A stretch of 64,000 nucleotides of DNA, taken from positions 64,892 to 128,891 of the forward strand of contig LCBT01000003.1 in the NCBI GenBank assembly GCA_000997385.1, read 5' to 3'. Positions 1 to 64,000 of this stretch are shown here, one piece after another. Position 1 is the first letter of the stretch, and every line of letters starts with the position of its first letter. A model generated the notes under the pieces. That model was not told where the DNA came from and made no database searches. It was given only the letters and a program-made list of their open reading frames with translations. A program made the translations under genes and the position numbers. This stretch comes from Candidatus Daviesbacteria bacterium GW2011_GWA1_41_61 (GTDB lineage Bacteria > Patescibacteriota > Microgenomatia > Daviesbacterales > UBA10151).

Positions 1-390
1 TTAGAGATGCCAGTGGATATTTTAATCCCAGCAGCTTTAGAAGGAGTAATCACTGAAGATAATGCTGATAAAATTCAAGCCAAGATAATTTTGGAGATGG
101 CCAACGGTCCAATAACTGCTGAGGCAGATGAGATCTTGGCTAAAAAAGGTGTTGTGGTAGTGCCGGATGTGCTAGCTAACTCCGGTGGGGTAACAGTTTC
201 TTACTTTGAATGGTATCAAAACATGCACTCTGAAAGTTGGACTAAAGAGAAGGTTAACACTAAATTAAAGGAAAAGATGGTTGGGGCTTTTGATGAAGTT
301 TGGAAGATTCATAAGGAGAAGGGTGTGGATTTAAGAACAGCAGCCTATGTTTTAGCTTTACAAAGATTAGTAGCTGCTAAGAAGATTTAA
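1..390 (+). CDS. gdhA: Glutamate dehydrogenase, C-terminal portion (5' end outside window)
   Basis: Open in-frame from nt 1. C-terminal Glu/Leu/Phe/Val dehydrogenase motifs are present ([35 protein letters not shown]). TAA stop at 388-390. Confidence 0.85.
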
Positions 391-426
391 ATCTTTTTAT
401 TTGCTATACTTGCCCATAAAATAGTT

Positions 427-1014
427 ATGAGTGAGCTAATAGTCAGTTTGGGGGAAGATTTTTTCCCAATAGATCCTCGGTTTCATCGTCAGAAACCGGT
501 GGCTTACAGTAAAGGATTCCGCATTGATTCAATTGAAGCACGAGGAGGTATTACGTGGCTGTCTTATAGATTACTACCTACACAATCTCCACTTATAAGG
601 TGGGGTGAGATCGAAACTGCATTAGAACAACGGCTAGGAAATTATGTCTATCCCTTTGTTTCTTTCTATTTAAGGGGCGATATGGTTTTAAATTTAGTAG
701 AGGGTGCAAGCCACCAATTAAGAGTTAAGTGTTTATTAGAAGACAAATCAAGGGGAGTGATTTACTGTGGAACCCCAAACAACCGTAATTTTTATGATGG
801 AGAGCTTTGGGATATAAAAAGGGTTGGTAGGGATTATTTGTTTGGATGGTTAATCGAGTATTGGCGAGCTATAGAAGACAACCCTTATCAATTAGAAGAA
901 GCATGGAAAAGAATAATGGGGGAAGACTATGAGTGGAAAGGTGAGGGAGGTACTTTACTAGTGCCAAAAAAGCCAGGTATTTGGGCTTTTTCCCGAATGA
1001 GGTTTGTTATTTAG
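427..1014 (+). CDS. Hypothetical protein (195 aa)
   Basis: Long ORF in a co-directional gene context. No recognisable motifs. Confidence 0.45.
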   Translation: MSELIVSLGEDFFPIDPRFHRQKPVAYSKGFRIDSIEARGGITWLSYRLLPTQSPLIRWGEIETALEQRLGNYVYPFVSFYLRGDMVLNLVEGASHQLRVKCLLEDKSRGVIYCGTPNNRNFYDGELWDIKRVGRDYLFGWLIEYWRAIEDNPYQLEEAWKRIMGEDYEWKGEGGTLLVPKKPGIWAFSRMRFVI

Positions 1015-1323
1015 TGATTAATCTTAAAAAGGACACCCCTGTAAGGCCAGGCCTTTTATGGTTAAATATTGTTTGTTATTTTAAGATGGTACTCCCCCTT
1101 GGTAACTCCAAAAAACTCTAGACTTTTTTGATCACTGATTGTCTTTTGCTCATCTGACATCTGTTGCCAGTTTTTCCAGATTCTTTTTTGCTCTTTTATA
1201 GTTGGTTCTTTGTGGATTAACTCTATTCCTGTTTCCGCTCTCTATCTGTGTACAGGATCTTTTAATAGAGTGGTTGCCTGAGTGGGATGAAATCTTTTAA
1301 TTTTTTCTACAGTGAATGGGGAT

Positions 1324-2034
1324 TTATACATAGTCAATAGTAATTGTTTCTATAGGTAATATTTCCTCAGCTTGTTCTACAAAAGCTTGGTAAGAAAGTT
1401 GATGATTGGTTTTAGAAAAATAGCTCAGTATATCTTCTGGATGAACCCACTCAGTTTTTTTCTGCCCTAAATATTCTGGCAAAGAGGATGGCTGAGAAAA
1501 ACAGGCACGCCAGACGACCTCTGGTGAGGCTGACTTTTTCTTTTGATTTTTTATTGGGTTTTGATGAATATATGAGGTAAGATAAAGCAGTTGTGGTTCT
1601 GAGTCAACCATGACCGCTTTATAAACGTCTTGGAATAAACGACCAACACGTTCGTATTTAGTGTTGAAAAATTTAGCATATCGCAAACAGAGAGAATTCA
1701 TAAATGTATCGATACTATTTGCCGAGTTCTGCTTGATCAGAAAATGAAAATGATTTGGCATTAAACAATAGGCATTTAGCATGATTTCACCATGAAAGTT
1801 ATTTAAACGTAATAGCCTTAAAATTTTATATTTCTCCTTGTAACTAGTATTTGGATCAGATAATTTCTTTCTTAGAGCCTCTTCATTTTTAGGTAATAAA
1901 TATTCTTTAAGATAAGAAAGAAAGACAGCATAGTCTTGATCGTCTTGAAAAATAGGACGTTTTTCAACACCTCGATTATAGAGGTGATAGTAGGTATTTT
2001 CAGAATATACTTTTATGGAATTTTTTGAGGCCAT
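1324..2034 (-). CDS. IS200/IS605-like HUH Y1 transposase (RAYT-like), 236 aa with long C-terminal extension
   Basis: HUH motif (MPNHFHFLI) and catalytic-Tyr region (LTSYIHQNP) in the spacing typical of Y1 transposases. No tnpB partner. Confidence 0.75.
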   Translation of the reverse strand: MASKNSIKVYSENTYYHLYNRGVEKRPIFQDDQDYAVFLSYLKEYLLPKNEEALRKKLSDPNTSYKEKYKILRLLRLNNFHGEIMLNAYCLMPNHFHFLIKQNSANSIDTFMNSLCLRYAKFFNTKYERVGRLFQDVYKAVMVDSEPQLLYLTSYIHQNPIKNQKKKSASPEVVWRACFSQPSSLPEYLGQKKTEWVHPEDILSYFSKTNHQLSYQAFVEQAEEILPIETITIDYV

Positions 2035-2057
2035 AAATTTAGTTTGCAGTACTAGAT

Positions 2058-2639
2058 TTAGACTGTCAATAATCTAGCCTCATCAGACGACCTCTGGTGA
2101 GGCTGGTGAGGATAAGAATTAAAGATTTTGGTTTTGAGCCAGGATTTGAGGAGCCAGACTAGGGAAACTGAGATGAAGCCTAAGGCAATGCCTCCTACAA
2201 TATCCAAAGGGTAATGAACTCCGACAAAAATTCTGGCAAAGCCTACCGAAACCATAAGAATTAAAAACAACAAAGTCCATTTGGATCTGTAAAAGTAGTA
2301 ACTGAAAGCTACTGTGGCCATAGCGGTGGTATGTTCTGAAGGGAATGAGGCATCAGGCAGGTGTTTTATGAGCGGCTCTAAGTTGTAAGTGACAAAGGGG
2401 CGGGGTTCAACGTAGAAAAGGTGGAAGATTTTTATAATAATCTCAGCAAAAATTAAGCTCAGAATAATCACTAATAAAGCCTTTTTTTCTTTGACTCCTC
2501 CTTTGATAGCCAGGATGAAGATGGAAGCAATTACAAAGTAGATAAGATACTGAGCTGTAAAAACCATTAGATTGTCTAAAAAAGGGAACTTCTGGCCTAA
2601 GCTGAAAATTTGAAAAAAAAGTTCAGTATTAAAAGGCAT
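2058..2639 (-). CDS. PAP2-family phosphatase (undecaprenyl-diphosphatase/PgpB-like), membrane
   Basis: PAP2 motifs are present: EPRP, PSEHT and FARIFVGVHYPLDIVGG. Multiple TM helices. Confidence 0.75.
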   Translation of the reverse strand: MPFNTELFFQIFSLGQKFPFLDNLMVFTAQYLIYFVIASIFILAIKGGVKEKKALLVIILSLIFAEIIIKIFHLFYVEPRPFVTYNLEPLIKHLPDASFPSEHTTAMATVAFSYYFYRSKWTLLFLILMVSVGFARIFVGVHYPLDIVGGIALGFISVSLVWLLKSWLKTKIFNSYPHQPHQRSSDEARLLTV

Positions 2640-2645
2640 GGCAGG

Positions 2646-3026
2646 TTAAACAAACATCGCTTTAAGGTAAGGCAGGAAGATGATCAGTCCGACAATAGCT
2701 GAAGCAATAATAACAATGACTACAGAACCAGCTGAGAAATCTTTAGCCAGTTTAGCCTTGGGGTGGACTTCTTCGGTAAAGGAGTCAACGATAGCTTCTA
2801 CAGCACTGTTTCCCAGTTCGGCGGATAATACTAGCCCGATGAGGATGATCACAATCATCCAATCAACTCGGGAGATTTGAAAATAGAATCCAGCTAAGAT
2901 GACCAAAAAAGCTTCTATTAAACCAATTTTCCAGTTGGTCTCTGTTTTGATGGCAGAGTACATTCCCTCAAAAGCAAATCTAAAAGAATGGAAAAGCTTT
3001 TTAGTAGGTTGAGTTACCGACTCCAT
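2646..3026 (-). CDS. dgkA: Diacylglycerol/undecaprenol kinase family protein (DgkA-like)
   Basis: Motifs FRFAFEG, ETNWKIGLIEAF, SAELGNSAVEAIVD. Start moved to the internal Met (MESVTQP) because the longer ORF overlaps dus and its N-terminus is non-protein-like. Confidence 0.7.
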   Translation of the reverse strand: MESVTQPTKKLFHSFRFAFEGMYSAIKTETNWKIGLIEAFLVILAGFYFQISRVDWMIVIILIGLVLSAELGNSAVEAIVDSFTEEVHPKAKLAKDFSAGSVVIVIIASAIVGLIIFLPYLKAMFV

Positions 3027-3120
3027 AAGTTTAGTATAACACTTCTTTAATCTTTGCCAATACAATATGAGGATAGTAAATTTGGCGTAAGAATCTTGTA
3101 TAATTCTCCTAAGGGAAATT

Positions 3121-4071
3121 ATGGCTAATTTTTGGCAGAAACTAAAAAAACCGTTTTTTGCCTTGGCTCCAATGGATGATGTTACAGACACTGTCTTTAG
3201 ACAGATTATAGTAAGCTGTGGCAAACCTGACGTTTTCTTTACCGAGTTTGTCAGCGCTGATGGTTTAATCTCCTCCGGACAGCAGAAACTGCTGCAAAAA
3301 TTTCAGTTTAGCGAAGCAGAAAGACCGATCGTGGCTCAAATCTGGGGTACTAAGCCTGAGACGATGTACCAGGCTGCCATGATAATTAAAGATTTAGGTT
3401 TTGATGGGATTGATATTAACATGGGCTGCCCGGACAGATCAGTGGTCAAAAGTGGGGCTGGTGGGGCATTGATTGATAATCCCACTTTGGCCCAAGAAGT
3501 TATTTTGGCTACTCAAGAGGGGGCAGGAGGACTGCCTTTAAGTGTTAAAACCAGGATTGGATTTAAAACTGTCCAAACTGAACAATGGATCAGTTTCCTG
3601 TTAAAATTTGACCTGGCAGCTTTAACTGTTCATGGCCGGACTGTGGCTGAACTTTCTAAGGTTCCTGCTCACTGGGAGGAAATTGGCCGGGCAGCAGCAG
3701 TTAGGGATCAACTGGGTGTTAAAATTTTACTTATCGGTAATGGTGATGTTACCACTTTCCATGATGGATTAAAAAAAGCCAAGCAGTTTAAAATAGATGG
3801 GATCATGATTGGGCGGGGGATTTTTAAAAGTCCTTGGATTTTTAATCCTCAGGTAGACACTTCCCAAGTTACTCCTCAAAAGAGGCTGCAGCTTTTATTG
3901 GAACATGCCCGGCTTTTTGATGAGGTCTGGCAGGGTTCTAAAAACTTTGCCATCTTAAAAAAGTTTTTTAATTCTTATGTTAGGGGTTTTAAAGGAGCCA
4001 GTGATTTAAGAATAAAACTGATGGAAACTAAAACTTTAGCGGATGTTGAACAGTTGGTGGGCAACCAGTAA
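3121..4071 (+). CDS. dus: tRNA-dihydrouridine synthase
   Basis: Dus TIM-barrel motifs: LAPMDDVTD, IWG..PE, DINMGCP, KSGAGGALI. Confidence 0.8.
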   Translation: MANFWQKLKKPFFALAPMDDVTDTVFRQIIVSCGKPDVFFTEFVSADGLISSGQQKLLQKFQFSEAERPIVAQIWGTKPETMYQAAMIIKDLGFDGIDINMGCPDRSVVKSGAGGALIDNPTLAQEVILATQEGAGGLPLSVKTRIGFKTVQTEQWISFLLKFDLAALTVHGRTVAELSKVPAHWEEIGRAAAVRDQLGVKILLIGNGDVTTFHDGLKKAKQFKIDGIMIGRGIFKSPWIFNPQVDTSQVTPQKRLQLLLEHARLFDEVWQGSKNFAILKKFFNSYVRGFKGASDLRIKLMETKTLADVEQLVGNQ

Positions 4072-4101
4072 TTTGGTATAGTTAAAATACACCTGCCCTC
4101 T

Positions 4102-6771
4102 TTGGATTTGGGAAGGTATCTTTCAATGATTGGAAACACCTTTGGATTATCTCAAGATGAGGTTCGTTTAAGACTTAAGGAGCACGGGCCTAATGAAATC
4201 AAAGGTACTCGTAAGACTCACCCGCTGCAAATTTTTTTAAGACAAACTAAAAAGAACCTAATTCTCTATCTGTTGCTTTTTGCCTCTTTGATCTCTTTTG
4301 TTGTCGGAGAAACTGTAACTGCCGTGACTATTGTATTGGTGGCTGCTATGGTTGTGACTGTCTCTTTTATCCAAGAATATCGGGCAGAGAAGGCTATCCA
4401 GGCTTTAAAACAAATGGTGGTACCGATATCGACGGCAATAAGAGGGGGGAAAGAGACGGAAGTGCTATCTTCCCAGCTTGTTCCGGGGGATATAGTGACT
4501 CTCCGCAGCGGAGAGAAAATTCCCGCCGATTGTTTGTTGATCGAAGAGAATAATTTAAGAGTTGATGAATCGGTTTTAACCGGAGAATCGCGGGAAATTT
4601 CTAAAAAAGCTGCCCGCAGTGAGCATTCTTACGGTGAAGAAAATATGATTTTTATGGGTACTTTTGTAATTGCTGGCCGTTGCCGGGCAAAAATCGTCCA
4701 CACCGGGATGAATACCAGGTTTGGAGCTATCGCTAGTATGATCTCGGAAACTGAGAAAAGTTTGCCTCTTCAACAAAAGCTTAATAAGATCGCCCGTTTT
4801 ATGGTGATAGTGGCAGTAGTGGCCTCTTTCTCAACCGGCCTTTTAATGCTTACTAGGGCTGAAGTTTTAAGCTACCAATCTTTAACTAATATCTTAATTT
4901 TAACCCTGGCCCTGGCTGTTTCTGCTTTTCCAGAAGGTTTACCGGCAGTTTTGATCACTACCTTGGCGGTAGGAGCCCGGCGGATGGCTAAGAAAAACGC
5001 TATTGTCAACCGTATGTCCATCATTGAGACACTGGGTGAAACGACAGTTATTTGTACCGATAAAACCGGCACTTTAACCAGTGGCGAGATGACAGTTAAA
5101 AAGATCTATCTTAATGGAAAGATGGTGCAGGTTTCAGGAAGCGGTTATGAGGCTGCGGGGGAATTTTCTGTGGCTGAAAGAAGCTTTGATCCTAAAAAAA
5201 ATCCAGGGCTTACTTTGTTGTTGAAGACAGCGGTTATCTGTAATGACAGCCGGATTAAAAGGACCGGTGAGGACCACCAATATAAGATTAGCGGTACCCC
5301 GACTGAAGGAGCCTTAATGATTTTAGCCGCCAAAGCCCATCTTTTCCGGGAGGACTTATCTTATCTTAGAGTAGAAGAGATCCCTTTTACTTCCGACAGA
5401 AAGATGATGTCAGTGCTATCTAAAGAAAAAGAGGGTAACTTTATCTATGCTAAAGGAGCTCCGGAAATTTTACTGGCTAAATGCCATTGTCAGCAGATTA
5501 ACGGTAAATGTGTCACTTTAAATGAAGCCCAAAAAGAGGAGATCCTTAAAGAAAATGCCCAGTTAAACCATCAGTCTTACCGAACTTTGGCTTTAGCCTA
5601 CAAAAAAGTTGAGCGGCTGGATAAAGATTACAGCGAGGACGGATTGATCTGGGCGGGATTAGTGGGGATGGAAGATCCTCCCCGGGAAGAAGTGGCCCAA
5701 GCCTTACAACTTTGCCAAAGCGCTGGTATCAGTGTCAAAATGGTTACCGGTGATCATCAAGAAACTGCTTTAGCCATCGCTTCCCAGATAGGCTTATCGG
5801 GGAAGGCCGTTGAGGGAACTGATTTAGATCAACTAACGGATGAGGAGTTAGCTAAGGTAGTAAACCAAATAACTATTTTTAGCCGGGTCAGACCGGAGCA
5901 TAAGCTGAGAATCGTTAAAGCTTTACAAGCTATCGGTGAGATAGTTACCATGACTGGTGATGGAGTCAATGATGCCCCAGCTTTAAAAGAGGCTCATATC
6001 GGGGTAGCAATGGGGAAAAACGGTACTGATGTCTCCCGATCTGTGGCTGATCTTACTTTAAAGGATGATAACTTTGCTACTATTGTCGAGGCAATTAAAG
6101 AGGGCAGATCTATTTTTAACAATATCAGGAAATTTGTAAGCTATCAGCTGGCATGCAATTGGGCGGAAATTTTAATACTTTTTATAGGGGTCTTGCTCTC
6201 TCCATTTTTAGGATGGCAGGCCCCGCTTCTTTTGGCCCTGCAAATCCTTTTTATGAATTTGGTGACAGATGATCTTCCGGCTATTACTTTAGGATTAAAC
6301 CGTACTTCCAAGGATGTAATGCGTATCAAACCCCGCCGGAAGGCTGAAATATTTAACAGACCGCTTTTTTATATGACCATTGGGGTAGGGGTATTAATGG
6401 CTTTTTTGACTTTAACATCCTTTTATATCTCCTTTAATATTTTAGGGCAGGGCTTGGAAGTAGCTAGAACGACTGCTTTGGTTACCTTAATTTTGTTGGA
6501 GATAGCCGGAGCTTTCAGCTACCGCTCCTTCAGGCAAAAGGTTTTAACCAGATCTCCTTTTGCCAATATTTATCTAGTTTATGCTTCTGTCATCTCCGTC
6601 ATCGCTACTTTAGTGATTGTTTATTCCCCTTTAAGTCATGTCTTTGAGACAACTTCTTTGGACAGTTTCAGTTGGTTTATAGCTTCTCTGGCAGCAATTA
6701 TACTGGTGATTATTTTAGATTTAGTGAAGAATCTTGATATTAGCAGAAGTGTTACTCAGACCACCTCTTGA
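4102..6771 (+). CDS. Cation-transporting P-type ATPase (Ca2+/Mg2+ type, P2)
   Basis: CTDKTGTLT phosphorylation motif, TGDGVNDAPALK, TGES actuator motif, about 10 TM segments. TGA stop. Confidence 0.9.
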   Translation: MDLGRYLSMIGNTFGLSQDEVRLRLKEHGPNEIKGTRKTHPLQIFLRQTKKNLILYLLLFASLISFVVGETVTAVTIVLVAAMVVTVSFIQEYRAEKAIQALKQMVVPISTAIRGGKETEVLSSQLVPGDIVTLRSGEKIPADCLLIEENNLRVDESVLTGESREISKKAARSEHSYGEENMIFMGTFVIAGRCRAKIVHTGMNTRFGAIASMISETEKSLPLQQKLNKIARFMVIVAVVASFSTGLLMLTRAEVLSYQSLTNILILTLALAVSAFPEGLPAVLITTLAVGARRMAKKNAIVNRMSIIETLGETTVICTDKTGTLTSGEMTVKKIYLNGKMVQVSGSGYEAAGEFSVAERSFDPKKNPGLTLLLKTAVICNDSRIKRTGEDHQYKISGTPTEGALMILAAKAHLFREDLSYLRVEEIPFTSDRKMMSVLSKEKEGNFIYAKGAPEILLAKCHCQQINGKCVTLNEAQKEEILKENAQLNHQSYRTLALAYKKVERLDKDYSEDGLIWAGLVGMEDPPREEVAQALQLCQSAGISVKMVTGDHQETALAIASQIGLSGKAVEGTDLDQLTDEELAKVVNQITIFSRVRPEHKLRIVKALQAIGEIVTMTGDGVNDAPALKEAHIGVAMGKNGTDVSRSVADLTLKDDNFATIVEAIKEGRSIFNNIRKFVSYQLACNWAEILILFIGVLLSPFLGWQAPLLLALQILFMNLVTDDLPAITLGLNRTSKDVMRIKPRRKAEIFNRPLFYMTIGVGVLMAFLTLTSFYISFNILGQGLEVARTTALVTLILLEIAGAFSYRSFRQKVLTRSPFANIYLVYASVISVIATLVIVYSPLSHVFETTSLDSFSWFIASLAAIILVIILDLVKNLDISRSVTQTTS

Positions 6772-6886
6772 GGAGATTCTTTCTACTGATTCGGGAGAAA
6801 TTTAGTTTGGGAGACTAATTTGAGGGAGAAGTAAACCGTAACTCACAATATCTTTCTTGTGAAGTACGAAGCAGGTCATTATAATA

Positions 6887-7375
6887 GTGGGGCTGATGTT
6901 TCGTTCGTCTTATTGGGCTATCATACCGCTGCTTATCATCGGGGGGATGTTGCTGTGGGGAGTTTTTATCTATGAGGCGGGGGATAAAAAAGAAATCAAA
7001 GTTGAACTTATACCAGTTACAGCAACCCCGATTCCTTCTTTAAGCCCGGTTCCCCAAGAGGCCTCACCTACCCCCCAGCTGGTTTTAAGCCAATATAAAA
7101 TTAAAGTTTTAAATGGCAGCGGCAGGAAAGGTGAAGCAGCTAAAACGGGAGAGATTTTAGAAGCGGCAGGCTTTAGCGTCTCAGCTATTGGTAATAATGA
7201 CACGAGCAATTACAAAACTACCTTGATCCAAGTTACTAAAGAGGTTCCTGAGGAGTTTATTACAAAGCTGGAAGAAGTTTTAGGTAAAGAGCTTGTTTTA
7301 GCTGCCAAGGTAGAAGTGGTCAGCGAAGTTGATAACCCGGTTACTGTCATAGTCGGCCGGGGAAAAAGGAGGTGA
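6887..7375 (+). CDS. LytR_C domain membrane protein
   Basis: N-terminal TM segment, Pro/Thr-rich linker, C-terminal VLNGSGRKGEAAKTGEILEAAGFSV..IGNND typical of the LytR C-terminal domain. Confidence 0.6.
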   Translation: MGLMFRSSYWAIIPLLIIGGMLLWGVFIYEAGDKKEIKVELIPVTATPIPSLSPVPQEASPTPQLVLSQYKIKVLNGSGRKGEAAKTGEILEAAGFSVSAIGNNDTSNYKTTLIQVTKEVPEEFITKLEEVLGKELVLAAKVEVVSEVDNPVTVIVGRGKRR

Positions 7376-7381
7376 GAAGTT

Positions 7382-7654
7382 ATGGATGATAAAAAAGATT
7401 CAGACCAAGGGATAGAGTTTAATTTGAATTTAGATACTACCCCTATTTTTTATACAGATTTTATTCAAATTGAAGCTAATGAAGATGGGGTGACATTAAA
7501 CATCTGTCAAAGAGTTGGTTCCCCCAAGAAACTGCGGATTGTTTCCAGGGTTGGGATGAGTAGGGAACATGCTAAAAAGTTTGTCAAAGCTTTAAAAGAT
7601 CTGTTAGAACTTTCTGGCGGTCAGATCCAAACAGGCAAAGCAGCCAGGGCTTAA
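7382..7654 (+). CDS. Hypothetical small protein (90 aa)
   Basis: ORF immediately follows the LytR_C gene. No recognised motifs. Confidence 0.4.
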   Translation: MDDKKDSDQGIEFNLNLDTTPIFYTDFIQIEANEDGVTLNICQRVGSPKKLRIVSRVGMSREHAKKFVKALKDLLELSGGQIQTGKAARA

Positions 7655-7743
7655 ATGTGCTTTCATACCAAAATTTTGCCTAATTTTCTTCTAAATTTCA
7701 TACTTTTTTATTAGCATATATGACTAGAAGGGGGTGAAGGATA

Positions 7744-7899
7744 ATGGAAGAGAAGATGTTTGAATGTGGTGATGATGACTTTATGGCCCGGGGTAGAAAT
7801 CTAGACGAGCTGATGGAGATTGCTAAGATGCATTCTGAGAAACAGCATGGTATGAAGATTTCTAATGAAGAGGCCAAAGCTAAAATTAAAGAGGTTTAA
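7744..7899 (+). CDS. DUF1059-like small protein (51 aa), not in the supplied ORF track
   Basis: ATG at 7744 is preceded by AAGGGGGTGAAGG. The translation MEEKMFECGDDDFMARGRNLDELMEIAKMHSEKQHGMKISNEEAKAKIKEV matches the DUF1059 pattern (F-C-D..G..eEL...H..HGM). Confidence 0.5.
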   Translation: MEEKMFECGDDDFMARGRNLDELMEIAKMHSEKQHGMKISNEEAKAKIKEV

Positions 7900-8080
7900 C
7901 CTGAGTAGGCTGAGATACATCGGTAACACTTCTAAGATAGAAGAACTATTCTTAGGAGGTGATTTTTATCTGTAATTTATCTTTCATAGCTCTTACCGTG
8001 TTTTAACCCTTAATATAAATTTGACTGCTAGGATAAGTAAGTTTATTGTTAGTAAATCTAATATACGAGGAGGTGAGAAT

Positions 8081-8482
8081 ATGCCAAATGGATATGGACC
8101 AATGATGGGGGGAGGACCGATGATGGGAGGTTTTCCAGCGACCTATGGGGGAGGAGTTCCTTATTGGTGGGGGGCACCATATGGCTGGACAGATCTAGAC
8201 CTGTATGATTATAATAATAACTTCGTTTTAGATGATGACGAGATTACAGCCTTAGTTCGGGATAATATTGAGGCTGATCCGTTTATTCCTCCTTTTGACC
8301 AGAATAATATTAAGGTTGAGGTTAAAAACAGAGTGGTGACCCTTGCGGGAACTGTCAAAACTCCCCGTTCCAAACCCTTAGCTTATGCCGATGCTTTCTG
8401 GAGCAGTGGGGTAGCGGACGTGGTCAGTAATATCGAAGTTACCCCACTGGAACGCAAGGAAGGCCAGAGAGGGAAAAAGTAA
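8081..8482 (+). CDS. BON-domain protein (OsmY-like) with Gly/Met/Pro-rich N-terminus
   Basis: Internal ATG with a GGAGGTGAG ribosome-binding site. BON domain runs DDEITALVRDNIEADP...IKVEVKNRVVTLAGTV...VADVVSNIEV. Confidence 0.65.
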   Translation: MPNGYGPMMGGGPMMGGFPATYGGGVPYWWGAPYGWTDLDLYDYNNNFVLDDDEITALVRDNIEADPFIPPFDQNNIKVEVKNRVVTLAGTVKTPRSKPLAYADAFWSSGVADVVSNIEVTPLERKEGQRGKK

Positions 8483-8560
8483 GCAGGTGGATGGTAAAAG
8501 AAAAGAACAAGAGATGATTGGTGAAAAGGCAGCATCTTTTCAAAGAAGGGTGGTGAAATT

Positions 8561-9004
8561 ATGGCAAGTTTAATTCCCAGAGATTTTTTAAGTTTTCCAC
8601 GCCTTCGCCTTCCTTTACTTTGGGATGAGTTGAGAGAAGATCTTGAGGAGATGAGGGTAGGGATGATGGTAGTACCTCGGGGCATGTCAATTTATGAGGA
8701 TGATAAAAACGTCTTTGTTGAAGCCACAGTTGCAGGAGTTGATCCCAAAGATGTTGAAGTAACCTTTGATAAAGATAACAGGACTTTGTGGATTAGGGCT
8801 GAGGTCAAGAAGGAAGAAGGAGAGGAGAAAAGGAAATATTACCATAGGCAGGTGCGAACCTATTCCTATCAGGTCATGCTTCCCAGTAGTGTGGATACAA
8901 GTAAAGACCCGGATGTAAGTTACAGGAATGGGTTGCTGGTAGCAAAATTTGCTAAATCACCGGCAATGCAACCCAAGAAAATTCCTGTTAAAATAGCAGG
9001 ATAA
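8561..9004 (+). CDS. Hsp20/alpha-crystallin family small heat-shock protein
   Basis: Alpha-crystallin domain (YEDDKNVFVEATVAGVDPKDVEVTFDKDNRTLWIRAEV...LLVAKFAK). Good ribosome-binding site. Confidence 0.8.
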   Translation: MASLIPRDFLSFPRLRLPLLWDELREDLEEMRVGMMVVPRGMSIYEDDKNVFVEATVAGVDPKDVEVTFDKDNRTLWIRAEVKKEEGEEKRKYYHRQVRTYSYQVMLPSSVDTSKDPDVSYRNGLLVAKFAKSPAMQPKKIPVKIAG

Positions 9005-9006
9005 AA

Positions 9007-9654
9007 ATGTTTTTTGAAAACCGTCAGGAAGCAGGGAAAAAGCTGGCCGGTGAACTTTTTAAATACCGCAGCGAAAATCCTTATGTTTTAGCCATGCCCC
9101 GGGGTGGAGTGCCCATAGGCTTTGAGGTAGCTGAGGTTTTACATGCCCCACTGTCAGTGATCGTGGTTCGTAAGATTGGCTTATCGGGTAACCGGGAATT
9201 TGGTATTGGGGCAATTGCTGAAGGTGGTGTAAAAGTATTGGATCAGACTACTATCGAAGTTTTAGCTATAGATGAGGAAGAGATAAAGGATACACTTCAG
9301 TTGGAAGAAGAGGAGTTAAAAAGAAGAGTTAAAACTTATCGGGGTAAGAAGCCTTTGCCAGATCTGACAGGCAGAACCGCTGTTTTAGTTGATGATGGTA
9401 TGGCCACAGGGATTACCGCTAAAGCAGCTATTGAATCGGTAAAAAAACTTAATCCCCAGAAAATTGTTTTAGCTATACCTGTTTGTGCTTTGGACACTGT
9501 TGAAGGTTTTAAAAAAATGGCTGATGAGGTTATTTGTTTGGCTGCCCCTGCCGAATTTATGGCAGTTGGGCTTTGGTATAAAAATTTTGCTCAAATTTCT
9601 GATGAAGAGGTGGTGGATTTACTGAAGAAGGCTGAAAATTTTAAGCGGGTATAA
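9007..9654 (+). CDS. Putative phosphoribosyltransferase (type I PRTase fold, COG1926-like)
   Basis: PRPP-binding loop VLVDDGMATGIT. Confidence 0.65.
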   Translation: MFFENRQEAGKKLAGELFKYRSENPYVLAMPRGGVPIGFEVAEVLHAPLSVIVVRKIGLSGNREFGIGAIAEGGVKVLDQTTIEVLAIDEEEIKDTLQLEEEELKRRVKTYRGKKPLPDLTGRTAVLVDDGMATGITAKAAIESVKKLNPQKIVLAIPVCALDTVEGFKKMADEVICLAAPAEFMAVGLWYKNFAQISDEEVVDLLKKAENFKRV

Positions 9655-9661
9655 CTAAAGT

Positions 9662-10321
9662 ATGGGGGAGCAAGATTTAAAACAGGAAATACAGATTAAT
9701 GCTGACGGGATAATAATAAATGGATCTTTGACTCTACCCCAGAAAGCCCGGGGGATAGTTGTCTTTGCTCATGGTAGCGGCAGCAGCAGGTTTAGTCCCA
9801 GAAATAAATTTGTGGCCTCTAAGCTTAATAAGACAGACATTGCCACCTTACTGATAGATTTATTAACAGAAGAGGAAGAAAGAGTTGATGAGGAAACCCG
9901 AGAATATCGTTTTAATATTGATCTTTTAGCCAGCCGTCTGGTTTATGCTACGCATTTTGTCAATCAATCCGTAAGCCCCAAGGGGTTAAAAGTGGGATAC
10001 TTTGGGGCCAGTACCGGGGCGGCAGCTGCCTTGGTAGCAGCAGCTCAACTTCCTGAAGGGACTTCGGCCATAGTCTCAAGAGGTGGCAGGCCTGATTTGG
10101 CCGGAGAAGCATTAGGCAGAGTAAAAGCTCCAGTTCTTTTACTGGTAGGCGGAGAAGATTATCAGGTGATTGATTTAAATAAACAAACTTTAAAAAAGTT
10201 AACTCAAGTTAAAAACAAAGAGTTGGTTATTATTCCAGGAGCAACTCATCTTTTTGAAGAACCGGGCAAGCTTGAAGATGTAGCAAGTTATGCTGCCTCC
10301 TGGTTTAAAAAGTATTTATGA
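9662..10321 (+). CDS. Dienelactone hydrolase-family alpha/beta hydrolase
   Basis: VVFAHGSGSS, nucleophile elbow GASTG, C-terminal GATHLF. Confidence 0.65.
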   Translation: MGEQDLKQEIQINADGIIINGSLTLPQKARGIVVFAHGSGSSRFSPRNKFVASKLNKTDIATLLIDLLTEEEERVDEETREYRFNIDLLASRLVYATHFVNQSVSPKGLKVGYFGASTGAAAALVAAAQLPEGTSAIVSRGGRPDLAGEALGRVKAPVLLLVGGEDYQVIDLNKQTLKKLTQVKNKELVIIPGATHLFEEPGKLEDVASYAASWFKKYL

Positions 10322-11220
10322 AAATTTTACTTGTTGGTGATGTGATGTTAGGAAGGTTAGTAAACGAGGTGTTAAAACATGAACCTCCTGGGTATCCTTG
10401 GGGTGATACTTCAGCTATTTTTAAAAAAGCAGACCTTCGAATCTGTAATTTAGAATGTGTCATTTCCGATAAAGGGCAACCTTGGACTATTACCCCCAAA
10501 ATTTCTTTGGCTAATAATCATGTCTTGGATTATGAAGAAGAGGCTTTATTAGATATGTTAGAGACCCTGGACCGTAATAATATTGAGTACGCTGGAGCAG
10601 GTATTAGTTTTGTAGAAGCATCATCTGTAGCAGTTTCTGATAAGATAGGGATGATCGCTTTTACTGATAACGAACCGGAATGGGAGATAGGAGATCAGCC
10701 GGGTGTTTTTTATGTCCCTATTGATCTAGAAGATAAGCGGGCGAAAGTTCTAATACATCAGATTAAAGAGGCTAAAAAAGATGTGGATTTTTTAATTGTT
10801 TCAGCTCACTGGGGTCCTAATTGGGGATATAGGCCACAGCCGGGCCATCTTCCCTTCGCTAAGGCTTTAATTGACGCCGGGGGAGATTTAATTTTTGGCC
10901 ATTCCTGTCATGTCTTTCAGGGTATAGAAATCTACAACAGCAAGCCCATCCTTTATTCAACGGGGAATTTTATTGATGATTATGCGGTTGATGAAGTTGA
11001 AAGAAATGATCAATCGTTTATCTTTTTAGTGGAAACTGAAGGGAGAAAAATAGTAAGGCTTAAACTTTACCCCACTGTCATCAGAAATATGCAGGCCTGC
11101 CTTGCTAAAGAACCAGAGCTTAAGGAGATTGTCTTTAAGATGATTGAGCTTTGTGATGAGTTTGGTACAAAAACAATTTGGCATGATAAAGATAGGTATC
11201 TTGAAATACAAATACGATGA
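10318..11220 (+). CDS. CapA/PgsA-family metallophosphatase
   Basis: N-terminal MKILLVGDVMLGR, NLECVISD, SAHWGPNWGY. Confidence 0.7.
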   Translation: MKILLVGDVMLGRLVNEVLKHEPPGYPWGDTSAIFKKADLRICNLECVISDKGQPWTITPKISLANNHVLDYEEEALLDMLETLDRNNIEYAGAGISFVEASSVAVSDKIGMIAFTDNEPEWEIGDQPGVFYVPIDLEDKRAKVLIHQIKEAKKDVDFLIVSAHWGPNWGYRPQPGHLPFAKALIDAGGDLIFGHSCHVFQGIEIYNSKPILYSTGNFIDDYAVDEVERNDQSFIFLVETEGRKIVRLKLYPTVIRNMQACLAKEPELKEIVFKMIELCDEFGTKTIWHDKDRYLEIQIR

Positions 11221-11485
11221 AAGAAAAAAGAAAATTACCTCCAGGGATTTGGGGATAGATTTGCAGTCTCAAAAAGAGCAAGAATTTTTTTAAGAGATTT
11301 AAAGAAAATAGGAAATTACCAAAAGTAAATCCCTTGCAGAAAGAGGCCAAGATATGTCTTTAAAAATAGGAATAGCGGGAACAGAACAAATCATATTGAG
11401 GCTAATTACATACCATTACCACCTAAATCCACCTTGTAAAGTTTCTATATTGCATTTTCTGGAGGAACTTCTTATTATTAAATGC

Positions 11486-11508
11486 AAGCTGCCGATGCAG
11501 CTTTTTTT
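11486..11508 (+). terminator. Intrinsic terminator-like hairpin in the purN leader
   Basis: 7 bp stem AAGCTGC/GCAGCTT with loop CGAT and a T-run after it. It ends 17 nt upstream of the purN start. Confidence 0.45.
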
Positions 11509-11524
11509 GTAAATTGAGATTAAG

Positions 11525-12253
11525 ATGAGAGAAAGATTAGCAACATTAATTTCTGGTAGTGGAACTACAACGCAAGAGATCATCAGAGCTTGCCAATCCG
11601 GAGAAATCCCCATGGATGTGGCTTTAGTTATCTCCAGTAACACTACAGCCGGTGGTATAGAAAAAGCCAGAAGATTAGGTATCCCAGATCATGACATTGT
11701 AGTTGTAAATCCTAATGATTTTCGTGGTGGAGATGGAAAGGTAGACCAAGAAGGTTTTGGTTTACAAATCCTTAAGAACGTAAAAGAACGAGGAGTAACT
11801 GTAGTAACCCAAAATGGTTGGTTGCCTCTTACTCCAAGGGTTGTTATAGATCAATATCCTGAAACAATGTTTAACCAACATCCTGGCCCAGTACCGGAAT
11901 TTGGCGGGAAAGGAGTGTATGGCAGACGGGTTCATGCTGCTAGATTGTTATTTACAAGACTCACCGGGAGAGATAACTGGACTGAAGCGATTGGCCAAAG
12001 AGTGCACAGCGAATATGACCAAGGTTTGGTTGTTAAAGCTACTCGGGTTGAAATTTTGCCAGAGGATACTGTAGATGACTTACAACAACGAGTCTTGCCT
12101 ATAGAACATAGGGTTCAAATAGATTTATTAAAAGATGTTGCTAAAGGAAATATAAGAGAGCTTACAGGAGGAGAAAAGCTAGTAAGACCAGGAGAGGAGC
12201 AGACTTTATCCTTGGCTAAGAAAATAGCAAGGTTAATGTATCCTCACGGATAA
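11525..12253 (+). CDS. purN: Phosphoribosylglycinamide formyltransferase-like (PurN family), unusually long
   Basis: N-terminal LISGSGTT..II pattern, formyltransferase NQHPGPVPEFGG segment. Heads a purN-purQ-purL cluster. Confidence 0.65.
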   Translation: MRERLATLISGSGTTTQEIIRACQSGEIPMDVALVISSNTTAGGIEKARRLGIPDHDIVVVNPNDFRGGDGKVDQEGFGLQILKNVKERGVTVVTQNGWLPLTPRVVIDQYPETMFNQHPGPVPEFGGKGVYGRRVHAARLLFTRLTGRDNWTEAIGQRVHSEYDQGLVVKATRVEILPEDTVDDLQQRVLPIEHRVQIDLLKDVAKGNIRELTGGEKLVRPGEEQTLSLAKKIARLMYPHG

Positions 12254-12260
12254 ATGTCTT

Positions 12261-13004
12261 ATGGCAATTCAAGAAGTTAGAGTGGGATTTATAGAAAAAG
12301 ATATAAGAGGCGGAGAGCAACCTTTGGAGGTGGTAGTAGTTCGATATCCAGGTTCAAATTGTGACTTTGATACTCTTAAGTTTTTCCATCGCGGAGGACA
12401 TAATGCTAGGTTCCTCTGGCATAAAGATACTATAGTGCCGAAGGCTGATTTATTGGTTTTGTGTGGCGGCTTTGCCTTTGGTGACCGTGAGTACGAAAGA
12501 GCAACCGGTGAGTATAGAATGAACCCGGGAGCCCGAGCTTTAAAAAGCCCAGTGATGGAAGTTATTGATCAATGGGCAAAAGACGAGCGACCAATTTTAG
12601 GAATCTGTAACGGATTTCAAATTCTTTGTCATGCGGGACTATTACCAGGAAAATTAGAGCACAATGAGAGAGGAAAATTTTTCTGTGATGATGTTGATGT
12701 AGCAGTGGAAGGTCGGTCTTTCTTTAATTCCCCTGATTTATCAGGGAATGTTTACCCGATTAATATTGCTCATGGTTATGGCCGGTATGAAGTTACCGCA
12801 GAAGAGTACGCTGGATTAATGGCTAACAAACAAGTCTTTTTGCGATATCAAGGTTTTAATCCTAACGGTTCAGTGGAAAATATTGCCGGTGTTTGTAATA
12901 AAGATGGCAATATCTGGGCAATGATGCCTCATCCAGAAAGAATTGTTAGTTTAGAAACTAAAAGAGTTTTTTTGGAGGCAATCAAAAAATATGTCAGAAG
13001 CTAA
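12261..13004 (+). CDS. purQ: Phosphoribosylformylglycinamidine synthase, glutaminase subunit
   Basis: Class I GATase triad context: LCGGFAFGD, GICNGFQIL, HPER. Confidence 0.85.
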   Translation: MAIQEVRVGFIEKDIRGGEQPLEVVVVRYPGSNCDFDTLKFFHRGGHNARFLWHKDTIVPKADLLVLCGGFAFGDREYERATGEYRMNPGARALKSPVMEVIDQWAKDERPILGICNGFQILCHAGLLPGKLEHNERGKFFCDDVDVAVEGRSFFNSPDLSGNVYPINIAHGYGRYEVTAEEYAGLMANKQVFLRYQGFNPNGSVENIAGVCNKDGNIWAMMPHPERIVSLETKRVFLEAIKKYVRS

Positions 13005-14556
13005 AACCAAATTTGCTGAGATGTCGATAGAGGAAGCTATACGGGATACTATGCACAGCGAACACTGCAGCTATAAAAGTACCCGTAAATTTTTGGCGGG
13101 ACTGCACACTACCGGCGAACACATTATCCAAGGACCAGGTGAGAATGCCGGAATATTGGATTTGGGGCAGGGGTTAGCTTTGGCTTTGAGAATTGAAAGT
13201 CATAACCATCCGTCGCATGTAAAACCTGCAGAAGGAGCAGCAACTGGTGTGGGTGGTATTATACGCGATATTTTTACCATGGGAGCTAGGCCAATTGCTC
13301 TGCTTGATAATTTAAGATTTGGAGCCGATCAGCGGGCTACCTGGCTCTTAAGGGGAGTAGCGGAAGGTATTTCCCGTTATGGCAATTGTATTGGGATTCC
13401 GGTCGTGGGGGGAGAAATTTTTTTTGACCGGACTTATAACGGCAACTGTTTGGTCAATGTTTGTTGTATGGGTTTAGTTCCACAGAAAAATATAATTTAT
13501 GGTAACGCTTTAACTACTGACAGTGATTTAATCTACGTCGGGGCGAGGACAGGACGTGATGGAATGGGGGGAGCTAGTTTTGCTTCCAAGACTTTTCAAG
13601 AAGACGCTCCGAGGGATGAAAAGGCGATTCAGGATGACGATCCTTTCTTGGAAAAATTATTATTGGAAGCTTGTGTTGAGTTGGCCGAAACTAACTGGTT
13701 GGAAGGGATGCAGGATATGGGAGCGGCAGGATTACTTTGTTCTACTACTGAAGTGATTCATCGCGGCCAGAAAAAGACAGGTTTACCGCTTGGCGCGATA
13801 GTTGATCTTGATCTTATACCGGCAAAAGCGGGGGGCATGACGCCGCCGGAATTTTTGTGTTCCGAGTCTCAAGAGAGAATGATGGTTGTTGGCAAAAGAC
13901 CTTACCGGGAAAGAATATTGGAAAAATTTACAAATTGGGATCTTGAAGCGGTGGTAGTGGGAGAAGTTACTTTGGACGGTAAATATACTTTGCTATATAC
14001 AGAAAATGGTCAACGAAAAGCTACGGCGATGAGTATTAAAGAAATTTGCGAGCCGATTGACCAGGAATGGCCACTGACTCCTTGGCGAACTCAAGGAGGG
14101 GAATATCGTAAGGCTTCTAAGTCAACGATAGCCTCGGTTTGGCATCAATACGACTGGCGGGTGGGAACCAGAACAATAAAGGGGCCAAACGAGCCAGGAC
14201 ATTTTGCAGTTTTGGATATCGATGAAATCGGTAAAGATTTAGTGGTTGCCTGGTCCTCCGATGAAGGAAGGTCGGATGTAAATCCTCGGATAGGTATAGA
14301 ATATGCTTTCCAAAAAGCTTACCGGCACATTAAAGATCAGGGTGCTAAACCATTAGGGCTAACTAATTGTTTAAACTTTGGATACCCAGCTGATTCAATG
14401 GGAGCTTTTGCCGAAACAGTGGAAGGATTGAGTAGTATTTGCCGGCAATATGAGGTTCCAGTAGTGAGTGGCAATGTTTCGCTTTATAACGGCACCGGAG
14501 AACACTCAATTAAACCAACGCCAATTTTGGTTATGGTTGGAATTAAGGATAAATAG
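12991..14556 (+). CDS. purL: Phosphoribosylformylglycinamidine synthase II (PurL), apparently 3'-truncated (521 aa)
   Basis: AIRS-domain motifs GENAGILDLG, ESHNHPS, GVGGIIRD. Second-repeat motifs TNCLNFGYP..VPVVSGNVSLYN. Stops right after PTPILVMVGI, where full-length PurL carries about 180 more residues. Confidence 0.75.
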   Translation: MSEAKTKFAEMSIEEAIRDTMHSEHCSYKSTRKFLAGLHTTGEHIIQGPGENAGILDLGQGLALALRIESHNHPSHVKPAEGAATGVGGIIRDIFTMGARPIALLDNLRFGADQRATWLLRGVAEGISRYGNCIGIPVVGGEIFFDRTYNGNCLVNVCCMGLVPQKNIIYGNALTTDSDLIYVGARTGRDGMGGASFASKTFQEDAPRDEKAIQDDDPFLEKLLLEACVELAETNWLEGMQDMGAAGLLCSTTEVIHRGQKKTGLPLGAIVDLDLIPAKAGGMTPPEFLCSESQERMMVVGKRPYRERILEKFTNWDLEAVVVGEVTLDGKYTLLYTENGQRKATAMSIKEICEPIDQEWPLTPWRTQGGEYRKASKSTIASVWHQYDWRVGTRTIKGPNEPGHFAVLDIDEIGKDLVVAWSSDEGRSDVNPRIGIEYAFQKAYRHIKDQGAKPLGLTNCLNFGYPADSMGAFAETVEGLSSICRQYEVPVVSGNVSLYNGTGEHSIKPTPILVMVGIKDK

Positions 14557-14706
14557 CCAATTGGTGATTGGAGATAAAATAAAGATATCAGTAAACCTCA
14601 AGGTTTACCTTTATTTGAAGGGATGGTATCTTATGCTAAAGGGAGTTGAGAATAGATGGAAAGAGTAAATAAACCACTTTTATCTATTCCTGATAGAATC
14701 TAAACC

Positions 14707-15807
14707 ATGTCGTCGGTCAAATGCGGAATAGTTGGACTTCCTAATGTGGGGAAAAGTACTTTATTTAATGCCCTTTTGAAAAAGAGGGTGGCGCTTAGTG
14801 CTAATTATCCTTTTGCTACTATCGAGCCTAATGTGGGGGTGGTGGTGGTGCCTGATCAGAAGCTAAATGAACTGGCAGAGCTAGTGAAAGATGAGGAGAA
14901 GATGGATTATTTGCCACCGCTTGTGCCAGCTGTTGTTGAATTTGTAGACATAGCCGGGCTGGTTAAAGGAGCTCATCAAGGAGCAGGTTTAGGAAATCAA
15001 TTTTTATCTCATATCAGGGAAGTAGATGCCATTATTCATGTTTTAAGAGATTTCCAGGATGAAGATGTGATCCGTGAGGGTTCAGAAAATCCCGATGCTG
15101 ATAAGTTAACCATAGAAACAGAGTTAGCTTTGGCAGATTTACAAACCCTGGAAAAGTTAGTAGCAGCCCAGGAAAAGGAAATTAGGGCTGCTAAAGATCC
15201 AATTGAACAGAAAAAACTGGAGATTCTAAATGTTATTAAAAAGAATCTGGAAGACGGAAAAGTTTTGGGCCATTACGAGATGGGAGATGAAAGGTTAAAA
15301 AGTTGGTTTGAACACTTACCGCTTTTAACTATTAAACCCATTCTTTATGTCTACAATGTTTCTGAAGGTGAATATAAAGAAAAAATTGATCAGGGAAATG
15401 TAAATGAAAATGAGATAGTTATCAGTGCCAAGCTTGAGGAAGAACTGGCTGATTATTCAGAAGAAGAAAGAAAAGAGTATTTGCATGAGCTGGGGATTGA
15501 AGAAACTGGTTTAGAAAGGCTTATTAAAAAAGCCTATGAACTTTTGGGACTTATTTCCTTTTTAACTGCTGGGAAAAAAGAGGTCCGGGCTTGGACTATT
15601 AAAAAAGGAACTAAAACTCCTCAGGCAGCAGGTGTGATTCACACTGATTTTGAGAAAGGTTTTATCAGAGCTCAGGTAATAGAATATGAAAAGCTAATAG
15701 AAGCTGGTTCTTATACTAAAGCCAAACAGCTAGGTTGGATCAGAACTGAAGGTAAGGGTTATGAGGTTAAAGATGGAGATGCTATTGAATTTTTGGTGAG
15801 TAGCTAG
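14707..15807 (+). CDS. ychF: Ribosome-binding ATPase YchF (Obg-family GTPase)
   Basis: G1 motif GIVGLPNVGKSTLFNAL, DIAGLV, C-terminal TGS domain. Confidence 0.9.
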   Translation: MSSVKCGIVGLPNVGKSTLFNALLKKRVALSANYPFATIEPNVGVVVVPDQKLNELAELVKDEEKMDYLPPLVPAVVEFVDIAGLVKGAHQGAGLGNQFLSHIREVDAIIHVLRDFQDEDVIREGSENPDADKLTIETELALADLQTLEKLVAAQEKEIRAAKDPIEQKKLEILNVIKKNLEDGKVLGHYEMGDERLKSWFEHLPLLTIKPILYVYNVSEGEYKEKIDQGNVNENEIVISAKLEEELADYSEEERKEYLHELGIEETGLERLIKKAYELLGLISFLTAGKKEVRAWTIKKGTKTPQAAGVIHTDFEKGFIRAQVIEYEKLIEAGSYTKAKQLGWIRTEGKGYEVKDGDAIEFLVSS

Positions 15808-16805
15808 TCTATTTGTTTATTTGATTCATACCACACTCCTTTAGTAGTACCTCTTTTTTTAACTAACCCTCGATCTGTTAAATGTTTTAAATCAAACCTT
15901 AAGGTTCTTTCGCTAACTGCTAAAAACCTTCTTCTAATGGTGTCAAAGTTAACTATTTTATGATCCTTAATGATGTTAAAAATTTCAGCCCGGCGAGGAA
16001 GTAGCAAATCTGTAACTTCAACCTTTTTCTTTTCCAAAACTTGAGTTTTGGCTTCCTCAGCTGTTTGAGATATCGCTTCCAACATAAACTCCAGATAATC
16101 TGTGACATCTTTCTCGGTAGCTTCTAGTGCTCGGTAATACTCACTCCGGTGGTTGTCCAGATATTCTTCTATTGAAAGTAAGCCTTTCATCCCATAACCT
16201 CCTTTTATTAAAACCATTTGTAAAAAAAGCCTGCCAACCCTCCCATTACCATCTAAAAAGGGATGGATTTTCTCAAAGATGTAATGGCCTAGGCAGGCTC
16301 TGGTTGGTACAAAGGATTCTTTATTACTGTTGGTAAGCTTAACTAAACGTTCCGTTAAAGGTAAAATCTTGTTTGGTTTGGGAGGGAGGTAAATGGCAAT
16401 GCCAGCACTATTAAAAATAGCTTCCAAGTTGGTTCTAAACTTGCCCAGATCTATTTTCTCCACTAGCCCTTCCATGACTATTTTATGTAGTTCAAGGATA
16501 TCTTTAACGGTTACATCCCGGTGTTTCCTTTGATGGATCCAATTTAGGGCCTTTAAAATGTTAAAAACTTCCATCTTCTTTTGGTCTTTAGAAGAAGACA
16601 TTTGTAGCTCATTTAAAGTTAGGGTATTACCCTCAATACGGGCAGAAAAAAGTGAACTTTTTAAAGTAGATGTTCTTCTGATATTTTGTTCAATTTCTGG
16701 AGGGATATCTACATAGTTGATCACTTCTTTACATGCTTCAATAGTCTGGAGAAATTGAGAAATTTTAGGAGTCAGGAAGTATTTTGGAGGGATTACCATA
16801 AACAT
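15804..16805 (-). CDS. Fic-family protein (AMPylase-like) with C-terminal wHTH
   Basis: Canonical Fic motif HPFLDGNGRVGR. Convergent with ychF, divergent from rpsF. Confidence 0.85.
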   Translation of the reverse strand: MFMVIPPKYFLTPKISQFLQTIEACKEVINYVDIPPEIEQNIRRTSTLKSSLFSARIEGNTLTLNELQMSSSKDQKKMEVFNILKALNWIHQRKHRDVTVKDILELHKIVMEGLVEKIDLGKFRTNLEAIFNSAGIAIYLPPKPNKILPLTERLVKLTNSNKESFVPTRACLGHYIFEKIHPFLDGNGRVGRLFLQMVLIKGGYGMKGLLSIEEYLDNHRSEYYRALEATEKDVTDYLEFMLEAISQTAEEAKTQVLEKKKVEVTDLLLPRRAEIFNIIKDHKIVNFDTIRRRFLAVSERTLRFDLKHLTDRGLVKKRGTTKGVWYESNKQID

Positions 16806-16872
16806 CCTAATATTACCAGATATTGCCTAATACCACCAGATATTACCAAGAATTATCAGACAAATTTGCTGG

Positions 16873-16901
16873 TTGAATATTTAACTTATTCCTAGTAAAA
16901 T
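16873..16901 (+). promoter_or_regulatory. Candidate sigma70-like promoter for rpsF-ssb-rpsR
   Basis: TTGAAT, a 17 bp spacer and TAAAAT sit just upstream of the rpsF start. The preceding intergenic region carries two ACCAGATATT direct repeats. Confidence 0.3.
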
Positions 16902-16909
16902 CTTATCTC

Positions 16910-17179
16910 GTGAACAATTATGCTTTAACATTGGTATTAAAACCTGATGTAGAGGAAAAAGCCCGCAAGGAGCTTTTAGAATCTATGGCTAAAAAAATGG
17001 GAAAGAAAGAAAAAGAAGAGGAGTGGGGAGTAAGGGACTTGGCTTATCCTATTAAACACCAGAGGAAAGGTTATTTTCTTCATTACCAATTTTGTGTTGA
17101 ACCTAAAGATATTGCCCCGCTTGACAAAGCACTTAAATTAGACGAAGATATTTTGAGATATTTATTGGTTAGGGTTTAA
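16910..17179 (+). CDS. rpsF: 30S ribosomal protein S6
   Basis: S6 family (YALTLVLKPDVEE...), GTG start. rpsF-ssb-rpsR order is conserved. Confidence 0.85.
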   Translation: MNNYALTLVLKPDVEEKARKELLESMAKKMGKKEKEEEWGVRDLAYPIKHQRKGYFLHYQFCVEPKDIAPLDKALKLDEDILRYLLVRV

Positions 17180-17182
17180 TGT

Positions 17183-17698
17183 ATGGCTTCAAGATCCTGG
17201 AACAGAGTAGAATTAATAGGTAATCTTACAAGAGACCCCGAACTTCGATATACCCCAAACGGTGCAGCTGTGGCTACTTTTGGTATAGCTACCAACCGGA
17301 CTTATGTAGTAGAAGGTGAAAGAAAAGAAGAGGTATATTTCCACCGTTTAGTAGCCTGGAACAAGCTCGCTGAACTGTGTACCCAGCTTTTAAAAAAAGG
17401 TACCCGGGCTTTTATCTCCGGAAGATTACAATACCGGGAATGGGAAACTCAAGACGGTCAAAAAAGAAGAGATGCGGAAATTGTGATGGAAGACCTGATT
17501 GTTTTAACCAGCAGAAACGGCAGTTTTGCCGATGAAGAGATGGAAACGGAGGGCGGTTTAGAAAGCCCATCTGAAACTGCTAAAGCTGAAACAGGGCCTG
17601 CCAAAGAAACCGCTGAGAAAAGTGAAGCTAAAGAAAAGCCTGCGCCTAAAGCTTCCGCTGATGAAACTGTTTCTCCAGACGAAGACTTGCCCTTCTAG
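17183..17698 (+). CDS. ssb: Single-stranded DNA-binding protein
   Basis: OB-fold motif NRVELIGNLTRDPELRYTPNGAAVA. Acidic tail ends DEDLPF. Confidence 0.9.
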   Translation: MASRSWNRVELIGNLTRDPELRYTPNGAAVATFGIATNRTYVVEGERKEEVYFHRLVAWNKLAELCTQLLKKGTRAFISGRLQYREWETQDGQKRRDAEIVMEDLIVLTSRNGSFADEEMETEGGLESPSETAKAETGPAKETAEKSEAKEKPAPKASADETVSPDEDLPF

Positions 17699-17724
17699 TA
17701 TTTTTTAGATATAATCCTAAAGTT

Positions 17725-18039
17725 ATGCCAGTAATAAAGAAAGTCCAATCTAAAGTATCTTTTCCTTTAAAGGCAGTTGAAGAGACTGAAAAAGACGGGA
17801 AAGCAGAAGAAAAAACCACAGAAATCTCTCGGCCTAAGAAGGTCTGCCAGTTTTGTAAGGGGAAAATTGAACCTAAATATTGGGATGTGGTAACTTTAAG
17901 AAGATTCTTAAATGACCGAGGCAGAATTGTTTCCCGGGGACGGGGTGGATGCTGCGCTAAACACCAAAGACGTATCAGCCGGGAAATTAAAAGAGCCAGA
18001 CACTTAGCCCTCCTTCCCTTTACTGTCAGTGTGAGATAG
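17725..18039 (+). CDS. rpsR: 30S ribosomal protein S18 (with N-terminal extension)
   Basis: CQFCKG..IDYKD-like region and RGRIVSRGRGG..CAKHQRRISREIKRARHLALLP. Confidence 0.85.
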   Translation: MPVIKKVQSKVSFPLKAVEETEKDGKAEEKTTEISRPKKVCQFCKGKIEPKYWDVVTLRRFLNDRGRIVSRGRGGCCAKHQRRISREIKRARHLALLPFTVSVR

Positions 18040-18084
18040 TTTTTGGACTATCTGGACATACCTTAATCTGCTAAACTATAGTTA

Positions 18085-18705
18085 ATGCCCAGTTTCAAAA
18101 GTCTACTTGAATATTTCCCCCAGCTGGAATCCATTTATCCCGAGAAAGTTATACAGTGGCTAAAAGGTCAGGGCAGCGGGCAAATTTTGGAAAATGAGAT
18201 GGGCAACAGAATACTTTATCCTCAAACAATCCCTTTAAGTGAAAGAGAGCTGTTTTTAGAGATGGCTATTTTAAGAGAGGCTCTAAAGGTTCAGCCGTCA
18301 AAATATTATAACCGCAACCTCAATAGATTATTTATTGATGTGGATTTCTTAGAAAGATTTCCGGATGCTTCCAGTTTAGTCCAAGCCTTTGTTGATGCTT
18401 TACAACCTGTAGGTTTAGTCTCTTTGATTTTAAGATCTGAAAATGTTGGTTCAAAGAGTGTGGGGACCCTGCTTCGGCCCCGGATTTTAAAACCGGAGGG
18501 CAAAGTCACTCTGTGGGTGGGCAACCAAAAATATGACATTGAAATAGGCAGCTTTATAACTATACCCAGCAGCTTAAACCATCTCACTATTAAATTTGAT
18601 TCTCCGGTAGCCAAGATTTTAGACCATCATAAGCTGGTTGCCGAAGTATCTGGAGGGAGGCTGGGAGTGGTGGTGGATACCCGTGGTAAAGAAGTGGAAG
18701 TTTAA
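18085..18705 (+). CDS. Hypothetical protein (206 aa)
   Basis: ORF in an operon-like arrangement upstream of ctpA. No motifs recognised. Confidence 0.45.
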   Translation: MPSFKSLLEYFPQLESIYPEKVIQWLKGQGSGQILENEMGNRILYPQTIPLSERELFLEMAILREALKVQPSKYYNRNLNRLFIDVDFLERFPDASSLVQAFVDALQPVGLVSLILRSENVGSKSVGTLLRPRILKPEGKVTLWVGNQKYDIEIGSFITIPSSLNHLTIKFDSPVAKILDHHKLVAEVSGGRLGVVVDTRGKEVEV

Positions 18706-18706
18706 G

Positions 18707-19867
18707 ATGAATCAACTGTTTGGATCTTACCGTCTCAGAATAGAAAAAAACAAAATTATTCATATCAGAAGGCGTTTGATTAATGCCAAGGGTCAAATTA
18801 AGGTGTCAGTAGGGCAGGAAGTTTGTCCTCAGGATGTGGTAGCAGAGGGACATACTTCTTCCGGTTTTAGGACTATTCATCTAGCTGCAGAACTGAAAGT
18901 CAGCCGCAAAAAAGCAGATGGGTATTTGATGCGTCAAATAGGCCAGAATATTTACCAGGGTGAGCTTTTAGCCATGAAAAAGGATTTTTTAGGTTTGAGT
19001 AAACAACTGATACTTTCACCGGTAGATGGGGTAATTGAGACTTATGACCACCAAAACGGCAACTTAAAGATTCAGTTAACCCCCAAAACTATCCGTCTAG
19101 TAAGTGGTGTTTATGGGATAGTTGATGCTATTGACGAGGTTACAGGGACAGTTTTAATCCGAACTATGGCCAATATGGTATATGGAGTTTTAGGTTCAGG
19201 GAAAGAGAGGGAGGGACTGTTAAAAATCCTCGGTCCATCTGATATGTTAACAAGTTCTAAACAAATTCCTTCCCAAGCTCAAGGCAGGATAGTGGTGGCC
19301 GGAGGACTGGTTTTTATGGCAGCTTTGGAGAAGGCTTTGGATGTCCGTTTAAACGGTATTATTAGCGGTGGTATTAACGCTTCCGACTACCGGTCCATGG
19401 CCGGGGGACAATGGAATATCTGGCATAAACATTGGTCTGATGTAGGATTATCTTTAATGGTGACTGAAGGCTTTGGAGCAGCTCCTATCGGCGAGGATAT
19501 TTTTTCTTTACTTCAAAATTACAACGAAAGTTTTGTGATGTTAGACGGCAACAGGTCAAGATTAATCTTGCCAATAAATGAACAAAACAGTATGATATAT
19601 ATTCGTAAAACGGGATTACCGACTAAGCTTCAAGCGGACCCTTCTCCTGAAGTTGGGCTGTGGCCTATCAGGGAGGGAGTCAGAGTCAGAATTGTCAGCA
19701 CTCCTTTTTTAGGGTTGCAAGGCAAGGTGGAGGCAATTGATCAAACTTTAACGAAACTTCCATCAGGGCTTGAGACTTATCTGGTAACAGTGGGAAGCGG
19801 ATCCCGGAAAATCAGGGTACCTTATTCTAATTTAGAAGTGATGGCTTTATGTGATGAAAGAAATTAA
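18707..19867 (+). CDS. Hypothetical protein (about 386 aa)
   Basis: Long ORF. Start placed at the ATG (MNQLFG) immediately after the previous stop. No motifs recognised. Confidence 0.45.
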   Translation: MNQLFGSYRLRIEKNKIIHIRRRLINAKGQIKVSVGQEVCPQDVVAEGHTSSGFRTIHLAAELKVSRKKADGYLMRQIGQNIYQGELLAMKKDFLGLSKQLILSPVDGVIETYDHQNGNLKIQLTPKTIRLVSGVYGIVDAIDEVTGTVLIRTMANMVYGVLGSGKEREGLLKILGPSDMLTSSKQIPSQAQGRIVVAGGLVFMAALEKALDVRLNGIISGGINASDYRSMAGGQWNIWHKHWSDVGLSLMVTEGFGAAPIGEDIFSLLQNYNESFVMLDGNRSRLILPINEQNSMIYIRKTGLPTKLQADPSPEVGLWPIREGVRVRIVSTPFLGLQGKVEAIDQTLTKLPSGLETYLVTVGSGSRKIRVPYSNLEVMALCDERN

Positions 19868-21140
19868 CCAACCAAGTGATAATCAAGCCTCATCAGGATG
19901 GAGAGGGGTTTTAAGTAAGCTCAATGCGGGCAGTTTAATAATTGTCCTGTTGGCTTTTGTTTTAGGTTGGCAACTGGGCCACCGCGATTATACCCTCTCT
20001 TTCCAAAGCTATAAACCAAAAATTACCGTCTTAAATGAGCAACCTCCGGCTCAAAATGTTAATCTTGATTTTAAGCTTTTCTGGCAGACCTGGGATTTAG
20101 TTTCCCAAAAATATATCGATAAAAAAGCTATTGACCCTCAAAAGCTTTACTATGGAGCTATCCAAGGGATGGTATCAGCAGTGGGTGATCCTTATACTGT
20201 TTTTTTACCCCCTCAGGCTCAAAAAACAGCTAAAGAACAGCTGGGAGGTTCTTTTGAAGGTGTGGGTATTCAGCTGGGCTATAACAAAGATAAAAGACTG
20301 GTGGTCATTGCTCCTTTAAAAGATACCCCGGCGGATAGGGCTGGAGTGAAGGCCGGGGATTTAATCTTGCAAGTTGATGGTAAAGATACCACCACTTTGT
20401 CTCTCCCTGAAGCAGTAGGGCTAATTAGAGGGCTTAAAGGGAGCACCGTTTCCTTAGAACTTTTGGGGGAAAAGGAACAAAAGTCCAAAGAGGTTAAATT
20501 AATCCGGGATACTATTATTGTCAAAACAGTTGAGTTTGAGGCCAAAAATACCAAAAATGGTCAGAAGGTAGGGTATTTACGGCTTTCCGGGTTTGGGGAA
20601 AAGACTAAAAGTGAATGGGATGAGGCTGTTTCCGGCCTTTTAGCTGCTTCAGTATCGGGGGTGATTGTTGATGTCCGTAACAACCCGGGAGGGTTTTTAG
20701 AGGCAGCTGTTTATATATCTTCAGAGTTTTTAGATGGAGGTAAGGTGGTTTTACAGGAGGATGCTAAAGGAGTAAGGCAGGAGCAGGGGGTGATCCGTTC
20801 CGGGAAAATTTTAAGATTACCGCTGGTGGTTTTAATCAATAAAGGTTCAGCTTCGGCTTCGGAGATTTTGGCTGGGGCGATCCAAGACCGGGGACGGGGG
20901 ACTTTGGTAGGAGAGCAATCTTTTGGTAAAGGAACTATTCAAACTGCTGAGGATTTGCCGCAAGAAACAGGTATTCATATCACCACAGCCAAGTGGCTGA
21001 CTCCGGGCGGTCGGTGGATTCATGACACCGGGCTAACCCCGGATACAGCAGTCAAGATGGAAGATGAGGAAGATGCTGCCACTGAGCAAAAAGACCCCCA
21101 ACTGGAAGCAGCCCTGGAAATTTTGGACCGAAAGATTTAA
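19851..21140 (+). CDS. ctpA: Carboxy-terminal processing protease (S41) with PDZ domain
   Basis: PDZ motif (GVGIQL...VIAPLKDTPADRAGVKAGDLILQVDG) and S41 catalytic region (NPGGFLEAA, SASASEILAGA, GKGT). Confidence 0.85.
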   Translation: MMKEINQPSDNQASSGWRGVLSKLNAGSLIIVLLAFVLGWQLGHRDYTLSFQSYKPKITVLNEQPPAQNVNLDFKLFWQTWDLVSQKYIDKKAIDPQKLYYGAIQGMVSAVGDPYTVFLPPQAQKTAKEQLGGSFEGVGIQLGYNKDKRLVVIAPLKDTPADRAGVKAGDLILQVDGKDTTTLSLPEAVGLIRGLKGSTVSLELLGEKEQKSKEVKLIRDTIIVKTVEFEAKNTKNGQKVGYLRLSGFGEKTKSEWDEAVSGLLAASVSGVIVDVRNNPGGFLEAAVYISSEFLDGGKVVLQEDAKGVRQEQGVIRSGKILRLPLVVLINKGSASASEILAGAIQDRGRGTLVGEQSFGKGTIQTAEDLPQETGIHITTAKWLTPGGRWIHDTGLTPDTAVKMEDEEDAATEQKDPQLEAALEILDRKI

Positions 21141-21153
21141 AATTAATCACACC

Positions 21154-22287
21154 ATGGAATCTAAAACTGCCAAACCATTTTCACTCTTTACCATTTTAGT
21201 GTTAGCAATAGTGTTAGGGTCTTTAGCCGGGGCAGCTATTTTCCAGGCTGCTTCCCAGGGATATCTGCCTTTTAAGACTAATTTACCTAAAATTTCCACA
21301 CCCTTAGAACAAAAAACCCAAACTATTTTGAATGAAGAAAATGCAGTCATTGATGTGGTGGATAAAACCTCCTCTTCAGTGGTGGCCATCGGGGCAACCA
21401 GAAAGGTTTTTAACCCCTTTGATCCTTTCTCGGTTCCCAGAAACCAAAGCAGCACCATTGGTACTGGTTTTGTGGTTTCTGACAAAGGGATTATCGTGAC
21501 TAACAAACATGTAGTTTCTGATTCTGATACCCGTTATACGGTTGTAACCCGCGATGGGAAAAGGTTTGATGTGCAAAAAATTTACCGGGATCCAATACTC
21601 GATCTGGCTTTGGTCCAAATAGACGGATCTGATTTTAAAGCTTTAGAGCTGGGGGATTCCTCCCAGTTGAAAGTAGGGCAAACAGTCATTGCTATTGGTA
21701 ATGCTTTGGGCAAGTTTACCAACACTGTAACTACCGGAGTAGTTTCCGGGTTAGGCAGAAGGGTGGTGGCAGGGGATCCTTTCTCAGGGTCAGCGGAAAG
21801 CTTGGATGATTTAGTACAAACAGATGCTGCCATCAACCCGGGAAATTCCGGAGGGCCGCTTTTAAATTCCGCCGGTCAGGTGATTGGCTTAAATGTGGCT
21901 ACTACCGAGGGAGCTCAAAACATTGGTTTTGCGATTCCTATAAACTCTGTTAAAAAGATTGTTGATGAGTTTGTGCAAAAAGGAACAGTTTCCAGGCCGT
22001 TTTTGGGGATTAGGTACAGGTTTATCTCTAAAGATTTAGCTATTTTAAATGAACTGCCTCAGGGAGCCTATATTCAAGAGGTAGTAGAAAACTCCTCAGC
22101 TTCCAAGGCTGGTGTACAAACTGGTGATATTATTACCAAAGTTGATGGGCAGGCAGTAGATTCAGAAACTAAAATTTCCGAAGTTATTGCCGGTAAGAAA
22201 ACCGGAGATAGGGTCGAGATGGTTATCTGGAATGATGGTAAGGAAAAAACAGTTACTGCTACTCTCCAAGAAAGCCCTAATCAGTAA
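21154..22287 (+). CDS. htrA: HtrA/DegP-family trypsin-like serine protease with PDZ domain
   Basis: Catalytic motifs TNKHVV, DLALV, GNSGGPLLN. C-terminal PDZ domain. N-terminal TM anchor. Confidence 0.85.
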   Translation: MESKTAKPFSLFTILVLAIVLGSLAGAAIFQAASQGYLPFKTNLPKISTPLEQKTQTILNEENAVIDVVDKTSSSVVAIGATRKVFNPFDPFSVPRNQSSTIGTGFVVSDKGIIVTNKHVVSDSDTRYTVVTRDGKRFDVQKIYRDPILDLALVQIDGSDFKALELGDSSQLKVGQTVIAIGNALGKFTNTVTTGVVSGLGRRVVAGDPFSGSAESLDDLVQTDAAINPGNSGGPLLNSAGQVIGLNVATTEGAQNIGFAIPINSVKKIVDEFVQKGTVSRPFLGIRYRFISKDLAILNELPQGAYIQEVVENSSASKAGVQTGDIITKVDGQAVDSETKISEVIAGKKTGDRVEMVIWNDGKEKTVTATLQESPNQ

Positions 22288-22306
22288 AAAGAAAAACACC
22301 CAACTA

Positions 22307-22987
22307 TTATTGATATTTAATAGTTAGTACCCTTTGAAGGTGAGTTAGATCTTTTTTAACCTCTACTGAGGCTTTGGGGAAGTATTTAGAAGCTTCCAGA
22401 TAAGCTAAATCTCCATGGGTATAATCTATTTCTCCTAAAATCAGCTTTGGTTTCCAGCCCTTGTCCCCAATTTGCTGAAATAGCTTTCTGTAAAGCTTGA
22501 AACCATCGTCTCCTCCATCTAAAGCTGCTAGAGGTTCATAGTCTTTGACAGAAGAGTCTAAATAAGGAATTCTGGCAGAAGGGATATAAGGTAAGTTAGT
22601 GACAATAATATCTGGATAAAATGTACAACCCCCGAGCTTGGACAAAAGATTGCTCTGGAGGAAAGTAATTTTATCTTCTACTCCATGAAGCTTAGCGTTT
22701 TGCCGGGCTACTTTAATGGCTTTTGGGGAGATATCAGTAGCAATAATTTGTGCGTCCACTTGAAGGGTGGACAGGCCTTTAGTAATAGAGATGGCGATAT
22801 TGCCGGAGCCAGTACCAAGGTCAAGAATGCAGAGTTCAGAGTAATGAGTTATGAATGCTTCTACCCATCTTAAAACTTCGTCTACTAAAAGTTCTGTTTC
22901 CGGACGGGGGATTAAGACATCAGGGGTAACTTTGAACCGGAGTTTGTAAAATTCAACCCAACCTCTTTGGTACTGTCTTGGCTGCAT
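22307..22987 (-). CDS. prmC: Release-factor glutamine N5-methyltransferase PrmC/HemK, methyltransferase domain only
   Basis: VLIPRPETE, LGTGSGNIAIS, NLPY substrate motif. Start placed at the Met 14 nt after the prfA stop. The longer ORF only adds a basic non-protein-like extension antisense to prfA. Confidence 0.7.
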   Translation of the reverse strand: MQPRQYQRGWVEFYKLRFKVTPDVLIPRPETELLVDEVLRWVEAFITHYSELCILDLGTGSGNIAISITKGLSTLQVDAQIIATDISPKAIKVARQNAKLHGVEDKITFLQSNLLSKLGGCTFYPDIIVTNLPYIPSARIPYLDSSVKDYEPLAALDGGDDGFKLYRKLFQQIGDKGWKPKLILGEIDYTHGDLAYLEASKYFPKASVEVKKDLTHLQRVLTIKYQ

Positions 22988-23000
22988 ATGACAAAGATTT

Positions 23001-23888
23001 TTAAACTTCTTCCTTACCTGCTTCTTCCCGGATAACTTCCAGCACCGGCTCAAGGTTCCCTTCCATGATTTTTTCCAGGTTGTACCAGGATTTACCAATC
23101 CGATGATCAGTGATCCTGTTTTGGGGAAAATTATAAGTCCTGATTTTTTCACTTCTGCCCCCTTCTCCTACAGAAAGTTTCCTTTGCTTTGATATGGAAT
23201 TGAGTCTTTCTTCTTCTTGTTTCTCCCACAGTTTAGCTCGAAGTAGGGCCATGGCATTTTCCCTGTTTTGTAGCTGGGATCTTTCCGTTTGACAGGTAAT
23301 AACAATACCAGAAGGTAAATGTTTTAATCTGACAGCGGTATTTACTTTATTAACATTTTTAATATAAACTTCTGCCTCAGGCACTTGGGGTAAAACTGCC
23401 ACAGTAGCTGTGGAGGTATGGATTCTGCCTGAGGCTTCGGTCTCCGGCACTCTTTGCACCCGGTGGACACCTGATTCATACTGCAGAGATTGATAGGCTC
23501 CCTGACCGGCTATTTTAATAACTACCTCCTTGATCTGGCCAATCTTGCCTTCAGACCGGTCTAACTCCTCAATTTTCCAGCCTTGGTTTTGGGAAAATCT
23601 GCTGTACATTCTGGTTAAGTCTCCGGCAAAAAGCCCTGCCTCATCACCTCCGGCAGCTGACCTGATTTCTAAGATAGCTATGTTAGGATTGACCCCCTCA
23701 CCTGATTCCTCTTCTCCCTCTTGGGACATAGGAGTAGCGGCAGAAGATTCAAGCTCCTCCTTCTGTCTTTTTAGATCTTCAATTTCCAAGCGTGCTAAAG
23801 CAGCTAGCTCTGGGTCGGAAAGCAGCTTTTGTGTGTCTTTGATTTTTTGATCTATTTGTTCTAGTTGTTGTTGAATATAATCGTCCAT
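23001..23888 (-). CDS. prfA: Peptide chain release factor 1 homologue lacking the GGQ motif (295 aa)
   Basis: RF1-type PxT tripeptide ([17 protein letters not shown]), [24 protein letters not shown]-terminal [21 protein letters not shown]. The segment expected to hold ..[13 protein letters not shown].. reads [16 protein letters not shown]. Confidence 0.8.
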
Positions 23889-23935
23889 AGGATAATTATA
23901 CTGCTGTCACTGGGAACTTGTCTCAGAATCTTAGA

Positions 23936-23952
23936 TCCCGAAACGATTTCGG
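23936..23952 (-). terminator. Hairpin between rpmE and prfA (weak terminator/attenuator candidate)
   Basis: CCCGAAA-CGA-TTTCGGG stem-loop 19 nt after the rpmE stop. The downstream U-tract is poor. Confidence 0.25.
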
Positions 23953-23970
23953 GTGACAAGTAGAAGGCAG

Positions 23971-24297
23971 CTAAGACGCAACGTTTTTTCTGGCTTGGAG
24001 GAGTAAGTCTTTGAGGCTTTTCTTCTCAGTAGTTTGCTTTTGGACTTTAGAAGCCCTGACCGCGGTAATTTTAGCTCTTTCCGCCTTTTTAACTTCAGCT
24101 AAAGCCCCTCTTTTACCGAATTTTTCTACCTGCCCTTGGGTATCAATATACTTCTGTTGGCCGGTAAAGAAAGGGTGGCACTTGGCACAAATTTCCACTT
24201 TAATTGCCTGCAGTGTAGAGCCGGTAACAAAGGTGTTGCCGCAAACGCAGGTAACTTTAGCATCATTATAATAAGTTGGATGAATACTAGCTTTCAT
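23971..24297 (-). CDS. rpmE: 50S ribosomal protein L31 (with C-terminal Lys/Ala-rich extension)
   Basis: L31 motifs IHP.Y, CxC..CxxCHPFFTG. Confidence 0.85.
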
Positions 24298-24364
24298 GAC
24301 TGGAGTAGTATAGCAAAATAAGCGACTAGAGTCCAGACTCAGAGTCTATGTCACTAGACTCTAA

Positions 24365-25351
24365 TTATACTCTGTGGGCTTTGTGGTGTTTATGCTGCTC
24401 TTTGGCTAAAGTGCTCCAGTAAACTCCCAGTCCTATTAATAAGGCTCCTATGACAAAAGTAAACCTGATCTGTTCCCCTAAGAGTAGTATTCCTAAAGTG
24501 ACAGCAATAACAGGCTCTATATATTGAAAAAGATCGGCTTTGACTACCCCCAGCTTCCCTAAACCCCATTCAAATAAAAAATAAGCTGAGGTAGAAGACA
24601 AAACAGCAATATAAATAATACCAAAGATTCCCAGGAAAGTCATTTTTAAGGGCCAGCTGGGGTTTTGGAAGTACTCTACAGCAGCAGGAAGGGCAAAGGT
24701 GATCATTCCTACCAAAAAGACAATGGCAGTAATAGTTAAGGTAGAGTATTTTGTAAGCATCTTTTTAGACAGGATAGCTCCAGCCACCCAGGATATAGAA
24801 GCTAGAATGATTAACAGGTTGCCTAAAATAGCCTCTGAAAATAGGGAAGTCCCCAAAATATAGACAGGCAAGCCGATAACCAAAGCTGCTCCCAGCAAAC
24901 CCAGTAAGATGCCAAAAAGGTTAAAGGTATAGATCTTCTCTTTAAAAATCCACCAGGCAGTTAAAACGGAAACTACCGGAATAGTCATGGTCAGTACTGA
25001 GGCGGTGGTGGCGGTAGTTCTGGCTATTCCCAGATAAAAAAGGGCAATGTTTAAAGTAGACATTAAAGCTCCAATAGCAATCAGTTGAGGCAGGTCTTTT
25101 TTGCTGATCTTTAATTTATCCCTTTCTATTAATAAAAAAGGCAGTAGAAGCAGAGTAGCCAGGGTAAAACGGACAAAAGCCAAAGACATGGGGGGAACTT
25201 CTTGTAAGGTAACTTTGGCTACTACAAAGTTAATCCCCCAAATAGTATGAGCTGCCAAAACAGCTGCATAAGGCCAGGCAACAGTTACTAAATTTCTACT
25301 GCCAAGGTTAAAGTTTAACAATTTTTGAATTTTTAATACTGCTGTAGTCAT
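24365..25351 (-). CDS. EamA/DMT-family transporter
   Basis: Ten predicted TM helices and duplicated EamA-like halves. 4-bp overlap with hisS. Confidence 0.7.
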   Translation of the reverse strand: MTTAVLKIQKLLNFNLGSRNLVTVAWPYAAVLAAHTIWGINFVVAKVTLQEVPPMSLAFVRFTLATLLLLPFLLIERDKLKISKKDLPQLIAIGALMSTLNIALFYLGIARTTATTASVLTMTIPVVSVLTAWWIFKEKIYTFNLFGILLGLLGAALVIGLPVYILGTSLFSEAILGNLLIILASISWVAGAILSKKMLTKYSTLTITAIVFLVGMITFALPAAVEYFQNPSWPLKMTFLGIFGIIYIAVLSSTSAYFLFEWGLGKLGVVKADLFQYIEPVIAVTLGILLLGEQIRFTFVIGALLIGLGVYWSTLAKEQHKHHKAHRV

Positions 25352-26556
25352 CTTGAGTTAGAGAGTTTATCAACAACTTCAGGAAAGGAAAGCAAGACCT
25401 GAGACTTCAAAGTTAAATCTTTCAAAGCTATTTTTCCTGAAGTTGCTTCGTCGGGGCCAATAATGACAACATAAGGGATGCTTTTTTGATCAGCATATTT
25501 TAACTGTTTGTCCAGTTTGGAATCAGCATCTAACCAGAGTTCAGTATTAATATTGTTGGCCCGTAGTTTTTCAGCTACTTTTAAAGAATTAGCAAGATAA
25601 GTAGGGGAAAAAATTGTCACCAGGACTGAAGCTGAGGAGGAAGTTTCAAGCAAAATCCCTTGCTCCTTCAATACCTCTACAGTTCTGTCAAAACCTAAAC
25701 CAAAACCTACTGCCGGTAAGTTTTGTCCGGTAAAATTACCAATAAGGTTGTCCCATCTTCCTCCACTGCAAATTGACCCTGTACTGCCCTCCGCTACAGT
25801 CTCAAAGATCATGCCGGTATAGTAATCTAACCCTCTGGCCAGTGTTGGTTCATATTTGATCTTTTCCATATCTGTTCCCATTTGTTTTAAATGATCTAGG
25901 ATTTGTTGAAGGTTGGCGGTAAGGGGTTTGTTTTGCAGCGTCTTTAAAGCTTCCTGGGCCTCTTTTTCAACCATACCTTTTTGTACCATCTCTGAAAGGA
26001 CACCGCTTTCACCAATTTTTTCTAATTTATCAATAGCTGCCACATATTTTTTCTCTAAGCCCTCAAAGTTTATCCGGTCATTTATTTTAATGGTGATATT
26101 TAATCCTAGATTTTGGTAAATGTTTAGAACCAGGTTTATTATCTCTGCATCAGCCAAAGGAGATGAGGCACCAACAATATCCGCATCACATTGTAAAAAT
26201 TCCCGGTAACGTCCTTTTTGAGGGCTTTCTCCTCTCCAAACCGGCTGAGTCTGGTATCTTTTAAAAGGCTTTGCTAAGTTATGGTAAGAGGCCAAAACCC
26301 GGGCTAATGGTACAGTTTGATCATATCTTAAGGCCACTTCATCTCCGCCTCTAGTTTTAAACTCATAAATTAACTTTTCTTCTTCCCCGTATTTACCTTT
26401 TAAAACTGAAGCGTATTCTAAAGCCGGCGTTTCTAAGGGTTCAAAGCCGAAAAGACGGAACGTGGAGACTATTTTTTCCAAAACGTATCTTCGGGTATTG
26501 GCTTGCTCCGGCAAAAAATCCCGAAATCCTTTAACCGCTTGTAAAGGTTGTCCCAT
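25348..26556 (-). CDS. hisS: Histidine--tRNA ligase
   Basis: Class II motifs: motif 1 region KGFRDFLPE, HisA motif RGESPQKGRYREFLQCD, motif 3 GGRWDNL. C-terminal anticodon-binding domain. Confidence 0.9.
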   Translation of the reverse strand: MGQPLQAVKGFRDFLPEQANTRRYVLEKIVSTFRLFGFEPLETPALEYASVLKGKYGEEEKLIYEFKTRGGDEVALRYDQTVPLARVLASYHNLAKPFKRYQTQPVWRGESPQKGRYREFLQCDADIVGASSPLADAEIINLVLNIYQNLGLNITIKINDRINFEGLEKKYVAAIDKLEKIGESGVLSEMVQKGMVEKEAQEALKTLQNKPLTANLQQILDHLKQMGTDMEKIKYEPTLARGLDYYTGMIFETVAEGSTGSICSGGRWDNLIGNFTGQNLPAVGFGLGFDRTVEVLKEQGILLETSSSASVLVTIFSPTYLANSLKVAEKLRANNINTELWLDADSKLDKQLKYADQKSIPYVVIIGPDEATSGKIALKDLTLKSQVLLSFPEVVDKLSNSR

Positions 26557-26646
26557 ACAACAAATATTATCTCACAAAAAATACCATTGAGGTAGTGCAG
26601 CCGGGTGTACACACTGTCCACCTGAAAGGTGGACGCATAAAGTATT

Positions 26647-27369
26647 TTAAGAGGATGTTGGATTTTGGCTAGGGGTAGGGGTAATGGTAGCGGGATCAGG
26701 GAAAAGGTAAATAAATCTGGCTTTAAATATTCCACCGAGACCTTTTATAAGGACGGCGGTAATTTTTTGTCCTGCTTTAAGATCCTTGGATGTGCCATTT
26801 TTGCCTGATATTTTGATTTTAGTTTTACTGTCAAAACTAAAGGTAATTTGTTGATCCTTTTTATCTTTAATAGCCAGGGTTTTTTTATCAGCCGAGATTA
26901 TTTGACCAAAAACAACTTGTCTATCATTAACCTTTAAAGCCTGGGTTTTAATGATCCTTTTGGCCAGTAAGGTTTCTTTATCATCAACATCTCCTAAAAC
27001 TACGACAAAATCACCTACAGCTAAATTTTTAAAGGTAAGTTTTCCCCCCCCTAAATAATCAGTGTAATCTTTAATCTCGATCTTTTTATCTCCCTTTTTG
27101 GTATTTAGAACAAAGGTATTATCCCCTTTAGAGCTGATGCTCCCCAGATAAACTTTATTTTGTAACTTTTTACCCATCTCAACTTTTAATTGATTAGCTT
27201 TGGAAGCAATCTCCTCCTGTAAAGCTTTTAGTTTGGCTTTAATATCAGCACTGACAGTGGAAGCAGGAGATGATTCCTGGGCTGAAACTTGAGAAGTTGA
27301 GGGTTGAAAGTGGAGAGTTGAAAGTAAAAAAATGATGACAAATATTTTCCAGTTGTAAATTATTTTCAT
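26647..27369 (-). CDS. Secreted hypothetical protein (signal peptide)
   Basis: N-terminal hydrophobic signal, Lys-rich beta-like repeats. Confidence 0.5.
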   Translation of the reverse strand: MKIIYNWKIFVIIFLLSTLHFQPSTSQVSAQESSPASTVSADIKAKLKALQEEIASKANQLKVEMGKKLQNKVYLGSISSKGDNTFVLNTKKGDKKIEIKDYTDYLGGGKLTFKNLAVGDFVVVLGDVDDKETLLAKRIIKTQALKVNDRQVVFGQIISADKKTLAIKDKKDQQITFSFDSKTKIKISGKNGTSKDLKAGQKITAVLIKGLGGIFKARFIYLFPDPATITPTPSQNPTSS

Positions 27370-27830
27370 AGTTTCTCCTTGGAATAGTACACCGTTCTTT
27401 CTTCCTGCTTGAGATCTCCATCTTTATTGATGGCAGTGACTGTAAACTGATTGACCCCTTCATCCATATAAACGGTAGTGGAGAACTCTCCGGAGGGAGA
27501 AGGCTCTAAAGCCAAATCGCTACTTTCAAAACTGATTAAGATCAAAGAACCCGGGGTGGTTTTGCCTTGCAGCAGTATGTTTTCATCAAAGACCAGCTGA
27601 TTATCATCCGGGCTGGAAAGGTTTAAGGTCATGCCTGAAGGCAGGGAGGTAATTGGCTTAAGAGGTAAGGATAAAAGAGTAAGAGGGGGAGGAGCAGCGG
27701 GGAAAGTTTTCTGAGACAGAAACTGTTTAAAGGTATTAAGATATCCTAGTCTCCAGGCTATGGTGGCTCCCATAATGAAAGCAACAATAGAGATAATGAT
27801 GACTGTCCAAATTAGAACTTTTTTCATCAA
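27366..27830 (-). CDS. Membrane-anchored hypothetical protein
   Basis: N-terminal TM helix. ATGA overlap with the downstream gene. Confidence 0.5.
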   Translation of the reverse strand: MMKKVLIWTVIIISIVAFIMGATIAWRLGYLNTFKQFLSQKTFPAAPPPLTLLSLPLKPITSLPSGMTLNLSSPDDNQLVFDENILLQGKTTPGSLILISFESSDLALEPSPSGEFSTTVYMDEGVNQFTVTAINKDGDLKQEERTVYYSKEKL

Positions 27831-27936
27831 ATTAGTTTATCAGAAGTTATACTATCATTTTTAAGAAAGAATTAGAAGTTGGTGATATATTTAGTCCATC
27901 TTGTTTGAAAGAGAAAAATTATGATAACATCTGGCC

Positions 27937-28578
27937 ATGGATATTTACTGGTATGGTCAATCCTGCTTTCGTATCAAGGGCAAAAGCACCACGGTTATTT
28001 TAGATCCTTTTGATCCTGAGTATACCGGTCTAAAGCTGCCTGTCAAAGAGATGGAAGCTCAAATAGTTTTATCGACCCATGATCACAAAGATCATAATAA
28101 TGTGGGAGTGGTCAGCGGGGATCCTTTAGTCATCACCGGTCCTGGTGAGTATGAGGTTAAGGGAGTAACTATTAATGGAGCCCAAGTTTATCATGATAAC
28201 TCCTCCGGCAGTGAGAGGGGAAGGAGCACAATCTACCACTTAGTGATTGATGGAGTAAATATTGTCCATGTTGGAGATTTGGGGCATATTTTAAATGAGG
28301 AGCAAATCAGCCAAATTGAGACTACAGATATTTTACTGGTGCCGGTAGGGGGGATTTATACTATTGACGGGGAAACGGCTGCCAAGGTGGTAGCTCAATT
28401 TGAGCCTAAGGTGGTTATCCCCATGCACTATAAAATCCCCGGGTTAAAGTTTGACCTTAAAGAGGTCGAACCATTTTTAAAGGAGATGGGAGCAGAAAAT
28501 GTTGAGCCGGTCAGTAAATTAACTATCACCCGCGATAAGCTGCCTGAAGAAACAACAGTAGTACTGCTTGGACTTTAA
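27937..28578 (+). CDS. MBL-fold metallo-hydrolase
   Basis: Zn-binding THDHKDHNN motif, HVGDLGH. Confidence 0.7.
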   Translation: MDIYWYGQSCFRIKGKSTTVILDPFDPEYTGLKLPVKEMEAQIVLSTHDHKDHNNVGVVSGDPLVITGPGEYEVKGVTINGAQVYHDNSSGSERGRSTIYHLVIDGVNIVHVGDLGHILNEEQISQIETTDILLVPVGGIYTIDGETAAKVVAQFEPKVVIPMHYKIPGLKFDLKEVEPFLKEMGAENVEPVSKLTITRDKLPEETTVVLLGL

Positions 28579-28582
28579 GATT

Positions 28583-29941
28583 ATGGCGCAGACCACTAAG
28601 CTTCCTCCGCAAAATATTGAAGCTGAACAATCCCTTTTGGGAGCACTGCTCATTGATAAAGACTCTATTGTCAGGATTGCTGAAACCTTGCACCCGACTC
28701 ATTTTTACCGCACTGAGCAGCACGGCAGAATCTTTGAAGCCATTTTAGATCTTTTTGACAAAAGAGAACCGGTGGATCTGGTGACTATCACCGAGAAACT
28801 GCGGCAAAAAGATTCTCTGGACTTAGTGGGAGGCCCGGCATACCTTACAACTTTGGTCAACACCGTCCCTACTTCAGCCCATATTGAATCTTATGCCCGG
28901 ATTATTAAAGAACATGCTATGCGGCGTAAACTGATCGCCGAGTGTACCAAATTGGTGGAATCAGCCTATGATGAATCAGTTCCGGTGGAGACGCTTTTGG
29001 ATGATGCTCAGCAAGGTGTCTTCGCCATTTCTCAACAAAACATCAAAAGGGATTTTGTCCCCTTAAAAGATTTACTGACTGTTTCTTTTGACCGTTTGGA
29101 TGAGCTGCAGAAAAATTCCGGCAAACTCCGTGGTGTGCCCACCGGTTTTAAAGATTTGGATAATAAATTGGCCGGGCTTCAAGAGTCAAATTTAATTATC
29201 TTTGCTGCCAGGCCCGGTCAGGGAAAAACCTCTTTCGTGTTGAATGTGGCTGAGTATGTGGCAGTGAAAACCGGCCTTCCGGTAGGCATTTTCTCTTTGG
29301 AGATGTCTCAAGAGGAGTTAGTAGACAGGATTATTGTTTCTAAAGCTGAGATTGATTCCTGGAAGTTAAAAACAGGCAAATTAGATGATGCTGATTTTGA
29401 CAAGATTTCGGCAGCTTATGGAGAGTTGGCTGAGGCTCCGCTTTTTATTGATGATACCCCCGGTTTGTCTTTGGCGGAGATTAGGACTAAAGCCAGGAGA
29501 CTGCAGATGGAGCATGGGTTAAAGCTTCTGATTGTGGACTATCTGCAGCTGATTCACGGGAGGAATCTGGAAAACCGGGTACAGGAAGTCTCAGAAATCT
29601 CCCAGGGCCTTAAAAATTTAGCCAGGGAGTTAAAGATTCCCGTTTTAGCAGTTTCTCAGCTTTCCCGGGCAGTGGAAAGTAGGGCAACCAGGAGGCCACA
29701 ACTGGCTGACCTTCGGGAATCCGGAGCTATTGAGCAGGATGCGGATGTGGTGATGTTTATTTACCGGGAGGATCCGGACAATATTTCTGATGTGACTTTG
29801 GATATCCAAAAACACAGAAATGGGGCTACCGGTGAAATTAAACTGGTGTTTATCGGGGAAAGAACCAAGTTTTACGGTATGGAAAAACATCGGGCTAAAC
29901 CAGCAGAAAAAAGTGAAGAAAAAGCTCCCACTGCAGCCTGA
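28583..29941 (+). CDS. dnaB: Replicative DNA helicase DnaB
   Basis: LPPQNIEAEQSLLGALL, Walker A GARPGQGKTSF, RecA-like domain. ATG at 28583 preferred over the upstream TTG at 28568. Confidence 0.9.
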   Translation: MAQTTKLPPQNIEAEQSLLGALLIDKDSIVRIAETLHPTHFYRTEQHGRIFEAILDLFDKREPVDLVTITEKLRQKDSLDLVGGPAYLTTLVNTVPTSAHIESYARIIKEHAMRRKLIAECTKLVESAYDESVPVETLLDDAQQGVFAISQQNIKRDFVPLKDLLTVSFDRLDELQKNSGKLRGVPTGFKDLDNKLAGLQESNLIIFAARPGQGKTSFVLNVAEYVAVKTGLPVGIFSLEMSQEELVDRIIVSKAEIDSWKLKTGKLDDADFDKISAAYGELAEAPLFIDDTPGLSLAEIRTKARRLQMEHGLKLLIVDYLQLIHGRNLENRVQEVSEISQGLKNLARELKIPVLAVSQLSRAVESRATRRPQLADLRESGAIEQDADVVMFIYREDPDNISDVTLDIQKHRNGATGEIKLVFIGERTKFYGMEKHRAKPAEKSEEKAPTAA

Positions 29942-29949
29942 AAGAAAAG

Positions 29950-30032
29950 TGCCGGGAGAGGGACTCGAACCCTCATGATTTTGCAACCAAAGGTTTTTGA
30001 GACCTTCGCGTCTACCATTTCGCCACCCCGGC
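29950..30032 (-). tRNA. tRNA-Leu (anticodon CAA), type II with long variable arm
   Basis: Hand-folded cloverleaf: 7 bp acceptor (GCCGGGG/TCCCGGC), GG-containing D-loop, anticodon stem AAGGT/ACCTT with loop CTCAAAA (U33, A37), long variable arm, T-arm GAGGG-TTCGAGT-CCCTC. CCA not encoded. Confidence 0.9.
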
Positions 30033-30107
30033 AGGGAAGATACATAGGTATTTTATCAGAATTTAAGGTTAGTTGACAATTTAAAGGTTGGTCAGTATAT
30101 TTACCAT

Positions 30108-30668
30108 ATGTTAAACGCTACAGATCTTCGAAACGGAGCTGTTTTTAAAGAAGATAACCAGATCCTCCAGGTGGTAAATTATGAACATATTAAGATGGGA
30201 CGGGGCAGCGGAACCATCAAGGTGAAGGTAAGAAATTTAAAAACAGGCTCAACTACAGAAAAATCATTTATCACCGGAGCCAGGGTGGAAGAAGCTGATG
30301 TGGAAAAAAGGAAAGCCCAGTTTTTATATATGGATAAGGGAGTTTATTACTTTATGGATTCTATAAGCTTTGAGCAGTTTCCCTTAAGTAAGGATATATT
30401 AGGTGAACAGGTAAGGTTTCTCAAAGAAGGTTTGGAAGTAGTGATTATTGTTTCAGAAGACCAAGCTTTAACCCTGGAGCTTCCCAATAGCCTGATATAT
30501 GAGATTAAAGATACCGGACCTGCTGAAAAAGGCAATACTGTTTCCAATGTTTTTAAATCAGCCACTTTGGAAAATGGTTTAGAGGTCAAAGTTCCGATGT
30601 TTGCCAAAGTTGGGGACAAAGTTAAGGTTGATACCAGAACAGGGCAATATATAGAAAGAGTCAAGTAA
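30108..30668 (+). CDS. efp: Elongation factor P
   Basis: KOW-like N-domain (GAVFKEDNQILQVVNYEHIKMGRGSG), OB domains. Confidence 0.9.
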   Translation: MLNATDLRNGAVFKEDNQILQVVNYEHIKMGRGSGTIKVKVRNLKTGSTTEKSFITGARVEEADVEKRKAQFLYMDKGVYYFMDSISFEQFPLSKDILGEQVRFLKEGLEVVIIVSEDQALTLELPNSLIYEIKDTGPAEKGNTVSNVFKSATLENGLEVKVPMFAKVGDKVKVDTRTGQYIERVK

Positions 30669-30682
30669 ATAATTTCTAGTGG

Positions 30683-31147
30683 CTAGAGTTTAGAGACTAG
30701 GAAAATAATGACCGCTACAGTTACTATCTGAGTTAAAATTCCCCATTTGGGTCCGGTTCTTCCCTGCATCCGGTGTTGTATTTGATAAGCCCAATAAAAA
30801 GGAGGAATCTTCCGTTTTAAAAACCAATAAGGAGCTTCCAAGAAATCCCACATAATGGAAGCTAAGATACAGGCTGCAAAATATCTTGGTTCCACCCCTT
30901 GGCTAAATAAGGCAGTGGTTAGGGTAACCCCGACGATGACATCTAAAGAGCTTTCAATAAACAGTTTGGTTTTGGGTTTATCCCGCCATCCCCGGGCAAA
31001 ATCCCAGTGGGGAATAACATCTACCAGGGGATGAGAAACAGCTGCCAAGGTGACTCCCAGGAGAGGATTAGAGACAGAAGCAGCAACAACTCCTCCGATT
31101 AAAGCATGCGCAGTAGCAACCATATAGGTATAAGTGACGCCAACCAT
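30683..31147 (-). CDS. Hypothetical integral membrane protein
   Basis: Four to five TM helices. No motifs recognised. Confidence 0.4.
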   Translation of the reverse strand: MVGVTYTYMVATAHALIGGVVAASVSNPLLGVTLAAVSHPLVDVIPHWDFARGWRDKPKTKLFIESSLDVIVGVTLTTALFSQGVEPRYFAACILASIMWDFLEAPYWFLKRKIPPFYWAYQIQHRMQGRTGPKWGILTQIVTVAVIIFLVSKL

Positions 31148-31197
31148 CAGTATAACAATAAAAGGAAGATTTAGTCAAAATTTGGTATTATAAATAT

Positions 31198-32139
31198 ATG
31201 TTACCGGTAATTTTTTCAGTAGGGACTCTTTCCATCTCCTCATTTGGAGTCTTTTTGGGATTGGCTTTTTTAGCCGCCATTTACGTCTGTTGGAAAATGG
31301 CCCGTCTTTATGAAATTGATGAAGAGAGGATCTTAGATTTGGGGATCCTGGCCTTTTTTGGGGGGATGATCGGTGCCAGGCTTTATTTTGTTTTAACTCA
31401 CCTTGCTTTGTTTGATAATCTGCAAAAGATTGTTCTTATCAGCCGTTATCCCGGGCTCTCTTTATGGGGAGGGCTGACGGGAGGGATTTTGGCCTTATGG
31501 TTTTTTTCCTCCCGCAGCAAATTAAATTTTTGGCAACTGGCTGATTTTGCTGCAGCAGGTCTGCTTTTGGCTTTAAGCTTGGGGGATTTGGGCTGTCTTT
31601 TAGGAGGCTGTTATTATGGCCAAGTATCCGGCTCTTTTTTGGCCACTTCAGTAGCGGGGGTGATCGGGAAAAGATTTCCTCTGGCTGCCTTAGAGAGCCT
31701 GACTCTATTATTAGCTTACTTTTGGGTGGGGAAACAGGTGGTAAGATATCACTTTGCTGGAAAAATAATCGCTGTAGTGTTGTTAATTTTAGGGTCAGTA
31801 AAATTTATTTTTGAATTCTTTAGAGGAGATGCGATTTATCTTGCTTCCATCGGCATTTCTGAGGGACATTTGTGGTCAATTGGATCTTTGGCGGTTGGCC
31901 TGGCCATCTTTTATAACCGTTCTAAAAGGTCATTTTTTGATGACAGTGCTGCTTTGGTTAACCTGCCTTTTTCTCCCAAGAAACGTAAAGCCGTGCTGTT
32001 GTATCTTCGGAAAAACTGGTATAATTTTGTAGTAGACTGGAGAATTAAAGGGGCAAAATTAGGAGAGTTTCTAAAGCTTGCTCCCAAGAATTTAAAAAGG
32101 AGACTGAATGTTAAATCTACCCCAAAAAACCTTAGCTAA
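31198..32139 (+). CDS. lgt: Prolipoprotein diacylglyceryl transferase-like
   Basis: Polytopic membrane protein. GARLYFVL and GGCYYGQ resemble the Lgt signature regions. Confidence 0.6.
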   Translation: MLPVIFSVGTLSISSFGVFLGLAFLAAIYVCWKMARLYEIDEERILDLGILAFFGGMIGARLYFVLTHLALFDNLQKIVLISRYPGLSLWGGLTGGILALWFFSSRSKLNFWQLADFAAAGLLLALSLGDLGCLLGGCYYGQVSGSFLATSVAGVIGKRFPLAALESLTLLLAYFWVGKQVVRYHFAGKIIAVVLLILGSVKFIFEFFRGDAIYLASIGISEGHLWSIGSLAVGLAIFYNRSKRSFFDDSAALVNLPFSPKKRKAVLLYLRKNWYNFVVDWRIKGAKLGEFLKLAPKNLKRRLNVKSTPKNLS

Positions 32140-32479
32140 AGTTCGAGATTTACTGCTTCGAAGACAGAAAGAAGTGGATCAGCAACTGAAGAGCCTGGAA
32201 AAAAGTGATCCGGTGCTCTTAGACGGAGTAGCTGAGGCTTCAGAGTCAGGCACAGAATCATGGCTGGCGGATACTCATCGAAGGCTGACGGCGGTTAAAA
32301 ATGATCTGCTGGATTTTTCCTCCAGGATTACCTCCTCCCTTTTAAGAATTAAAAAGGGCACTTATGGAAAGTGTGAGAGGTGTAAAATTGCTATTGAAAC
32401 TGAAAGGTTAAAAGTGATGCCCATGGCTACTTTGTGCCTTGCCTGCTCCCAGAAATTCGTTAACAGCAAGAAAAGATAA
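32108..32479 (+). CDS. DksA/TraR-family C4 zinc-finger protein
   Basis: C-terminal CxxC...CxxC (CERCKIAIETERLKVMPMATLCLAC). Confidence 0.7.
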   Translation: MLNLPQKTLAKVRDLLLRRQKEVDQQLKSLEKSDPVLLDGVAEASESGTESWLADTHRRLTAVKNDLLDFSSRITSSLLRIKKGTYGKCERCKIAIETERLKVMPMATLCLACSQKFVNSKKR

Positions 32480-32538
32480 GCTGCCAATCTTAAGATCCAC
32501 TTTACAGAAGTGGTGATTAGTGTTATACAATCTAGTAT

Positions 32539-32952
32539 ATGGCTATGTTTACTTCAACACCTACTTCTTCCCCGGGAAAGATTTTAATTGTCGACGATGA
32601 TGATGATATCAGAAATATCTACAAAGATTATTTAACTGCCAATGGGTTTAAGGTCGAGCTGGCAACAAATGGTCAGGAAGGACTGTCCAAGATTCTTCAA
32701 GGAGGATATGATCTGATACTTTTAGATATTATGATGCCCAAAATAGATGGGTTGGGGATTTTAAGAAGGTTAAAGGAAAAACCTTTAAATCAAAATGTTT
32801 ACAATGGTCCCATTGTGGTTTTATCAGCCTTAAGGCAGGATGAAGTTTACAATGAAGCTTTAAGGTTAGGGGCCAAGGGCTATATTGTTAAATCAGACAT
32901 TACCCCCAAAGATCTATTAGATAAAGTAGTAGAGCTCCTCAAAAAACCCTAA
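32539..32952 (+). CDS. Single-domain response regulator (CheY-like receiver)
   Basis: KILIVDDDDDI, phospho-acceptor Asp in LILLDIMMP, KGYIVK. Confidence 0.8.
   Translation: MAMFTSTPTSSPGKILIVDDDDDIRNIYKDYLTANGFKVELATNGQEGLSKILQGGYDLILLDIMMPKIDGLGILRRLKEKPLNQNVYNGPIVVLSALRQDEVYNEALRLGAKGYIVKSDITPKDLLDKVVELLKKP
32854..32952 (+). repeat. 99 bp direct repeat, copy 1 (last 99 nt of the response-regulator gene including the stop)
   Basis: Identical at every position to 37065..37163. Confidence 0.85.
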
Positions 32953-32983
32953 AACAATTCCTAACTCTTTTCGAGTCGTACAA

Positions 32984-34357
32984 TTATTGTGGAATAAATT
33001 TTGCACCCAGTTTTTTAGAGTACTCTTTAGCTTGTTCTCTGTTTCCATCTCCAACATAGACATTTACTCTTTTGCCCTCTCTCCTTAATTCTTCAGATGA
33101 GGAAAATAGCTTTATTATTTGCTTAGTGGTTTTGGGATTTGAGTGCAAAACACTGTCAACACCATTTTTGTCAGTCCAGTAATTCACAGAGAACTGTTTC
33201 TCTTTTGATTTGTTTAGTAAATTAAAAAACTCACTAACTCTTTCAAGTCCATATGCAAATCCAACGGCAGGAATTTGATATTCTTTCCCAGCTAAAAATT
33301 TGCTAACCAACTTATTGTACCTACCACCTCCAGCTACCTCCACGAAAACTTCTTTTCCAAATTTAAGATCAATTTCATATACTATTTCTGTATAATACTC
33401 ATGGCTTCTAATAACTGAGGGGTCTATGACACATTTTATACCTCGAGCCTGCAGAACCGAGGCAATGATATTTAAGTCGTTAACAGGTTTACTGTAACCA
33501 AGCAATTTTTCTGTTTGTTGGTCTAAAACGGTAACAAAAGTATTGCATACGATCTCCCACTTTTTCATTAGTTGATTAGAAGTATCAGTCCTTTTTATAA
33601 TTTCTATTACCTTATCAATCTCGGGTTGAAGTCTCTCCGGCTGTTTTCCTGCACGAGATTCGGCAATAGTGTCCAAACTGTTTTTAAGAACTAACCGTGT
33701 CCGTTCATCTATCTGTGATTCATCGCACAATAAATTAAAAAGTTCGACGCTACCTATTCGGACAGTAATTAATTCTCCAGGGACATTTATTGCTATAAAA
33801 CCTTCATAAAGTAAGAAAAGAATTTCTATATCCGAAAGCAGATTTGAAGTTCCTAGTATTTCGACCCCCACCTGGTTAAATTCTCTATTTTTCGTAACAG
33901 AAAGTTTAGAAATCAGTTCGTTTCTGAAACAAGGTGTTATATAGAAAACTTTGATTGGGAAAAAGTTTTTAACCTTCTTGTTTGTCGCAAGAACTTTAGC
34001 AAGCCACCGAGAAACAGAAATAGTTCCTTCCGGTATGAGGAGAGATGGAACCTGTTCAGGAATGATATTATAAGATTCATTGTAATCCTGAATATGCAAA
34101 TGAAACACCCCTCGCTTGTCCCATTCTGGCCACGGAGAACCACCGATCACTTGTTCACTAAAACTACTAGCTCTTTCGACTAGAGGGAAAACTATTTGCT
34201 CATAACTCCATTTTTGGAAAACCTCAGAGATTTTATGGGCAATAAAGTTTTTAACTCTCACCTCTTGTCCTACAATATCTCTAAAACCCCTTAACGGTTC
34301 ACGAATATTCTCGTCTTTAAATCGCTTATTCAACTTGATCCTATAGGCAGAATTCAC
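32984..34357 (-). CDS. HisRS-like class II aminoacyl-tRNA-synthetase paralogue 1 (457 aa), divergent motifs
   Basis: Motif 1-like LRGFRDIVG, motif 2 position CFRNE, motif 3 GGGRYNKL. Insertion domain and C-terminal anticodon-binding-like domain. Distinct from hisS at 25348..26556. Confidence 0.65.
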   Translation of the reverse strand: MNSAYRIKLNKRFKDENIREPLRGFRDIVGQEVRVKNFIAHKISEVFQKWSYEQIVFPLVERASSFSEQVIGGSPWPEWDKRGVFHLHIQDYNESYNIIPEQVPSLLIPEGTISVSRWLAKVLATNKKVKNFFPIKVFYITPCFRNELISKLSVTKNREFNQVGVEILGTSNLLSDIEILFLLYEGFIAINVPGELITVRIGSVELFNLLCDESQIDERTRLVLKNSLDTIAESRAGKQPERLQPEIDKVIEIIKRTDTSNQLMKKWEIVCNTFVTVLDQQTEKLLGYSKPVNDLNIIASVLQARGIKCVIDPSVIRSHEYYTEIVYEIDLKFGKEVFVEVAGGGRYNKLVSKFLAGKEYQIPAVGFAYGLERVSEFFNLLNKSKEKQFSVNYWTDKNGVDSVLHSNPKTTKQIIKLFSSSEELRREGKRVNVYVGDGNREQAKEYSKKLGAKFIPQ

Positions 34358-34426
34358 ATAGACAGCAGGCTCTTAACATGATATAGTAGGTCTCATTAAT
34401 AATCAATAAAGGAAAGTGATGAACTT

Positions 34427-35827
34427 ATGCATGAAAGAAAAGACGATATGAAAAGAAGATCAGATATACTTACCCCAGATGTATTAAGAAGGAAAGGGGT
34501 TATGAAGGGTTTTGAATACCTAACTCCCGAAAGGCGCGGGGCTGTTAGAGAGATGGAAAATAGATTCAAAATGGTAACTGAATCTTTTGGATTCAGAGAA
34601 GTAGAAGGACCATTACTCCAACCAATTGAATTCTATCAAGTCAAGTCAGGAGAAGAACTGTTAGCCCACACATATACCTTCGAAGATACAGATGGAAGTT
34701 TACTTGTTCTTAGGCCAGAACTTACTCCCACTGTCGCTTATATGATTGCAAAAGACGATGCCAGATTAAGCTTCCCTCTTAAGTGGTGGTCTAATCCTGA
34801 CTTATTTAGAAAAGAAAAACCTCAAAAAGGTAGAAAAAGGCAATTTAAACAGCTAAATGTTGACATTTTTGACCGTGCAGATTCGGGTAGAGATCGGTCT
34901 TTTGACGATGCCGAAGTTATTGCAGTGGCAATTTCCATATTTGAGTCCTTCGACCTAACAGAAAACGATATAGTGATGAGAATAAATAGCAGATCATTGG
35001 TTGAAAGACTGTTCGATATAGTAGATCTTGACAAGAATCGTAGATTTGACCTTTTATCTCTTATAGACAAATCAGCTAAAATTTCAGCTGAGGAATTTGG
35101 GACCAAAGTCGAAGAGATTGTTCCCCAAAAATTTTCTCGAGAGCTTTTGCAAAGATGGCTGTCAATAAAAAGTCTTGAGGAAGTTGCTGATAATAAACAG
35201 CTTAGTCCTCTAAGTCAGTCAAAAGAATATAAAGATCTAGCTAAGGTTTTTGAATTAATGAAGGCGTATGGGGTGTCAGAATACTGCGAGTTTTCTCCTT
35301 ATATCGTCAGAGGTCTTGGTTACTATACAGGATCAGTATTCGAAACATTTGATAGAAAACCAGAACATGGTTTTAGAAGAGCACTTATGGGTGGAGGAAG
35401 ATATGATAATCTTACGAAAGATGTAGGAGGAAGACTTGATATTACAGGGGTTGGTTTCGGGTTTGGAAATGTGCCTCTTGAAGAGATTCTATTATCGAGA
35501 AATATAGAGATTGTTCCCTCTGAATCTCGTGCAGATTATTGTATCGTTACACAGTCTGCCAACCAGCGAATCGATGCTATCACTCTTTCACAGAGATTAA
35601 GAAAGCAGGGTAAAAAAGTGATCTTGGATGATTCCATTTCTAAAGAGAAACCAGACAAGGTCTCAAAACAACTTTCTCGAGCCAATCAACTAAATTCTAA
35701 GTATTCTCTAATCATTTTTCCTGAAGAGTGGCAAGATAAAAAGGTGGTCATTAAAGATATGCAAAACGGAGAACAACAAATTATCGATATTAGTTCTTTA
35801 CTTGAAACCCAACCTAAATCTGACTAA
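34427..35827 (+). CDS. HisRS-like class II aminoacyl-tRNA-synthetase paralogue 2 (466 aa)
   Basis: Motif 1 MKGFEYLTPE, HisA-like FRKEKPQKGRKRQFKQLNVDIF, HisB-like GGGRYDNL, C-terminal anticodon-binding-like domain. Confidence 0.7.
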   Translation: MHERKDDMKRRSDILTPDVLRRKGVMKGFEYLTPERRGAVREMENRFKMVTESFGFREVEGPLLQPIEFYQVKSGEELLAHTYTFEDTDGSLLVLRPELTPTVAYMIAKDDARLSFPLKWWSNPDLFRKEKPQKGRKRQFKQLNVDIFDRADSGRDRSFDDAEVIAVAISIFESFDLTENDIVMRINSRSLVERLFDIVDLDKNRRFDLLSLIDKSAKISAEEFGTKVEEIVPQKFSRELLQRWLSIKSLEEVADNKQLSPLSQSKEYKDLAKVFELMKAYGVSEYCEFSPYIVRGLGYYTGSVFETFDRKPEHGFRRALMGGGRYDNLTKDVGGRLDITGVGFGFGNVPLEEILLSRNIEIVPSESRADYCIVTQSANQRIDAITLSQRLRKQGKKVILDDSISKEKPDKVSKQLSRANQLNSKYSLIIFPEEWQDKKVVIKDMQNGEQQIIDISSLLETQPKSD

Positions 35828-36856
35828 GTCATCTAAATACTCCCAAGAGTTAAAATTAATATCTTTCTTGTTTTTTTCTAAAATACCTAACGCCTGTATA
35901 CCCCTTTCTTTAAGCATTTTCTCACAATAAGAACGAGCACCAACCTTGGTAATTATTTCTCTTATAAGACTTGCTTCTTTTTGAGTCAAATCCGGCTTAC
36001 CTATATAATTTTTTAATATATTTTTTTCATCTTTATTAGCAAGCTCATAGCCTTTAACAACCAACAGGCTTTTAACCCCCATTCGCAAATCAACAATATT
36101 TGATTTCCCCGTAACCTTCTCGTTACCAAATACACCTTCTAAGTCGTCTTTCAATTGCGAAGCTGCACCCACAAGACGAGCGTATCTATTAAGACTGTTC
36201 ATAAGTTTTTGTGGAAGTCCTCCTAGAATAGCACCAACAGTGAGTGGTAATGAGTAGCAATATAGGGCCGCTTTATTTGTATACATCTCCCAAACCTGTT
36301 CATTTTTCATTTTTCCAAGTTCCCTCATTACAAAATCGAGGTCTGTCACCTGACCAATATTAGTTAGCTCATTAGTTTTAGATATAATGTTTAATGCTTC
36401 GATTTTTCTTTTTTGGGGATACGGAGAGTTCAGTATCATTTCAATTGCCCAAGACCACAGGAAGTCGCCAGCCAAAATAGCCAAATCATTGCCCATCTTC
36501 TCACTCTTGTTGAATTTTCTACTTTGAATATGAATAGTTGGTACATCGTTTTTGATATCATCCTGATCAATAATGTCATCATGAATAGCTAAATATTTGG
36601 TGAAAAAAGTTGTAAAGATTGAAGTATTAATTATGTTCTCTGTGATTTTATTCCCGGCAGCCATATATCCTACCAAAACTAGGGCAGGTCGGGGTTGTGT
36701 AATTTCTGCCAAGGTATATTTCCTAAGGAATTTAATTATTTCGGGTGTAATACCAAATTTTTTCCCTTGATATTGTTCTAGCTTGTGGTTGAAATAGGAC
36801 TCTAAAGCAATTCTAACTTGTGGACTATACTTTTCAATCACTTCCTTTACTTTCAT
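35798..36856 (-). CDS. trans-Isoprenyl diphosphate synthase-family protein (polyprenyl synthetase fold)
   Basis: First Asp-rich motif LAIHDDIIDQDD. Second motif region GAASQLKDDLEG is slightly degenerate. Confidence 0.7.
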   Translation of the reverse strand: MKVKEVIEKYSPQVRIALESYFNHKLEQYQGKKFGITPEIIKFLRKYTLAEITQPRPALVLVGYMAAGNKITENIINTSIFTTFFTKYLAIHDDIIDQDDIKNDVPTIHIQSRKFNKSEKMGNDLAILAGDFLWSWAIEMILNSPYPQKRKIEALNIISKTNELTNIGQVTDLDFVMRELGKMKNEQVWEMYTNKAALYCYSLPLTVGAILGGLPQKLMNSLNRYARLVGAASQLKDDLEGVFGNEKVTGKSNIVDLRMGVKSLLVVKGYELANKDEKNILKNYIGKPDLTQKEASLIREIITKVGARSYCEKMLKERGIQALGILEKNKKDINFNSWEYLDDLVRFRLGFK

Positions 36857-37064
36857 GGACCCATTTTACATTATAGTGGTGAAAATATAAATATTAGAGG
36901 TTTTATTTAAAGACTAATTAACCTCATCAAAAACAGTACTGCTCCAATTTTGTGTCAAGCGCCCCTTTTTATACTGATTTTGCAAACGAGAAGTGGTTAA
37001 AAATGTAGCCTAAATTGAGCTGGAGATTTTTTAAGGTGTTACGGTATGATCTATTTAGATTGAA

Positions 37065-37163
37065 GAAGCTTTAAGGTTAGGGGCCAAGGGCTATATTGTT
37101 AAATCAGACATTACCCCCAAAGATCTATTAGATAAAGTAGTAGAGCTCCTCAAAAAACCCTAA
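37065..37163 (+). repeat. 99 bp direct repeat, copy 2 (orphan copy of the response-regulator 3' end)
   Basis: Identical to 32854..32952. Not attached to a receiver-domain ORF. Confidence 0.85.
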
Positions 37164-37354
37164 GTTTACGTAGAGGCAGAAGATGTAATTTGTGCCAGTA
37201 TTTTTTCACCTCGGAGAGCTTAATTTTATGGTTGTCTCCTGGACCATAATTTATCATCCGCTCCAGTAGGAGTATTCTGCCTGCTTCACTTTTTTGCAGT
37301 TTTTTTTGGGTCGTAGTCCCAGACAAACATACTTCAACTATTATACAACATAGT

Positions 37355-37843
37355 TTAAGTATTAATCCTTATTCCAATCCTTATAAATAAATATCTTATT
37401 ACAACTGTTGGGTGTTTAAAAAATTCGTTAAAAATAACCTTTTTACTGATAGGGGGAACCTCTTTTTTGATAATTTGTTTATCTTGAGAGCGGGTGTCGT
37501 TAAGCAGTGTTAAGAGCTGTGGATCATGTAGTTTAGGGAGATTATTTGGGTAAAAGAAGGCCACGTCTTTTGATTCATTACTTGTTTGGGCAGATCCTGA
37601 GATAATTTGGCATTCAAAAAGATGATTAATCCTTTTAGAATTGTGATAACAATATTCCCCAACCTTTCTTTTTACTTTAGTTTGAAAACCGGATTCTTCC
37701 CAAACTTCTCTGACTACAGCTTGCTGGGGAGATTCTGATTTTTCTATCCTTCCTCCGGGTAAGACCCAAATAGGCACATCACGTCTTTTTACCATCAGGA
37801 CCTTTTTATCTTTATCAAAAACTATACCTATAGCTCCATCCAT
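37355..37843 (-). CDS. Nudix hydrolase
   Basis: Nudix box GGRIEKSESPQQAVVREVWEESGF. Confidence 0.75.
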   Translation of the reverse strand: MDGAIGIVFDKDKKVLMVKRRDVPIWVLPGGRIEKSESPQQAVVREVWEESGFQTKVKRKVGEYCYHNSKRINHLFECQIISGSAQTSNESKDVAFFYPNNLPKLHDPQLLTLLNDTRSQDKQIIKKEVPPISKKVIFNEFFKHPTVVIRYLFIRIGIRINT

Positions 37844-37857
37844 ATTATTATATCCCT

Positions 37858-38365
37858 ATGGACTTAAAGTCTTTCCAAATAGCCCAAGATTACCTAGGGA
37901 AAACAGTTAAAGTTAAAATAGATAGGCCTTTAGGGAGTAAACATCCTAAATGGGGTTTTTGAATATCCTTTAAACTATGGTTTTATTGAAGGAGTTTTAG
38001 CCCCAGATGGGGAAGAGTTTGATGTTTATGTTTTAAAAGTTAAGAAACATTTAGAGGAATTTACAGGAAAAGTGGTGGCTATAGTTCACCGTTTAGAAGA
38101 TGATGATGACAAGTTAGTGGTAATTCCAGAAGATTTAGATATCAAAGATACAGAGATAGAGAAAAGGTGGATTTTCAGGAAAAATGGACAAGTATACTTT
38201 GAATTTATTGATTATTATAAACCAACAAAGTTAAATTTAATTGAAATAGAAGGTCCAAATAATAAAATTATACAAACTTTAATTGATGAATTAGGGGATG
38301 AGGTTAAAGTTGTAGGTGAGGAAATTTTTTCTGTATTTGACAAGAAGAGGCTCAAAAAACCTTAA
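37858..38365 (+). pseudogene. ppa: Family I inorganic pyrophosphatase with a +1 frameshift in a T5 homopolymer (37956..37960)
   Basis: Frame A gives ..KIDRPLGSKHPKWGF* and frame B gives YPLNYGFIEGVLAPDGEEFDVYVL...LEDDDDKLVVIPED. Removing one T joins them into a full-length PPase of about 168 aa. Confidence 0.65.
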
Positions 38366-38394
38366 GATATTAACTGCTATAATGCCTTCAGGAT

Positions 38395-39369
38395 ATGTTT
38401 ATGGCAGAAAGTTCCTACAAAAAATTATTAGAAGTTTCCAGGATAGTTGGGTTACCGATAAAAAAGATTCTGGATATTCTCTATTATCTTGGCAGTGGTA
38501 AGAGGATATTAAATAACAACTTATTGCAAACAGTAGGAGTGTCTAGAAATGTTTTAAATCAGGTTAAACAACAGCTAGAAGAATTTTTTATCCAGAAGAG
38601 CCAATTTACTGTGTTATCTAATCAAGCTACTACTATAGCTAAAAAAATATTAGGGGAAAGTTATACCCCGGAAGAGAAATTGATAAACATATCTTTAGCT
38701 AAAAATACTCAGCTTTTATCACTCATATCCCATTCTCAACCTCAGCCTATCAGGGGATATGATCAATTCTTAGCCGATTCTGAGACGGTGGTTAAAAGAG
38801 CTGCTTTAATGGATTTTTTTGCTGATATTGAAGGGAAAAGAATCCTGTTTTTAGGAGATGATGATTTTACCTCTGTTGCTATTGCTTTTTATAGAAAAGC
38901 TCAGACAATTACTGTAGTAGATATCGATAAGAAAATTTTAGATGGTATTCAAGAAATTTCAGACAGCTCATCTTATCAAATTACGACCAAGCCGTATGAT
39001 GCTAGAGAAAAATTATCTCCAGAGTTGTCAGGAAAATATGACATTGTTTTTACTGATCCTCCTTATACGAGAGAAGGTATAAGCCTATTTTTATCTCGGG
39101 CTGTGCAGGCTTTAGATCCTACTAATCAGGCTGGGAGGATTTATTTTTGTTATGGTAACAGTGACAGAGCTAAGGAAAGATATTTACCCATTTATGAAGT
39201 TATTATTTCTTCAGGACTGATGATCAGATGGGTTTTTGATAAATTCAACCGTTACAGTGGGGCAGAGTCCATAGGCAGTGCCAGCAGTTTATTTATTTGT
39301 GATGTTACCCCCAAGACAAAACCAAAAATTACAGGAGAATATAAAGGAAATATTTATACAGAAAGGTAA
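38395..39369 (+). CDS. DUF43/BpsA C-terminal-domain-like protein (putative aminopropyl-/methyl-transferase) with N-terminal wHTH
   Basis: RILFLGDDDFTSVA, DIVFTDPPYT motif. Confidence 0.55.
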   Translation: MFMAESSYKKLLEVSRIVGLPIKKILDILYYLGSGKRILNNNLLQTVGVSRNVLNQVKQQLEEFFIQKSQFTVLSNQATTIAKKILGESYTPEEKLINISLAKNTQLLSLISHSQPQPIRGYDQFLADSETVVKRAALMDFFADIEGKRILFLGDDDFTSVAIAFYRKAQTITVVDIDKKILDGIQEISDSSSYQITTKPYDAREKLSPELSGKYDIVFTDPPYTREGISLFLSRAVQALDPTNQAGRIYFCYGNSDRAKERYLPIYEVIISSGLMIRWVFDKFNRYSGAESIGSASSLFICDVTPKTKPKITGEYKGNIYTER

Positions 39370-39371
39370 TG

Positions 39372-39500
39372 CTTTTTTAAAGATCTGATTTCTTGAAGTG
39401 TACCATACATTAATACTTGGTGGACAGTATCCGGTGATCTAATATCTGCTGTGGTTGAATACCACATACGCAGGTGGTTTTGTACCTCACAGCAGAGTAG
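39372..39500 (+). repeat. Repeat R2 (99 bp) fused to an XRE-tail remnant, copy 1
   Basis: 39372..39470 is identical to 51823..51921. 39471..39500 encodes QVVLYLTAE*, matching the 3' end of the XRE gene at 43941..43970. Confidence 0.75.
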
Positions 39501-39576
39501 GATCTAAAATATACATCTGTTAAGTATCCGATAGTGATATGTTGACAACTGATGTAGAATAAACTTATCTTAAGAT

Positions 39577-40698
39577 ATGGTTGAGAGTTATACTGACACT
39601 CCAATTTCATTGTCTCCAGTCATAAAAGCAGTCTCTGGTGGTTGTAACTTACGCTGTAATTACTGCTTTTATTCTGGTAATCAGCCAGAAATAAAAAGGA
39701 TGAGTGTTGACACCCTAGAAGCTCTTACTAAACATTTATTAGAGTCTCCATCGAAACATTTTAATTTTATTTGGCATGGCGGTGAGCCAATGCTATTAGG
39801 AATAGAATTTTATGAGAAAGCGTTAGAAGCACAAACGAGGTACAAAAGATCAGATCAAGATATCCGTAATTCTCTCCAAACGAATGCTACTCTTATCAAT
39901 CAGGGATGGGTAGACTTTTTTAAAAGAAATAGTTTTGGTGTAGGAGTAAGTATTGATGGTCCTGCTGAGCTTCATGATTTAGTGAGGGTACAGACCGATG
40001 GAAGGGGGTCTTATGATCAAGTGGTATCAGGAATCAATCAATTGAAGGCAGCTAATATTTCCTTTGGTGGGATAGCGGTCGTAAATAGGATAACTGTCAA
40101 CCATCCAGAGACTATGTTTGCTTTTATCAAAGATGGAGGAATACCAATGGCTTTAAATCGGTGTAATGCTAACACTGATGATCCGGAAGAGGTTAGAAAA
40201 TTAGCGGTTGGTCCAGCTGAGTATAACGCATTTTTATTAAAGATATTTGATCTATGGATCAATGAAAATAATCCAGCGATCAAAATCCGTCCTCTTGATG
40301 AATTAGTTAGGGCAACCTTAGGCTATCATACAGAGAGTTGTAGCTTTTTAGGCCAGTGCGAAAGATATTTTACAGTTGATTTTAATGGCGATGTGTATCC
40401 TTGTGATGAGTTCCTTAATGATAGGTATCTATTGGGGAATATTAAAAGACAGGCAGTAAATGAGCTTTGGCAAGGTGGGGATTTTAGAAGATACTATTTA
40501 GGAAGGCGTGGTGTAATTATTAACTGTGAGGGGTGTGAGTGGATGGATGTGTGCAATGGCGGATGTATAAGAGATTGGGAAGGATCTAAAGGTATGTTTA
40601 ACCCGAAAGAAATTAGCTTTTGTGAAGCAAAAAGGTCGTTATTTCAAACTATAAAATTAAGATTGTCAGAGTTGGGATATACTAGAGGTATAATCTAA
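39577..40698 (+). CDS. Radical SAM/SPASM-domain enzyme (anSME-like peptide-modifying maturase), cassette 1
   Basis: CNLRCNYC radical SAM cluster motif, GGEP. C-terminal SPASM cysteines (CSFLGQC..CDEF...CEGCEWMDVCNGGC). Confidence 0.85.
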   Translation: MVESYTDTPISLSPVIKAVSGGCNLRCNYCFYSGNQPEIKRMSVDTLEALTKHLLESPSKHFNFIWHGGEPMLLGIEFYEKALEAQTRYKRSDQDIRNSLQTNATLINQGWVDFFKRNSFGVGVSIDGPAELHDLVRVQTDGRGSYDQVVSGINQLKAANISFGGIAVVNRITVNHPETMFAFIKDGGIPMALNRCNANTDDPEEVRKLAVGPAEYNAFLLKIFDLWINENNPAIKIRPLDELVRATLGYHTESCSFLGQCERYFTVDFNGDVYPCDEFLNDRYLLGNIKRQAVNELWQGGDFRRYYLGRRGVIINCEGCEWMDVCNGGCIRDWEGSKGMFNPKEISFCEAKRSLFQTIKLRLSELGYTRGII

Positions 40699-40723
40699 TT
40701 ATAAAAGAAAGAAGGTGAAAAAT

Positions 40724-40957
40724 ATGCTAAGAGAAGCAGAAACGGCAGCATCTACTGACGCAGAAACATTAGATCTAACAGCTGTTGTACCTGTTGAACC
40801 GGTAGAGCGAAGTGTCAGAGAACCAAACTTGGTCATTGAAGAGGTGCTAAAAGGATCTAAGAAGCTTATTACACTTTGGTCGGGAGATCATAGCGATCAT
40901 GTAGATGTTAACTTTCCTTATGGTGACTATGCTGATAGATGGAGTGATAAAGCTTAA
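40724..40957 (+). CDS. Small acidic precursor-like peptide (77 aa), cassette 1
   Basis: GAAGGTG ribosome-binding site. Helical acidic N-terminal region. C-terminal core WSGDHSDHVDVNFPYGDYADRWSDKA with repeated aromatic/His-x-Asp triplets. Confidence 0.5.
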   Translation: MLREAETAASTDAETLDLTAVVPVEPVERSVREPNLVIEEVLKGSKKLITLWSGDHSDHVDVNFPYGDYADRWSDKA

Positions 40958-41046
40958 AACTTTATCAATATTATATAATCAGTATTAAAGTATTTAGCAT
41001 CTTAGGGTATTATATATTTTCATAAAACGGAAGTTTATTTTGAGTA

Positions 41047-42033
41047 ATGACTATTAAATTTCAGATTTCTGAAACAGCTAATTTTTGGCATTTTGTGTCA
41101 AACTTAGTTAGTTGGCATGATAGTGTCAGGCTCTATTATAGAGATTATTGGTTAGATCAAACAGGTGATTTTACAGAAATAGAGGAAAAATGTTTAGAAA
41201 AGTTGAAAGACTTTTTCAAAAAGTATACATATGGGGAGAATTACTGGGGCAAAGTTTTTTTACTAGGAAATAATAATGTTTGGGAAAAAGCCGGGCAAAA
41301 ATTTACTGCATCTGAGATTGAATTATTAAAAGAGGCTTCGGAAGTTTTTTACCGTCGTTTTAGAAAAATTTGGGATATTGATCAGCATTTATTGAAAGTT
41401 TGGAAAATACGTTTAGAAAAGACTAGTAAAAGGTTTGTGACAGAGTCCCTTATTCAGGATTTGGATGTATTTTTTAATTACAAACAACCCCTAAAAAGCG
41501 TCACAGTTTTTCTTCTAATGTGTGAGAAAAGAAATGATCCGGCAGGGGGAGGAGCAAATTTAGGTAAAGGATATCTTACTTTGGAGGTCTCAAGAGCTGA
41601 TTATGATGCTATAAGGCCAGCCTGGCTACTATTTTGGCATGAACTGACACACAACCTCTGGCAGGAAGATAGCTCTACCTACCAACAATTAAGAAGAGAC
41701 TTCTCTGATCAAATGAAGAATGAAGGTTTAGACGGGAAAATTCTGCAAATACCTACTTCCAGGATTATTAATGAGGTAGTGGTTGATTCACTTTTCCCTA
41801 AGGGTTATCTTGCCAAGAAACATTTCGACTTTCCAGTTGAGTTAATTTTTAATCGTTTCGGGGAAGGTTCTAAAAAGCGGTTTAAGGTGGAGGATTGGCA
41901 TTACTATTTTGCCTATACTTTAAAGGATTTAGCTAAAGATTATATAGAAAATGGGAAGGCTATTGATATGGATTTTTTTAAAGAGATAAAAAAACAATAC
42001 ATAAGATTTTCTAAAGATTTCAGGAGAAGCTAA
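41047..42033 (+). CDS. HExxH-motif protein (putative Zn metallopeptidase), cassette 1
   Basis: WHELTHNLW. No other recognised domains. Confidence 0.45.
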   Translation: MTIKFQISETANFWHFVSNLVSWHDSVRLYYRDYWLDQTGDFTEIEEKCLEKLKDFFKKYTYGENYWGKVFLLGNNNVWEKAGQKFTASEIELLKEASEVFYRRFRKIWDIDQHLLKVWKIRLEKTSKRFVTESLIQDLDVFFNYKQPLKSVTVFLLMCEKRNDPAGGGANLGKGYLTLEVSRADYDAIRPAWLLFWHELTHNLWQEDSSTYQQLRRDFSDQMKNEGLDGKILQIPTSRIINEVVVDSLFPKGYLAKKHFDFPVELIFNRFGEGSKKRFKVEDWHYYFAYTLKDLAKDYIENGKAIDMDFFKEIKKQYIRFSKDFRRS

Positions 42034-42262
42034 TAAATCTTTAAAATTTTAACTATCACTGGTCCTCCTGGGGAGAGGTATTCTATTTCTTCACCAACTT
42101 TATGGAAAAGGATAGCTTGAGCTAGGGGAGCTTGAGGTGAGATATAAGTTACATCTTTTTTTAAAGGTTGATCAGTTTTTAAGCGATACAAATTTTTAAA
42201 GCAACACAGAAGCAATTTATTATCCATGAAAAAAGTTTATCAACTGGGGAAGCATCTGTGAC

Positions 42263-42751
42263 ATGAAAGTAACAAGTGTTTATATAATTGTTCAAAATAA
42301 GTTAAACAAGATATTACTTTCTAAAAGAGCAGATATTCCTCTTTGGGTTCTTCCAGGTGGGCATGTAGAGGAAAATGAGCTAGCTGAAGTTGCTGCCTTA
42401 AGGGAGTTTCATGAAGAAACAGGTTTGAAGACAAGAATAAAAACAACTATAGCATGTTACAAAAATATAGGGAGTAGGAGTAGGAAATATCTCTTTTTAG
42501 GAGAACTAACTGGAGGGAAAAAAACTCTTTCAAACGAGACTGTTGCCTTAAAGTGGGTAGATCTAAACCACTTACCTTCCCCTATGACGATTTATGAAAG
42601 AAGGAAGATCGAGGACTTTATTAATTACAGAAACAAAATTATTATAAGGGAGGACAAAATTAATATGATAGGGGAAATTTTAAGCCAGATTAAAAATCCT
42701 ATTATATTCGGATATCTGCTTTATCGGTTAATAAAATTGTTAATTTTTTAA
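42263..42751 (+). CDS. Nudix hydrolase
   Basis: Nudix box LPGGHVEENELAEVAALREFHEETGL. Confidence 0.75.
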   Translation: MKVTSVYIIVQNKLNKILLSKRADIPLWVLPGGHVEENELAEVAALREFHEETGLKTRIKTTIACYKNIGSRSRKYLFLGELTGGKKTLSNETVALKWVDLNHLPSPMTIYERRKIEDFINYRNKIIIREDKINMIGEILSQIKNPIIFGYLLYRLIKLLIF

Positions 42752-42782
42752 AAAAATACGTTTAAATTTAAAGTTTAAAAAT

Positions 42783-43148
42783 ATGAGTAATCATTGTCCG
42801 GAACGAATGTTAGAATACTATACTGCCGCACAAAATGCTTACAGTAATTGGGGTAGAGATCTAAAAAGACCTGCTCTATATGCTCTTCATAGTGGTTTTT
42901 TGCCAGAAGGACAAAATCTATCACATTTTTCTGTGCAAAACTACATGGAGATGGCTTTCTCTGATAAAGTTTTTGATCGAATTATTTTTTGTGAGAGTTT
43001 TTCCCATGCAACTAATAAGCCAAGGACGATATCGGAAGCGAGGAGGTTGTTAAAAAATGGCGGAATGATGATTATTGCTGACTGTTTTGTCAGTAGGGGG
43101 GATTTAACCAATGATCAACTATTACAAGTGAGGCGAATGGAGGTTTAG
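42783..43148 (+). pseudogene. C-terminal fragment of a class I SAM-dependent methyltransferase
   Basis: Has post-motif-I elements (DRIIFCESFSHA, LLKNGGMMIIADCF) but no GxGxG SAM-binding N-terminus. Confidence 0.45.
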
Positions 43149-43163
43149 TATATTATTTTGTGA

Positions 43164-43970
43164 GTGCAGAGAGAGTGTAATACACTTTTTAGCCAATTTA
43201 TGTTAACAGCTACTTTAGGAAGGTTAATTAAAGATCATAGATTAAGAAAAAGGCTTTCACAGCTGGAAATTTCTTTAAGGATAGGTTGGAGGGATACCAC
43301 CAGGTTATCTAAGATAGAGCAGGGAAGGGTGGGGAAACCTCTTAGGAAGACAGTAGATAAGATCATGGAGGCTCTAGATTTAAATAAGCAGGAAAGAGGA
43401 GAGTTTTTACTAGTTGGAGGATATCTACCCACAGATGAGGAAATTAAAAAGGTTATCAAACTGGTAAAAGAAAGAATAAACACTTGGCCTTACCCAGCCT
43501 ATTTGTTAGATTTCTCCTGGAGAGTTCTGTGTCTTAATCAACATACTATTGATATCTTTAAGTTACCTTCTGCTCTAAAGAGCATTTCTTTTAAAAAAGC
43601 TCCAAATCTACTGGAATTCCTTTTTTCTCCCAAGGAGGTTCTACCGGTTAAAATAGAAAAAGGTGATGATGACAAATCAGTCCAACCTTTCCCGATAGCA
43701 CAAGTTGCTCAATTTAAAGTAGAGCAAAATGGCAGGGATAATGAGAAGTGGTATAAAGATTTAATCAAAAAGTTGATGCAAAATGAGCAATTCCGTCAGG
43801 TTTGGCCCAAAGTAGATCCCAAACAGTATCACAAAAAGTTGTTAGATTATGAATATAAAGTAATTACTTGGCCAGACAAAAGTCACAAAACCTTTAGGTT
43901 TCATATTTTCACCTCCAGATTAATCCAAGACCAAAGGTTCCAGGTGGTATTATACCTCACAGCAGAGTAG
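43164..43970 (+). CDS. XRE-family HTH regulator with C-terminal domain
   Basis: HTH LSQLEISLRIGWRDTTRLSKIEQG. Its last about 29 codons (43884..43970) form the gene-tail repeat found at four other sites. Confidence 0.65.
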   Translation: MQRECNTLFSQFMLTATLGRLIKDHRLRKRLSQLEISLRIGWRDTTRLSKIEQGRVGKPLRKTVDKIMEALDLNKQERGEFLLVGGYLPTDEEIKKVIKLVKERINTWPYPAYLLDFSWRVLCLNQHTIDIFKLPSALKSISFKKAPNLLEFLFSPKEVLPVKIEKGDDDKSVQPFPIAQVAQFKVEQNGRDNEKWYKDLIKKLMQNEQFRQVWPKVDPKQYHKKLLDYEYKVITWPDKSHKTFRFHIFTSRLIQDQRFQVVLYLTAE

Positions 43971-44144
43971 AGTATTAAAATTTAACGTCAAATATTTGAT
44001 AGAAGAATCTTGCTAAATCATTCAAGAGAGATAAAAGGGGATAAAATTCCCATTAAAATCTTAACACTCTATCATATAGGGACTATAAACATTTCAAGTG
44101 CTTAATGTATGTCTGTATACCCAACTAACTCCAGTTTGCAACTT

Positions 44145-44654
44145 TTAGGTGGAAATGAGTTGAAAACTATCAGTTAAAAGTGTACTCATCTCTTTCTGGT
44201 AAAGGTAGATGTTTTCAAAGAAGTTTAAACAGGATTCTTTGAATTTAGGGAAAGTGTCATAGTATTGGTTGTAGGTAACTTTCTGATGAAACAGTCTCCA
44301 TAACCTCTCAATCAAGTTTAAATTGGGTGAATATGGTGGCAGGAATTTAGGGATTAACCTTGGATGGTATCTTAGATAGTTTTGGACCTGTCTTGAGTAG
44401 TAATACCTGGCATTGTCCCAAATCAGATAAATCCTGCCTGTTGGGTGCTTTTCTAATAGTTGGTCCAGCAGATTGATGGTGGAAGTTGAGTTAATCCTTA
44501 AATCTTCCCTGATGATTACATCATGGGTTTTAGCATTTAAGGCCCCATTTAAGTTTAACCTGTCCCTGCCTGTATTAGACTTAATTAGTTTATCAGTCCC
44601 CTTTAGTATCCAACCATACGAAGGTCTGGTATTATGCTGGGGATGAGTTTGCAT
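44145..44654 (-). CDS. IS630-family transposase DDE-domain ORF (+1 frame relative to orfA)
   Basis: LIWDNARYYYS, LPPYSPNLNLIERLW. 23 nt overlap with orfA. Confidence 0.7.
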   Translation of the reverse strand: MQTHPQHNTRPSYGWILKGTDKLIKSNTGRDRLNLNGALNAKTHDVIIREDLRINSTSTINLLDQLLEKHPTGRIYLIWDNARYYYSRQVQNYLRYHPRLIPKFLPPYSPNLNLIERLWRLFHQKVTYNQYYDTFPKFKESCLNFFENIYLYQKEMSTLLTDSFQLIST

Positions 44655-45174
44655 CCAGGAAGTAGATCTGGTCAGCTGCTTCTAACTGATTTTTAAGTTT
44701 TAAGTACTCATCTAAAAAGGCTCGCTGTTTGTCTAAATCAGCTTTGGCTGGTACAAGCTTGGGTTTCTTGTAGACAAAGCCTAACCTGTGGAGGAGTTTA
44801 GTCATACCAATAACTGAGTATTTAATGTGATATGTGGATTTAATATACCGGGCTACTTCTTTAGCTGTTAAGTAAATATGCTCACCTTCTGCTAAATGGT
44901 TTTTGAGTTCCAGCTCTTGGGTTTTGGTAAGTCTTGGATGACCACCAGTGTAGTGGAACTGCAATAATCCACTCAGTCCCTCTTGCTTAAAACTTTTAAC
45001 ATATCTCCTGATGGTTGTCTCGTCTAAAAGCAGTGCAGCAATTATCTGGGGATATGTGAAGCCTCTATGAACCATGAGTATGGCTTTGATTCTATCAGCC
45101 AACCTTTTGTCTCTTACCTGTTTATGTGCCTTTCTCAAAACCAGCACTTCTTCTTCAGTTAAAATTTCGGGCAT
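44632..45174 (-). CDS. IS630-family transposase N-terminal (HTH) ORF
   Basis: Helix-turn-helix region and HYTGGHPRL. Confidence 0.7.
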   Translation of the reverse strand: MPEILTEEEVLVLRKAHKQVRDKRLADRIKAILMVHRGFTYPQIIAALLLDETTIRRYVKSFKQEGLSGLLQFHYTGGHPRLTKTQELELKNHLAEGEHIYLTAKEVARYIKSTYHIKYSVIGMTKLLHRLGFVYKKPKLVPAKADLDKQRAFLDEYLKLKNQLEAADQIYFLDANSSPA

Positions 45175-45255
45175 TAACTATTATGGGATCACACTTTTAC
45201 CCTACTTGTCAAATTTTAGGTTGCAAACTCATTGAAGATTGGTATATGTACTCCT

Positions 45256-45528
45256 TTAGGTACATACAATGACACAATTGCAGTTACAATTAAAACAGCC
45301 AGCATCACAATCACAGCTGCCTGCATAATCTATACCTCTATCTGTTCTTCCCAGTGCCTGGACGAATGGTTGAGTAAAAATAGATTCAAATTCCATAGTT
45401 CGTCTCTGACTTTGCAATTGGGTTTGTTCCGCTAACAGTTGGTTAGCTGCAAATTCATATTTTGGTGTTAACTGCTCATTTTGCAATTGGGCTTGTTCCA
45501 AAGATTCGTTCTCGACTTCCCGCAACAT
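45256..45528 (-). CDS. Cys/Asp/Asn-rich precursor-like peptide (90 aa), cassette 2
   Basis: GGAAGGAGG ribosome-binding site 8 nt before the ATG. N-terminus MLREVE.. resembles cassette 1 peptide (MLREAE..). C-terminal core GSCDCDAGCFNCNCNCVIVCT. Confidence 0.6.
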   Translation of the reverse strand: MLREVENESLEQAQLQNEQLTPKYEFAANQLLAEQTQLQSQRRTMEFESIFTQPFVQALGRTDRGIDYAGSCDCDAGCFNCNCNCVIVCT

Positions 45529-45564
45529 TAAAATCACCTCCTTCCGATATTATTATCTTAGCAT

Positions 45565-46287
45565 TTAGTTAATTTGCTTTATAACTTCTAGAAAATCCTT
45601 GTTGTAGACATGCCTAAATTTTTTATAAAAGATTATATTATTACATCTATCACCCAGTGACGACAGAAAATATAAAAGTTGAAGTTTGCCATATTTTTTA
45701 ATTAAGTAACTTACTGCTCTCCAACTGTGCCAATAGCCCTGTATAGATGGTTTGGCTACATTCTTACTCCATTGTTTTGATGTTCCTAGCAAGAAAATCG
45801 TCCGGGGGTTAAAATTGATACTAAAGTTACTAGCTAAGTTTATCTGGCCAGCAACAAAACAGGCCAAACCCTCATCAAACCATTGCGGTCTATAACCTTT
45901 ATGTATTGCACTGGTAAATAAGTGGGCAATCTCATGGCAAAGGATCTTTTTAAACTCATTTTTATTATGATTACTCACTTTCTCAAATACTTCCGGGCTA
46001 AATATACAAATCTGGCTTTGGGTCGATGGGTCAGCACGACCTACCAGCCAGGGTGGAGTTTTATGGCCAGATAGATCATCCATTTCTTGGCGTGTATATA
46101 ATAAAACCAAATCGACTCCATCAATTTCCCTTTTGAAGAACTTCACATTTCTTCTGTAACATTGCTGCAACATTTTTTTTACTTCACCTATAAAATTGTC
46201 ATCAAATGAATAATAGATTGTACCTTTGGCGGTAGTACTTAAGCTGAAAAGCTCTCTTTTTTTGTTTTTAATCATTAATTGTCTCAT
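45565..46287 (-). CDS. HExxH-motif protein (putative Zn metallopeptidase), cassette 2
   Basis: CHEIAHLF. Lies between the radical SAM gene and the peptide. Confidence 0.5.
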   Translation of the reverse strand: MRQLMIKNKKRELFSLSTTAKGTIYYSFDDNFIGEVKKMLQQCYRRNVKFFKREIDGVDLVLLYTRQEMDDLSGHKTPPWLVGRADPSTQSQICIFSPEVFEKVSNHNKNEFKKILCHEIAHLFTSAIHKGYRPQWFDEGLACFVAGQINLASNFSINFNPRTIFLLGTSKQWSKNVAKPSIQGYWHSWRAVSYLIKKYGKLQLLYFLSSLGDRCNNIIFYKKFRHVYNKDFLEVIKQIN

Positions 46288-47647
46288 TAACTGGTTGAAT
46301 AAAGCCTAGTTTGAATAGTCTAAAGAAAAATTCATTCGGGGCTTCTGTCAAACTAAATTGGTCTTGTATTTCCTTAATTGTAAACGGTCTCTCCCAAAAT
46401 CTTACTTCTTTTAAAGCGATATAACCTAACTTGTCAAGAAACAGGGAAGCTCTAGGACCGTTAGAGACAATACCTCCAAAATCCTCTGACCTAAATTTTA
46501 TCTTCTTCCCCAACACAAGTTTTCTATCCAGAAGATCCATAGGAGAAAAAGTCTCAGACTGATTTTGTGGCTGATTATAGACACCCTCTGGGCTTGTTGC
46601 CAAAGGATCCATACCATCAATCCCGTTACAATATTTTGCATTCATACGGCAACCGGCTCTACAGCTAGGAAAATATTCGCATTCAGATAAACATCCTTTT
46701 GGAATACGGGAACCGTCTCTCCAATCCGTCATTCTCTTCCAGATATCTTCAAGAGTTTCATTAAATATATTTCCATAAACTTCATCGGCGACAGTACAAG
46801 GCCTAACATTTCCTTCAGCGGAAATCGCACAAGTTGCAACTCCAGCAGCACACTTTCTCTCAATAAATTTTCGATAATACCCCCAATTCCCAAGAGCACA
46901 TAAGGGATATGAGATTAAGCTGTCGACATGCATTCCCTCCTCCGCTTCTAGAAACAATAAATCGTCTAACATTTTCTTATAATCTTCCTTATTCAAATCA
47001 ATTTCATCAAAGTTGATACCACCCATACATGGAGAAACTTTAGTTGCCGAAAATGAAGAGACTCCCTTACTTTTTACTAACCTACCAGTATCTAGCACTT
47101 GATCCTTATTTAAAGCGGAGACTACCATATTTGCAGTGATATCTAAGCCTTCTCCTACACAAATATCAATTCCTCTAACGGTTTGTTTAAAAGATCCTTT
47201 TCTTTGTGTTATCGTATCATGTAAGGTGCTATTACTTGCATGCAGAGAGGCAAGTATTGAGTCTACCCCGGAAATTTTTAATTCTCTGGCTAATTCAGGA
47301 GTTATTAGAGTTAGATTACTATTTATTGAGCATGCAATATCGTATTGTTTAGCTAATTTTATTCCTTCTAATAATTTTCTGCTTTTAAGTAACGGCTCTC
47401 CTCCTGTGAAGGTAAGTGCTATAATTTGATGCTGAGCAAGATACCTGATGGTGGTTTCAAGTCCAGTCAGGGATAAGGAGGAATTAGAGTAATCCTTATT
47501 CAAGTCCCGAAATTTGTCCCCCCTCCAGTAGTTGTAGCAATGTACGCAATAATTGTTACACCTAGAGGTTAACTCAATCTGAGCGTCAAGTGGCCCGCTA
47601 AGAGTTTTATACACATCTAGCGAGGGAACTAGAGGATTTCTTTCCAT
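46268..47647 (-). CDS. Radical SAM/SPASM-domain enzyme, cassette 2
   Basis: CNNYCVHCYNYW radical SAM motif, SPASM cysteines (CAAGVATC...C..CEYFPSCRAGC). Start at the internal Met with an AGGAAAAG ribosome-binding site. Confidence 0.85.
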   Translation of the reverse strand: MERNPLVPSLDVYKTLSGPLDAQIELTSRCNNYCVHCYNYWRGDKFRDLNKDYSNSSLSLTGLETTIRYLAQHQIIALTFTGGEPLLKSRKLLEGIKLAKQYDIACSINSNLTLITPELARELKISGVDSILASLHASNSTLHDTITQRKGSFKQTVRGIDICVGEGLDITANMVVSALNKDQVLDTGRLVKSKGVSSFSATKVSPCMGGINFDEIDLNKEDYKKMLDDLLFLEAEEGMHVDSLISYPLCALGNWGYYRKFIERKCAAGVATCAISAEGNVRPCTVADEVYGNIFNETLEDIWKRMTDWRDGSRIPKGCLSECEYFPSCRAGCRMNAKYCNGIDGMDPLATSPEGVYNQPQNQSETFSPMDLLDRKLVLGKKIKFRSEDFGGIVSNGPRASLFLDKLGYIALKEVRFWERPFTIKEIQDQFSLTEAPNEFFFRLFKLGFIQPVNETIND

Positions 47648-47864
47648 AATCTTTTCCTGGGCTTCTACGCGAATACTATCATTAATAAATGGTACTGTCA
47701 AAAATTTTGGTTTAACACCAGCAGGGGACAATACCAGAAATTATCAGCAGCAATGAATGGTATTTGATAGTTGTATTTTGACAAACATGGAGATGTTATG
47801 TTATTAGTAAGGATGTAATTTAAGAAGGAAGAAAGAGTAGCTAATTTGATGTTAATTTAAAAAG

Positions 47865-49244
47865 ATGGGCATTGAAAACACTAAAGTAAATGTAGATAGC
47901 TTACCGAATGCCCCCAAACAGATATACAAAACTCTTTCCGCTCCAGTTACAGCTCAATGGGAATTAACAGATTGGTGTAACCAACGATGCTTCCATTGTT
48001 ATAATTATTGGCGAAATGATAATCCAGAAACTGTTGAGCCTTCCGATAGTGTGGGGCAGATTCATCATACAATAGCAAGGGAAATTGTGGCTAATCATGT
48101 TTTTAGCGTGACAATTACAGGTGGAGAACCACTACCTTTTATCAAAAAATATGCTGAGTCAATCGGATTACTCAGAGATGCAGACGTTGATTTAAAGGTT
48201 AATTCTAACTTAACTTTGTTTGACCGAGAGTATGGCCATATTCTTAAGGATTTGGGTATTACTTCGTTACTAACATCTGTAATATCTTATAACCCTAATA
48301 CTCACGATCGTTTATGCTGTAGTCCTGGAAGTCATAAAAAAATAAGCGATAATATCAGAAGAGCTTTGGATATGGGATTTAGAGTTAGCCCAAATATGGT
48401 TGTAAGTAAACTAAATTTAGGTGATATCGAGGGAACTGCAAAGTATGTAAAAAGCCTGGGACTAACTTCTTTCTTGGCAACCAAAGCGACTGCCCCTCCG
48501 AATTGTCCAGATTTTAGCCAATATTCATTATCACTAGAAGAATTAAAGATTATGTTTAATTTGTTGAAGAAAGCAGAAGCAGAGTATGGCGTATCTGTTG
48601 ATTCACTTGAGCCTTACCCTATGTGTCATTTTCAAGACCACGATCAATTAAAGGCCTTTGGGCAACGTGTTTGTGGGGCAGGTAAATCAATATGTACAAT
48701 TGGATTTGACGGAGCTGTAAGGCCTTGTTCTCACGCAGATCAAGTTAGTGGAATAATATCGGATCAAAACAGCTTTAAAGAGTTATGGTTGAAGCTACGG
48801 CCATGGCGTACTGATGAATATTTGCCTGAAGAATGTAGTAAATGTAGTATAAGAAATGTATGTTACGGTGGATGTAGAGTTGAAGCTTGCGTAGTTAATG
48901 GAGATTTAAAGTCTAGGAATCCCTATTGTGATCCAGAAAATATTCCAAATATTAACTCCTTGGAGCTAACATGGAAAAACGATGATGTTAAATTTAATCC
49001 GGGAAGTGCTTTCCAATTTAACCCACATTTAAAATATAGAGGGGAAGAGTTTGGGGGTATACTATTTTTATCTCCTAAAGCATGGGTGGGAGTTAATGAA
49101 TATATACTGACTTTCTACAAGAAAAGAAAAGACTCACCCTTTGTTGTTAAAGACTTATCTGATGATATTGGTGTTGAAAGAGGAAGTTTGGTTGAAACGA
49201 TGCATTTGTTATACAAAAAAAATATAATTGAAGAAAGGAGGTGA
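47865..49244 (+). CDS. Radical SAM/SPASM-domain enzyme, cassette 3 (paralogue of cassette 2 enzyme)
   Basis: CNQRCFHCYNYW motif, SPASM cysteines (CGAGKSIC...CSKCSIRNVCYGGC). Confidence 0.85.
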   Translation: MGIENTKVNVDSLPNAPKQIYKTLSAPVTAQWELTDWCNQRCFHCYNYWRNDNPETVEPSDSVGQIHHTIAREIVANHVFSVTITGGEPLPFIKKYAESIGLLRDADVDLKVNSNLTLFDREYGHILKDLGITSLLTSVISYNPNTHDRLCCSPGSHKKISDNIRRALDMGFRVSPNMVVSKLNLGDIEGTAKYVKSLGLTSFLATKATAPPNCPDFSQYSLSLEELKIMFNLLKKAEAEYGVSVDSLEPYPMCHFQDHDQLKAFGQRVCGAGKSICTIGFDGAVRPCSHADQVSGIISDQNSFKELWLKLRPWRTDEYLPEECSKCSIRNVCYGGCRVEACVVNGDLKSRNPYCDPENIPNINSLELTWKNDDVKFNPGSAFQFNPHLKYRGEEFGGILFLSPKAWVGVNEYILTFYKKRKDSPFVVKDLSDDIGVERGSLVETMHLLYKKNIIEERR

Positions 49245-49248
49245 TATT

Positions 49249-49464
49249 GTGAGCAAAGAAAACTCAGTTGGTTTATTAGATATACAAGTTGTTGCTGAGA
49301 GTGAGATGACTGCACCTAAGCAAGTGGATACCACTAAGGCTTATGGAATAGTTCCTATGTTTAATAATGTGGGTGGTGCGGTTGAAGGTGATATATTCCA
49401 GTATGATGATGGTGGTTGTTATGATGGCCCAGAATGCGATGAATGCGATCCTTCTCCGTTGTAA
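49249..49464 (+). CDS. Cys/Asp-rich precursor-like peptide (71 aa), cassette 3
   Basis: GTG start with an AGGAGG ribosome-binding site at a 7 nt spacer. C-terminal core DIFQYDDGGCYDGPECDECDPSPL. Confidence 0.55.
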   Translation: MSKENSVGLLDIQVVAESEMTAPKQVDTTKAYGIVPMFNNVGGAVEGDIFQYDDGGCYDGPECDECDPSPL

Positions 49465-49618
49465 AAGGATTATTTTGGTCTATAGATTTCATCTATGGGA
49501 ATCGAAGCTCCGGGGGTTTAAACTCTCGGTTGCTTTTTAAAAGATTTTATCTGTGATAGAACTAGACTTGAGTTTTTCAATAGGTTAATCTGAGTTTAGG
49601 AGCAAATACAACTAATTA

Positions 49619-50281
49619 ATGATTAATATCAAAGTTGCTTACAATAGGGGTCGTGATGTTCAAGTGTATCTGAATTATCTGTATCAATTTAAGTCATACA
49701 AACATGGTCGAAATAATATCAGAGAAGAATTATTAAACTCATACCCTGAAGAGTTTAGGATCGCCCTGAATAATGCCCCTAATAGGTTAGAGGCAGCCAG
49801 AGTTGCAAAAAACTATCTAAAAGATAGATACATAGGTAAAAGATCCTATTTCAGAAAAGTTGCTTTAATGTTAGAAGAGGCTTGGATCAAACAAAGAGCA
49901 GATATTGAAAGACAATTGGCCGATCTTTACGGTCAAAAAGTTCCTTTTCAAATGATATGGGTTTATTATACAACTACCCCAATTTGTCCATATAATTTTA
50001 GAAAAAGAGAAATTATTGTCTCTTATAAGCGTCCGATTGATGTTCAAATAAATATTTTGAAACACGAGCTCAATCATTTTATGTTTTATAATTATTTTCC
50101 AGAACTATTAGAAGAATTTGGTAAAGAAAAGTTTGAATCATTAAAAGAAGCATTAACAGTTCTAACCAATCCAGAGGAGAAAGGGTACCCCGCTCAACAA
50201 AAACTTCGTCAATGGTTAAAAAAACAGCAGGGTACAATCCCTGAGATTATTACACAGGATAAATGGAAGAAATATCTTTAA
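49619..50281 (+). CDS. HExxH-motif protein (putative Zn metallopeptidase), cassette 3
   Basis: KHELNHFMF. Confidence 0.45.
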   Translation: MINIKVAYNRGRDVQVYLNYLYQFKSYKHGRNNIREELLNSYPEEFRIALNNAPNRLEAARVAKNYLKDRYIGKRSYFRKVALMLEEAWIKQRADIERQLADLYGQKVPFQMIWVYYTTTPICPYNFRKREIIVSYKRPIDVQINILKHELNHFMFYNYFPELLEEFGKEKFESLKEALTVLTNPEEKGYPAQQKLRQWLKKQQGTIPEIITQDKWKKYL

Positions 50282-50326
50282 AGAGGTAAAAATACTTGAT
50301 GTTCTCAAACTGAGTGTTTATTTAAC

Positions 50327-50413
50327 CACAAAACCTTAAGGTTCCATATCTTTACTTCTAGATTAATCCAAGACCAAAGATTTCAGGTGGTGCTATGTTT
50401 GCCAGCAAGGTAA
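50327..50413 (+). repeat. XRE gene-tail repeat, copy B (orphan 3' fragment)
   Basis: Encodes HKTLRFHIFTSRLIQDQRFQVVLCLPAR*. Homologous to 43884..43970 with mostly synonymous differences. Confidence 0.65.
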
Positions 50414-50442
50414 GTGATCTAGAGTTATGATATAATTAGCTC

Positions 50443-50760
50443 ATGACTCAAGTGCAAATTCAGGATCAAATAGACTCTATTAAAAATCAACTCATAGAAA
50501 AGTACAAACCACAGAAGATTTTTTTGTTTGGTTCCTCTGTAACCGGAAAGATGACCGAAGATTCTGATTTAGATTTTTTAATCATCAAAGATGATAAAAA
50601 AGATCCATACAACCGGATAGTAGAAGTTTACCATCTAATAGAAAAAGATATTGCTGCGGATTTCCTGGTCTACACACCGCAGGAATTTAGTGAAAGGTTA
50701 AAACTAGGTGATCCTTTTGTAACTTCAATACCGTCAGAGGGAAAAGTCCTTTATGGTTGA
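50443..50760 (+). CDS. Nucleotidyltransferase (MNT-type, Pol-beta superfamily)
   Basis: LFGSSVTG....DSDLDFLI motif. Confidence 0.7.
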   Translation: MTQVQIQDQIDSIKNQLIEKYKPQKIFLFGSSVTGKMTEDSDLDFLIIKDDKKDPYNRIVEVYHLIEKDIAADFLVYTPQEFSERLKLGDPFVTSIPSEGKVLYG

Positions 50761-50945
50761 AAATATGTACAGAACATGACTTGGAGTTTAATAAATTTAG
50801 TGAAGCTTCCAAACTTTTAAATCCATTTTACATTGTAACCCGCTATCCAGACTTTGTTATCTCAGTTAATAAATCTGACGCTGAAAACGCTCTCAAGATA
50901 GCAGAAGAAATTGCTGATCTAGTTAAATTGAAACTCTCTGCTTGA
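50757..50945 (+). CDS. HEPN-like C-terminal fragment, partner of the MNT gene
   Basis: Only 62 aa with a TRYPD-like motif and a TTG start. Probably degenerate. Confidence 0.35.
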   Translation: MKICTEHDLEFNKFSEASKLLNPFYIVTRYPDFVISVNKSDAENALKIAEEIADLVKLKLSA

Positions 50946-51062
50946 TCTTCTTCTAAACTGGCTGTTTCTAAAAACTCAACAGATTGTTTCAGGTATTAGC
51001 TTCTAGGTAATTTTATCCCAAGAATTGGGACAAACTTGTTTATATTTGCCAGTAGAGTAAAA

Positions 51063-51710
51063 CTAGATATGGGATTTAACCAACTTGGTAAAGAATCGTT
51101 TTATTTCCTTTGGGTCGGCAGGTGTAGTCAAAGGAGCAGGTACTATATCAAAATTTGATAAATCTCCAAAATAGACTAATTGTTCTAAAAAGATTTTTTC
51201 ATCAAAAATACTGCCGTAAACACTTTTGGCTACCGAAATGATCTGTTTAAGATCCGTATAATCATGTTTTAAAATGGTGTATAGGTCAAAATAATCCCGG
51301 TATTCACCTCTTCTGCCAATGGTATATGCCTTCTGTACAGCAATTTCTTGTACAGGGAATAAAGATAAGCCATCTTCTAACTCCAGGATCTTAAAGTGTG
51401 GTTTAAAAGGGTAATAAAGAAAGGTAATTTTGATATTGTCCTTTGTAAAAAAGGTTAGCTCGTCGGGGGTATCAACAGCAATATTGTTAATTGGAAAACT
51501 TTGGGAAAGTTTCTCCAATAGTTTTTTGGGGATCTGTGAGGTGCTGAAAAAATCAAAATCAAAAGATTTACGGTGGACAAGTTGTAAGGCAAGTGCAGTC
51601 CCCCCACTCAGTACAAAACCTTTGGTTAGAGGAAGTAGTGTCTGTAACAACTCCCTCCTTTTATTATCTAATATATCGAGGTGTAGTTTTAAGGTATTTT
51701 TGTTCATCAA
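51063..51710 (-). CDS. AbiEii/DUF1814-like nucleotidyltransferase toxin-family protein
   Basis: GFVLSGGTALAL..HRKSFDFDF motif. Confidence 0.55.
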   Translation of the reverse strand: MMNKNTLKLHLDILDNKRRELLQTLLPLTKGFVLSGGTALALQLVHRKSFDFDFFSTSQIPKKLLEKLSQSFPINNIAVDTPDELTFFTKDNIKITFLYYPFKPHFKILELEDGLSLFPVQEIAVQKAYTIGRRGEYRDYFDLYTILKHDYTDLKQIISVAKSVYGSIFDEKIFLEQLVYFGDLSNFDIVPAPLTTPADPKEIKRFFTKLVKSHI

Positions 51711-51822
51711 TTGAACTGTTGATATCTAGCACAAAATTTTTGATGAAATTGAGTGCTGGTTTTGTGTAGATCTTTTTGGGATAGTGCAGAAAAAGCTCCT
51801 TTAGCCATTTTTCTCCTAGTGT

Positions 51823-51978
51823 CTTTTTTAAAGATCTGATTTCTTGAAGTGTACCATACATTAATACTTGGTGGACAGTATCCGGTGATCTAATATCTGC
51901 TGTGGTTGAATACCACATACGTCTAGATTAATCCAAGACCAAAGATTCCAGGTGGTTTTGTATTTACCAGCAGAGTAG
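51823..51978 (+). repeat. Repeat R2 (99 bp) fused to an XRE-tail remnant, copy 2
   Basis: 51823..51921 is identical to 39372..39470. 51922..51978 encodes SRLIQDQRFQVVLYLPAE*. Confidence 0.75.
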
Positions 51979-51993
51979 TTTTAAAAAGCTCTT

Positions 51994-52785
51994 TTAAGTG
52001 GTATGGTTATTTGCTAGTTGATGAACAAGTAAGTCATCTGGATATTCAATAGCTGTTTCTATTATCTGTCTAATAGTCTCTTGGGTTAAGATAAACGGAT
52101 TACCAGTGATTCTAGCAACAAGATAAGCCTTTAAGAAAAGATCATGCAAGAAGCAAAGTTTCTTCTCCAGATATTTTTCAAAACAATTATCAATAACTAA
52201 AAGCTCATCGATTTCTTGTGAGTGTTTAAAATCTCGTTCTAACAAGAAGTATATTTTTGCGATAGTTTGAGCGCGAATTTGATCTTCAATATCACTTAAT
52301 CTGTCCTCAGACGGAAAAGGTTTATCAGCGTTTTTATATCTTCCCCAGCAAGTTTGAAAATATTGTTCATCGTTATTAAAGTACAGTTTTAATAGTCTAC
52401 TTTTCAGGGGATTTATATCTTCGTCTAAAGAAGTATGATAGTATCTTCCCATATCAATTGCGAACCTTAGATAAGCCGGAGGTGAGGAGGTAGTCAATAA
52501 AGTTTGACGATCTTGAGGAGAGAGGTAGGCTAAAGAGCCGTTTAAATAGCATTCAATAAAATCCTTAATTCTTGCTCCTGCTGCAAAGTAGATCGGCTCT
52601 ATGGTCAAAGATTGTCTATATAGATTTGCCCCTTCATCCAGGCTATCTTGTTCTGTTGCTGTTCCAAAACGAGTAACATTTTGCAAACAGATGGAGGCCC
52701 TGAATTTAAGGCTGAATTTAAAGCTAATGTATTCAAATATGCAGATAGATTCAGAGTAGCCAGGCCATACAAAAAGAATGAACAA
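51994..52785 (-). CDS. Hypothetical protein, start uncertain
   Basis: Long ORF whose N-terminal third is antisense to the transposase fragment. The real start is probably an internal Met near 52452. Confidence 0.3.
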   Translation of the reverse strand: MFILFVWPGYSESICIFEYISFKFSLKFRASICLQNVTRFGTATEQDSLDEGANLYRQSLTIEPIYFAAGARIKDFIECYLNGSLAYLSPQDRQTLLTTSSPPAYLRFAIDMGRYYHTSLDEDINPLKSRLLKLYFNNDEQYFQTCWGRYKNADKPFPSEDRLSDIEDQIRAQTIAKIYFLLERDFKHSQEIDELLVIDNCFEKYLEKKLCFLHDLFLKAYLVARITGNPFILTQETIRQIIETAIEYPDDLLVHQLANNHTT

Positions 52786-52980
52786 AGCTACATTGAGAGT
52801 TTTAACAGATCACTCAGAAAAGAGTGTTTAGGCTGGAGTAAGTATAGAGCTGATCAACTGTCAAGCCTAACTAGAGAACTAACAGATTATTTAGTGTATT
52901 ATCATACTAAGAGGCCTCATATGAGTTTAGGTATGAAGACACCAGAAAGGTTTTTAAAAGAACTAGTGTCGGATATTTAA
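52648..52980 (+). pseudogene. C-terminal fragment of an rve (integrase-core) DDE transposase (IS481/IS3-like)
   Basis: TDGGPEF and YYHTKRPHMSLGMKTPERF. N-terminal two-thirds are missing. Confidence 0.6.
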
Positions 52981-53142
52981 GTGTACATACCGGATTGGGC
53001 GTTGAAAGTAATATTTCAGAGTCCTTGACACGATTTCGTCATTGCGAGCGTAGCGAAGCAATCTCTGACATGTTTTGATACACTTTTGTCAACAAGACTG
53101 AAATATTACCGTTGAAATTAAGACACAGAAGATAAAAAATTA

Positions 53143-53685
53143 TCAACTGTATTGTGATATTAAGTTGCTAAGTTTTTCGATATCATCATACTTATGTTCA
53201 TTGCCAGAAAATTTTGTTATCTGGTAACTTTTGATTTGAGTTTGTGTTAAAAATTCTGTTAACTGATGAAAGGGGATAGCTGGATCATTGGAATTTTGAA
53301 TAAATAAAGTAGGGACTTCATAATTTTTGAATAATGAATTTAAATCAATGTTTTGGAGTTTTGCCCAAGAAAAAGCCATGCCTGCAAAAATACATTTTGA
53401 AGGTTTGAGTTTTTTAAGTTTTTTATCTGAAATTGCTTTCAAGGCAAGGATAACTCCTACAGATTTAGCAAAAATAATATAATCCTTAAAATTACTGGTA
53501 AAATCAGCTAGAGTATTGAGCTCATATTCTAGATTAAGGAACTTCTCATCAGTGCCCCAGTGGTGGTAGTTTTGAATGTATATAGAGTCGAAGTGGGATT
53601 TTAATGATGATTTTAAAGATTCTGCCCACTGCTTATTAGAAAGACTATTACCAGGTAAGATAATAAGATCCATGATTGTAAACAA
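53143..53685 (-). CDS. Putative alpha/beta-fold serine hydrolase (YdeN/RBBP9-like)
   Basis: Size and a FAKSVGV nucleophile-elbow-like motif. Weak assignment. Confidence 0.45.
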   Translation of the reverse strand: MFTIMDLIILPGNSLSNKQWAESLKSSLKSHFDSIYIQNYHHWGTDEKFLNLEYELNTLADFTSNFKDYIIFAKSVGVILALKAISDKKLKKLKPSKCIFAGMAFSWAKLQNIDLNSLFKNYEVPTLFIQNSNDPAIPFHQLTEFLTQTQIKSYQITKFSGNEHKYDDIEKLSNLISQYS

Positions 53686-53724
53686 ATAATAACCTAGATT
53701 TTCTTAAAAAGCTATTCTGAACTA

Positions 53725-53772
53725 GTTTCAGACCAAAGGTTCCAGGTAGTATTATATTTGCCAGCAGAGTAA
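53725..53772 (+). repeat. XRE gene-tail repeat, copy D (orphan)
   Basis: Encodes VSDQRFQVVLYLPAE*. Confidence 0.6.
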
Positions 53773-53832
53773 TCATTTTCCACAAAAAATCCTCAAGACA
53801 GAGGGTCTTTTGCTACATAAAATATATGTGAA

Positions 53833-54162
53833 TTAGTCTTTGTGCCAAGGCAAACGGGCATTGGGTCTCCCAAATAACCAGGCAGCGGTAATTGCTACAG
53901 CTATGGCTCCTGCTAAATATGCCCAGAAATTAGATCCTGTAAGACCTGCATCCCAAGGTAAAGCAAAACCTCCTGTTCCTGCAGCGATACCTAAAACATA
54001 AAGTCCAATGATTAAGTTTATAAATCCCCACACCACATTTAGCATAGGAGATGAAACTCTCTTAAAGGGTGTCATATGTGTTTGACCCATGATACCGGGA
54101 ACTAAATGGGGAATAGAATTCCATGTAAAGAATCCTGCTAAGAAATACCAGAGTAATTCCAT
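53833..54162 (-). CDS. Small integral membrane protein
   Basis: Three TM helices. No motifs. Confidence 0.4.
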   Translation of the reverse strand: MELLWYFLAGFFTWNSIPHLVPGIMGQTHMTPFKRVSSPMLNVVWGFINLIIGLYVLGIAAGTGGFALPWDAGLTGSNFWAYLAGAIAVAITAAWLFGRPNARLPWHKD

Positions 54163-54284
54163 ATTCTCACCCCCTTACTTACTCAGATTTTTCTTAACTT
54201 TTGGAAACTCCTGAGCTGTTACGAACTTTGGTATTGACAGAAGAGCATCTATAAGATTAGTATCGAAACAAGAGGAGGTGAATT

Positions 54285-54683
54285 ATGGATTTTTCTAAAG
54301 CTAAAAAAGTTATAGAAGCAGCAGAGGCAAAAGCAGAAGAGTTGGGGATTGCAATCTCCACCGCTATAGTTGATGAATATGGTGATTTAGTAGCATTCTC
54401 ACGGATGAAAGGAGCTATTAAAATTAGCCCCAAGTTTGCGCTTGCCAAAGCCTATACAGCTGGAACGATTGGTATGGCTACAGTAGATATGGCTCCCTAT
54501 GCAGTTCCTGGTAAGCCTTATTATGGTATGGACGCATTATTTGGGGGGGAATTAACCACGATAGCAGGTGGTTTACCTATCAAAGCGGGAGATAAATTAA
54601 TTGGCGGAATAGGAGTAGGTGGTTCAGCAGATGTGACTCAAGATGTGGAATGCGCTCAAGCTGCACTGAAGGCTCTTGAATGA
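54285..54683 (+). CDS. GlcG/HbpS-like (DUF336) putative heme-binding protein
   Basis: AAEELGIAISTAIVDEYGDLVAFSRMKGA...GGLPIKAGDKLIGGIGVGG pattern. Confidence 0.7.
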   Translation: MDFSKAKKVIEAAEAKAEELGIAISTAIVDEYGDLVAFSRMKGAIKISPKFALAKAYTAGTIGMATVDMAPYAVPGKPYYGMDALFGGELTTIAGGLPIKAGDKLIGGIGVGGSADVTQDVECAQAALKALE

Positions 54684-54864
54684 GCTTTTGGCCGACTTGA
54701 ATAGCGACGAGCTTTTTGGTAAGGGGGAATTTCTATAAAGATTCGGTTAAAGTCCTCACCTGCTCGAACAGTGGTACATCGTCCTCCCATCCACTGGAGA
54801 GCTTCGCAAAATTGCCACTAAGTTTCATTTATTGGAGGAGAGATTGTCTTTTGTCAAGAACAAC

Positions 54865-56754
54865 CTAGAGTTTGTTCGGAAAAATAATTCTACCTGCTAC
54901 TGCACTGGCTGCAACCACAGCTGGATTTGCTAGATAAACATCTCCTTGGCCCATTCTGCCTGGGAAATTTCTATTTGTTGCGGAGATTCCCACTTCACCT
55001 TTACTTACAGATCCTGGTCCAAAATTAACACATGCTCCGCATGCAGAAGGAACTATGATAGCCCCTGCTTCACTGAGTATTTTTATGATGCCTTCTCGAG
55101 AGAGTCTTTCGTAGATAGATCTAGAGCTGGCTGAAACATGAAGTTGTACGCTCGGATATACTTTTTTCCCTTCCAAAACTCTGGCTGCCGCGACTAAATC
55201 TTCATATTTTCCACCAGTGCAGGATCCAATAAAGGCTTTATTAATTTGTACGGTTTCATTATTTTCTTCTAATAATTGAGATAGAGGTATGCCATTACGA
55301 GGATCCCCAGGCGTTGCAACATATGGTTCTAGTTTTGAGGTGTCAATAAGGAATTTATTCTCATAGACTGCATCTGGATCACTGTATACTGACAGTTCAG
55401 ATATTTCTGAAGCAGATAAATGATGTCTTTCCATGAAATATTCTGCTAACATCCTGTTCATCTCGACGTAACCTGTATACCCCCCACCTTCTACAGTCAT
55501 ATTAGAAAAAACAAATTGTTCGTCAACCGGTAATATATCTAATGTTGTCCCACTGAACAAAAAGATTCTTCCAATGCCGCCACCACTGCGAATTGTGTCA
55601 CGAGAAAGTATATAGAGCATGATATCTTTGGCCATAGTACCAGATGGAGGTAATCCTCTTAGTTCAAAGTTTATTGTTGGGGGAACACTCATACGTATCT
55701 TTTTTGCCCAAAGTGCAGCTCCCCATTCCGTAGAACCCACACCGACTGGTAAAGCACCGAGCCCAAGGCTGCAAGTGTGAGAATCAGTGCCTGTACTTAC
55801 ATCTCCAGGCTTTAAGTATCTTTCTAGCATTACTGTGTGACAGATGCCTTCTGTTCCCTGTTCACGGTTTCCATCGTAGAGTGTAAATCCTTCCTTGCGA
55901 GCTATCGAGCGCATCTGTTGGGCCAAGGAATATGCATCGGGAGAACTATCAAGGAGAGAGTGGTCATAAAACAGATAAACAGAGTCTGGATCTTTAATGA
56001 CAGCATTTGAGATTTGTTTTTGCAGGATGGAGTAACTCATTGGGAAAAAGATTTCGTAAGAATAGCGATGATCCACATCTATAAACCCTAAATCTCCTGG
56101 TTTTACATAGAGTATTCCCATATGTTTAGCAATAATTTTTTCCGGAGCTGTCATTGGACGAGTTCCTGTCTCGGGTTTGGGAATTATCCCAGGATTATCT
56201 TGATATTGTCTTAGGAAAGGAAAAAGTCCTCCTGCCGAGACAATGGCAGCAGAAATTGGGTCTAATCCTCGTGTCGCTTCTGATAAAGGAAGAACTCCTT
56301 CGTTTACAAGCCTCGTTGCGTATAAATAGGGATTACCTTCTATATAAGGTAGCCCAATATTTTGACAATTTTGAGCGCAAATTCTTTCTACAGAGGAGGC
56401 AATGATAACTTTAATTCCTGCAGCTTTTAAAGACCAAGGAAAATGTTCACGGGAAGAACCACTTCCAAAGGAACGACCTGCTACAATACCTCCGAAATTC
56501 CCCCTTCTTATTGCATCATCAGGAATAGGACTACTATTACTAAGGCGAAGGCCAGTGAGTGCTTTACTTGCCATATACTCTTCGTCAAAACGAAAACAAG
56601 CCTTTGTGGGGTAAGCATCTGTTGAGACTCGGTCTAAAAGAGAATCTTCATTGACTGGCTCGATATCTTCTCCCGCCAATTGTCGCTCTATTAAAATGGG
56701 GTTTTTCGTTAAATATAAGATTCGCTTACCTTCAATGTTTATTGTTTCTAACAT
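54865..56754 (-). CDS. Aconitase-family hydro-lyase with fused LeuD-like (N-terminal) and LeuC-like (C-terminal) domains
   Basis: N-terminal swivel-domain motif GRSFGSGSSREHFPW. C-terminal catalytic cysteines (DSHTCSLG, GSCTGG, ACGACVNFGPG). Confidence 0.8.
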   Translation of the reverse strand: MLETINIEGKRILYLTKNPILIERQLAGEDIEPVNEDSLLDRVSTDAYPTKACFRFDEEYMASKALTGLRLSNSSPIPDDAIRRGNFGGIVAGRSFGSGSSREHFPWSLKAAGIKVIIASSVERICAQNCQNIGLPYIEGNPYLYATRLVNEGVLPLSEATRGLDPISAAIVSAGGLFPFLRQYQDNPGIIPKPETGTRPMTAPEKIIAKHMGILYVKPGDLGFIDVDHRYSYEIFFPMSYSILQKQISNAVIKDPDSVYLFYDHSLLDSSPDAYSLAQQMRSIARKEGFTLYDGNREQGTEGICHTVMLERYLKPGDVSTGTDSHTCSLGLGALPVGVGSTEWGAALWAKKIRMSVPPTINFELRGLPPSGTMAKDIMLYILSRDTIRSGGGIGRIFLFSGTTLDILPVDEQFVFSNMTVEGGGYTGYVEMNRMLAEYFMERHHLSASEISELSVYSDPDAVYENKFLIDTSKLEPYVATPGDPRNGIPLSQLLEENNETVQINKAFIGSCTGGKYEDLVAAARVLEGKKVYPSVQLHVSASSRSIYERLSREGIIKILSEAGAIIVPSACGACVNFGPGSVSKGEVGISATNRNFPGRMGQGDVYLANPAVVAASAVAGRIIFPNKL

Positions 56755-56873
56755 GGTATTTGCATTATACTATAAGTTATTGTATAATTCAACTATATTT
56801 GTTAACAGTATAATATAACATTATAATAAGTGTAATATATATTATTGCAAAAATGTTAACATAAAATAAAATT

Positions 56874-58133
56874 ATGACTATTAATGAAAATGAAATTGAA
56901 AACCATAATTGGGGAGATTATGATTTTTCAAAGACTGATGTTGAGGTTTTAGATACCTCTTTAAGAGATGGATTACAAGATTCTGATATCAGGCACCCTA
57001 ATTTAGAGGAAAAACTAGAACTTATAGATAAGCTTGTTAAGGTAGGTATTGATGCTATTGATCTTGCTATTCCTGTTGCGAGAGGCCCCCATTTAAAGGA
57101 TGCTATCCAGATTGCTAGAAGAGTGCCTTCTAACGTCATAGTAGCATGCTTGGCAAGAACTCATGAGGTTGATATCAAAGCTGCTCTTGAATTAGCCCAA
57201 GGGGCGGGTAGAAATATTGAAGGAATTATTTTTGTAGGCTCAAGTCCCTTACGTAGGTTCGTTGAAGGTTGGGAGCTTAATTATATGAAAAAATGGATGG
57301 AAGAAAATGTAGCTTTGGCTGCTCAAGAGGGAATTATACCAGTAGTTGCAACTGAACATACAACCGAAACGGAACCTGCGGTTATAAAGCTGCTGTATAG
57401 GGTTGGGCTTGAAAATGGAGGTAAAAAGGTCTGTATCGCTGATACAACAGGTACTGCTACACCGAGGGGTGTTCAAAGATTAATAACTTTCTTTAAAAAA
57501 GAAGTCCTAGTTGGATTTGATGGCGTCACTATTGATTGGCATGGCCATAATGATAGAGATTTAGCTGTAGTTAATAGTATGGAAGCATTTGATAGTGGTG
57601 CTAAGAGGGTTCATGTTTCAGTTTTGGGAATAGGCGAAAGGGCAGGGAATACAAGACTAGAGTCTATATTAACTAATCTTAAAATTGTTGGAGATCCCAA
57701 AAGACAAGATTTAACAAAAATACTTGAGTTATCAGAATTTGCTTCTAATATATATAGAGTAGATATACCTTCTAATACCCCAGCTATTGGTGATAAAGCA
57801 GGAAGAACAGCTTCGGGAATTCATGGTTCTGCTGAATGGAAAATGCGTCTGCTTAGCCGACAAGGCAAATTATCTTTAAAGAATAGGAGATCTCCATATT
57901 CAGCAATAGATCAGCGTTGGTTTGGGAAAGACCCTGAGGTTCTTGTAGGGCCATTAGCTGGAGAGGATAGTGTTCTGTGTGTTTTAGATGAGCTGGGAAT
58001 CGAACCATCTCCCAAAATGGTGCAGAGAATACTAAATTCTGCAGTTATCCAGCAAGAAGTCTTAACTAAAGAAAAAGTTCGTAATATCGCTCGAAGTATG
58101 GAGGATAACGGTCAGAATGGCTATAGTAAATAA
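56874..58133 (+). CDS. LeuA/CimA/NifV-family (DRE-TIM) 2-oxoacid:acetyl-CoA synthase-like
   Basis: VLDTSLRDGLQ near the N-terminus, HGHNDRDLAV. Divergent from the aconitase-family gene. Confidence 0.7.
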   Translation: MTINENEIENHNWGDYDFSKTDVEVLDTSLRDGLQDSDIRHPNLEEKLELIDKLVKVGIDAIDLAIPVARGPHLKDAIQIARRVPSNVIVACLARTHEVDIKAALELAQGAGRNIEGIIFVGSSPLRRFVEGWELNYMKKWMEENVALAAQEGIIPVVATEHTTETEPAVIKLLYRVGLENGGKKVCIADTTGTATPRGVQRLITFFKKEVLVGFDGVTIDWHGHNDRDLAVVNSMEAFDSGAKRVHVSVLGIGERAGNTRLESILTNLKIVGDPKRQDLTKILELSEFASNIYRVDIPSNTPAIGDKAGRTASGIHGSAEWKMRLLSRQGKLSLKNRRSPYSAIDQRWFGKDPEVLVGPLAGEDSVLCVLDELGIEPSPKMVQRILNSAVIQQEVLTKEKVRNIARSMEDNGQNGYSK

Positions 58134-59148
58134 AGAAACTCTTGAAGTAGCGCATGAAGTCCCTCCGCTGATTCCTTTTCCAAGGGGGAGTCGTTTTGAG
58201 TATCTAGAATTACCAGATGGGCGCACACATCGCTTACATATTGTTTCTTTTAGAGATCCTCGACATACTGACGTAGTAGTAAGCGCATTAGCACGCGATG
58301 AGGCAATTGCTTTTCATGGATGGGGAGTGTCAGGTATGGGTTGCCGTGCTGATAATGCTTCTGATAGCCGAAAGTTTTGGCTGTATAAGGAAGGAAGACC
58401 CTTAGGCGCAAAAGTTCCTCTACTTGAGCCTCCCAAGTATGCTGTTGAGCATATTGATTGGCAGAGTGTTCATAAACAATTTCGACATCTACAGGATCCC
58501 AGGTTACTAAAAGAATTATGGGAAAACCCAATTTTGCCTTACCATCTAATTTTCCCTTATAGAAGTGAAGGTCGTACTTTAAATGAGGCAGTAGTAACTC
58601 CAGCCCATGATAAAGAAGTCGCTTCCGATGTTCCGGTGCCTACAATCTGCCTTTTCTGGACTGGGGATCCTGCCATCGATCATTTAGTAAGAAAAGTGAA
58701 GAAAGCTTGTCCAGAGGCTCAGATTGCAGTTTCTTCTTTGAACGATTCTGGTGAAACACCCTCCTTTACTACACCAGAATTGATAGCTTATTTTCAACAA
58801 AAGGGGAAAACTCACTGGACTATTATTGTAGAAGATCCTCTGTTAGAACCTTTAGACATTGCTAGTTCTCACTCTCAATTTATTGTTCCTCTAGCTGACG
58901 AAGAACCAGTCTTTGGTATTAAGCGTATAGGTAGTTTATCTCCAGGAGGATTTAGTGAGCATATTGGTTTGAAAGTTAAAATTCCAGAGAAGGTAAAAAT
59001 AGCTTCTCGTCGTGTCCCTGATGATGTAATTTTGGATGAAAAACTGTATCAAGCTGATGCATTAATACACTCTTGGCAAAAAGGGCTTTTATGGCAAGTT
59101 GCAGGAAGCTATTTTGAAGATTTGAAAGAACGCTTGCATTTAGTGTAG
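58117..59148 (+). CDS. Hypothetical protein (343 aa)
   Basis: Long ORF with a 17 nt overlap onto the previous gene. No motifs. Confidence 0.45.
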   Translation: MAIVNKETLEVAHEVPPLIPFPRGSRFEYLELPDGRTHRLHIVSFRDPRHTDVVVSALARDEAIAFHGWGVSGMGCRADNASDSRKFWLYKEGRPLGAKVPLLEPPKYAVEHIDWQSVHKQFRHLQDPRLLKELWENPILPYHLIFPYRSEGRTLNEAVVTPAHDKEVASDVPVPTICLFWTGDPAIDHLVRKVKKACPEAQIAVSSLNDSGETPSFTTPELIAYFQQKGKTHWTIIVEDPLLEPLDIASSHSQFIVPLADEEPVFGIKRIGSLSPGGFSEHIGLKVKIPEKVKIASRRVPDDVILDEKLYQADALIHSWQKGLLWQVAGSYFEDLKERLHLV

Positions 59149-59160
59149 ACTAAATGCAGG

Positions 59161-60627
59161 ATGCATCTGCCTTTTTTAGGAAAAAACCCTTTACTAAAAG
59201 TAACAGTTTCAACGTCTGGAATTCGAATCCCCGTTAAAAAAGAATCCCTGGAAACACTTTGGCGTCTGGTCCAAGTAATGCTGGTTAATTTAGAATTTGA
59301 AAACGTAGCAGGAAAAGTTGTAAATAGTGCTCTTGATGAATTTGGATATTTAAAATTAGGTTATCGAATAATTGTTCTTACATTATTCAACGAATCAACT
59401 GGATTTCTTGAAAGAGTTGCAATCTCCTCGACCCCTGAAGCAAAAAAAGCATTAGAGTTAACTCCCGTAGCCTTTAAAGATATTAAAATTCCAATTCATA
59501 ACTTTGATAATCTGTGTATTAAAGCGATGAAAGATAAACAAATTTATAGGACTTACGACTGGTATGATATACTTCGCCCAGTCTACACGAAGGAGCAAGC
59601 TGAAATTGTCCAAAAAGCTGTAGGGATAAAATCAAGTATGGTTTATCCTCTTATTTTTCAAGGTAGACCCATTGGTGTGCTTATTTTTAGCATGATAAAG
59701 GATTTTAATGATGTAACAGAAGATGAGAAAGATCTTTTGAGTGGTTTTGCTGATCTAGTAGGTTTGGCAGTACGTAACTCGATATTATTTACATCGTTAA
59801 AAACGACAACAAGCCAACTCCAAGTAGCTAATACCAAACTTCAGGAGCTTGATCAGCTGAAAGATGATTTTGTGTCTGTGGCTTCCCATGAACTGAGGAC
59901 TCCTATGACTGCTATTAAATCTTACCTTTGGATGGCCTTAAAAAGGCCAGATGCTCCTTTATCTGAAAAGATGAATAAGTATTTAGATAGAGCTTATATC
60001 TCTACTGAAAGGTTAATTAATCTGGTTAATGATATGTTGAATGTTTCCCGGATTGAAGCTGGAAGTATTGAAATCAGGCCTTCTGCCTTTGCCTTGGATA
60101 AATTAACAGATGATGTTTTGGCTGAGGTTAATGCTAAAGCCTCCGAGAAATCTGTCAGCCTCCATGTCCTTCAAAGTCAAATCCCTCAAGTCTTTGCAGA
60201 CCAGGATAAAGTCCACCAGGTTTTACTTAACTTAGTTGGGAATTCTTTAAAGTTTACCCCGGAAGGGGGGTCTATCACCATCAGCTTTTTTTCCGATGGT
60301 AAAACAGTGGAAACTTCTATTAAAGACAGCGGGGTAGGGATGTCCAAAGATGATCTGTCCAGGTTATTCCAAAAGTTTGGCAGGTTGGATAACTCTTATG
60401 TGGCTGCTGCTACCTCTGGCGGTACAGGGCTGGGACTTTTTATCTCCAAAAGTTTGGTAGAGTTGATGGGGGGTAAAATCTGGGCTAGATCAGAAGGAGT
60501 TGGCAAGGGATCTACTTTTACCTTCTCCCTGCCTGTAGCTACCCCTGAAGTTTTATCTAAAGCAGAACAGTTCACCAAAAAAGTTACTCCAGGTGAGGTA
60601 AAAACCCTGGAACCAGTAGCTATTTAA
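59161..60627 (+). CDS. Cytoplasmic sensor histidine kinase with GAF-like N-terminal domain
   Basis: H-box FVSVASHELRTPMTAI, N/G boxes GGTGLGLFISKSLVELMGGKIW. No TM segments. Confidence 0.8.
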   Translation: MHLPFLGKNPLLKVTVSTSGIRIPVKKESLETLWRLVQVMLVNLEFENVAGKVVNSALDEFGYLKLGYRIIVLTLFNESTGFLERVAISSTPEAKKALELTPVAFKDIKIPIHNFDNLCIKAMKDKQIYRTYDWYDILRPVYTKEQAEIVQKAVGIKSSMVYPLIFQGRPIGVLIFSMIKDFNDVTEDEKDLLSGFADLVGLAVRNSILFTSLKTTTSQLQVANTKLQELDQLKDDFVSVASHELRTPMTAIKSYLWMALKRPDAPLSEKMNKYLDRAYISTERLINLVNDMLNVSRIEAGSIEIRPSAFALDKLTDDVLAEVNAKASEKSVSLHVLQSQIPQVFADQDKVHQVLLNLVGNSLKFTPEGGSITISFFSDGKTVETSIKDSGVGMSKDDLSRLFQKFGRLDNSYVAAATSGGTGLGLFISKSLVELMGGKIWARSEGVGKGSTFTFSLPVATPEVLSKAEQFTKKVTPGEVKTLEPVAI

Positions 60628-60645
60628 AAATGGTATAATATATAT

Positions 60646-60834
60646 ATGACAGTTAATCAAGTAGTTCATCAAGAAAAAGGACTAGTTAAAGCCTTTAAAC
60701 GCTACCAAAAGCGTTATCTTTCTGTGGGCAAAAAACCAGATGTAGAAAAAATGCTTTCCGAAGATCTTTATTCCACTCTGCGTCTTGAAGGAGAAAAGAT
60801 CACTAAAAAGCAGGCTCGGGATCTTTTTAAATAA
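60646..60834 (+). CDS. Hypothetical small protein (62 aa)
   Basis: ORF preceded by a TGGTATAAT -10-like element. No motifs. Confidence 0.3.
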   Translation: MTVNQVVHQEKGLVKAFKRYQKRYLSVGKKPDVEKMLSEDLYSTLRLEGEKITKKQARDLFK

Positions 60835-61038
60835 ATCCCTTCTCAAATCTAGTGGCTAAATCAACCAGACCTAAATCTACAACATCGTATAAAGAAACTG
60901 CCTTAGGTATTATTCCACGATCCAAACTGGTTATTTTAGAAAGGGAGGGTGTAAAGAGGGCTCAGCAATATATTCTCAATTGGAAAAGCTGATCGCTCAA
61001 GCTCTTAAAGAAAGTTTGGAGAAAGTATAATCTCTAAG

Positions 61039-61623
61039 ATGGATATTGAATTTGAAGCCACATTTACCAATATAGATAAAGATAAAATAAGGAAAATTTT
61101 AACCTCTATTGGGGCAAAACTTATCAGAAGTGAGTATTTGCAAAGGAGAATTGTGCTAAGTCTACCAAAAGGTCATGAGATTAAAGGGGGTTGGCTAAGA
61201 GTACGTGATGAGGGAGATAAAATCACCCTTACTTTTAAAATCGTAGACGGAGATCAAATTGAGAACCAAAAAGAGGTTTATTTGAAAATAGACGATTTCG
61301 AAAAAGCAGAGCAACTGCTTGATTTAATTGGATGTAGAAAAAGAGCTTATCAGGAAAGTAAACGAGAACTTTGGCAATTGGGGGGTGTTGAAATTACCAT
61401 TGATGAATGGCCCTTCTTAGAGCCTTATGTTGAGATTGAGGGCAAGTCAAAAGAGTCTGTGGAAGAAGTAGCAAGTAAAATGGAGTTGGATTTTAGTAAG
61501 GCACTATTTTGTGCTGTAGACAAGTTATATGCTCTAAGATATAACATCTCGGAAGACGTAATAAATAATCAAGTTCCAGAGTTAAAATTTGACAGCAAGA
61601 ACCCTTTTTTAAAAGAAGACTAA
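61039..61623 (+). CDS. CYTH-domain protein (CyaB/thiamine-triphosphatase-like fold)
   Basis: N-terminal IEFEATF, WLRVRDEGDKITLTFK, LGGVEITIDEWPFLEPYVEIEG. Confidence 0.55.
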   Translation: MDIEFEATFTNIDKDKIRKILTSIGAKLIRSEYLQRRIVLSLPKGHEIKGGWLRVRDEGDKITLTFKIVDGDQIENQKEVYLKIDDFEKAEQLLDLIGCRKRAYQESKRELWQLGGVEITIDEWPFLEPYVEIEGKSKESVEEVASKMELDFSKALFCAVDKLYALRYNISEDVINNQVPELKFDSKNPFLKED

Positions 61624-62278
61624 ACTTAAGTCAGCAGTTTTATAATGGGATGATGGAAGAGCCATGGAAAATATTGTTATACAAGACTTCAGAAGGTGGT
61701 GAGGTTGTTGCATTTTCAAGATTGTGATAAGTTTTAAATATGAGCAAAAAAGCATTTATCATTATCCTGATATTAAGTATTGCCGTATTTATAACCTCTG
61801 GCTTAATATAATTTATAAGTTCATTTAATATTTATGATACGTGTATGTATACAGGTCTTCCGCTTAACCTATGCTTAGATCAAACTCTAAGTTTTAAAGC
61901 AATATTAATAACCATCATCAATATTGCTTTTTGGTTTGCAATTATTTTTCTTCTATGGAAAGTAATCTTAAAACTATTAAAAAAACCTGCTAAACAATAA
62001 TTAATTTTTTTGGTCGTGGGCCACTAAGACCATCTTTTCCATTGTCCCAATATTACCAGCATTATCCTCTGCTATAGCCTTGATTTTATATGTCCTCCCA
62101 TCAGTATCATTACCATTCCTCCAGGCTTCCAAAGGAACAACTTGATTAAAATCATTAAAGGTGAAGTTAAAAATGTTGTATTCATCATTAACCAGTAAAC
62201 TTTTAGTGGCTATTCCTGAAATGGTGTCACTAGAGCTCCCAGAGGTGGTGTTAATAAATAGAAGTTCTTAAAAACAAC

Positions 62279-62905
62279 TTATTCCTCATAGAATTGTTTA
62301 TCTAATGTTACCTGGCCAGTTTTATCATCATATTTGTATCTTTTACCACTAAATTCACTTTTTAACGGGTTAGTAATTTCTACAAAAATATACTCGTCTG
62401 AACCAGACCAATAATTAGAATCGGTAACCTTGGGGTCTATAGAAACATTTTTTGCAATTAATCGTGCTACTTTGATGCTTTGGTTTTTATTATCAAAGAT
62501 ATAGACTCCTCTTGGTTTAAAATCCTCTTCTTGGTAAGCACCTCCACCTCGACCCACCAGCTCAAGTAAAAAAGCTAGTTTATTACAATCTTTTGTCCAT
62601 GCAAGAGGAGAAAGATCGTAAGTAGCTTCACCTGGTGGTACCACACCTTTTTTATAAGTTTCTTTTTTAAGATTTTCTGGGAGGAATGACCAGAGGTCCA
62701 GATCTTTATTGCATTTAGCTAAAATTGGATCAATGTCCTCTTTTGGTGTAGAAACAGTAGGGGTAACAAGCACCTCTTTTGTCTTATTTGTAGAGGGAAC
62801 ACCAAGGGTTTGAGGTTTATAAAAATAGTACACACTACCGATTGCTCCAGTTAAGATTACTAGTCCAACAATAAGTAACAGATAAGTAAAACCTTTTTGA
62901 TTCAT
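62279..62905 (-). CDS. Secreted/membrane-anchored hypothetical protein
   Basis: N-terminal TM/signal segment. Confidence 0.45.
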   Translation of the reverse strand: MNQKGFTYLLLIVGLVILTGAIGSVYYFYKPQTLGVPSTNKTKEVLVTPTVSTPKEDIDPILAKCNKDLDLWSFLPENLKKETYKKGVVPPGEATYDLSPLAWTKDCNKLAFLLELVGRGGGAYQEEDFKPRGVYIFDNKNQSIKVARLIAKNVSIDPKVTDSNYWSGSDEYIFVEITNPLKSEFSGKRYKYDDKTGQVTLDKQFYEE

Positions 62906-62927
62906 CTTTAATTAATAGATCTTTTGC

Positions 62928-63152
62928 CTATCTTTTATCCTCATCATGAGGGACTACAACAGTCACAACTCCTTTTTTAATATTACCTTCCAGATTTTGG
63001 GTTAGTGTTTTAATTGTATACTGTCTGCCATCCAAATCGCTACCATCTCTTTTGGCTTGCAAGCTGATAACCTGCCTAAAATCACTTAAAACAGGTTCAA
63101 TTAAATGATATTCATCTTCTATCTTAAAGTATCTTAGAAGTAGGTTCTCCAA
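62928..63152 (-). CDS. Hypothetical small protein (74 aa)
   Basis: ORF between the GT2 gene and the secreted protein. No motifs. Confidence 0.3.
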   Translation of the reverse strand: MENLLLRYFKIEDEYHLIEPVLSDFRQVISLQAKRDGSDLDGRQYTIKTLTQNLEGNIKKGVVTVVVPHDEDKR

Positions 63153-63154
63153 AA

Positions 63155-64000
63155 TTATCTAGTACCCCAGTGTGTTCTATTAATAGTTAGTATTGCCCAA
63201 ACCCTATTTGGGATTAAAAGAAATATATGCATCAATGCATATATCGGGAAGATAAAGAACTCCCTATTTCCGGTACGATAATATCCGTATAATGACCGAA
63301 GAAAGGCTACCCCTAGAAGTAAAGACATATAATTCAAGATTAGATGTGTCTCTCCTAAAATTATTACCTGGTAAAGCATTACTAAAAGAGCAAAAGTTAG
63401 TAAAAAGGGTAAAATAGCTGAAATTATTAGGTCGTAAGCCATAAATGGATGGTGTTTAGGGAGATATTTTATGGTCCAGAAAAACTCCCTGTAAAAACTT
63501 TTATTCCATCGGTTTTGCTGTTTTAAATATCTTTTTAATGTGTTGGGGACATGGGTATAGGACTTTGCATGTTTGTTAAAAACAACTTTATAGCCCTGTT
63601 CTAAAATTAAATTAGTAAGGTGCCTATCGTCTCCAAAGGTGCAACTCTTCCCTAGAAAACACTGTGAGACGTATTTTTCTTTCACATTTTCAATCAGGCT
63701 TTTCCGGTAAGCAGCAAAGGGACCAGAACAACACATTACAACTCCAAAAAAACTTTGAGCTGCTCTTTCTTGATGAAAGGCTGTCCAATATCTTAGTTCA
63801 ATTAATTTCGTGAGAATATTGTCATAACGATTTATTACAGTTACATTTCCTGTTGCTGCTCCTATTGTCGGATCCTTAAATGATTCCACTAAATTTTTTA
63901 CGCCATAAGGAACATCTATAACTGTATCTGAATCAACAGTAACAACAATCTCTCCGTGACACTGATCAAAACCAATCTTTTGGACGTGACGTTTACCTAC
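63155..64000 (-). CDS. Family 2 processive glycosyltransferase, C-terminal part (5' end beyond window)
   Basis: Q(Q)xRW motif in LKQQNRWNKSF, C-terminal TM helices. The reading frame stays open to nt 64000 (..VDSDTVIDVPYGV..). Confidence 0.75.
   Translation of the reverse strand, partial: VGKRHVQKIGFDQCHGEIVVTVDSDTVIDVPYGVKNLVESFKDPTIGAATGNVTVINRYDNILTKLIELRYWTAFHQERAAQSFFGVVMCCSGPFAAYRKSLIENVKEKYVSQCFLGKSCTFGDDRHLTNLILEQGYKVVFNKHAKSYTHVPNTLKRYLKQQNRWNKSFYREFFWTIKYLPKHHPFMAYDLIISAILPFLLTFALLVMLYQVIILGETHLILNYMSLLLGVAFLRSLYGYYRTGNREFFIFPIYALMHIFLLIPNRVWAILTINRTHWGTR

What the first reader, a model, noticed from the sequence alone, without database searches (positions are those of the whole stretch)
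47865..50281. Cassette 3: paralogous radical SAM/SPASM + peptide ending CYDGPECDECDPSPL + HELNH protein
It is divergently arranged from cassette 2. The enzyme is clearly paralogous (..YKTLSAPVTAQWELTDWCNQRCFHCYNYWRND..).

The 71 aa peptide uses a GTG start with a strong AGGAGG ribosome-binding site. It has a hydrophobic leader (VGLLDIQVV) and an acidic Cys/Asp core.

The duplication-divergence of whole cassettes suggests diversifying selection on the products.
Basis: inference. Interest (0 to 1): 0.8.

Follow-up and report, generated by a model that had tools for sequence, protein, structure and literature searches.

The report
Radical-SAM peptide cassette in candidate-phyla bacteria
This is a real three-gene unit (radical-SAM enzyme, small Cys/Asp-rich precursor peptide, zinc-protease-like protein) belonging to an unnamed family found across the tiny-genome "candidate phyla radiation" (CPR) bacteria, which are usually thought to make almost no such peptide natural products.

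Summary
Window 47865-50281 encodes three genes:
- a 459-aa radical SAM/SPASM enzyme;
- a 71-aa peptide (GTG 49249, AGGAGG ribosome-binding site), whose start codon follows the enzyme's stop by 4 nt;
- a 220-aa HELNH protein.

The host is Candidatus Daviesbacteria (CPR).

Conservation elsewhere is strong. In 81 of 98 related loci with enough flank, a Cys-rich small ORF starts about 13 nt after the enzyme gene. It has a leader motif (GIVSL/GIVPM type) and a core in which Asp follows Cys 42% of the time. In 65 of 81 loci an HExxH protein is adjacent, either the HELNH type or the Peptidase_MA_2 type.

Two features were newly established. The enzyme's last 80 residues fold as a RiPP recognition element (RRE), placed C-terminally. 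The HELNH protein has a zincin metallopeptidase-like fold but matches no Pfam or NCBIfam family.

No curated family cutoff is reached by any component.

Most likely this is a ranthipeptide-like pathway: leader binding, Cys-to-Asp/Glu thioether crosslinking, then leader removal. The chemistry is inferred, not shown.

The two enzymes are old paralogues with different partner proteins and gene orders.

The parts
47732..47864 (.). 133-bp divergent intergenic spacer between cassette 2's enzyme (minus strand) and cassette 3's enzyme (plus strand). Presumed promoter region.
   Evidence: The sigma-70 scan found no more promoter-like sites than shuffled sequence, so no promoter is assigned.
47865..49244 (+). 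Radical SAM/SPASM peptide maturase with a C-terminal RRE, 459 aa.
   Evidence: Pfam and NCBIfam domain hits. 464 homologues, mostly from CPR metagenomes. Family alignment A2.
47976..47999 (+). CxxxCxxC radical SAM cluster motif (C38, C42, C45: CNQRCFHC), followed by the conserved YNYW.
   Evidence: Invariant in 26 family members.
48624..48932 (+). SPASM region (residues 254-356) carrying the auxiliary-cluster cysteines C254, C270, C277, C288, C324, C327, C333 and C337.
   Evidence: These Cys are invariant or nearly so in alignment A2. C270-x12-G283-x4-C288 fits CX9-15GX4C, and CSKCSIRNVCYGGC fits CX2CX5CX3C. TIGR04085 44.3 bits against cutoff 27.
49002..49241 (+). C-terminal RiPP recognition element (RRE, PqqD-like winged helix), residues 380-459.
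49236..49241 (+). AGGAGG ribosome-binding site for the peptide gene, lying inside the last codons of the enzyme gene.
49249..49464 (+). Precursor peptide gene, 71 aa, GTG start (alternative TTG start at 49228).
   Evidence: Homologous small ORFs occupy the same position in related loci.
49345..49359 (+). Leader motif GIVPM (peptide residues 33-37), the family-wide G-hydrophobic-x-(S/T/P)-(L/M) element. Presumed contact for the RRE.
   Evidence: A strict pattern matches 33 of 80 unique peptides, against a mean of 0.66 in shuffles; looser variants occur in most of the others. The motif lies 4-33 residues (median 16) before the first core Cys.
49417..49461 (+). Core peptide CYDGPECDECDPSPL (C57, C63, C66, each followed by Asp at +1 or +2).
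   Evidence: Family cores are 22.5% Cys and 17.9% Asp. The residue after Cys is Asp in 42%, Asn in 8% and Glu in 8% of cases.
49510..49539 (+). Terminator-like hairpin (8-bp stem, 5 G-C pairs) plus T-run, between the peptide gene and the HELNH gene. Possibly an attenuator.
   Evidence: Three such sites were found against 1.4 expected in shuffles, so this is weak on its own.
49619..50281 (+). HELNH protein, 220 aa: a zincin-like HExxH protein of an unannotated family. Probable leader peptidase.
50063..50077 (+). HELNH motif (H149, E150, H153), the presumed metal and catalytic residues.
   Evidence: HELNHFMF is invariant in 28 sequences. HE(L/I)xH is kept across the extended family.
50147..50149 (+). 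E177 within the (L/I)KE(A/S)(L/I)T motif, 24 residues after H153 on the next helix. Candidate third metal ligand (gluzincin-like).
   Evidence: Invariant in alignment A1. It is the one Glu kept in the distant HELNH-like neighbours. Predicted helices span residues 140-159 and 162-182. Ligand geometry was not measured.

Best explanation
Cassette 3 is a compact operon for a ribosomally made, post-translationally modified peptide (RiPP), in a Candidatus Daviesbacteria (CPR) genome.

Shown here:
1. The enzyme is a radical SAM protein with a full two-cluster SPASM domain and no N-terminal extension. Its last 80 residues form an RRE.
2. The 71-aa ORF that starts 4 nt after the enzyme's stop codon is a conserved precursor, with a leader motif (GIVPM) and a Cys/Asp core.
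3. The downstream HELNH protein has a zincin-type HExxH...E architecture.
4. Enzyme, Cys/Asp peptide and an HExxH protein recur together across CPR lineages.

Inferred:
1. The C-terminal RRE binds the leader as a beta-strand and presents the core to the active site.
2. The enzyme uses a 5'-deoxyadenosyl radical to abstract a side-chain hydrogen from Asp or Glu, then joins that carbon to a neighbouring Cys sulfur. This would give ranthipeptide-like thioether rings, as PapB does for Cys-Xn-Asp with n = 0-6. Up to three links are possible here (C57, C63, C66).
3. The HELNH protein, as a metallopeptidase, removes the leader.

The function of the product is unknown. Highly variable cores argue for a secreted or interaction peptide, or a metal-binding one, rather than a cofactor.
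For: - Domains and motifs.
- Known radical SAM maturases TigE, CteB, SkfB and SuiB carry the same three-strand/three-helix RRE, but at the N-terminus (PMC10878394).
- Precursor conservation: 81 of 98 loci, median offset 13 nt, Asp after Cys in 42% of cases.
- Leader motif: 33 of 80 peptides against 0.66 expected in shuffles.
- HExxH partner: present in 65 of 81 loci, as two alternative families, one of which passes the Pfam Peptidase_MA_2 cutoff (35.3 vs 32.4).
- Chemical precedent: PapB makes Cys-Asp/Glu thioethers and accepts Cys-Xn-Asp with n = 0-6 (PMC9413430 abstract).
- Host identity: the window is 100% identical to Candidatus Daviesbacteria GW2011_GWA2_40_9.
Against: - No modification has been observed, so the chemistry rests only on core composition and precedent.
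- The enzyme is not a member of the PapB, SCIFF, sactipeptide, PqqE, MftC or GeoRSP families. Its best curated score is 94.8 bits against a cutoff of 400.
- By score it sits slightly nearer to AhbD/NirJ2-type enzymes, which decarboxylate or remove carboxylate side chains, than to PapB.
- The window's core has only three Cys and is atypically short for the family.
- About 20 HELNH homologues with enough flank have no such enzyme within 5 kb and sit among housekeeping genes.
- A terminator-like hairpin separates the peptide gene from the HELNH gene.
- No transporter or immunity gene recurs in the neighbourhood.
Confidence: 0.6

Rival explanations
1. The HELNH protein is not a protease. It would be an aKG/Fe(II)-dependent HExxH oxygenase that hydroxylates core residues (for example Asp beta-carbons) or cuts the backbone oxidatively, as ChlH, BpmH and PflC/PosC do.
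Confidence: 0.15
2. The HELNH protein is a general-purpose CPR peptidase that merely lies next to a two-gene (enzyme plus peptide) unit. It would not be a dedicated pathway component.
For: About half of the HELNH homologues with at least 1.8 kb of upstream sequence lack the enzyme within 5 kb and are flanked by tRNA synthetase, DnaJ, RluD-like and other housekeeping genes. A terminator-like hairpin precedes the gene. In L167 an 85%-identical HELNH gene follows a cassette-2-type cluster that already has its own Peptidase_MA_2 gene.
Against: The enzyme is the only recurrent neighbour of HELNH, seen in 37 of 84 loci, many of which are too short to judge. HELNH-like genes flank the enzyme in 34 of 81 genome loci, about 200-350 nt away with the peptide gene in between, on either strand. 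Several of the 'orphan' loci are near-identical copies of one contig.
Confidence: 0.15
3. The cassette is a RiPP pathway, but the enzyme performs different chemistry. Candidates are a sactipeptide-type Cys-S to C-alpha link; AhbD/MftC-like oxidative decarboxylation of Asp or Glu side chains (which could create dehydro residues that then capture Cys); or a C-C or other crosslink.
For: The best curated-family scores are GeoRSP 94.8, AhbD 84.6, NirJ2 79.5 and MftC 67.3, with PapB at only 66.5. The closest solved structures are SkfB, a sactipeptide synthase (E 6.9e-11), and PqqE. No family cutoff is met anywhere in the superfamily.
Against: Cys is followed by Asp, Asn or Glu in 58% of cases across 80 cores. 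This is the residue pairing used by the known non-alpha thioether enzymes: PapB (PMC9413430), and NxxcB and QhpD from general knowledge. Sequence distance among SPASM enzymes predicts chemistry poorly.
Confidence: 0.3
4. The product is a peptide-derived cofactor or an intracellular metal-binding peptide (PQQ/mycofactocin logic: radical SAM/SPASM enzyme, RRE and peptidase), rather than a secreted natural product.
For: The component set (peptide, RRE, SPASM enzyme, peptidase) mirrors PqqA/D/E/F and MftA/B/C/E (general knowledge; PqqE and MftC appear among the hits). No transporter recurs nearby. Cys/Asp-rich sequences are good metal ligands.
Against: Cores are hypervariable in length and in Cys number (3 to 10 or more) even between close relatives, unlike the invariant cores of cofactor precursors. 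This genome carries two such cassettes with different cores.
Confidence: 0.1
5. One reading: cassettes 2 and 3 arose by duplication of a whole cassette in this genome and are diverging under diversifying selection.
For: Two paralogous enzymes sit back to back, 133 bp apart, each with a Cys-rich peptide and an HExxH protein. Cores differ strongly.
Against: The paralogue ranks 178th of 221 (and 82nd in the reverse comparison), with 34% identity against 40-52% to enzymes in other genomes. The HExxH partners come from different families and gene order differs. An IS element and toxin-antitoxin/Abi genes flank the region, which fits independent acquisition. No polymorphism is available to test selection.
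Confidence: 0.05

Closest known systems
PapB/PapA (freyrasin) and other ranthipeptide systems (SCIFF/CteB, NxxcB)
   Same: A radical SAM/SPASM enzyme with an RRE acts on a leader-plus-core precursor rich in Cys paired with Asp, Glu or Asn. PapB forms Cys-Asp/Glu thioethers and accepts Cys-Xn-Asp with n = 0-6 (PMC9413430).
   Different: Not a member: PapB model 66.5 bits against cutoff 340. The RRE is C-terminal, not N-terminal. The core motif is mostly adjacent or closely spaced C-D, not CX3D. The partner is an HExxH protein. The hosts are CPR bacteria. The chemistry is untested.
PqqE/PqqD/PqqA and MftC/MftB/MftA (peptide-derived cofactor pathways)
   Different: Here the RRE is fused to the enzyme's C-terminus. 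The scores (58.1 and 67.3 bits) are far below the cutoffs (381 and 265). Cores are hypervariable and Cys/Asp-rich rather than a fixed Glu...Tyr or Val-Tyr.
AhbD / NirJ2 (heme-pathway radical SAM/SPASM enzymes) and the GeoRSP system enzyme
   Same: These are the highest-scoring curated families for this superfamily (79-150 bits). Domain length is similar and none has an N-terminal extension.
   Different: All scores are far below cutoffs (400-500). Those enzymes act on tetrapyrroles or a selenoprotein partner and lack a C-terminal RRE. Here a precursor peptide gene is adjacent to the enzyme gene, its start codon just past the enzyme's stop.
TigE, CteB, SkfB, SuiB (structurally characterised RiPP radical SAM/SPASM maturases)
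   Different: Their RRE is N-terminal (PMC10878394). Their substrates and chemistries differ (cyclopropylglycine, C-gamma or C-alpha thioethers, Lys-Trp link).
M1-type and other gluzincin leader peptidases of RiPP pathways (e.g. EryP), and Pfam Peptidase_MA_2
   Different: There is no sequence-level membership in any Pfam or NCBIfam peptidase family. The protein is much smaller (220 aa, single domain). Activity is untested.
aKG-dependent HExxH oxygenases (ChlH domain of ChlB, BpmH, PflC/PosC; IPR026337)

Membership tests
Radical SAM superfamily | CxxxCxxC cluster motif and a Pfam PF04055 match above the gathering score | tested here: met
   C38, C42 and C45 are invariant in 26 sequences. PF04055 68.2 bits against cutoff 29.5.
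SPASM subfamily (two auxiliary 4Fe-4S clusters) | C-terminal Cys pattern CX9-15GX4C ... CX2CX5CX3C ... C, with matches to PF13186 and TIGR04085 | tested here: met
   C270-x12-G283-x4-C288, and C324-x2-C327-x5-C333-x3-C337, with C254 upstream. PF13186 22.2 against 21.5. TIGR04085 44.3 against 27.
PapB-family ranthipeptide maturase (NF047865) | Score at or above the curated cutoff of 340 bits | tested here: not met
   66.5 bits.
Ranthipeptides (as a chemical class) | Thioether from Cys sulfur to a non-alpha carbon of a partner residue in the mature peptide | not testable with these tools
   Only the Cys-Asp/Asn/Glu pairing of the cores and the PapB precedent (PMC9413430) are available.
Sactipeptide maturases (AlbA NF012164, SkfB TIGR04403, StsB NF045574) | Score at or above the curated cutoffs (850 / 300 / 625) and an N-terminal RRE | tested here: not met
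   AlbA 41.6 and SkfB 43.7 bits. Only about 30 residues precede the Cys motif, so there is no N-terminal RRE.
PqqE (TIGR02109) / MftC (TIGR03962) | Score at or above the curated cutoffs (381 / 265) | tested here: not met
   58.1 and 67.3 bits.
GeoRSP (TIGR04303), AhbD (TIGR04545), NirJ2 (TIGR04055) | Score at or above the curated cutoffs (400 / 500 / 500) | tested here: not met
   94.8, 84.6 and 79.5 bits for this protein. At most 150 bits for ten diverse family members.
RiPP recognition element (PqqD-like winged helix) | Fold of three antiparallel strands followed by three helices, matching solved RREs | tested here: met
RiPP recognition element (PqqD-like winged helix) | Sequence match to Pfam PqqD (PF05402) or to a solved RRE | tested here: not met
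   No PqqD hit for eight family members at E <= 10. A profile search against PDB sequences finds only generic winged-helix proteins at E about 1e-3.
RiPP recognition element (PqqD-like winged helix) | Binds the cognate leader peptide | not testable with these tools
   A conserved leader motif exists, but no binding or complex model was obtained.
RiPP precursor peptide | Small gene adjacent to the maturase, with a conserved leader and a variable core, conserved across genomes | tested here: met
   81 of 98 loci, median offset 13 nt. The leader motif is enriched and cores are variable.
Named Cys-rich radical SAM target peptides (TIGR04117 Cxxx repeat, TIGR04135 FibroRumin, NF041415 halo-CC-star, TIGR04065 CLI_3235) | Score at or above the curated cutoff | tested here: not met
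   The window peptide has no hit. Relatives reach at most 15.6-17.7 bits against cutoffs of 45-55.
Zincin / gluzincin metallopeptidases (clan MA) | HExxH on an active-site helix, a downstream Glu on the next helix, and the zincin fold | tested here: met
Zincin / gluzincin metallopeptidases (clan MA) | Membership of a curated peptidase family by sequence | tested here: not met
   No Pfam or NCBIfam hit for the window protein or for ten distant relatives. No significant PDB sequence hit to a peptidase. Foldseek E >= 0.23.
aKG-dependent HExxH oxygenases (IPR026337) | Sequence membership of the family model | tested here: not met
   No NCBIfam family at E <= 0.1. I did not verify with a positive control that the corresponding model (TIGR04267, an equivalence recalled from memory) is in the library.
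aKG-dependent HExxH oxygenases (IPR026337) | Structural similarity to ChlH and presence of an aKG-binding site | tested here: inconclusive

The most novel reading that the evidence does not exclude
This could be a founding example of a previously unnamed, CPR-wide RiPP class. Its features would be a radical SAM/SPASM maturase with a C-terminally fused RRE, acting on poly(Cys-Asp) cores, and a new zincin-like family serving as its processing enzyme.

The chemistry might also be new. One option is seven-membered rings between adjacent Cys-Asp residues. Another is AhbD-like oxidative decarboxylation of Asp or Glu followed by Cys capture.

The products might mediate the episymbiotic lifestyle or the metal handling of these minimal-genome bacteria.
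Probability: 0.2. Interest if true: 0.85.

Novelty: new variant of a known kind. Interest (0 to 1): 0.62.

Why it matters
CPR/Patescibacteria have tiny genomes, and surveys credit them with few or no biosynthetic gene clusters. [quoted passage not shown]

Against that background, this family is widespread. A scan of 185,579 species-representative genomes gave 223 confirmed enzyme relatives. Of the 80 loci listed, roughly 50 (my tally of the record titles) name a CPR lineage (Microgenomates, Parcubacteria, Saccharibacteria, WWE3 and others). Nearly all carry a Cys/Asp peptide, and most carry an HExxH partner.

No curated family, solved structure or paper in the searched library covers it. It therefore offers:
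- an experimentally tractable three-gene system for new radical SAM peptide chemistry;
- a natural example of an RRE fused to the C-terminus of a SPASM enzyme;
- an unannotated metalloprotease-like family;
- a handle on what peptides ultra-small symbiotic bacteria make, and why.

Tried and rejected
1. Sequence-level assignment of the C-terminal domain to PqqD: no Pfam hit, and the PDB profile search gave only generic winged-helix hits. The fold search was needed.
2. Sequence-level assignment of HELNH to any peptidase family, or to ChlH: nothing significant. Foldseek against the PDB was not significant. The AlphaFold-database library was not available.
3. Similarity among the HExxH proteins of the three cassettes: none by BLASTP. 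The cassette-1 and cassette-2 proteins also gave no useful PDB sequence hits.
4. Measuring selection on the peptide: every copy found in other samples, including the GenBank Daviesbacteria assembly, is 100% identical over the cassette. No dN/dS was possible.
6. Promoter scan of the divergent spacer: no enrichment over shuffles.
7. Literature searches for a prior description of this system in CPR/Patescibacteria/Microgenomates found only generic gene-cluster surveys.
8. The idea that some subfamily of the enzymes belongs to a named NCBIfam system (for example FibroRumin): ten diverse members all fall far below every cutoff.
Full report
**1. What is in the sequence**

ORF listing and direct reading confirm the three genes.
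- A 459-aa protein at 47865-49244 (+).
- A small ORF ending at 49464.
- A 220-aa protein at 49619-50281 (+) carrying HELNH.

The enzyme gene ends ...GAA AGG AGG TGA. The AGGAGG at 49236-49241 therefore lies in its last codons, and a GTG follows 4 nt after the stop, at 49249. This gives the 71-aa peptide VSKENSVGLLDIQVV...GIVPMFNN...DDGGCYDGPECDECDPSPL. An upstream in-frame TTG (49228) is the mechanical ORF start.

The GTG start is favoured for three reasons: the ribosome-binding site, a 71-aa gene call in an identical contig, and the closest divergent relative, whose ATG aligns to it (L168: MSKENIVGVLD...).

Cassette 2's enzyme (46268-47731, minus strand) lies divergently, 133 bp away. It is 34% identical to cassette 3's enzyme (E 1e-75).

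**2. Host**

The enzyme sequence occurs unchanged on 17 contigs from groundwater and related metagenomes. The window is 100% identical over 13 kb to Candidatus Daviesbacteria bacterium GW2011_GWA2_40_9 (LCAB01000007.1). The single exception is an 84-nt gap in that assembly, inside the enzyme gene. This is a CPR/Patescibacteria genome.

**3. The enzyme**

Pfam Radical_SAM and SPASM both pass their cutoffs, and so does TIGR04085.

An alignment of 26 family members shows these invariant features:
- C38, C42 and C45, followed by YNxW.
- The SPASM cysteines: C254, C270, C288, C324, C327, C333 and C337, with C277 nearly invariant.
- A conserved tail, R392-x-E394-x-F396-G397.

Only about 15-35 residues precede the cluster motif, so there is no N-terminal domain.

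No curated NCBIfam equivalog is reached. The scores are GeoRSP 94.8 (cutoff 400), AhbD 84.6 (500), NirJ2 79.5 (500), MftC 67.3 (265), PapB 66.5 (340), PqqE 58.1 (381), SkfB 43.7 (300) and AlbA 41.6 (850). Ten diverse relatives also miss every cutoff. By sequence, the only solved structures detected are SkfB (E 6.9e-11) and PqqE.

**4. The C-terminal domain is an RRE**

By sequence, it gives only weak generic winged-helix matches.

An AlphaFold2 model of residues 380-459, built on 45 family sequences, has pLDDT 96.1. It shows strands followed by three helices and a final strand.

- TbiB1 bound to its leader, 8.4
- TbtB, MibB and NisB, 7.8
- PbtF RRE, 7.7
- TfuB1, 7.5
- PqqD, 7.5
- ThcOx, MccB, McbB, TglI, SuiB and LynD, lower down the list

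In TigE, CteB, SkfB and SuiB the same wHTH module is N-terminal (PMC10878394). Here it is fused after the SPASM domain. To my knowledge this is unusual.

**5. The peptide is a conserved precursor**

I fetched 80 loci around enzyme relatives from species-representative genomes and 80 loci around HELNH relatives from metagenomes, then analysed them with scripts.

Wherever enzyme and HELNH genes are adjacent, the 140-430-nt gap usually holds a short ORF with two parts: an N-terminal motif such as PGIVSL or GIIPM, and a C-terminal run of Cys-Asp units. Examples are ...GCDSCDIGCDMGCDTGCDTGCDVGCDTGGCDDG and ...CDDVPCDCDCDCYDCVSN.

Over all enzyme loci with at least 250 nt of downstream sequence:
- 81 of 98 have a same-strand small ORF with at least 3 Cys in its last 35 residues. 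The opposite-strand control gives 19 of 98.
- The ORF starts a median of 13 nt after the enzyme's stop codon.
- Cores are 22.5% Cys and 17.9% Asp.
- The residue after Cys is Asp in 42%, Asn in 8% and Glu in 8% of cases.
- Spacing between successive Cys is mostly 1-3 residues.

A strict leader pattern, G-[IVLFY]-[IVELT]-[SPTAK]-[LMFI], occurs in 33 of 80 unique peptides, against 0.66 expected from shuffles. It lies 4-33 residues before the first core Cys.

The window peptide has GIVPM at residues 33-37, 19 residues before C57. Its nearest relatives keep AYG(I/V)(I/V)(P/S)M and a (D/N)P(A/S)P tail, but carry 5 or 6 Cys instead of 3. This is the conserved-leader, variable-core pattern of RiPP precursors.

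No named Cys-rich target-peptide family is matched.

**6. The HELNH protein**

It has no Pfam or NCBIfam match. Among its first 53 homologues, none carries a Pfam domain or a source name more specific than 'hypothetical protein'. An exhaustive profile search finds 660 representatives at E <= 1e-3 in 1.84 billion, and 44 at E <= 1e-30. Distant members still have no Pfam family.

The alignment shows invariant HELNHFMF, plus E173, K176 and E177. Across the more distant HELNH-like neighbours the pattern is HE(L/I)xH(F/I)xF ... (L/I)KE(A/S)(L/I)T. The universally kept Glu is therefore E177, 24 residues after the second His.

The AlphaFold2 model (pLDDT 94.9) places the two motifs on consecutive helices.

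So the fold and motif pattern are zincin/gluzincin-like, but the protein belongs to no described family.

**7. How firm is the three-gene association?**

Evidence for the association:
- Clustering the neighbours of HELNH homologues shows that the enzyme is the only recurrent partner, in 37 of 84 loci, many of them too short to judge.
- Clustering the neighbours of the enzyme in 81 genome loci gives two large HExxH clusters. One is Peptidase_MA_2-like (34 loci, the cassette-2 type). The other is HELNH-like (34 loci, of which 29 of 36 members are confirmed by the HELNH profile). A third, small HExxH cluster covers 5 loci.
- Altogether 65 of 81 loci have at least one HExxH partner within 2.5 kb. 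Several of the remainder lack flank.
- Two unrelated HExxH families take the same position. One of them passes the Pfam peptidase cutoff. This argues that the shared role is proteolytic processing.

Evidence against a strictly dedicated role:
- About 20 HELNH homologues with ample flank have no such enzyme within 5 kb and sit among housekeeping genes.
- A terminator-like hairpin (49510-49529 plus a T-run) lies between the peptide and HELNH genes.
- In L167 an 85%-identical HELNH gene follows a cassette-2-type cluster that already has its own Peptidase_MA_2 gene.

**8. Mechanism**

Shown: the domain set, the RRE fold, the conserved precursor and the conserved HExxH partner.

Inferred:
- The RRE binds the leader motif.
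- The enzyme crosslinks Cys to the side chains of Asp or Glu (Asn in relatives), as in ranthipeptides. PapB makes such thioethers and tolerates Cys-Xn-Asp with n = 0-6, which covers the adjacent C-D units seen here (PMC9413430). From general knowledge, QhpD and NxxcB supply further precedents for Cys-Asp/Glu and Cys-Asn links.
- The HELNH protein then removes the leader.

The main open alternatives are a different radical chemistry and an oxygenase role for the HExxH protein. Other chemistry is plausible because the enzyme is as close to AhbD, NirJ2 and MftC as to PapB. The oxygenase role has direct precedent in PMC12636437.

**9.

Cassette 2's enzyme is only the 178th-best match of cassette 3's enzyme among 221 family members. 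In the reverse comparison the rank is 82nd. Each enzyme has 40-52%-identical relatives in other genomes. The partner proteins belong to different families, and gene order differs.

The region also holds an IS element, toxin-antitoxin-like genes and an AbiEii gene. Independent acquisition or ancient paralogy fits better than recent whole-cassette duplication. Selection could not be tested.

**10. Novelty**

No curated model (Pfam, NCBIfam 20.0), solved structure or paper in the searchable library describes this system. Surveys report few or no gene clusters in Patescibacteria.

The system follows a known logic (a radical SAM RiPP pathway), with four distinctive features:
- a C-terminal RRE;
- Cys-Asp repeat cores;
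- a new zincin-like partner family;
- a CPR-centred distribution.

I rate it a new variant of a known kind, with interest 0.62.

Noticed in passing
window 39577-42033: 'Cassette 1' has three genes. The first is an anaerobic-sulfatase-maturase / cyclophane-synthase-like radical SAM enzyme (TIGR03942 316 bits, just under the cutoff of 349; DynA 238 bits). The second is an 80-aa peptide ending WSGDHSDHVDVNFPYGDYADRWSDKA. The third is a 328-aa HELTHN protein with no Pfam or NCBIfam hit. It looks like a triceptide-type pathway, and its HExxH partner could be of the aKG-hydroxylase kind.
   Followed up: partly
window 45256-47731 (minus strand): Cassette 2 has the gene order enzyme (487 aa), Peptidase_MA_2 protein (240 aa, HEIAH...WFDEG), then a 93-aa peptide ending GSCDCDAGCFNCNCNCVIVCT. 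Its closest enzyme relatives (43-46% identity) include Levybacteria and unclassified Patescibacteria loci (L031, L044, L042, L027).
   Followed up: partly
window 48018-48100: The GenBank assembly of the same organism (LCAB01000007.1, locus L170) lacks these 84 nt. This removes 28 residues between the cluster motif and the GGEP motif (431 versus 459 aa). All homologues keep this segment, so the window version is the intact one. It is either a population variant or an assembly error.
   Followed up: partly
window 44145-45174 and about 52648-52980: An IS-type transposase (DDE_3 plus HTH domains) lies between cassettes 1 and 2, and an integrase-core (rve_3) fragment lies downstream. The three cassettes sit in what looks like an accessory, mobile region.
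   Followed up: no
window 50443-51710: A nucleotidyltransferase/HEPN pair (50443-50945) and an AbiEii-family gene (51063-51710, minus strand) lie immediately downstream of cassette 3. These are toxin-antitoxin or abortive-infection-type modules.
   Followed up: no
L167 1361-4663: A relative carries enzyme, Peptidase_MA_2, peptide (...GSCDCDAGCFSGNCNCVIGCT) and then an HELNH protein 85% identical to the window's, all on one strand. Both HExxH types can therefore serve one cluster, or this HELNH gene is a remnant of a lost cassette.
   Followed up: partly
L088, L105, L111, L113, L141, L150, L155 (around position 5000 in each): HELNH homologues sit among housekeeping genes (tRNA synthetase, DnaJ-like, pseudouridine-synthase-like and others), with no radical SAM enzyme within 5 kb. 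One representative (P0174) is an HELNH-NUDIX fusion.
   Followed up: partly
L109 1306-1733: Two tandem precursor-like ORFs follow one enzyme gene: MPVGIVNVSH...CHIDCDEVCF... and MNDSITLPGVVQIL...CDERCYDCVEVCDH...
   Followed up: no
L030, L032, L034, L035 (just downstream of the enzyme gene; upstream in L032): A sub-group of precursors ends in ...ACYCHCACACHV... One of them (L034) weakly resembles the FibroRumin target family (15.6 bits against cutoff 45). Other sub-groups end in ...CQCVSCRQCNNNCNK or ...CFNCDGNPC(V/H)K. The superfamily therefore spans several distinct core types.
   Followed up: partly
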